DNA of 60,382 nt, filler included, from Trichosphaerium sp. ATCC 40318 (taxonomy: Eukaryota > Protista > Tubulinea), in the NCBI GenBank assembly GCA_038496445.1. It is 3 parts of 3 records of this genome, joined end to end, with 100 filler letters (N's around TTAATTAATTAA, not from the genome) between each part and the next. Parts side by side here need not be neighbours in the genome. Positions count along the whole stretch, not along the records: positions 33,755 to 60,382 come from JALMLS010000066.1; 2 more parts are not named here. The stretch is one strand, 5' to 3'. The notes beneath the pieces were generated by a model. That model worked only from the letters and a program-made list of their open reading frames with translations. It was not told the DNA's origin and ran no database searches. Position numbers and translations under genes: made by a program. How positions within the stretch are numbered: position 1 is the stretch's first letter; each line of letters begins with the position of its first letter. Shown here piece by piece: positions 1-60,382 of the stretch.

Positions 1-1372
1 GTGCTTGAAGCAGTTCTTGCACACTACCACCATACCTATTTACTATGTAAGATTTTGCTAGGGGTAGTTGATGTAGTTTTGTTACTCTCAATGTCTCGGA
101 AAAAGACTCGTGACAGGTTGATAGACAAGTTTGTTTGTTGTTGATTTTGGCGTACATTTTTAAGAGACTACTGCCTCCATACTGACGTATGGTTGTTGCC
201 TGCACGTTTCTTAAAGAGTCAACATCCTTAACACGTATTGAAGCAGAAATAGATTCAAGCGCTTTTAATCTATTAAATCGAGAGTCCCAGTATGTGTGAT
301 TGACATGTCTAGTAATTAATTAAGGTTTAAACAAGGCACAGTGCGTCATTTGGATGAGTTTAACGACAAAGTATAGCGTAAATGTTACTTACGCAAAATC
401 ATGTGTACTCCAGTTGTGATTGGGATACAAGGTCAGCAATGTATCGATAATAGAATTATTGTATCTGTAACTATGATTTAGAAGAATGTAGTTAAGATTT
501 TTGTAACAGTACATTCGTGTTAAACGTCTGCCACCATGACGAATAGTATCTTTATGCATTATCTGATACCAATCATCTAATTCCTTAACACCCAATTTCT
601 CTGCAATACTATCAAGGAACGTCCTTTGTGTGTCGAGTTCGCTCCAAAACGCTTGTACAACATTGCTATTTATAAAAATGAACACTAACTCATTACACAG
701 CGACAACCAACCACAGGTGTGGCTTTTTTCTGCAAATTCAAAAATCATTTTGTGCGCACGTGAATTTAGCAGATGACCATTTGTGTTGTGGGAATACTGC
801 CTTCAGACATTCTTGAAGTGAGTTATTGTACCTACACCAAAGAGTGTTAACAACCTTTTGATAAATAATCTTATCATACCCGCGTAATAGACCACCTATA
901 TCAGAGTTGATGGCTTGTGTTGTGGTGACTTCGTACCAACCATCCAAATGTCGCACTTTTAGTCTTTTAGCTAAATCTTCAATACAAGCGCGATGGTTTG
1001 TAATTTTAGCCCAGTGTGAGCGAGGGGCGTGGCTATTGATAGATTTAATATGACAGGTTGTCAAAGGTAATATTATAAGTGCCTGAAACGTAGAGGATGC
1101 CATTTAAACTTTGGAAACACTGCTTTTAAGCATTTTGATATAGAATTTCCGTATCTAACTCTATGAGTACTGGCGATAATGTTTTGAGTAATCTTGTACC
1201 GGTGTAGCACTCTACGGGCATTATTTTCGAATAAATCCTTTGATGTTACACTATACCAGCCCTGAAGGTCCTTTACGCCTAAATCACGCGCCACAGAGTT
1301 TAAAGAGGTTCTTTGTTCCAAAATTAATGCCCTCGCCACCCTTTTTGGTAAATTAACGTTGTTCCTCCTCAA
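1..1372 (-). CDS. Multi-exon tandem-repeat protein (at least 4 copies of a ~65-aa W..R..L..IA..L.V..L.xWY...GG..L..Y..S...L..VFP...W unit); runs off the window start
   Basis: ORFs 389-748, 738-1103 and 1073-1372 each contain one unit. A fourth unit (YWDSRFNRLKALESI...YGGSSLLKM|YGGSVQELLQ) lies at 1-310. GT-AG introns sit at the homologous position in each unit. The true start is uncertain. Confidence 0.7.
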
Positions 1373-1617
1373 ACTATTAGTACCCGCTCATGCCAATGCA
1401 AATCCCATCATCTACAAAATACTCAAAGTCAACGGGTTTTCGTTTGATTTTTTTTGAGTTTTTGGGCCCCAAAACAGCTATGGTATGTTATTGCGACGTT
1501 TGTCATTTTACTCGATACATTGGTTGCTCGAAATTACATTAATGAGGTTACAAAAAAAGAAAGCAAGGGAAAGGTGTTTTGTTTAGTGCCTAAAATTTTT
1601 ATATTTTCTAGTTTAGA

Positions 1618-2982
1618 TTAAGCTCCCATTGGCCGAGGTGCCATACTAGGTGTTACAGGAGGAGGTGCATATTGGGTACAATTAGCACACGAAATTCTTC
1701 CAAATGAAAACTTCATACAACGGTATGCTAAGAGGCGTAAGCAACGCTTAATAAATCAAAACAAAAACCAAAAGTTAACAATAACGCACATTCTGTACAG
1801 AATGGAGATAGTCCTGTTGGGCTTGATGGAGATACTGGATAACATACGCCTTGTTTAGGTTCCCATAAACCATCACTAAATTATAATAAGTCATAACTTT
1901 ATTTTTTTGACACGTGACACTTTCACAAATGATCGTGTCACAGAAAAAATTCTTATTTTTGTGTTACAAGCGTAATTAAAAAAAACAATGTAGACAACGA
2001 ACACTGGAAAAATTTTCCCTTAATAATACGAACAGGGTAAAAAAATTCAACCCAACTATTTCATAATAGTTGGCACGTAGTGCTTACTTACAAAGGTTTT
2101 AAGTGAAAATAATCAAAACTGATACAAAAAATAAAGTTTTCAGCTTGGCGTTCGCAAGGATGGAAAATTCAAAGTTCTTGTACCATGAATCTGCTGGTGG
2201 TTCTTCTGGTAAAGGTTTCCAAGCATATGCAAGTGCAGCCGTACATACAGCGATCTAGAAAAAAAATGTTTTCCAAAAAATCAAGAAAACCTTTGGTTTT
2301 GGAAATAAAAAAGAGTGTGTTGTACCTGCACAACTAATAAGCCAATAATTAGCCATTTGAATTTTGGGTCTAAATCACCATTTTGGTACCATTTATACTT
2401 AATTGATTGTCAGAGATTGTACGCCGTTTATGTTGTCATTTTAATTGGTCACTTAACGTACCAATACAATCAACACTGACATAACGGCAAGAGTTGCTAT
2501 TCCAGCGATAAAGTGTTGAGGTATCTTATGTACTACACCAAACGCTACTGAGCATGATACTGAGAACTAACAGAGACAATAAAGTTAGGGTTGTAAGTTT
2601 TGTTACAAAAAACTTTACATAACCGCCAAAAAGGCTAAAAAAGCGCCTCAAAATGCGTATGCATGTAGTGACGCCTTGGCGGTATATGAAGCTTCGTTAA
2701 GTAGCGTACAAGCAACAAAGAAGGCAATCACAAAAACAAAAGAAGTTTGGGTTTTGAAGGCTCTTAAATATTTGCGTACCAGGGTGAGCAATACAATACC
2801 GCCTCCGAGAAGCCATATTACGAGTTTTGTCTGGACAAGCGTCAGATCTTTACTGACAAAAAAGAGTGGTGTATGCGCTGTATTATTGTGCTTTTAACGA
2901 CCAACGTGTCGCTCTGACGCAATAACTCGCATAAATTTACTGGTACCTTTCGCTTCTGTTCTCCAAAAAGTGGTTCGTCCAT
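1618..2982 (-). CDS. Multi-exon multi-pass membrane protein of unknown function with a Cys/Pro-rich C-tail
   Basis: Manual splicing gives MDEPLFGEQKRK..., hydrophobic segments, then ...IAVCTAALAYAWKPLPEEPPADS|CDGLWEPKQGVCYP...APRPMGA* using canonical splice sites. Confidence 0.5.
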
Positions 2983-3127
2983 TTGTCGAACTATGCAAGT
3001 GGAATGGGTACAATGAAGCGCTGTGGAATTTTCGTACAGTGACTTAAAGTTTTTATTGCCCTAAGTACGACACAGAGCGTTACCTCTTTGACATTTCATT
3101 CTGTAAAGTTACAAATAACACGAGAGA

Positions 3128-6990
<3,863 letters not shown>

Positions 6991-7126
6991 TAAAAGAAGT
7001 TAGATTGCCGTTATTTTTTGGCGTACACGTATGAGAAATGATTAAACGTAATGTTTTAACATTCAGAGCACAACAGTGACTTTTCAAAGTTTGCATACAC
7101 TTTTGTTATTTTGTAGTGCAGTTTAT

Positions 7127-7579
7127 TTAACCATAACGAAGTGCCAAGAGGAAACCCAAGCCGAATCCACCTCCAGCAGGCATTGCTGTCGTTAAAATAT
7201 TCATTGTTTGTCTAGTCCATTGGTTTACCTCTGTTTGGTCTATTTTACCATCGTTGTTACTGTCTAATGCGGCTACAGATGCATCTTTTACTTTTGACCA
7301 GTTCATTGTAATAAAGCCATTGTACGCAAGTAACTACAATTAATGAGCGTACAGCGGGTGTTTTTTAGCGTTTTACCTGCAATCCAATGAAACCAATACC
7401 AATACTGAAAGCAATAACCTTACCAACCTGTTTCATCGCATATCCGCTGCAGAAGCCTAACGGATTCGTTTAGTATTTTGAAAAAACGCTAAAAACGTAC
7501 CACAAACACCGCCGAACGACAGTTTTGATGTGATTGGTACAACGTATTTAGTAACAACAGATACGTCTTCTTCGGACAT
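7127..7579 (-). CDS. FUN14/FUNDC family mitochondrial outer-membrane protein (3 exons)
   Basis: Spliced product ...LSFGGVCGFCSGYAMKQVGKVIAFSIGIGFIGLQLLAYNGFITMNWSKV...GGGFGLGFLLALRYG* fits the FUN14 pattern. Confidence 0.85.
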
Positions 7580-7890
7580 AGTTGGAGTTTTTTAACCAGA
7601 CTTAAACAATAAATACATTAAGCTTCGAGAGTAGTGGACTCAGCGAACATTGTCATTTCACCGTTAATCAATAATGGTTTTAGAACTCTTACGTTAATTG
7701 TTAGAGTCACGGCCCTCATGACAGCTAGCACATCTTAGTAAATGGGTGTTAAAGTTGCACGTGATAATAGCTTGAGATGGTTGCAACTCTGAAGTTAAAT
7801 TGTTCGTAGTTCACATACAGAGTTGACGTTCTCTCTCACGTGCCTCTACGCCTTTTTAATTGAAGTATCTTCTTTATTGAGCGTTTGTAG

Positions 7891-10080
7891 ACAAAGCGAC
7901 GGAGAGCACAGTACGTGAATAAAGGTGTACGTCAAACTTACTCATTTGTAGACAAGAATCAAGCTCGGATTCAGAATTGTCAGAGCCTCGACAGAAGAAA
8001 CGAAAACTGTACGTCTTCTTCGAGATCGATTTCTTTTGCTTTTCGACTTTGGTAACAATTTGTTTCTCAAATCACTTGAAATTTCTTTGCTTACTTAACT
8101 TTTTTTTGAAAAACTTTCCAACGTTATATAGTATATTTTGTACTTGTGTTAACACGTTGGTGTAGCATCAAAAAAACTGATAGCAAAGAGGATCAGGAAT
8201 TAGGACTCAAGTTAGGGGAAGTTTATAAAGAAATCTTAGCTTCTCAGGCTGCTCAAGATTAAAAAATTGAAGCAATGACACAGCAGTTTAAAAGGAACGG
8301 AGGCAAATAAACCAAAACAGAGGAAGCGGCCAAAAAAGCAAAGGAAACCGAACTTCGGATGTCTAACGCACTTCAATCAAACCAAGAACAATTGGTGTCT
8401 CTTAAAGATCAAGTAGAAGTCCATAGTGTGATTGTAAAGAACCTGGAAGCATCATTGGATAAACTGTCGACAGAGAATGAAAGGCTTAGAAAAAGTTTAG
8501 CTAAAGCAAAACATATCATTCACCGCATGCAATTATTGACCGAGAAAGTGTCCTGCAATTACATCTCCGAGCTCGCGCTTCCATTTCAGCAATACAACAA
8601 GTACTATCGTGCGTATACTTTACTGATTCTGCATTGAGCCACCTAAGCTTTTTCTTTAGATGGTGCTTTTCCAAAGGCTTTTCGTATCATAGATCTAGAT
8701 CTGAATGAATTTTCGAACTTTAAGCTTGACAAGGAGTGTTCTAACTTCATGGACCATACTTTTTTCACAACAGAGATATCTTTTGGCAACTATCAAGTTC
8801 AGGAATTAAACTTGAACTTGAATATGATGTAATCAATTCTCAGACCAAGAACCCAACAGATGTTCCAGAACAAGATGCAAATAACAAACATAGTTACGAG
8901 ATAAGAGATACTCGCCCTGATGTCTGTTTGGTAACCAAGGGATCTGAATATTCTTGGTTTAATATTGTTGTTGTGATTGAACTTAAGCTTAAGTTATATC
9001 AAGTAGGGATAGAACAAGACAACTCTATTGGCCAGCTTCAATATCATCTGCTCTCTGTCATGGCAATGAACGTAATGCGCACCTTCGCATGGGGTATCAT
9101 AATAAACGGGGTAGACGTCATGTTTGTTAAGGCAGTGAGATCAAAGGAAAATCTAGATGATATTGTATTTCATAAGAGCAAGAGTATAAACTTGGTAAAA
9201 GGTGGATCAAGGATGATCCAACAACTTGTCCGCCAAAGTCCTGATACTCTTGGATGGTTTCCAATCAAACTCGAGATTGAAGATTTTAAAGCGCACCCAT
9301 ATAGTGCTGTTGGACGTACCAAAACAAGTACGTACATAAAGTTTCATGAAAATTGTTTTAATTTCTTGCTTAGGTGTCGTTTACTCAGTTGTTGATGAGA
9401 AAAACCACAGGATGGTTGTCGTCAAACAAAAATATGGCAACGACGCCCAAAAACGCTTAGAACGTGAAGTAAATACTAAAGCAACTAAAAGACGTGGAGG
9501 GTGTACCTCACCTGGTAAGTATATTTTTATTACCCATTTTTGTACAAGTCATTAACAGTAGTGTTACACCAGCTAAATATGTGAAAATCTTAGAAGCTGT
9601 ACATGCCAAAGGATTATGTCATGGGTACCAACACTATTCCTTATTTTAAATAATTAACTTATCTTATGTAGGAGGTTATCAATGGAACATCTTTGTGCAA
9701 GTTGTACTGAAGAGGCATACATCTTACATTGGGGAGGTGCTGTGAAACTAGGTACAAAGAAGAAGTATGAGGGCTCTCTACTTTTCGCACCAGATCATGT
9801 CATCACAGACTACAAGCACAAGAACCAGGTTGTTGAACATACAGCAGCTGATGACCTTGAAACATTAATTCGACTCTTTTACTACTGTTTTACAAAGACA
9901 GAGGTAGAAGCCAGGGATATGCACAAAAGTTGCAATTTATGTTGTGCTCAGGGCAATAGTGAACAGCAGAAGCTTCTCACAAAATATCGGCCTGACATGC
10001 CAAGCAGCTATGTGAGGGCGTTAAAATATGCTAGTGAGCTAAAATATGATGCCATAATTGAATGTTTACAGGTGGCGTAA
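7891..10080 (+). pseudogene. Crinkler-like PD-(D/E)xK nuclease plus protein-kinase gene with coiled-coil/NLS N-terminus, apparently disrupted
   Basis: RPDVC...VVVIELK...IGQL...AWGII (REase fold), followed by kinase-like segments VVVK...LEREV, ILEAVHAKGLCHG, HWGGAV, YEGSLLFAP and DDLETL. In-frame stop near 8260, and the catalytic loop is not recoverable. Confidence 0.65.
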
Positions 10081-10240
10081 TTAGAGGTGTTAACGAAACA
10101 GTTTTTGTAACAACTAACTGTTTCAGTCTGAATTTGATCACACGTTGCAGATTTTTCAATCAAGTGTTTTGGTAGAGCCGCTGTCGGGCGATAGCGCTTT
10201 GAACCAAGGATATCTCGAGAGGGCCTTCAAAACAAAAAGG

Positions 10241-10616
10241 TTAGAAATTTCAAGTTCGCTGATTTGAGAAAAACGAAAGTCAAAAAGCAGAGAAATCGCC
10301 GAAAAAGAAGACTTACAGTTTTCGTTTCTTCTGTCGAGGCTCTGACAATTCTGAATCCGAGCTTGATTGTTGTCTACAAATGAGTAAGTTTGACGTACAC
10401 CTTTATTCACGTACTGTGCTCTCCGTCGCTTTGTTCGTTTTTTTGGTGTTGGTTTTTTGAGCGCAACGAGGTAGATGTGATAGCGCTCCTTTTTGTACAC
10501 GTTACAGATTGTTGTACACAAAAGGGCTTTGATAAAATAAAAAACTTTTCAATTTGCCAAGAAAAAGTGGAGTTATCATCTGAATCAGAATGGCTGCCAC
10601 TTCTAGTTGTGAGCAA
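10241..10616 (-). repeat. Inverted partial copy of the 5' exons of the nuclease-kinase gene (10241-10434 matches 7891-~8086)
   Basis: Near-identical reverse complement, including the exon SSSDSELSEPRQKKRKL and its splice donor; truncated downstream. Confidence 0.85.
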
Positions 10617-10812
10617 ATAAGTTATGGTTCAAAAGCGGCTTTTGGCGTACAGGTGTTGTAACAGCTTTATTATTTCGTTGGCAATGATTGTTTTTGTAAC
10701 CTTCAGCTTTACAGGTTTCATAAAATCCGTCCTATCACCGAGAGTAACGTATTTATATTGCTGCTCCCAGAGGGTGATAAGCTTTGATTTCGAGCATTGC
10801 TTCAGTTGTGCT

Positions 10813-13023
10813 TAGCGATGTTCCAAACGGATAGATTGCAAAATTCGTATTTGAACCAAATTTTCTTGGTTTATTCGAAGAATTGTTTTCTGAATATTAA
10901 GTAATCTACTTTACAACTGAAAATGGCGTGCACCTATTCATGTCCAAAATTGCCCATAGAGGTATGGGAAATGTATATATTACCATTTGGGATTACCAGA
11001 CTCTCAGACGCTTTTAATCTTATGAACGTTTGTAAATCATTCCATCGATACTCCAAATCGCGTTTATTCTGGCTTGAGTTTCTCGATAAACGATATTTGA
11101 TGCTTTTGGACATTGTCAAGCTTTGTTACAAAAAAACCGCACCAGGCCTTCTAAAAGTCATCAAAAACACATATATTACGTGGCCTGAGAATATATACGC
11201 TTCCGGAGGCATCAAAGCCGTTGTTTTATCGAAAATATTTGTAGCGGAACAAATCACCGATATCGACGCTGAATTACAGTGGCATATAAGCGGTAAATGT
11301 GCTGTTTGCTCTACGACAGAAGATATGGACAGTTTTTATCACTGCGAGCAATGCGATAATGTTAGCGTCTGTATTGATTGTGGAGAGCGTACTATAACAT
11401 CAGAAGTAGATAAACCGAGTATTGATTGGAAGGCAGGACCCATTGGGGATCCTAAAAAGTCTGCTGAAGAAAAATCTTGTCACGGTGATCATTGTTTTAC
11501 GTTCATTGAAAATATCAGTTGTATGGCTTGCTATACATCTTATTGGGTTGATGGTTACATGGAATGTAAGACTTGTTCTAGAACATGTGGAACAAGCAAG
11601 TACTTGTGCCTTCTATGTCATAAGAGAGGAGTATCTTATGAACATAAGTCATACGAAGAGGATTGGGATGGATTCTGGCACAGACCAAGTCACGTGATGG
11701 AATTTACAATGCATCATAATAGAGTATGTGATGTTTGCCTAAAATCTCCTAGACGTTGGTGGCGTTGTACGGAGTGTGATGAAGAAATTTGTGTTGACTG
11801 TTTTAATGATAATAAGACGGTTGAAAAACGTGATGGAGAGGTTGTTTGTGATCATAAGTATTTCCTTTGTAAAGGCTTGATGAAGGAAGTTAAAAACTCA
11901 GAAAATCCTACACCGTTTAAAGAAAGTTTGGAATCAGCAAAGTTCCCTTTAAATATACTGTCAATGTACAGTGATGACTTTAATGGGTATGGAAGTTACT
12001 TTACGTTATTCAATAGCCATTGCCCAGGAGTTATGGAAGGATGGATAACAAGAGGTGGTATCGAGTATGGGATAAAATACCAAGGACAACCAGATTGTTG
12101 GAGATTTTGTGGTAGATTTGGAAGTAGTCAACAAGGATACCCTGATGACGATGATGGCCATATACTATACACTCGTACCGGTATTAAATATAAAGGCGGC
12201 ATATTATCACATTCATTCAAGGGTAAAGGATTGATCACGTTCGTAGATGGGTCATTCTTTGATGGTGTTATTTCGAAGACTTCTTATTTTAATTTCACGG
12301 GTGAAGGAACTTTCACTTCAAAAAGTGGGGTATCATCTCATTGTTCACTATCTACAAGTGATGCATCGACATTCACTTTTTTCCACATTGTTGTAGGATA
12401 TAAAAAGAAGCTTGCTGTTATGAGGGTAAAGTACGGGTATCCCATTGAACTAGATGTTGAGAAGGATTGGTATAAAGAGAACAAGCATTTGAAGTCTGGT
12501 AGTAGTAGTACAAGTGACAGTACTAGTAGTGATAGCGATAGCAATAGTACAATTAGCATTGAAGACATTGGGGAAATCGATGATCTCTTTGACTTGTAGT
12601 AAACGATAGAACATTAAAACAAGTTTAGAGTAAAGTAATGTATAGTAACTGTTTTTGTGTTTGCTTAAGGCCTTTAAATATGACGCACACAGTATGTTTT
12701 TTTCCAAAGACTTGTGGCTTCATGCAAAGTGGTACGTAATAAAGTAATGGTAATAAGGTAAGAATCCTCTTGATTTAAGATCTGGGGTCGTACAAAGAAG
12801 CACAAGATGAATCTCTCAAACAAGTGTTTTACTTTTTTGTAATTCGTAATCTAAGCTTATTAGTAACTCTCTGTTTTTAGAACACCAAATTGTGGTTTGC
12901 TCTGGTGTCAACATGGCTTGAAGTCGCTCTTCTCTGAAAACCGAATCGGAATATATTCGACAATTTCCAACTTTTTACGTTCTGGCGATAGATTCGGTAT
13001 TCTATTCGTTTGGAACATCGCTA
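10813..13023. mobile_element. Non-autonomous hAT-type DNA transposon carrying a cargo gene
   Basis: 23-bp TIRs TAGCGATGTTCCAAACGGATAGA (10813-10835) and TCTATTCGTTTGGAACATCGCTA (13001-13023), 1 mismatch. Perfect 8-bp TSD GTTGTGCT at 10805-10812 and 13024-13031. ATTCG-type subterminal motifs at both ends. Confidence 0.9.
10923..12599 (+). CDS. Intronless 558-aa protein: F-box, three ZZ-like zinc fingers, MORN-like repeats, Ser/Asp tail
   Basis: LPIEVWEMYIL...LMNVCKSF...LFW (F-box); three CxxC..CxxC..CxxC..H clusters; GIKYKGG..FKGKGLITFVDGSFFDG..GEGTFT (MORN-like). Confidence 0.85.
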   Translation: MACTYSCPKLPIEVWEMYILPFGITRLSDAFNLMNVCKSFHRYSKSRLFWLEFLDKRYLMLLDIVKLCYKKTAPGLLKVIKNTYITWPENIYASGGIKAVVLSKIFVAEQITDIDAELQWHISGKCAVCSTTEDMDSFYHCEQCDNVSVCIDCGERTITSEVDKPSIDWKAGPIGDPKKSAEEKSCHGDHCFTFIENISCMACYTSYWVDGYMECKTCSRTCGTSKYLCLLCHKRGVSYEHKSYEEDWDGFWHRPSHVMEFTMHHNRVCDVCLKSPRRWWRCTECDEEICVDCFNDNKTVEKRDGEVVCDHKYFLCKGLMKEVKNSENPTPFKESLESAKFPLNILSMYSDDFNGYGSYFTLFNSHCPGVMEGWITRGGIEYGIKYQGQPDCWRFCGRFGSSQQGYPDDDDGHILYTRTGIKYKGGILSHSFKGKGLITFVDGSFFDGVISKTSYFNFTGEGTFTSKSGVSSHCSLSTSDASTFTFFHIVVGYKKKLAVMRVKYGYPIELDVEKDWYKENKHLKSGSSSTSDSTSSDSDSNSTISIEDIGEIDDLFDL

Positions 13024-13346
13024 GTTGTGCTACCGTTGGGATACAGTCAGAGCTAGAACGGGTTGGAGATTCGTTGGTTTGTGGTCATTTTCAGCCTCTG
13101 TACCAGAATTCCTCACGGCTCGCTTGTTTTTATTTCCTCGAACAAACAGAAAGGCGTAACTATGAAATATTGAATCCTTTTGTTTTCTATTGTCATAGTA
13201 GCCAATAGTGCAACAACCCTTACTTTGTATTTCTAACTATGTAAAGCTGAAACAACAGGGCACGTGAGAGCAAAACCGCCTGCAAAGCTGAATACAGCAC
13301 AAGTTTTACAATTAATTGTAATAAAAGCAAATGTTTCGAAAACTAA

Positions 13347-14815
13347 TCACTTTATTTCAGATATCTTTTTGTAGGAAAGGCATCCTGTCTCATCGTATTC
13401 TTCCTTGGAGATACATATTTCTTTCCTGAACGTGGAAAGAGAACCAAGGATTGACCCACCGATCCAAGATAAGTGGTCCTCACTAGGAGTACGCACATTG
13501 ATCTTCATTGGAGTGCGAGGAGCAATATTTTGAAGGTCTTTTTCTAGTCTTTTATCGAGACCTTTGAACTTTGCAGAACCGCCTGAGAGTACAATATTAT
13601 TATACAATGGCCTCCAGTTATCTACTTTACACTTCATAAGTGCGCTATTAACTGTTTCATGTAAGCCAGTTTTGCTTGGATTCTCAACAATACTTGAAAG
13701 CAAGTTTGGTTGGAACATTGCTTCTGTGCATTCGAAACGCTCGTCGCCTATTTTGATGGTATCACCTCCAGGTAGTATGTAATGGACCTTCTCATTACTA
13801 TCAATCTCTTTTTTGAAATCGAGTTGTACATAACAGGTTCTTTCTTTGATATCGCGGACTATACGAAGCTCATACCAAGTGGAGAAAGTACCACGTTTTC
13901 GTTGATTGAGCAGATTTTTTAAGTACTCGGAAATATGTTGACCACCAATATCTGAGTGGACTACGCCTTTCTCACATATGGTCCCTTCATAAAAAGGTAC
14001 GATTCTGGTGATTTGTTCTCCGATATCAATAACAGTTCCTGAGACACAGGGTAAGAAAGGCAAAAAGTGGAATTTTTTTCTTCAACAACTACCTGTAGTA
14101 GATCCTGAGGTGATGAGTGAAAGCGCTTCTTGTTTAGCAATATGCATGGCAGGTACGTTGAATTTTTCAAACATAATTTGTGTCATCTTTTCCCTACAGA
14201 AGCAAGTGTTAATATAGAAGTAGCGCAGACATGTATAAAGAAGGCAATTGAAATGACTTTGCAGTTCACTAAAGTGCCTCTGGTTACCTACGTGTTCTCT
14301 TTTGGGTTCAAAGTATACTCTGATAATAGAATAGGTTGATTCTCTGGCTGTACTTTAAGCTCATTGTCAAAAGTATGACGCCACAAGATTTCCATTTCAT
14401 CCCAGTTAGTTATGACACCCTTTTGAACAGGGTATTTCAATGTACAAATACCACGTTTAGAGAACACTTCCTCACCAACATAGCATTCTAAAAAAAGCAT
14501 GTGATTAGAGCTCCGGTATAAACGGACTGTTGCAGGTAAAATTTATAGACTGCTTGGGATACATTTTGATAGACAGCAAAGGCTTGGTCCAGTTTATTTT
14601 CGTACCTTTAAGCTTTTTGGCTATCTTTTCTTGGCATCCGGGTTTCACGTGACCTACAACAGACGGAAAGACAACTCTCGGAGCTTCTTCTCCTGCAAAA
14701 CCAGCTTTACACACGTATGAGCCATTCGTTATAACTACTGAAGGTTCTGTAGGAGTACAAGTAAGAATGGAAAAACAAGTGCGTATTATAACGTGTAGCG
14801 CATACCTTCAGACAT
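13347..14815 (-). CDS. Divergent actin / actin-related protein (multi-exon)
   Basis: [96 protein letters not shown]. Confidence 0.9.
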
Positions 14816-15206
14816 TGTGGGCGAAGTACTTACTTTTATTTGTTTACTACTAAGCAGCCTGTGCTTAAACAAACATGCTTGGTAGAAACTTCGCAAAAAT
14901 TCTTTGAAAAATAGGTTATCTAAACGGTTTTAACGTGGTTCACATATTCCACGACATGTTCACCACGAGAGGGTACTGTCAGTGTCAACGAGTGAAGCTT
15001 GCTTAGCAGTTCGAAACCAAACCCTAAAAAAGGTTACAATTTTTTTTTGTTGAACAAGCGGCATAGCGCTAGCTCCTACTTTATTAGATTACAGTATGGG
15101 AAACACATGCTTTGGTGGTATTCATCATGTACTTTGCATACTTTAAATGGAGGATTCAAAAGCAAGACTAATACAATATGAACCACGTGAATCAATGCTA
15201 TTGGTA

Positions 15207-15306
15207 NNNNNNNNNNNNNNNNNNNNNNNNNNNNNNNNNNNNNNNNNNNNTTAATTAATTAANNNNNNNNNNNNNNNNNNNNNNNNNNNNNNNNNNNNNN
15301 NNNNNN
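15207..15306. other. Assembly gap with artificial six-frame-stop linker TTAATTAATTAA
   Basis: Exactly 100 nt: N run, linker at 15251-15262, N run. Confidence 0.95.
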
Positions 15307-41767: not shown

Positions 41768-41854
41768 TCTATTATTGCTTGTACTTCTGGGATAGGCCTC
41801 TCGCAGGATTCTAATACGTTTGTTTTGTACTTCTGTTAAGAATTCTAAATAAAT

Positions 41855-43438
41855 TTATTTAATAAAACGTCCTGTTACATTAAAAAAACCTAATTGATTT
41901 GCTTTGGTATAAAATTGTTGTGTTTGCAGTCTACTTAAAGCGTCAGCAAGGGTATTTTCTTCTGAGGGAATCCAAGTTGCAGTAAGCCGGAATCCGAATG
42001 CTGCCGACCATTTATGCAGATCGTATATCATCTTCATAGCTCTGGAATTGCGCATTACCAGTCTGTTGACTGATGCAACTACTCCTGTATTATCCACTAA
42101 TAAATTGTTGATAAGTTTATTGGCAAATAAGTGTTTCCATTCTTTTATTGCCATCCACACCGCATACATCTCCTTAACATTGATATGCCATTTTTTTTCT
42201 TCTTTTGTAAAGACATGGATAAGCCATGAACCATTTAAAAACGCGCCTGCTGCTATGTTTGAAGCGTCTGTTTGAAACAAACCTTTTGATAATGGTAACG
42301 GACATAGTAAAATTGCCTTACCATTCCATAGGTCCATCATATCATGCCACCACTTTAAGTCTTTTTGCATTGCTGTTGTCTTGTGTACCCACTGTTCATT
42401 ATTGCTATAGTGTCTTAAGCCGTCATATATCCTTCTTAGGTATGTATGTCCCCCATATACAACCTGAGCCGCAAAGTTTAATGTACCAGTAAGTTGTTGC
42501 CACTTCCTTAACTTCGCTGACTTCTGCTGAAGAAACCAAACCACCAATTTTTTAATTTTTGTCCTTTTACGCTCTGTTAAAGTAATCGTACGCTTGGCTG
42601 TGTTGATCTCATAGCCCAGAAAGGTGAGGCACTGTGTTGGACCTTGACACTTATCTTTAGACATTTCGAAACCTAAATTTTCTAGTATTTTCATTAGCGT
42701 TTTCATTGCAACTTTAACTTCTTCTTTAGATCTTCCAATAATCAACCAATCGTCGAAGTAAACAACATGAAAGCTAAAGCCTATTGACCGCAAGTACCTA
42801 GAGATCATGGCCATCAACCTAATAAATACTTCTGGCGCTCTATTCCATCCAAAGGGAAGCCTACCATCCTTATATAATATTCCTTTCCATTCAAACGCTA
42901 TCAAATCATGATGTTTAGGGTTTACTGGTACCATTCGATATGCTGAAAACATATCCTCTTTACCTAACCATAAGACACTATTACTGTTGTTTCTAATAAA
43001 GGTTAAAGCTTCTTTTAGAGCTGTTAATGTAAAACTTTGTGGTGTTTCAGATAGATCATTAACTGAAGTCCCAATAGGAAGATTTAAACAAACCACTTTA
43101 CGTATCTTATTTCGGAATTGTCCTTTGTCATCATATTTTGGTATTGCTGCTATTTTGTTACATTTTCGTACCTTGTTAGCCTTGTAAATCCAGCCTCTAG
43201 ACAACTCTAAGTTTATATCTTTGCTTACTAGAGTGCTCCATTGATTGCAAGTTTTAGAATTTTCTACTCTTGTTTCTTTAATCACTGTACCTACTGGAAC
43301 TAAAGAGATACCTATTGTAATCCACCCCGACAACCACACCCAATCCTTATCTTTACTCATTAATGAGGACCATAATTTAACTTTTTTAGACATTAACGCT
43401 GCTGAGAAAGAGAACGAAAGTTTATTGAGTACAGGCAA
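41855..43438 (-). CDS. Reverse transcriptase / RNase H of the retroelement
   Basis: KEDMFSAYRMVPV, LPFGWNRAP, YFDD, FLGYEIN; RNase H motifs TDAS, INVKEM, VDN, NTLADALSR. Confidence 0.95.
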   Translation of the reverse strand: MPVLNKLSFSFSAALMSKKVKLWSSLMSKDKDWVWLSGWITIGISLVPVGTVIKETRVENSKTCNQWSTLVSKDINLELSRGWIYKANKVRKCNKIAAIPKYDDKGQFRNKIRKVVCLNLPIGTSVNDLSETPQSFTLTALKEALTFIRNNSNSVLWLGKEDMFSAYRMVPVNPKHHDLIAFEWKGILYKDGRLPFGWNRAPEVFIRLMAMISRYLRSIGFSFHVVYFDDWLIIGRSKEEVKVAMKTLMKILENLGFEMSKDKCQGPTQCLTFLGYEINTAKRTITLTERKRTKIKKLVVWFLQQKSAKLRKWQQLTGTLNFAAQVVYGGHTYLRRIYDGLRHYSNNEQWVHKTTAMQKDLKWWHDMMDLWNGKAILLCPLPLSKGLFQTDASNIAAGAFLNGSWLIHVFTKEEKKWHINVKEMYAVWMAIKEWKHLFANKLINNLLVDNTGVVASVNRLVMRNSRAMKMIYDLHKWSAAFGFRLTATWIPSEENTLADALSRLQTQQFYTKANQLGFFNVTGRFIK

Positions 43439-43453
43439 CGTTAATTTTGATTG

Positions 43454-45202
43454 TCACCTTCTTTGATTAGGACAGGTATTATGCCAATGTCCTTTTATAC
43501 CACAACTGAAGCACACATGCTTTAGGTAACATCCATTTGGGCGTCTGGAGAAGCGACAGTTATCACTACTCAATGAATTCGCTTGAATACAGGCCAGGTG
43601 ATCATTGGTGATGTTCCAAGGGTTGTTTCTGCTACCAACTTGAGCATCGATCACTTCTTGCTTGGTGAGTGGAGGGCGTCTAGGTTGCTGTTGCCGTCTT
43701 GGCCTTGGTGGACCTCTAGGTTGATTGTTGGGTTGTTGAACCGGCCCTAGGTACATGTTAAAGTACAACTGAGGAACCAAGTATGGAGAATCAGATCGTT
43801 CCCAGAATTTTCTTACTGCACGATCAAAAATGAGTACCTGCTGCTGCGTATACATTGACAATAGGGCTAGCACTTGGTTGTGGTATCTTTGATAGTGCTC
43901 TAACATAGTCTTCGAAATAAGACTGTTGGTCATATCTACGTTTGCTTGGCGGAGGATCAAACGAAGACGCATAATCAGATCTGCGTCGCTGGTTATCGGA
44001 ATGGCTTTGGAGGGCCTGTGTGAAAGCACTGGTGAGCTATCAAAGACATTAAAAGACTGTACAAACTCTGGAAAATAAACTGGGTTTTTTATACCAAAAC
44101 GTGTAATTCCACAAATCAAAGGAGAGTTGGTGAAAGTTTTTCGAAGTGCTGCTGCCTCTTCGGCACTTACCGCAGTGAAATCTGAGGGCATAATACCCTG
44201 AACCAATGGTGTAGGCGTTGTTTTTGCCATCAGTCCATTGTACGGCGCTGTAACATTGTCAAAAGAAAAAGTATCTGTTTTTGGAGTACCTTGTTGGTTT
44301 TGGTACTGATAAGGGTTAGGTAGCCCTGTTCCTGTCGCTGTACCCTGGTCTGGTACCGACTGAATGCCTTGTGTAGGGCGTGGCGGTGTAGCCGTAACCT
44401 CCGTGGTCGCAGAGTTCTGCAAGCCTACACGAGAGGCATAAGAAAGACAAATTTCTCTTGCTTTTTCCAAAATTTGTAAATCTTTTTTGGTTTTTGTCCA
44501 CGTGCCTTCCGGTTCCTTTGAGGCTTGTTGTTGTTTAAGCTCGTCATTCAGAGCTTGATTTTCTTTCTGAACCACGTCCAGTTGCCGTTTGAGTACTTCT
44601 GTTTGTCGCTGGTAGTCCTCTGTCGCTTGAATTAGGTTCTGTACCAGTTGGAGCTGCTCTGGACTAGAAAGATCCAGATCCTCGCGAATTGTAAGGTCTT
44701 CGGAGGAAACTCCGGCTAAAGCAGCGTCAACTTCAGAGTCATCAAAAGAAGGTACATCCTGATTATTTTGAAAATTTTTATCACGTGACGGAGATACCAA
44801 TGAAACTATTTTTGAAACAAAGTTCTTTTTCGGTGTTTGAGGCTTAAAAATGTTTTGGAGGTTTTCCATATGCCTTCCGGACATATTTAAAAAGGTAGTA
44901 CCTATTTTAATCCAGTCCGGATACTTTTTCAACTCTACATCTGTAGCGACCTGTTCGTAAATCTCCAGTATAGTATCTCTGGATTGCGCCATAATCTTAT
45001 CCCACAACTGTGTCCCTTTAATTTTCTTGTCGGGATCAAGGTTAACCGCCAGGAAATTAACAAAATCCCGCTTGGTTGCCTTCTCTTTTGTTTTTGAAAA
45101 CTCACGGAATTGTGGAGCTGCATCCACAACAATTTTATACCAGTATGGGCCTACGCCTAAATACTTACCAGTATCACCAATGTTTTGATTGCTACTCGCC
45201 AT
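43454..45202 (-). CDS. Gag-like ORF1 with coiled coil and C-terminal CCCH plus CCHC zinc fingers
   Basis: CIQAN...C...C..KH then CFSCGIKGHWHNTC; the ATG lies within repeat A1. Confidence 0.9.
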   Translation of the reverse strand: MASSNQNIGDTGKYLGVGPYWYKIVVDAAPQFREFSKTKEKATKRDFVNFLAVNLDPDKKIKGTQLWDKIMAQSRDTILEIYEQVATDVELKKYPDWIKIGTTFLNMSGRHMENLQNIFKPQTPKKNFVSKIVSLVSPSRDKNFQNNQDVPSFDDSEVDAALAGVSSEDLTIREDLDLSSPEQLQLVQNLIQATEDYQRQTEVLKRQLDVVQKENQALNDELKQQQASKEPEGTWTKTKKDLQILEKAREICLSYASRVGLQNSATTEVTATPPRPTQGIQSVPDQGTATGTGLPNPYQYQNQQGTPKTDTFSFDNVTAPYNGLMAKTTPTPLVQGIMPSDFTAVSAEEAAALRKTFTNSPLICGITRFGIKNPVYFPEFVQSFNVFDSSPVLSHRPSKAIPITSDADLIMRLRLILRQANVDMTNSLISKTMLEHYQRYHNQVLALLSMYTQQQVLIFDRAVRKFWERSDSPYLVPQLYFNMYLGPVQQPNNQPRGPPRPRRQQQPRRPPLTKQEVIDAQVGSRNNPWNITNDHLACIQANSLSSDNCRFSRRPNGCYLKHVCFSCGIKGHWHNTCPNQRR

Positions 45203-45679
45203 TGTTGTTGTTGTTGCCTATTGTGTCCTTCGATATTGACAGTCTTGTTCAGTCCAACCAAACGCTTGAAATGTTCCACATCTTCATTCATGAATACAAA
45301 GCAGACAGTGCCTGAAGGTCGTACCAAGGGTTGTACATTCCTATATGAGGGCGCTAAACATATCAAGGTAAGAAATTAGGTGAGTTGGGTGCCAACACTG
45401 ACAGTAACAAGGCTTTATATTTAGAACATATCTTAGATGAGAATGAGAGCCAACAGCACCTCCATTGTGTTTACCATTACGGGTCGTGTTGTGGTAATTT
45501 ATCACGTGTTGACGATAGTTTAACGCACAGAACGCTTGTAGTAAAAGTTGAGGTATTTAAAATATGCTAACGTTGGAGTAAACTGAACACAGTGGGATTT
45601 CGCATTTATTCAGTATCCCATAGTTTTTTGCATTATTTTTCAATGGGTCAGTTTTTCTTTCGCGTTGAAATGACATTAT

Positions 45680-48006
45680 TCAATTCATTGGCGTTATTTT
45701 TGCTTCTTTTGCTATATTTCTTATTGACCAAGGTACTATAGCTGTTCTGAGAGGTTTGATGACAAATACAGATATCATGAATGCTACAAAAATCTAGTAG
45801 AAAATGAGTAAATGCAAAGAAACCAAGTGGATCTTACAAACAAGAATCCACCAGTTACACCAAGTACTATTGCTACAGTATTATCGCCAGGACATTCACT
45901 GATGATAGCTAACAAATCAAGACCTGTAGGAGAGCGTTGCTGTTCATGATCAACACAATCGCTGGCTACTACTTGAACATCGCCATTTATACAAGGTGAT
46001 GAAATAACATTGATTACTTGCTCAGATGATGTGTCAACACCGGATATGTCAACAATAAATGAACTATTAGACAATATCACCAAGCATCCTAAAGTTATAG
46101 TCAATACAATAACTCTACGTTGTAGATGATATCATTACCTTTCACAGAAAGTGTGGTAGTTTCATCGTCAACCACTAGAATCACATCGCCATTGTTTGTG
46201 AAATCACCTTCAATCACTGTAGGCTCAGTTATGCGTACAGCAACAGTGCTAGGTATATATATACTCCTATTGTATGTACATTCTGTTCTAAGACACTGAA
46301 GGCAAGTGCTATTCATACACTCTAAGGTGTTGTTTACAATTCTTGAGCTTGTAGGTGCTGGAGTAATTGCTAGAACATTAATAAGTACTAAGTTATGGAA
46401 TAGATACTCACGTATACAATCGAATAGACGATCCTGAGGTTTAATGAAGGCATTGTATTGCATATTCTCTGCTGACGCCAATATCTATGTATCTATTGTT
46501 ACAAATGCTTTGCATTCATCGAAAACGTACAAACAGAACACAACTATGTTTGTCAATAATACCACTAATAGCATATTTAGGCAAGTTCATTGATAACTGT
46601 TTCTCAATGACTGTTTCCTTTAAGAACATTACTGGGAATCCAATAAGGTAAGACTGTTGACGTACCAAGGTAACATTTGATGAATACTTAATATTTTGTG
46701 TTGTATTTGGGTAGAAATACAGAAAGACAAATGGAGAGGTTGTAGAAGATCCAACGCTTATGGCAGATAATTCAGGAGCACTGTTGAAAAAATCAGACTG
46801 CACTAACGTTATTGATCCACATGTAGATGTGATTATGGCTGAGTAAGTGTAATTCAAATCATCCACTTGCAAATGAAGAACATTTTGATCCAAGTTGTAT
46901 CTCAAATATACTCTCTGTACTGATTCTAAAACAGCTAGTGCATCATGTTCAACCGCCTAAAACAAGTGTGAATAAGAGAGGTTGTATAATAAACTGTACA
47001 GGAAGGGAGCTATTCCAGTATGTGAATTTCACATTTCTATGCAGATTGCGGAGTGATGCAACCACAAAACAGCTTTGATTAACGAATACAAGTGAACTAT
47101 CAACAATACTTGTATTATCAACTTTAAAAAATGTGTCAGTGATATAATAAAGTAACAACAATGAATCGCACATCCAATCAACACAGGGTCCAATCCATTT
47201 TCAAGAATGTAAGTGTAAGAAGGTCCTAACTTTACAAAACAATGAAGCAAGTATTTGTTCACTTTATCTAAAAAGAGGAGTTAGCGCTAACAATGAATGT
47301 GTATGTCGCACATTCTACAATTGAGTTTCTTGAAGCGTCTAACGAGTTAGCCATTTCTTCTTGAAATAGAGTGTCGTTGGTAACTTCAATTGTCTTTTCA
47401 CAAAAAGGTAAGGTTGGGTTTCCGTATTCTTCTCACCTACCTTTGTACTTATGTCCAAACGCAAAAACAATACTCGCAAACTTCCGTCTATATTTTTGTA
47501 CACCGAAACAAATTCAGGTTGGTGTACTAAATTTGATAAAGTTGGGACTTTCGCATCTGAAGCATTCGCTACAAACAATGGTTCAAAAGTTCGACTTCCA
47601 GCACGCCAATCTTTTCAAAACGTTAGTACCGATTAAAAGTGATTATTGAACCATTACCTTGTATGGTGGTTACCGCTATACTGACTCCAACATCCAATGT
47701 TACATTATTTGCTACAGTGTTGTTAAAAACAAAATTGTTTTCAAAAAAAGTGTCGTTTACTAGCACGTGACACAAAGATGACATAAGTAGCGTCCGCTGT
47801 TCGTATTGATCCTATTTCTGTCGTTCCATTTTCTCTCATTGTGTGTTTAGTTTCCATCACCCAATTGGAGTCAAAAAATTCATCTTCTAGCGCCCCACGC
47901 GCGAACACTATAAAAAAATAAAACTAGAAACAAATTGTTTTTTCTTACCAGTTACCCATATTAATGAAGTAGTTACGGTTAAATAGAGTCCTAGTGTACT
48001 AAACAT
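45680..48006 (-). CDS. Tandem-array type-I membrane protein, copy C
   Basis: Close paralog of copy B with the same exon structure. Confidence 0.8.
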
Positions 48007-48534
48007 ATTCAATTTTAACTTGTTCACGCGAAGATAAAACGTATTCGCTAGTTGGTCAATACTAGTTTTCCACGTGCACAATCTGACAAACCGAGTTGGC
48101 TGAAGTTATTAAGTACATCCAACAAAGCAGAGGTAGCCTGAAGGTCGTAGAAAGGGTTGTGCATTATTATATGACGACGTTAAACATATCAAGGTTAGAA
48201 ATGGGGCGGATTGGGTGCCACAACTAACAGCAAGATTATTGATACTTGGCTAATGAGCAGAAAATACTTGGTGATTGATTGTTTGATTGATAAATCAAAA
48301 CGTGAAAGAATACTTTGGAAAGAACAGGCTGGTACTGAATACAAACAGCATTGATTCATGGCGCACTTGACTAAAACGTACACTTCTTATTGTTACTCAG
48401 TTCACTGTATCTTCCTTCTCACTGCCTAGGGTAATCCTTAGAAGCAGAACCCCGTAAGCCAATAAGTATTCTTAGAATGTTGTGACCTATTTCAAATACC
48501 AAGCATTTTATTTAGCTACAACTTTCCTTTGATA

Positions 48535-50833
48535 TCAATTCACTGGTACTACTTTTACATCTCTTCTTAAACTTCGGAGAGACCATGGCACAATAGCTTG
48601 ACGTAGAGGCCCGAATACAAATACAAATATGATTAAAACAACAAATAGCTAAGCACAACATTAGCAAGTACAAAAATAGAGAAGTTGTATTACTACTAGG
48701 AAACCAAACATTACTCCAAGTACAATTGCTAAACTATTGCTATCACGTGTACATTTGCGTTTGATTAAAAACAAGTCAATGCCATTGTTAGAGCGTTGTT
48801 GTTCATGGTCAACACAATCACTGGTTATTACTTGAACAATGCCGTTAATACAAGGTGATGAAATAGCATTATTCACTTTGTCAGATGATGCGTTCACTCT
48901 TGATACATCAATAACAAATAAAGTATTTGGTTGTATCTCAAGGCACCCTAAAAAAACGGTTAACTAGTTACAGTTGGTCTCTAATACCTTCAACAGTAAG
49001 AGTGGCGCCCTCGTTGTCTTCAACTTTTAGAATTACTTCGCCGTTGTTTGTGAAGTCACCTTTGATTACTGTAGGCGATTGAATAGTTACAATGGCATCA
49101 TTAAGTACGATAACATTAGCTTCTATCACACATACTGGTTCCATTGGATCGCATTGAATACAACAACTATCCGTACACTCTATAGTTCTTGCTAGTAAAG
49201 GAGTAAACTATCTGTTTTTTAACTACTACATACAACTACAATCAGCGAAGTCTGATGCATTTATGAATGCGCTATATTGATCATTCTCTGATGCCAGTAA
49301 CACCTACATAAGTTTAAGACGAGTTAAAAACGAATAACATACTAAAAAAAGACAGTGTTGTTCATCCAGAATGCCTTGAATCTCCCCTGGTGAAAACGGG
49401 CTGTTTATTTGGGTAGTTCTCACTATTTTCTCAACAGCGTTTCCCTGTATCTTGTAAATAATTATTTATCACGTGTACTGTCATTGAAATACCAATTGTG
49501 GGGAGGAAGACAACATGAAATCAGTTGTGTTGTTGTCAAAGAATACAAACACAAATGGAGTGTAACCTGAGCCATGAGCGTTTATAACTGCTACAGGGGC
49601 GGCATCAAACGATACCTGAAATTGTCGCACAACATCTGCTGTGATTTTTCCTGTTCTGAAGCCTAAGTTGTGATTGCAATTACCTACCAACTTGTGAGAA
49701 GTAGTAATGGCCACCCCTGTTTCTAGCTCTATCTGCACCACCAAAGAGTTTTTGAATAGATTGTATTCTACACTATTTATGTTTCTGATTGGCGCTGTAT
49801 GAACAAAAGCACTGTCCTTCAGTTTAAGGTTACGTTATGAACAGTTTTTACAACACAAACTTACTCCTTCTAACTCAAGAATTCCGTTCTTTTCAGTGTC
49901 AAAATAAGTGATTCGCAAGAATAGAGTTGCGTTAATACTACGTGCAAGCAACAAAGTTGTATTGTGAGCAACTGCAAAGTCGAAATCTGTTACAATTAGA
50001 CTACTATACAAAAAACCCGATATCCCTACAATATGTCATGACAACATTCACGACATAGACATTCAATGGCGTACGTTTGGGGCTTTGGTCTTGTTGAAAC
50101 TCGAACGTTGCTCTTTCGCTATGACTAGTTCTACTGCGAAGCGTGAAGAATGAAACGTAGTACGTATCTAACAGCCGTTAACATTTTGTAGTGCAAATCT
50201 CGTACCCTCATATGATACGAATGTATATGATATTAGTACAATACTCTGAGATAGAGTAATCGGAAATGAATGACTCGATGTTATTGATAACTCCTTGATA
50301 AAACGCACGTGATATTAGAAGCAATACTAAACGTTATCTTACCTCTGTAGAGAGATTAAGGCTCACGAATGTTACACCAAAGCTTGTATCGTTTCCGTTT
50401 CTATGCATCATAGCGAATACTGGCGAATCGCTTATGTGCACATCTTTGGTTAACTTTGGATCTCTAATGTTCACCGAGATATAACGAAGATTGCGTACCA
50501 TCTAGCGTTGTCACTGTAACAATTACACCAGGAACAGATGCTTTGTCTATCAAATAAGTCAATATGAAACCAAACGACGCTAACCACCTGCATTAGCTGC
50601 GAAGATGTAAAAAGTAGTGTTGTATGCTTCTAAAGCGCTCATAGTTGTTGTTCCAATTGAAGATATTTCAACTCCTTCAAGTATCCCACGTGAACTAAAA
50701 AACTGATCCAAAGGTGGCGCAGGGCTGAATACAACTAACATGCATAAATAAATAACCGTTTAAACAATAATTCTACTTGAGTACCTGGTAGAAATAAAAG
50801 CGAGTACAGTATAGCAACGGCGATGGTTAACAT
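48535..50833 (-). CDS. Tandem-array type-I membrane protein, copy D (divergent; integrity uncertain)
   Basis: MLTIAVAILYSLLFLP; SSPCINGIVQVITSDCVDHEQQ; TM helix; PLRQAIVPWS. Confidence 0.7.
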
Positions 50834-51031
50834 TTAAACCTGTGTGTAAGTTGATGCCAAAAAGAGTTGAATGATGTTGTTTTATTTGGGGGAACACCAA
50901 GACTTGAGAAATAAAACAGAACACCAGTGTCACTCATCTGTCATTACTCTGCTACCGTAGCAACTGTGTTCAATTCATAGATCATACAAACGTTTATATT
51001 TGAAAAAAACAGATATTGGTTTGTTCGTTTG

Positions 51032-53466
51032 TTAAACAGTTTTTGATTGGGTTACTTGACTCATAGCTGCTAATTCATTTTTGCTTAGAGACCAAGGTAC
51101 AATTGCCTTTTGGAAAGGTTTGACCACAATTACAGAAATGATGAAAGCAACACATATCTAATCCAACAATGTTAAGATAGTAAATAAGTGATCAGTCTTA
51201 CTTACCAATAAGAAACCAAATGTTACACCAAGTGATATTGCCATAGTACTACTTGTACTATTTTTAGTTGAACATGCACCTATGGTTAAAAATAAAACAA
51301 GTCCTGTTGTTGAAAATTGCTGTTCGTGATCAACACAATTGTATGTGATGACTTGAACAGTCCCATTTATACAAGGTGATGAAATAGCATTGATCTCTTT
51401 ATCAGATGATGTGTCCACTCCTGATACATCAATCACAAATGAACTATTTGGTAGTATCACTAAGCATCCTAAATACATTTATTACATTGTAATAGATTAC
51501 AATACTTTACAATAATATACCTTTTACAGTAAGAATGGGAGTTGTTTCATCATCGAATACTAGAATCACTTCACCTTTGTTTGTGAAATCGCCATCTATC
51601 ACTGTAGGTGCTTTTATAGTTGTAATGATATCAGGAGTGATTAGTACACCTGATTCACACATGTTGTCATTGAGTCACATTGTAGATAAGAGCTATTTGT
51701 ACATTGAAGTGTTTTGTTGTGAGTACTTTGTTTTTGAGGGAGTGATGGCTACGTGATTACTGAACCAGTGGGAGCAATGATGGGTTGTATATTGGCACTG
51801 AATTGGTCGTCATGATTTCCAATTAGTACCTTGAATAATATCGTTAAAAGATTGTTGTAACTAGCACGTAGCAAAGCTAAACGTACAACAAGAATGCAGT
51901 GCTGTCTATCAAGGATACCTTGAACTTTTTGAGCAAAAAAAGGGTGCGCAGGCAAATCCTTCTTTACCAGGTTATCCTATGGCTTAGGTAAAACTCTGTT
52001 ATCGTGTTATGGTCGTACCAATCGCGGAGATGAAGAAAACGCCACAGTAGTGTTAGGAAATGGATCATAGTGCATATAAACAAATGGAGAAATAGCTGAT
52101 TTATCATAAGTGTTTACTGCTGTTGCTTCTCCATTTTCGAATATCACGTGATGACTCTCTGCGAATTTCGCATGTTTACAATGTTATTGTATGTCCATTT
52201 CGAATAGCGCCTTTAAAATAGTCGTATTTTGCAAATGTAGCTGGATTACCAAAGAGGCAGTGAATGAGTTGTATTCAAGATACTCAATATCTGTTATTTC
52301 CTCAGGTGCTGTTTCATTGAACACTTTTTGTTTGGTGGTCTTGTATTTTTGGAAATTAGTCACATTTAATAACGTTGACAAGCGTACAGTATTCAAAGAT
52401 GTATCAAAGAAAGTGAAGGAAATCATATTCAAGTTGTCGAACCAGGCATGTAAAAAACAATTTGGTCCAATAACTTCGAACAAAGCATCAGAAACAAATA
52501 GATTTACACCTAAGCTTATCAGTTTGAAAAAAAAATTATTAATTTAGGAACAAATTACTGCTAGTGAGTTTTGGATTGCAATGTTCTTCAAGCTCGAATG
52601 TTTCCGCAAGACCTTCTTGTTCATTGAAAAAACAAAAAACATAATATTTGCCTACCAAATAATCAGATTTGTTCTCTTTACATACACATATTGTACCCTC
52701 GTGTGATGTAAATGTATGCCTGCTTACGCCCCCAGACTCTATTATAACAGCAAATGAATAGGTTTGCGAAACTGAAACAACCTTGCACGTGATATTAGTA
52801 AAAAGCGATTTGGAAAATTGTGGCTAGCACCTTTGTTGATAGATTAAGATGAAGGAACGATACACTAAATGCGGACATAGGTTTGTGCATCATAGCAAAC
52901 GTTGTAGAACCGTTAATAGAAATAGAAGTGGTCAGTTTTGGATCTCTCGTTTGTGGAATGAACAAAGGCTTGAATGTTAGGTTTCCAGCAATCCAATCTA
53001 ATGGTTGTTAGATATAAATGTGGTGTCCGTCGCAAGCAAGTTGCAGAAAACCAAGAATGTACAGATTTTTTCACTTGCTACGCACAAAAGCTTCAAATTT
53101 AAAGATTGTATTCCTTACCATTGATTGTTGTCACTTGTACAATTACACCGCTTGTGCCATTTGAATCTATCTCAATATCGTTAATAATTTAGATATTTGT
53201 AAAATTAAAAAGATTGTGACGCACTCGCGTTAGCAGCAATGATATAATACGTTGTATCACGTGTTTCTAAAGCACCTATATTGGCTAGTGCGAGCTGTGT
53301 TATGTTAGGTCCTTCTAGCACGCCAGTTGAATTAAAGAATTCATCTATGGGAAACTGCTGAGCTAGTACGACTAAAAAAAAAAGCTTTTTCAAATATTCA
53401 GTGCGTTCAAAGCTTACTAGGTAACACTAACATCAAATACGGCATAATTACAATACCGTTTACCAT
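51032..53466 (-). CDS. Tandem-array type-I membrane protein, copy E (possible frameshift near 51680)
   Basis: Same C-terminal module and AIVPWS tail. Confidence 0.7.
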
Positions 53467-53559
53467 TTGCCTTGAGCCTTGTTTGTACAGTTTAAATTCG
53501 ATAAGAGAAAACCATGCACAAGAACTTCACATTTTATTTCGGTATTCATGAGAAAAAAA

Positions 53560-53710
53560 CGGTACACGTGATTACATCTAAGCTATGTTCAAAAAACACC
53601 CAAAGAGATAGTGTATTCAATGATACCCCTTGACATTGTAAATGGGAAATTTGTTGTTATTGTGCCTTCCACTTGAGCTGCAATTTAGATTTAGACTTTG
53701 AAGTTTACCT
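53560..53710 (+). pseudogene. Remnant of the 5' end of the F-box/MORN-variant gene at 57752
   Basis: TTGAGCTGCAA..TTTAGATTTAGACTTTGAAGTTTA and the upstream GTACACGTGATT match 57625-57890. Confidence 0.6.
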
Positions 53711-53822
53711 TGTTTATTATACAGGCATAATTATTGTAGGCAAATAAAGAGAAAAGCTGTGAGTTTATTGTGGTAAAACTGCTGTCACAGGTTGTAGCTT
53801 TTATTATTTTTGAAACGAAATG

Positions 53823-56381
53823 TTATAAGGCTGAGTTATTTACTTGGTTCATGGCAAGCTGTTCTTTTGGTTTTCTGAGAGACCAAGGTACAATTACCTT
53901 TCTTAGAGGTCGAAAGACAAACACAGCTACGATTATCACTGCCAAAATCTTTTACAATGACAAGTAAGTAGAAATGTTTCCAACGAGTTACAAAGACAAC
54001 TTACCAATAAGAATCCAAATGTTACTCCAAGTGATATTGCTATTGTGGTGCTATCACTGGAGCATTCTCCTGCTATGATAAGCAATACAAGCCCAGTTGA
54101 CAAAAGTTGTTGTTCATGATCAACACAATCACGAGTGATTACTTGAACAGTCCCATTTATACAAGGTGATGAAATAGCATTGATCTCTTTATCAGATGAT
54201 GTGTCCACTCCTGATACATCAATCACAAATGAACTATTTGGTAGTATCACTAAGCATCCTAAATACATTGATTACATTGTAATAGATTACAATACTTTAC
54301 AATAATATACCTTTTACAGTAAGAATGGGAGTTGTTTCATCATCGAATACTAGAATCACTTCACCTTTGTTTGTGAAATCGCCTTCGATCACAGTAGGCG
54401 CACTTACAGTCACAATGGTATCAGGAGTGATAATAATATCTGAATCAACCACACAAGTTGTCATTGAGTCACATTTAAGACAAGAGCTATTCACACAAAC
54501 AAATGTTGTGTTTGAAGACATGGGCGTAAGCATGGAAGGAGCAATATGAAATGACGGAAAAGAGCTTGGCGCTGACGGATACATAGATGGAGATACAGGC
54601 GTAAGGGTAGAAGGAGCACTATGAACCGACGGAATAGATGTTGGCACTGATGGAAACATTGTTGGTGGCGAAGTGCTAATCGTGGCTTTGATAATAATTA
54701 ATACTGAACTGCCTGAAAGTTACGTACAACAATTAAATAAATAATCACGTGATTGAATAAAGGCAGTGTATTGGTTTGTTTCTGATGATAGCAATACCTT
54801 TGATTTTGAAAGTTAATAACAATGGAAGAAAAAGTAAACGACGTACAACAAGAAGGCAGTATTGTTTGTCAAGGATGCCTTGGATTACTGTTAGATTACC
54901 ATTTTGAGTTGTTATTTCCTTCTGTAATGTGTTATTCTACATAACATGTTAACTCCAAAAGTTTACGTATTAGCAATACCATTTGTGGACTTGAGGAAAA
55001 TGATACTGTACTTGTACTTCCGTTGAAGTGAATATAGATGAAAGGAGATACTTGTGATATATCTTGAGTGTTTACAGCTGTTGCAGGTGCTTCATCAACA
55101 GGTGCACAATATTCGACCTCGTCTACGGGTGCAATTGCCAATATTTCTGTCAGTCCTATTCCAAACGTTGCAAGTTTGAATTGTGTTGTAACAGAAATTC
55201 CTGTTTCTAGGAGTATTTGCAAAACAGCAGAAGCATCTGAATTAAACTCAACGATTTTAATGGATGCTATTCCTGTTTTGAACATATCGAAAATAGTTGC
55301 GTCCCCCTCCCTAAGCTGAACTCATTAGTACTATTTTGTCAAATATAAGAACGTACAACGCTTTGCCCAGATGTATTAAAGATTTGAAGTGTCACATTAT
55401 TTTCATAAGCGCGCATCTGATATAGATATAAGTAAGTTTGTATTAGTTTGACGATTGAGAATGTCGAATCTAATGCTGTATTATTTCCATCTACATTAAG
55501 TAAGTGGATTGAACACTTGACAAGATAGTGTGCCGCGAATGAGTGTTGGTTCTTTGTATTGATGAATCTCAAACATCTTTTCTGTACTCTCCTCTGTGTT
55601 AATAAAATGAACAAAATATCGACCTAAACCTTGTCATCTTCAACATCTATTGTTTAGATTTGCACCTGTATTCGACACGAATGTGTATGATGTTGCAAAA
55701 TCTGCTTGACCTTCAAATGAAACGGTAGAATTTATCAAAATCGACTAAAATAAAAACCCTGTCAACAAGTGACGCGAAGAAAGGAATTTCTTGGAACCTT
55801 CGCTGGCACATCTAGGCTCAAGAACATTGCCCCAAAGCTAGTTTCGTTTCTATGCATCACAACAAAGCTTGGATAATCGTTTAGGTCGACAGCATTGGTT
55901 AACTTGGGTTCTCTAACGCCTGGAATGAAGAAAGGCGTGAACGTTTGGTTGCCAGCAAGCCAATCTATTGCCGATAGATAAGTAAAAATAAAACATACTC
56001 TTTGCGTACCATCAATGGTAGTCACTGATATAGTTATACCGGGAATAGCAAACACTACAAAGCAGGTAAAAAGAGTGTAATATTTAGAGTGTAATTTTTA
56101 TTTCAGGTGCACCTGCGTTCGCTGCGAAGATATAGTATGTGGTGTCACGTGTTTCTAAACAGCCCATATTCGATACACCGATTGACGATATTCCAGGACC
56201 TTGTAATATCTGACGCGACTCAAAAAACTCATCTAACGGCGGTGTTGACGCGAACGCTGCTACAAAATAAAATAAATCAGTATCTATGTCTAACTATATT
56301 AGTTTCATTACCAGGTATTGATAATACGATTGAGTACATCATAATACACACAACATAACTAAACATCTGTTTGTTCTTCAT
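53823..56381 (-). CDS. Tandem-array type-I membrane protein, copy F, with an expanded Pro/Ser/Thr stalk
   Basis: PSVPTSIPSVHSAPSTLTPVSPSMYPSAPSS stalk; 54130-54385 is nearly identical to 51340-51600 of copy E. Confidence 0.75.
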
Positions 56382-56554
56382 ATATTTCTATGTGTTGAGA
56401 TTGTTCACGTGTTGATATGACTATTTGGTCAAGACTGTTAGCGCGTACACACCAACATTTAAAGCAACGATCCTATCAAGCTCTTACTACTTTCTAACCA
56501 TATTTCAGGCTAGTCGGTTGTAGACAGTTGAATGAAATTGCCCTAGCAAGTATA

Positions 56555-57115
56555 TTGATCACTGTAGGCACTTACAGTCACATTGGTATCAGGAGTGATG
56601 ATAATATCTGATTCAATGACACATGTTATCGTTAGAGCCTAAATCATAGTTTTGTCGTACCTAATCTTGAGAGGAATGTGTATGATTTCACAGTGCCATA
56701 GTCTACATTTGGAACCACAACTGTTGAATTGACTGAAATGTTCCAAGAAGCATGTGAGCGCGGATTATAGAAAGATTGATATGGCACCTGCGCTGCTAGA
56801 TTTATGTTAAAGAATGTAACAGCAAAGTCCATTTCGGTTTTGTGAAGCATAGCAAACGTTAGAGAATCGCTCGTATCAGTTTAAACAGTGAGATCAATAC
56901 TTGGAATGAACAAAGGTGCAAACGTGTGATTATCAGCGAGGCAATCTGTGGTAAGCGAAGTGAATAGTAATACAATAAGGTTTAATTACCTTCAATGTTT
57001 GTCACTCGGAGTAATATACCTTCCTCTGGTACTCTATATGTTATTAGCAACACATCTCGATGTAAGAGATACCGCTTTTCATTAATGTTGTTCAAGGTAT
57101 ATGATTGGTTCATGT
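56555..57115 (-). pseudogene. Deleted remnant of a further array copy (G)
   Basis: Juxtaposed pieces of N-terminal exons and of the DSDIIITPDT exon. Confidence 0.6.
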
Positions 57116-57751
57116 TTCATTGTAGTTGGCGTACAACTTCAGTGTGCTTTTGCAGTAGCGTGGATATTCGGTTCTGAATGTTTTGTATCTGGTGCTACTG
57201 TTTCGTTTCTTGCTACTCTAAGCACGTGGCAAAATAAATACTCAGGTTGAAATTTTATGAGTCAGCAAAGCTTTGCAGTTGTTCACATTTTTGATTGTTT
57301 CTTTTCTGTATTTTTTACGTTAATAAAAACATCTCTTTTCTCCACTTTCACTTGCTGTCAAAGACCAAGCGCCAATGGAAGGCGTAATAATTTCATTCAA
57401 GTGTAATGAAAAAAACAATCACAAATTAACGTAAACAATATTGTTCTTCGTGAAGACCTAAAATGTTAGGTATCCAGTGCATTAAATCAAGCACAGAATC
57501 ACGTTTAGTCAAGAACTCAACAATTACAGTATGACCTTGATTGACTGAACGCACAACTTATCGTAAAACGCACATGGTGCTCAACTAAGATTATCCGAAA
57601 CGACTTAGCAAGGGTCAACAATAAGCTGTACACGTGATTGTGTTATTTAGGTTATATTCAAAGAATTTATATTAACGCTCTTTAACAGCATGTCATTACT
57701 ACGCTGCTAATAATCAATGAATGATAAAGGGCTATTTGAATATAAAACCAA

Positions 57752-58669
57752 ATGGAATTAACACACAAGGTAGTTACGTCTATCACACTAGTGACATATC
57801 AGAGTTATACCAAAAAAGTGGATCATTGTGGTATATCGTACCTCCCAGTTGAGCTGCAACTTGATATTTTAGATTTAGACTTTGAAGTTTATGTCAAGTG
57901 GCCGCTTTTATCAAGGTACACAGCATTGACAAGGTTTGACAGCGCCCTGGAAAAACATGGAAAGTGGGTACAATATCACTATAATTATAGCTGTCAACTG
58001 AAAGTACGAGAGTATTTCAGGCACGGTCTGCGTCATGGAACACGCACAGAGTGGGGAATAAACGGTGATTTAGATAGCGAGCACCAATACATAAATGGTA
58101 AATTGGAAGGAGTGCGCACGTGGTTTGGCTTAGGCCTATCGAAGAAGCGGTGCTACTACTCTAATGATAAGCAAGAAGGAGAGTATAGTAGGTGGAGTTT
58201 TGTTGGCCAATTGCAAGAGCAGTACCATTTTGTCAATGATAAGCTAGAAGGCGAGTACAAGTGTTGGTATTCAAATGGGCAGCGTAAGAAACAGTGTTAT
58301 TACATCAATGATAAGTTGTATGGGGAGTTCAAGTATTGGTATTATATTGGCCAATTGAAAGAACAATGTTATTACATCAATGATATTCGGGAAGGAGAAT
58401 ACAAATGTTGGTACCATAGGAAACTGTTTTACTACAACAATGATATGCCTTTCACTACTGATAATTGTCAATTGAAAGAACAATGCTATTACATCAATGG
58501 TAAGCGGCAAGGAGAGTACAAGTATTGGTATGAAAATGGCCAATTGAAAGAACAATGCTATTACATCAATGGCGAGCGGCAGGGAGAGTACAAGTATTGG
58601 AATGACAATGGCCATTTGCAAGAACAATGTTGTTATATCAATGATAAGCGAGAAGGAGAGCACAAGTAG
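57752..58669 (+). CDS. Intronless F-box-like plus MORN-variant (YwqK-type) repeat protein
   Basis: YLPVELQLDIL, then about 9 repeats of ~24 aa: GEYKYWYENGQLKEQCYYINGKRQ. Confidence 0.85.
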   Translation: MELTHKVVTSITLVTYQSYTKKVDHCGISYLPVELQLDILDLDFEVYVKWPLLSRYTALTRFDSALEKHGKWVQYHYNYSCQLKVREYFRHGLRHGTRTEWGINGDLDSEHQYINGKLEGVRTWFGLGLSKKRCYYSNDKQEGEYSRWSFVGQLQEQYHFVNDKLEGEYKCWYSNGQRKKQCYYINDKLYGEFKYWYYIGQLKEQCYYINDIREGEYKCWYHRKLFYYNNDMPFTTDNCQLKEQCYYINGKRQGEYKYWYENGQLKEQCYYINGERQGEYKYWNDNGHLQEQCCYINDKREGEHK

Positions 58670-59389
58670 GGACAACTGTTGTATGTGGTTCACACCTGTC
58701 ATATTAATGCTTTATCATGTGTAAATGTATCTGTAGAACGAATGGCTCTATTCTTCAGTTCTAAGTGTTAAATAAGTAACTTAGCATCTTGTCAGTTTTA
58801 TTAGCGTTAGCTTAACCTTACTTTTCTGCCGCCATAAACCCAGTGCTGTAGAGGAATTTGTATGAGGCTCCACAGAATGGAATGAATGTACTTGTTCTAT
58901 CACATGTCGTTCTGGGAATAGAATGTTAAACTACAGTAAGTGCTCTGTTATAACACTTTAGCAATCGGCAAAGCGATTTACAAAAAATGTGAACACAAAT
59001 TAACTGGATCTGACTGTAGAGGCAAGCGTTGTAATTGGCATATAAAAAGTCCAAATGTTGGCTCTACCTCAAACAATAAGCACCGTGGCTACAGGAGATA
59101 CATCTACCGTACCAATGTTTGGTGTATAACTGTTTTTGCTCTGCTTTCATCGGTATCATCAACTCTTCTATTACTGCACTTTCCAAAGGCATATCTGTGT
59201 GTCACAAAAACAAACGTCGCTTATGGCTTTTCAACAGTGAGGTCGGTGATGAGGGGTTTATAGCTTCCAATTGGTCTTTAAATTGTTGCAGAGGACTATA
59301 AAGTAAATAAGAAAGCGGTAGGTGAAATACAATAGAAGAAAACGCAAAATAAAACAAGAAATGATGTTGCCAACTTGAAAAATACTCTA

Positions 59390-59790
59390 CAACGGCACCA
59401 CAACGAACACGTTCAGTCCCAGAGGATGATCAATGGGCACAACACAGGACAGAGATGATCAGTGTCTTGCTCAGAGTTGTTTGGGCGACGCTCAAAGGGT
59501 AGTTGCAAGAAAGGAGGATAAAAAAAAAAGAGAAATGAAAAATGAATTGAATTATCCAATGCAACGCCACCACAGACGAACACGTTCAGTCCCAGAGGAT
59601 GATCAATGGGCACAACACAGGACAGAGATGATCAATGTCCTGCTCAATGTAGTTGGGTGACATCCAAAAGGCAATTCAAAACAAAACACTCAAGCCATTA
59701 CAAGCAACACAGCGTAGATTCAACCCCAAAGAATAATCAGTGAGGCAACGTGCAACAGAGAGATAATCAATGTCACGCTAACTACAGCTG
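59390..59790. repeat. Dispersed ~100-bp direct repeat (59390-59489, 59562-59661; decayed third copy ~59720-59790)
   Basis: 59-bp identical core ACGAACACGTTCAGTCCCAGAGGATGATCAATGGGCACAACACAGGACAGAGATGATCA. Confidence 0.85.
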
Positions 59791-60382
59791 CAAGCACAGC
59801 AGAAATGTGTAATTGTAATAACGCATGAAACAAAAAAGAAGAAGGAAAATAAACTGTACGTACAACTGAACCTTCGTCTAACTAGGTCTGAACTGATAAA
59901 GGGCCAACCAACCTTCTGTGAGTTAGGCAACAAAGTATTACTGTTTTTGGGGACAGGACATCTCTGGACGTTATGAAGCCCTCTAATCGTACAATGTCCA
60001 TGGGCAACAGCAAAGCATCTTTTTCTGCGATTGAGTTGGCGCTGTTGATTACAGGGTCTTGTGTAGCGATTAAACTCACGCCTGTAAAATCTAAAACAGA
60101 AATAATTTTTAGCCTATTGTGTGTAAATTTGATGAAAAGGCGTTGAAAACGGCCAAGAGCGCTGAAATGAAAAAGTAGAAGAAATGGTGTACAGTTTGTT
60201 TCGAACACAAAATAAAAAACTAACCGTTGGTTTTTTTCGCGCTGTTGCTTTTTTTTAGAGTTGTAGACGCCGTAAAAGCGATAAAAACGGAAAAGAGAAT
60301 TACGTACAGTTTTGTAGTCCCATTTGGCGTTTGCATGCCTAAAAAAGAGTTAAGTGAATAGGAGATGGTCTAACGCGTTGAT

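Follow-up and report, generated by a model that had tools for sequence, protein, structure and literature searches.

The window analysed here is a stretch of 60,382 nucleotides (filler included) from Trichosphaerium sp. ATCC 40318, and its first 15-kb piece holds a compact element at 10813-13023 (2211 bp) with an intron-free open reading frame (ORF) of 558 amino acids on the plus strand (10923-12599). The left terminal inverted repeat (TIR; 10813-10835, plus strand) starts with TAGCG and pairs over 23 bp with the right TIR (13001-13023, minus strand), 22/23 positions being identical, with the outer 17 bases perfect, then one mismatch and five further matches. Immediately outside both TIRs is an exact 8-bp direct repeat, GTTGTGCT, the target site duplication (TSD; left copy 10805-10812, right copy 13024-13031). 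The left subterminal stretch and 5' leader (10836-10922, plus strand) contain ATTCG at 10843 and 10873; the 3' trailer and right subterminal stretch (12600-13000, plus strand) contain AATAAA at 12738 and ATTCG/CGAAT at 12842, 12942, 12955 and 12992. The ORF has no internal stop and makes up 76% of the 2211 bp, leaving 110 bp upstream of the ATG and 424 bp downstream of the stop codon. The initial annotation had described 23-bp TIRs starting with TAG, a perfect 8-bp TSD and an uninterrupted 558-residue ORF filling about three quarters of the element, and these features and their positions were borne out.

Several other genes and repeats lie in the same piece. At 389-1372 (minus strand) is a gene built from repeated units of about 70-100 amino acids, each with a LAxxLGVKxLDxWY-like motif and with short introns between them; it matches no Pfam family. 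An intron-rich DEAD-box helicase gene, DDX42-like by eye and with an Arg/Ser-rich tail, is at 3128-7003 (plus strand), and a divergent actin-like gene is at 13347-14820 (minus strand), its last exon being about 227 codons and scoring about 175 bits against conventional actins. A second inverted repeat (7891-8110 and 10226-10434) ends 380 bp left of the element; its arms are about 210 bp, with the outer 130 bp nearly identical and the outer ends mismatched, and they enclose 2.1 kb. No TSD was found for it, and viral contigs do not contain its first 30 bases; it may be a long-TIR element of the MULE-like type or else have arisen by inverted duplication. Between the long repeats, at 8100-10082 (plus strand), is a spliced gene that begins with a coiled coil and includes a FunK1/fungal-type kinase region (Pkinase_fungal, E 0.005). 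The gene is apparently disrupted, since stops interrupt its frame near 8260 and 8308 and the frame changes near 9470; CpG in this region is 0.58, lower than elsewhere in the piece. If the long repeats are TIRs, the kinase gene would be a second gene-carrying element beside the first. Joining the sequences outside the element into an empty site (10632-10812 plus 13032-13082) leaves open frames of 122 codons (plus strand) and 78 codons (minus strand) running through the junction. Random joins do so in about 10% of cases, and the sequences flanking the site had no Pfam or PDB match; insertion into a small exon is possible, at a level not beyond chance. The DEAD-box gene, the kinase gene and the empty-site join were searched as separate pieces. 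No part of the 15-kb piece resembled human DNA.

The TIRs together with the 8-bp TSD are far beyond chance. Nowhere else in the piece is an inverted repeat of at least 6 bp flanked by an exact 8-bp repeat, and chance repeats were rejected as the source since only 3/300 simulated pieces reached even a 10-bp inverted repeat with an 8-bp TSD, the real element having 17 perfect bases. A 9-bp TSD, AGTTGTGCT, with the right end one base shorter, is also readable, since an A both precedes the left copy and ends the right TIR; the 8-bp reading is favored because it keeps the ends symmetric, whereas the 9-bp reading makes them asymmetric. An 8-bp TSD and a YARNG terminus are hallmarks of hAT elements (PMC3014272), and TAGCG fits the YARNG rule. 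Short repeats clustered near element tips are bound by hAT transposase BED domains (PMC10368747). A repeat of this sort, which the initial annotation does not mention, adds weight to the assignment: ATTCG occurs six times in the two terminal 110-bp stretches (220 bases), where composition elsewhere in the piece predicts 0.21, the highest rank among 137 five-mers (p 1e-7, or about 1e-5 once 137 tests are allowed for). In amoebae, Ac-type hAT elements are active; copies with an intact transposase, and MITEs descended from them, occur in Acanthamoeba and pandoraviruses (PMC6004678). From the end features alone (TSD, YARNG and subterminal repeats) the element would be assigned to the hAT superfamily, and youth is the best explanation of its state because the TSD is perfect and the TIRs differ by one mismatch only. 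The original description of a young, non-autonomous, hAT-type element thus finds support in these same features. One copy of the element is present within the 15-kb piece, and no empty site, further TSD or autonomous partner was seen. The TIR 23-mer is absent from metagenome contigs, which indicates only that they do not include this genome, and four matches of the TIR 17-mer in viral contigs were judged to be chance, there being no likeness beyond the 17-mer. An Rfam scan gave no match, and tblastn against phages returned weak tape-measure matches only.

Judged from its sequence, the cargo is a host-type gene that belongs to a small unnamed amoebozoan F-box-like/MORN-like family and is not a transposase. 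Along the plus strand, the ORF encodes an F-box-like motif below the Pfam cut-off (aa 8-51, 10944-11075; LP-E, IL-P, VCK, FW), a conserved helical extension that is confident in the structure model (aa 52-112, 11076-11258), three ZZ/C1-like six-cysteine clusters with His nearby, which vary across the family (aa 126-153, 200-232 and 269-293; 11298-11855), a family core motif that is 56% identical to the Arcella protein (aa 329-388, 11907-12086), a MORN-like beta-hairpin sheet (12087-12461, the fold match covering aa 344-513), and a Ser/Asp-rich tail of low pLDDT (12495-12596). With the single sequence, every Pfam match was sub-threshold, including F-box on aa 1-60 (E 0.012, 15.9 bits against a cut-off of 20.5), C1 (E 0.0014), C1_2 (E 0.0008) and ZZ (E 0.016-0.1), and MORN gave no match; the family was placed by HMMER relatives instead. 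Four relatives match F-box-like (best E 3e-5), the family profile finds MORN proteins in the PDB (E 9e-12, with the repeats degenerate), and for the modelled aa 344-513 the top fold matches are all MORN (Foldseek E 5e-5; VIA Z 8.3-8.7). The zinc-finger region has weak matches to the dystrobrevin and CBP ZZ domains and is absent from the structure model, which was built from a 15-row alignment and can be relied on only over aa 10-110 and 350-480; the fold from the single sequence was unusable (pLDDT 31). The proposal of an F-box/ZZ-finger/MORN gene therefore stands for F-box-like, zinc-finger and MORN-like parts as seen through relatives and fold, but not at the level of single-sequence Pfam matches, and the F-box-like/MORN-like identity appears established only by the former route. 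On the basis of its F-box-like motif, the protein may be an SCF substrate adaptor, in which Skp1 would be bound by the F-box and substrates by the zinc fingers together with the MORN sheet.

Searches of Pfam, NCBIfam, PDB sequences and folds matched no transposase in the ORF, in agreement with the first reading of the gene, and gave no sequence or fold match to the RNase H-like catalytic domain of DDE/D transposases (hAT, MULE and others). A divergent transposase, which the initial annotation had named as one of two cases that would overturn it, was rejected on these grounds and because the relatives are non-mobile genes. No hAT transposase remnant was seen in the trailer across six frames. 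In leave-one-out profiles the window protein scored 112 and 89 bits, comparable to other members of the family, and it is thus not visibly decayed. GC3 of the ORF is 0.33, near that of host exons (0.37 and 0.20).

An exhaustive HMMER search identified 12 relatives at 24-38% identity, although word-index protein searches with the ORF or its alignment found nothing; in exact look-ups, the ORF and the neighbouring genes were absent from the collections. Relatives with similarity at both termini come from Arcella intermedia (EP01124_P024286), Acanthamoeba castellanii (ACA1_261030) and eukaryote-like metagenome contigs, and the family layout consists of an F-box-like start, a helical extension, a variable middle (the zinc-finger region), a conserved core and a MORN-like beta-rich end. 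The Acanthamoeba and Arcella proteins share the order of parts with the window protein and are 26-30% identical to it overall and 56% in the core. Unlike the gene in the element, however, members of the family are ordinary host genes that have introns where the DNA is readable (with one exception, P0004), no TIRs, and fewer or no zinc fingers: the window protein has three, and its relatives one, two or none. ACA1_261030 has seven introns and adjoins ordinary host genes (clathrin, TFIID, kinase). No TIR or TSD was found at the 10 relative loci examined, several of these contigs being short. The exception, P0004 (L005:2221-3909), is a 562-residue, full-length, intron-free relative without TIRs and with long AT-rich non-coding DNA on either side; intron-free family members therefore exist outside transposons. 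A further contig (L009:1-8604) is gene-dense and intron-free, has FNIP, subtilase and MYND genes, and encodes an F-box and MORN protein, P0005; it is presumably giant-virus-like. A literature search found no report of this gene family or element, which is weak evidence since the coverage was limited.

That the ORF is intron-free amid intron-rich host genes, as first noted, was confirmed by the neighbouring DEAD-box gene with its many short GT-AG introns; the actin-like neighbour has one open stretch of more than 220 codons. Within the family, one intron is shared in the same phase two codons before a YxxWP motif (Acanthamoeba, L013 and L016), and another, also in the same phase, at a Gly codon after the core (Acanthamoeba, L008, L013 and L016). 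The window gene lacks both, as does P0004 (L005 and L006), again without TIRs, and L008 lacks the first. Absence of both ancestral introns fits an RNA step, and the retrocopy origin suggested in the initial annotation is plausible to that extent, but the trailer has no poly(A) scar (nowhere five consecutive A), the element shows no inner TSD (direct repeats inside it do not exceed 8 bp), and the TIR-less P0004 shares the absence of both introns. Intron loss may predate capture.

Together, these findings are best explained by a young non-autonomous hAT element (a Pack-hAT or Pack-TIR) that carries a full-length, intron-free, host-type F-box gene, a reading given a probability of roughly 0.7. 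The host would be a protist rich in introns and, to judge by the cargo's relatives and the short-intron genes, probably amoebozoan. A hAT transposase encoded elsewhere in the genome would bind the TIRs and the ATTCG repeats, cut the unit out and reinsert it with an 8-bp duplication. The gene would have entered the element by template switch or gap repair from an intron-free source, either processed or intron-poor, with a copy of the F-box adaptor gene replacing the interior of the element. The cargo is most likely a passenger, that is, an extra gene copy for the host rather than a service to the element.

The superfamily and the history of the element can each be read in another way. Assignment of the ends to a different superfamily (P, Merlin, Zisupton, or a MULE with short TIRs and a 9-bp TSD) is unlikely, although MULE, P, Merlin and Zisupton elements can also leave 8-9-bp TSDs, MULEs have TSDs of 8-11 bp and TIRs from 14 bp (PMC6446971), and the 9-bp duplication can be read here. 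The target preferences of hAT elements are nTnnnnAn (Ac/Hermes; PMC10368747) or nnnTAnnn (Buster), and the TSD, a single site with T at position 2 and no A at position 7, matches only half of the Ac/Hermes pattern. Against another superfamily are the asymmetric ends that the 9-bp reading brings, and the short TIR with short subterminal repeats, which is hAT-like. The terminus TAGCGATG also fits YARNG and resembles Ac-family ends. As to history, a sub-case of the preferred reading is possible, if tentative, in which a hAT element or MITE inserted first, making the TSD, and an inner break was then filled in place from an F-box gene or cDNA; there would then be a single loaded copy, which has not transposed since it gained its cargo. 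Single-copy Pack-TIRs in animals form mostly in place, by transposition-independent gap filling of an element already inserted (PMC8277862), and for this reason a TSD around the loaded element is no proof that the cargo has moved; one copy is in hand, and the searches of metagenome and viral contigs described above produced no other beyond chance matches. On the other hand, the tidy layout, with flanks of 110 bp and 424 bp free of transposase remnants, resembles a trimmed and repeatedly copied unit, and neither an internal TSD nor poly(A) marks a later retro-insertion. If capture took place in this manner, the claim in the initial annotation that the element spreads its cargo falls away.

Two further proposals concern the cargo itself. 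The element could keep the F-box adaptor for its own benefit, for example to direct a silencing or chromatin factor to the proteasome, and the undecayed full-length ORF that fills most of the element, as well as a zinc-finger count of three, higher than the zero to two of relatives, would agree with such a role. ZZ-like fingers can read protein N-termini such as that of histone H3. There is precedent in AACRNL, which lies within non-autonomous hAT TIRs and relieves H3K27me3 silencing (PMC12957317), in VANC (PMC5735166), and in an F-box isoform in Zisupton, as cited in PMC12062965. However, any young insertion should have an intact ORF, the family elsewhere consists of ordinary host genes without TIRs, and a MORN sheet suggests partners at membranes or the cytoskeleton rather than chromatin; an accessory gene of this kind is improbable, and so in like degree is its fullest form, a multi-copy family of minimal hAT elements in an amoeba whose sole gene, a processed and full-length F-box adaptor, is maintained by selection and serves the elements themselves. 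The anti-silencing or host-manipulating role raised in the initial annotation drew no support from the analysis. A giant-virus source for the cargo, an intron-free F-box and MORN gene taken up by a hAT common to amoeba and virus, is also doubtful. The absence of introns, the 41% identity of the N-terminal domain to P0005 on its virus-like contig, and the Pandoravirus F-box/MORN proteins among the fold and language-model neighbours are consistent with it; furthermore, hAT MITEs move between amoebae and pandoraviruses (PMC6004678), and intron-free F-box/MORN genes could thus pass likewise. P0005, though, matches in the profile at aa 8-112 only, where it scores 74 bits against 80 bits for the cellular P0002, and the N-terminal tree leaves the window protein unplaced. 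For the core and the C-terminal part, the nearest sequences are those of Arcella and of intron-bearing genes, and the viral fold matches are generic MORN at 11-20% identity. Sharing of the N-terminal 105 residues of the family by P0005 suggests an exchange of this module between amoebae and viruses. For the gene as a whole, viral origin, which the initial annotation had entertained, was not supported, as the relatives with the full architecture are amoebozoan or eukaryote-like genes, several with introns, and none were found in IMG/VR; a viral source would be less likely than an amoebozoan or other eukaryotic one.

The preferred reading, a young hAT loaded with a host-type gene, would provide a clean protist example of a cut-and-paste element that holds a complete intron-free gene, and such an element offers a route for expansion of the F-box family. 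Should the loaded element turn out to be multi-copy, expressed and under purifying selection, the retention of a ubiquitin-ligase adaptor by a transposon could be tested on it; a single, silent copy would make it an ordinary Pack-TIR. Were the element a selfish multi-copy one, it would be a direct case of capture of an F-box gene by a transposable element, as sought without success in a 2025 survey.

Plant Pack-TYPE elements typically hold gene pieces. Gene-carrying transposons have already been described in plants, animals and fungi, and Pack-hAT is a published class known from maize and rice (PMC8903248) and from a frog (PMC8277862). The rice and maize Pack-TYPE and Pack-hAT elements are, like the element in the window, non-autonomous, with TIRs, an 8-nt TSD and host coding DNA in place of transposase, but they are from plants and are defined as multi-member clusters, whereas here a full-length intron-free protist ORF is seen in one copy (PMC8903248). 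Animal Pack-TIRs (e.g., Pack-hAT-N8_XT and Ssk-FB4) likewise have TIR ends around captured host sequence and include hAT cases and one young protein-coding case (PMC8277862); they differ in being DNA-based captures that retain introns, with intron-free captures filtered out of that survey, while two ancestral introns are absent here. In AACRNL (PMC12957317) and ToxhAT (PMC6737239), as here, a whole non-transposase gene lies between hAT-type TIRs, but these are much larger multi-gene units with demonstrated function (AACRNL relieves silencing of its own locus), and the present element is 2.2 kb and known from sequence alone. ToxhAT also differs in having its own transposase and no TSD, in contrast to the perfect TSD of the window element (PMC6737239). 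A tie between F-box genes and DNA transposons is seen as well in the Zisupton F-box isoform and in fusions of F-box and transposable-element domains, as given in PMC12062965; in the fusions the F-box is joined to transposase domains, whereas here it is a separate cargo without one. The same 2025 survey reported no evidence of F-box domain capture by transposable elements, the Zisupton isoform being cited apart (PMC12062965). In summary, the kind of element is already known, and its modest twist is that a minimal element in a protist carries one full-length, intron-free F-box gene.

Follow-up and report, generated by a model that had tools for sequence, protein, structure and literature searches.

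How does a retrotransposon obtain its reverse transcriptase (RT) when gag closes with a stop codon and the RT frame runs on directly behind it? The locus that raises this question lies on the minus strand of a 60,382-nt stretch of DNA from Trichosphaerium sp. ATCC 40318, called the window here, and belongs to a tyrosine recombinase (YR) element. At the gag/pol joint the minus strand reads ...AGA AGG TGA CAA TCA AAA TTA ACG TTG CCT... An earlier note, made from the sequence alone, had proposed that this TGA is a leaky stop, citing the fit of CAATCA to the stop-CARYYA signal, and that readthrough yields a fusion of Gag with RT and RNase H (RH). Re-reading the minus strand gave the same junction and the same TGA position, and ORF translation confirmed that gag and RT/RH share one frame with this TGA as the sole intervening stop. 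From 43453 onward the RT/RH frame stays open until the TAA at 41857-41855.

The element combines an RT and RH ORF, a YR in place of a DDE integrase, and split direct repeats, and has no methyltransferase, which makes it Ngaro-type (Table 1). ORF2 matched Pfam RVT_1 (E 1.7e-17) and gave three weak RNase H-type matches. ORF3 matched Phage_integrase at E 1.3e-5 (25.4 bits, just below the 27.1 cut-off), and an HxxR motif plus a C-terminal Tyr are visible in its translation. Pfam searches found no match to a protease or DDE integrase in the ORFs and none to a methyltransferase domain in ORF2, the absence of which separates Ngaro from DIRS1-like elements. With its order of gag, RT/RH, and YR and its A1-ORFs-B1A2-B2 plan, the element resembles Ngaro also in what it lacks (methyltransferase, protease, and DDE integrase). 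In the repeat arrangement A1...B1A2...B2, B1 abuts A2, and there are neither LTRs nor inverted terminal repeats; the A-B junction is also present in a contig from public run X3. The CCHC knuckle ends five residues before the gag stop (a regex places the motif 19 residues from the ORF end) and resembles the C-terminal zinc-binding motif in ORF1 of relatives.

The host site is a tandem repeat of ~3.1 kb, and near 48080-48122 the flanks of the element match a unit of this repeat that has no insertion. This empty-site unit departs by about 45 nt at the junction, too much to set the exact ends and to judge from them whether insertion went without target-site duplication, and the element boundaries are accurate to a few bases only. 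Because both split repeats are 100% identical and the three ORFs are open, this is apparently a recently inserted, intact Ngaro-type YR retrotransposon. A BLAST search of 33755-60382 with the element as query returned its own repeats and nothing else.

Table 1. Features of the element and of its gag/pol joint, in window positions
Feature	Position	Strand	Basis or detail
Whole Ngaro-type YR retrotransposon, about 4.95 kb	40342..45295	-	split repeats and flank alignment
Split direct repeat A1	45180..45291	-	112 nt, 100% identical to A2
Split direct repeat A2	40569..40680	-	112 nt, 100% identical to A1
Split direct repeat B1	40680..40781	-	102 nt, 100% identical to B2
Split direct repeat B2	40367..40468	-	102 nt, 100% identical to B1
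gag-like ORF1, 582 codons unspliced	43457..45202	-	ORF translation
Putative gag-internal intron, 81 nt	44425..44505	-	skip in X1 and X2 contigs
Putative gag-internal intron, 42 nt, GTACTC..AG	44248..44289	-	contig skip
Putative gag-internal intron, 134 nt, GTAAGT..AG	44037..44170	-	contig skip
Putative gag-internal intron, 91 nt, GT..AG on sense strand	43747..43837	-	skip in X1 contig
CCHC zinc knuckle (CX2CX4HX4C), gag C terminus	43472..43513	-	translation and regex
gag stop codon TGA, proposed readthrough site	43454..43456	-	sequence read
CAA TCA, fits CARYYA readthrough context	43448..43453	-	sequence read
Predicted hairpin, 10-bp stem plus 2 bp	43393..43444	-	single-sequence fold
First in-frame ATG of pol frame	43391..43393	-	20 codons (60 nt) past TGA
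RT/RNase H ORF2, 532 codons, gag frame	41858..43453	-	Pfam RVT_1
RT/RH stop TAA (TAA ATT), then YR in same frame	41855..41857	-
Tyrosine recombinase ORF3 from first ATG	40790..41767	-	frame open from 41854
YR stop TGA	40787-40789	-	sequence read

We considered whether TGA might be a sense codon here and rejected this. The three ORFs contain no further in-frame TGA, so the gag TGA is a stop, and the YR ORF of the element itself terminates in TGA (TGA CGT GGG TAG), in line with the earlier note's view of TGA as a normal stop. The stop might alternatively be a nonsense mutation confined to this copy, which would then be dead. The piece does hold only one copy, but the split repeats are identical, all ORFs are intact, the TGA is retained in a second copy or allele, and distant relatives carry TGA at the homologous position; we rejected this reading as scarcely credible. 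The second copy or allele is represented by a contig from public run X1 that covers 43429-43661, where the sole difference is a synonymous GGA>GGG at 43490 and the TGA and its context are unchanged. A sense codon in other copies, which the earlier note had named as a possible refutation, is thus not what this copy or allele carries.

Further evidence comes from relatives. Thirteen of them, distinct in sequence, have an intact gag in frame with pol; in each the gag stop is TGA, is the only stop before pol, and sits right after the gag zinc-binding motif. Relatives were counted as loci with a long in-frame upstream ORF, giving 14 lineages including the window. They carry RVT_1, some fused to PF00589, and are 27-37% identical to the window element in RT, except for one fragment at 53%; P0001 demonstrates that relatives in the 40-60% range exist. 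The codon that follows the stop varies: TGA CTA in L001/2, L003-5, L006, L008, L014, and L025; TGA CTC or CTT in L010/11, L013, L021, and L043/45; TGA CCT in L026/27; TGA CGG in L041; TGA GAG in L024; and TGA ACG in L044/50. The contigs of P0003, P0006, P0009, and P0011 entered the comparison through gene coordinates, which show the frames; by this measure two more, those of P0003 and P0011, are also in frame. A C at position +4 follows the TGA in 12 of 14 lineages, window included. The pol ORFs at the same loci end in a mixture of TGA, TAG, and TAA.

Beyond the stop, the peptide itself is constrained in these relatives. The 40 codons straight after it are conserved (LPLxxxPLNxxLW...), with dN of 0.25-0.5, saturated synonymous sites, and dN/dS of about 0.1-0.25, values that apply to the relatives only. 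By this measure these codons, which lie 5' of any AUG, are under purifying selection in the relatives. The first in-frame AUG in L001, L003, and L008 is 41-51 codons downstream, within the conserved block.

The hexamer fared differently. CAATCA fits CARYYA exactly, as the earlier note had said, yet CARYYA is found in none of the relatives, which mostly have TGA CTN instead. TGACARYYA is not enriched in the whole window (5 found versus 3.3 expected), and by our own arithmetic such a continuation is expected after about 1 in 300-500 TGAs. The CARYYA match is notable only through its placement at the gag stop. A word search with the window gag found no gag relatives, the N-terminal 260 residues of pol as query found none either, and scanning metagenomes with the RT/RH of the window element gave no matches. 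An alignment of 12 sequences proved too diverse for finding loci. Because close relatives of the window's family were not found, the CAATCA hexamer and the hairpin described below rest on one sequence.

These contexts can be set beside known ones. Readthrough contexts established elsewhere include stop-CARYYA, UGA-CUA, and UGA-CGG, and among eukaryotic stop contexts UGA with C as the next base is the leakiest. The window CAA TCA fits the type I (tobacco mosaic virus [TMV]) signal exactly, whereas the replicase of TMV, a plant virus, has UAG CAA UUA. The window hexamer is not conserved in relatives, and across the window it is no more frequent than chance predicts. Most relatives have TGA CTA, CTC, or CTT, and L041 has TGA CGG, as in type II (alphavirus) UGA-CUA or UGA-CGG readthrough. 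The window element shares the UGA and the C at +4 with type II, but its next bases are AA, not UA or GG.

Five sister lineages (L018, L019, L022, L036, and L034) have pol in the -1 frame instead. Each carries a slippery heptamer, C CCA AAA in L034 and A AAA AAC in the other four, in gag phase and inside a gag/pol overlap of 22-103 nt, and their gags stop with TAA or TAG. Because pol stops are mixed and the gags of the frameshift layout end in TAA or TAG, the TGA rule is specific to the in-frame junction. The A AAA AAC heptamer in gag phase is likewise the signal of gag-pro -1 frameshifting in mouse mammary tumor virus (MMTV) or human T-cell leukemia virus (HTLV); this layout is absent from the window element and bears only on the recoding habit of the group. 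In the RT tree the in-frame TGA and -1 layouts are interleaved. Because sister lineages use a textbook -1 frameshift layout and the two layouts interleave, Gag-Pol fusion by recoding appears to be the rule in the group, and the comparison supports the view that Gag-Pol arises there through either of two interchangeable recoding routes of the retroviral kind. The window RT sits on a long, unplaced branch of that tree, and descent of its layout from the TGA lineages is plausible.

We folded the RNA downstream of the stop in search of structures that might assist recoding. A hairpin is predicted to start 9 nt downstream of the TGA and to run with its 3' arm into ATG 43393. A 72-nt segment folds at -14.1 kcal/mol, compared with -5.85 for shuffled sequences (z -3.7; none of 200 equalled it), whereas a 121-nt segment does no better than shuffles (z -0.67). 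L006, L008, and L041 likewise fold into a stem at nt 9-13 past the stop, and a consensus fold of the 120 nt after the stop at eight L001-clade loci gave no conserved structure (-0.6 kcal/mol). An Rfam search of the piece found neither a SECIS element nor another RNA family.

If the stop were recoded in another way, by A-to-I editing of UGA to UGG or by selenocysteine insertion, an in-frame UGA would likewise be needed specifically, and a hairpin does lie nearby. For selenocysteine, the lack of a SECIS in the Rfam search of the piece is unfavorable. For editing, the A of UGA has a 5' G, the neighbor least liked by ADAR, and the X1 contig reads A rather than G as the last base of the stop, with the proviso that contigs drop rare variants. 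The bias toward C at +4, seen in 12 of 14 lineages, points instead to leakiness of termination, and we regard both routes as very improbable.

In its layout the window joint can be compared with gag-pol of murine leukemia virus (MuLV), whose readthrough is well established. Both have one frame, a single stop, which is leaky in MuLV, and an RNA structure about 8-9 nt downstream (predicted for the window), and in MuLV this yields Gag-Pol at a low ratio. The two differ in that MuLV has UAG-G and the window element UGA-C, and in that the MuLV structure is a proven pseudoknot while that of the window is a single-sequence hairpin prediction. MuLV also cleaves Gag-Pol with its own protease, whereas the window element has no protease or DDE integrase.

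Contigs from public runs, which represent only small parts of the element and drop rare variants, skip four segments within gag. The kind of library behind X1 is unrecorded, and we infer from the GT-AG ends that these are introns removed in RNA; the ends of the 81-nt intron become GC..AG after a 2-nt shift of an ambiguous joint. The joined (spliced) gag model was translated solely as a frame check. RT/RH is without any X1 contig, and since coverage is partial this absence carries no weight.

Splicing raises the alternative that most pol comes from a separate mRNA, spliced and subgenomic or of another kind, either starting at AUG 43393 or fused to an upstream gag exon, with the TGA as an ancestral leftover. 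The four GT/GC-AG introns gone from gag in the contigs suggest that this RNA is a substrate of the host spliceosome. At 43402-43420, 8-11 nt before ATG 43393, a pyrimidine tract plus CAG makes a strong acceptor-like site, and both the 81-nt and the 42-nt intron have phase 1 donors, which would keep frame with an exon from 43401 or 43398 (our own arithmetic). GTACTC, the same sequence as two used donors, occurs at 43432, and AATAAA lies at 43426-43421, between the TGA and ATG 43393. Because the recognizable conserved pol block of the window element (KLW...DKDW...) begins downstream of ATG 43393, pol initiated there would lose nothing recognizably conserved. However, a junction onto that acceptor appears in no contig, and AUG 43393 is buried in the predicted hairpin. 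A spliced pol also needs no co-linear frames, TGA, or +4 C, all of which relatives keep, and their coding constraint starts at the stop itself. We therefore hold this route to be unlikely.

The same AUG could serve for reinitiation after termination at the UGA, giving separate Gag and RT/RH proteins, and it lies only 60 nt past the stop. Without special signals, however, eukaryotic ribosomes reinitiate very inefficiently once they have translated an ORF of 582 codons, and reinitiation would leave the same frame, the TGA-only rule, and the constrained pre-AUG codons of the relatives unexplained. We give this possibility little credence.

Retention of the TGA in a second copy or allele and in 13 relatives, together with the constrained peptide after the stop, supports the earlier proposal, and we consider it likely, on comparative sequence grounds, that a Gag-RT/RH fusion is made by programmed readthrough of the gag TGA. 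What we infer, from readthrough itself and its efficiency to the roles of the hexamer and hairpin and the fate of the fusion, runs as follows. Most ribosomes would terminate at the gag UGA and release Gag, while a minority would decode the UGA with a near-cognate tRNA, stay in frame, and produce Gag-RT/RNase H. Help probably comes from the +4 C together with the CAA UCA context, and the hairpin may add to it. Since no protease is encoded by the element, the fusion probably stays uncleaved. It would serve to carry RT/RH into assemblies of Gag and RNA in a fixed, low proportion, in the manner of gammaretrovirus Gag-Pol.

Ngaro retrotransposons, which belong to the DIRS order, were reportedly described by Goodwin and Poulter in 2004, a description cited in three later papers (PMC3783388, PMC9210276, and PMC3266345). 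In the literature Ngaro ORFs are either non-overlapping or overlapping; one paper gives them as usually non-overlapping (PMC3266345). The overlap that the earlier note took to be usual holds for DIRS1-like elements. In the literature searched, which stops short of the primary Ngaro papers, nothing is said about readthrough or frameshift signals at the gag-pol joint of YR retroelements, and to that extent the mechanism is undescribed for them, in line with the earlier note. More tentatively, and with somewhat less than even confidence, we suggest that protease-less Ngaro-type YR elements as a group have a permanently fused Gag-RT/RH and have repeatedly swapped UGA readthrough for A AAA AAC -1 frameshifting or the reverse, undescribed before, with the window site downstream of an alternatively spliced gag, both forms of which are in frame with pol.

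Retroviruses and LTR retrotransposons are characterized by making Gag-Pol through recoding. In them recoding determines how much enzyme is produced relative to structural protein, and a protease later frees the enzymes from Gag-Pol. If the reading proposed here is true, the Gag-Pol fusion strategy reaches a retroelement order with quite different integration chemistry, and RT in YR elements would work while still fused to Gag. ORF2, at present usually annotated from an internal AUG, would gain a simple annotation rule: look for one in-frame TGA with C as the next base, or for A AAA AAC where the ORFs overlap briefly in the -1 frame. Candidate eukaryotic readthrough signals would likewise gain natural UGA contexts, namely, CUN, CCU, CGG, and CAAUCA.

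The Ngaro-type tyrosine-recombinase (YR) retrotransposon at ~40342-45295 encodes gag, reverse transcriptase/RNase H (RT/RH, or pol) and YR, all in one common frame when the minus strand of 45400-40700 is translated. A second stop, TAG, lies two codons past the YR stop. Repeat B1 directly adjoins A2, and this split-repeat layout is the Ngaro signature. The element lies within a host tandem repeat of ~3.1 kb, splitting one of its units, and an empty site is visible near 48080-48122, in a unit without the insertion; thus, the insertion is young and apparently intact. It is the sole copy within its part of the window (33755-60382, JALMLS010000066.1). Host repeat units at 37579-39665, 45647-47727 and 33767-35176 share 90-93% mutual identity and hold no long ORFs, with remoter copies (~70%) at 48581-49076, 51090-51608 and 53862-54406. 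The only other long ORF in this part, 305 codons at 57752-58669 (plus strand), consists of 72-nt (24-residue) tandem units matching a MORN_2 repeat variant (E 2.5e-12).

Features of the window's element and gag-pol junctions of related DNA loci (L numbers)
Feature	Position or locus	Strand	Details
gag (ORF1)	ATG 45202 to AGG 43459-43457	minus	582 codons, translation of 45400-40700
gag stop TGA	43456-43454	minus	then CAA TCA AAA TTA ACG TTG CCT
RT/RNase H ORF (ORF2)	stop TAA 41857-41855	minus	532 codons; Pfam RVT_1 1.7e-17, weak RNase H matches
YR ORF	stop TGA 40789-40787	minus	Pfam Phage_integrase 1.3e-5
Repeat A	45180-45291, 40569-40680		copies 100% identical
Repeat B	40680-40781, 40367-40468		copies 100% identical
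Intron-like piece	43747-43837	minus	91 nt, missing from X1 contigs
Intron-like piece	44037-44170	minus	134 nt, missing from X1 contigs
Intron-like piece	44248-44289	minus	42 nt, missing from X1 contigs
Intron-like piece	44425-44505	minus	81 nt, missing from X1 and X2 contigs
GTACTC	43432-43427	minus	hexamer of two used donors
AATAAA	43426-43421	minus	
Long pyrimidine tract + CAG	43420-43402	minus	ahead of ATG 43393
TGA CAA	window's element		in-frame junction
TGA CTA	L001/2, L003-5, L006, L008, L014, L025		in-frame junction
TGA CTC or CTT	L010/11, L013, L021, L043/45		in-frame junction
TGA CCT	L026/27		in-frame junction
TGA CGG	L041		in-frame junction
TGA GAG	L024		in-frame junction
TGA ACG	L044/50		in-frame junction
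A AAA AAC	L018:1300-1309, L019:1650-1656, L022:1674-1680, L036:1091-1103		in gag/pol overlap
C CCA AAA	L034:3285-3291		in gag/pol overlap

The earlier note had proposed that the gag TGA is read through to give a Gag-RT/RH fusion. Its letters for the gag end were exact, and translation bore out that RT/RH continues in the gag frame past this single TGA. A zinc knuckle (CX2CX4HX4C) closes gag five residues ahead of the stop. The note had also raised a sense codon at this position in other copies. A 233-nt contig from public sequencing run X1, spanning 43429-43661, retains TGA and the following context; judged by its sequence, with a synonymous GGA>GGG in the zinc knuckle as the sole difference, it represents either another copy or another allele. 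The unchanged stop and context rule out a private mutation.

The RT/RH relatives are remote (a single fragment at 53% identity, the others at 27-37%). Junctions were read by script from the DNA around them and around another 44 loci, which a metagenome search using five aligned relatives had brought up. Wherever a long upstream ORF lay in the pol frame, exactly one stop intervened, always TGA. The in-frame-TGA lineages form at least five separate groups on the RT tree, with two more lacking placement, and 12 of the 14 sequence-distinct lineages, window included, have C at +4. The single in-frame TGA is conserved, and the CAA after it is carried by the window alone among the 14. The contigs of relative proteins P0003 and P0011 also have gag and pol in frame, judging from gene coordinates. 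Pol ORFs of the same loci end in a mixture of all three stop codons, so TGA at the junction is not mere host preference. Directly after the gag stop the relatives share a conserved peptide, LPLxxxPLNxxLW..., and over the first 40 codons dN is 0.25-0.5 and synonymous sites are saturated (dN/dS about 0.1-0.25). The first in-frame AUG of L001, L003 and L008 lies 41-51 codons past the stop, within this conserved block, and the frame must thus be entered at the stop. These comparisons support gag-pol readthrough at the family level.

Among eukaryotic stop contexts UGA-C leaks most, and CARYYA is known to stimulate readthrough. We regard UGA-C as the common core of the signal, with the CAATCA hexamer and a hairpin as possible enhancers. 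The hexamer is meaningful solely through its position, TGACARYYA being found five times in the window versus 3.3 expected (no enrichment). The hairpin, predicted in the 72 nt from the UGA, has a 10-bp stem starting 9 nt past the stop (-14.1 kcal/mol versus -5.85 for shuffles; z -3.7; 0 of 200 shuffles equal), and is a single-sequence prediction, the relatives being too distant for covariation. A 121-nt fold of the stop region showed nothing special. A stem at nt 9-13 past the stop is also predicted in L006, L008 and L041, and no conserved structure was found downstream of the stop in the L001 clade. The fusion would presumably stay uncleaved, because a Pfam search of the element's ORFs found no protease.

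In the window's element, the conserved pol block (KLW...DKDW..., aligning with RLW...D.D... of the relatives) lies entirely past in-frame ATG 43393, so the argument from pre-AUG conservation does not apply. The main competing explanation here is a separate pol message, either spliced or translated from the AUG. Host spliceosome action on element RNA is clearly indicated by the four gag pieces removed in contigs of X1, whose library kind is not on record, and a spliced pol message thus stays a live rival. On the sense strand the pieces have GT-AG ends in three cases and GC-AG in one. They total 348 nt (116 codons); by scripted translation of joined exons, fully spliced gag (466 codons) is open to the same TGA as the unspliced ORF, and both forms are therefore in frame with pol. 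Removing the 91-nt or the 134-nt intron alone gives a premature stop. The 200-nt exon between them is read in an alternate frame once spliced, likewise open, a possible case of dual coding alongside introns retained within a retrotransposon ORF. ATG 43393 follows a pyrimidine tract and CAG, with a donor hexamer and AATAAA nearby, and the X1 contig spanning the gag stop terminates at 43429; 43389-43435 is possibly a gag-only polyadenylation site or a splice site. We consider such a separate pol message unlikely, and readthrough in the window's element probable.

The RT/RH stop reads TAA ATT (41767-41857 region, minus strand), with YR following in the same frame, and the L007 junction (TGA CGA) is likewise in frame. 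About 20 residues ahead of the first YR ATG resemble the YR N-termini of L007 (929-1117) and L003 (2267-2400); the YR of L006 and L008 begins later. Translation of YR could thus begin ahead of its ATG, through non-AUG initiation, splicing or another readthrough event; otherwise the block may be dispensable.

Gag-pol readthrough as such is textbook. For YR retroelements, full-text searches and the papers cited below gave no readthrough or frameshift signal at gag-pol, and the primary Ngaro/DIRS descriptions may carry an earlier remark. These papers describe the ORFs of YR retroelements as overlapping, and those of Ngaro as usually not doing so (PMC3783388, PMC9210276, PMC6681497, PMC3266345, PMC7192593, PMC8547959).

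L009 (1436-4479) and kin P0012 and P0013 have a gag-pol gap of 251 nt (~250) and differing frames, a clade that by its sequences fits neither recoding layout. It includes an Amphimedon protein of 805 residues in which RT and YR are fused. Five sister lineages, YR retroelements from metagenomes (L018, L019, L022, L034 and L036), have gag one base ahead of pol, which puts pol in the -1 frame, with gag ending in TAA or TAG and overlapping pol by 22-103 nt. Inside the overlap all five carry, in the phase of gag, one of the classical slippery heptamers, which is the classical layout of retroviral frameshifting. In-frame-TGA and -1-frame layouts are intermixed on the RT tree. The simplest reading is that recoding is how this YR retroelement group produces Gag-Pol, and that its lineages have switched between readthrough and frameshifting, a history also seen in retroviruses and LTR retrotransposons.
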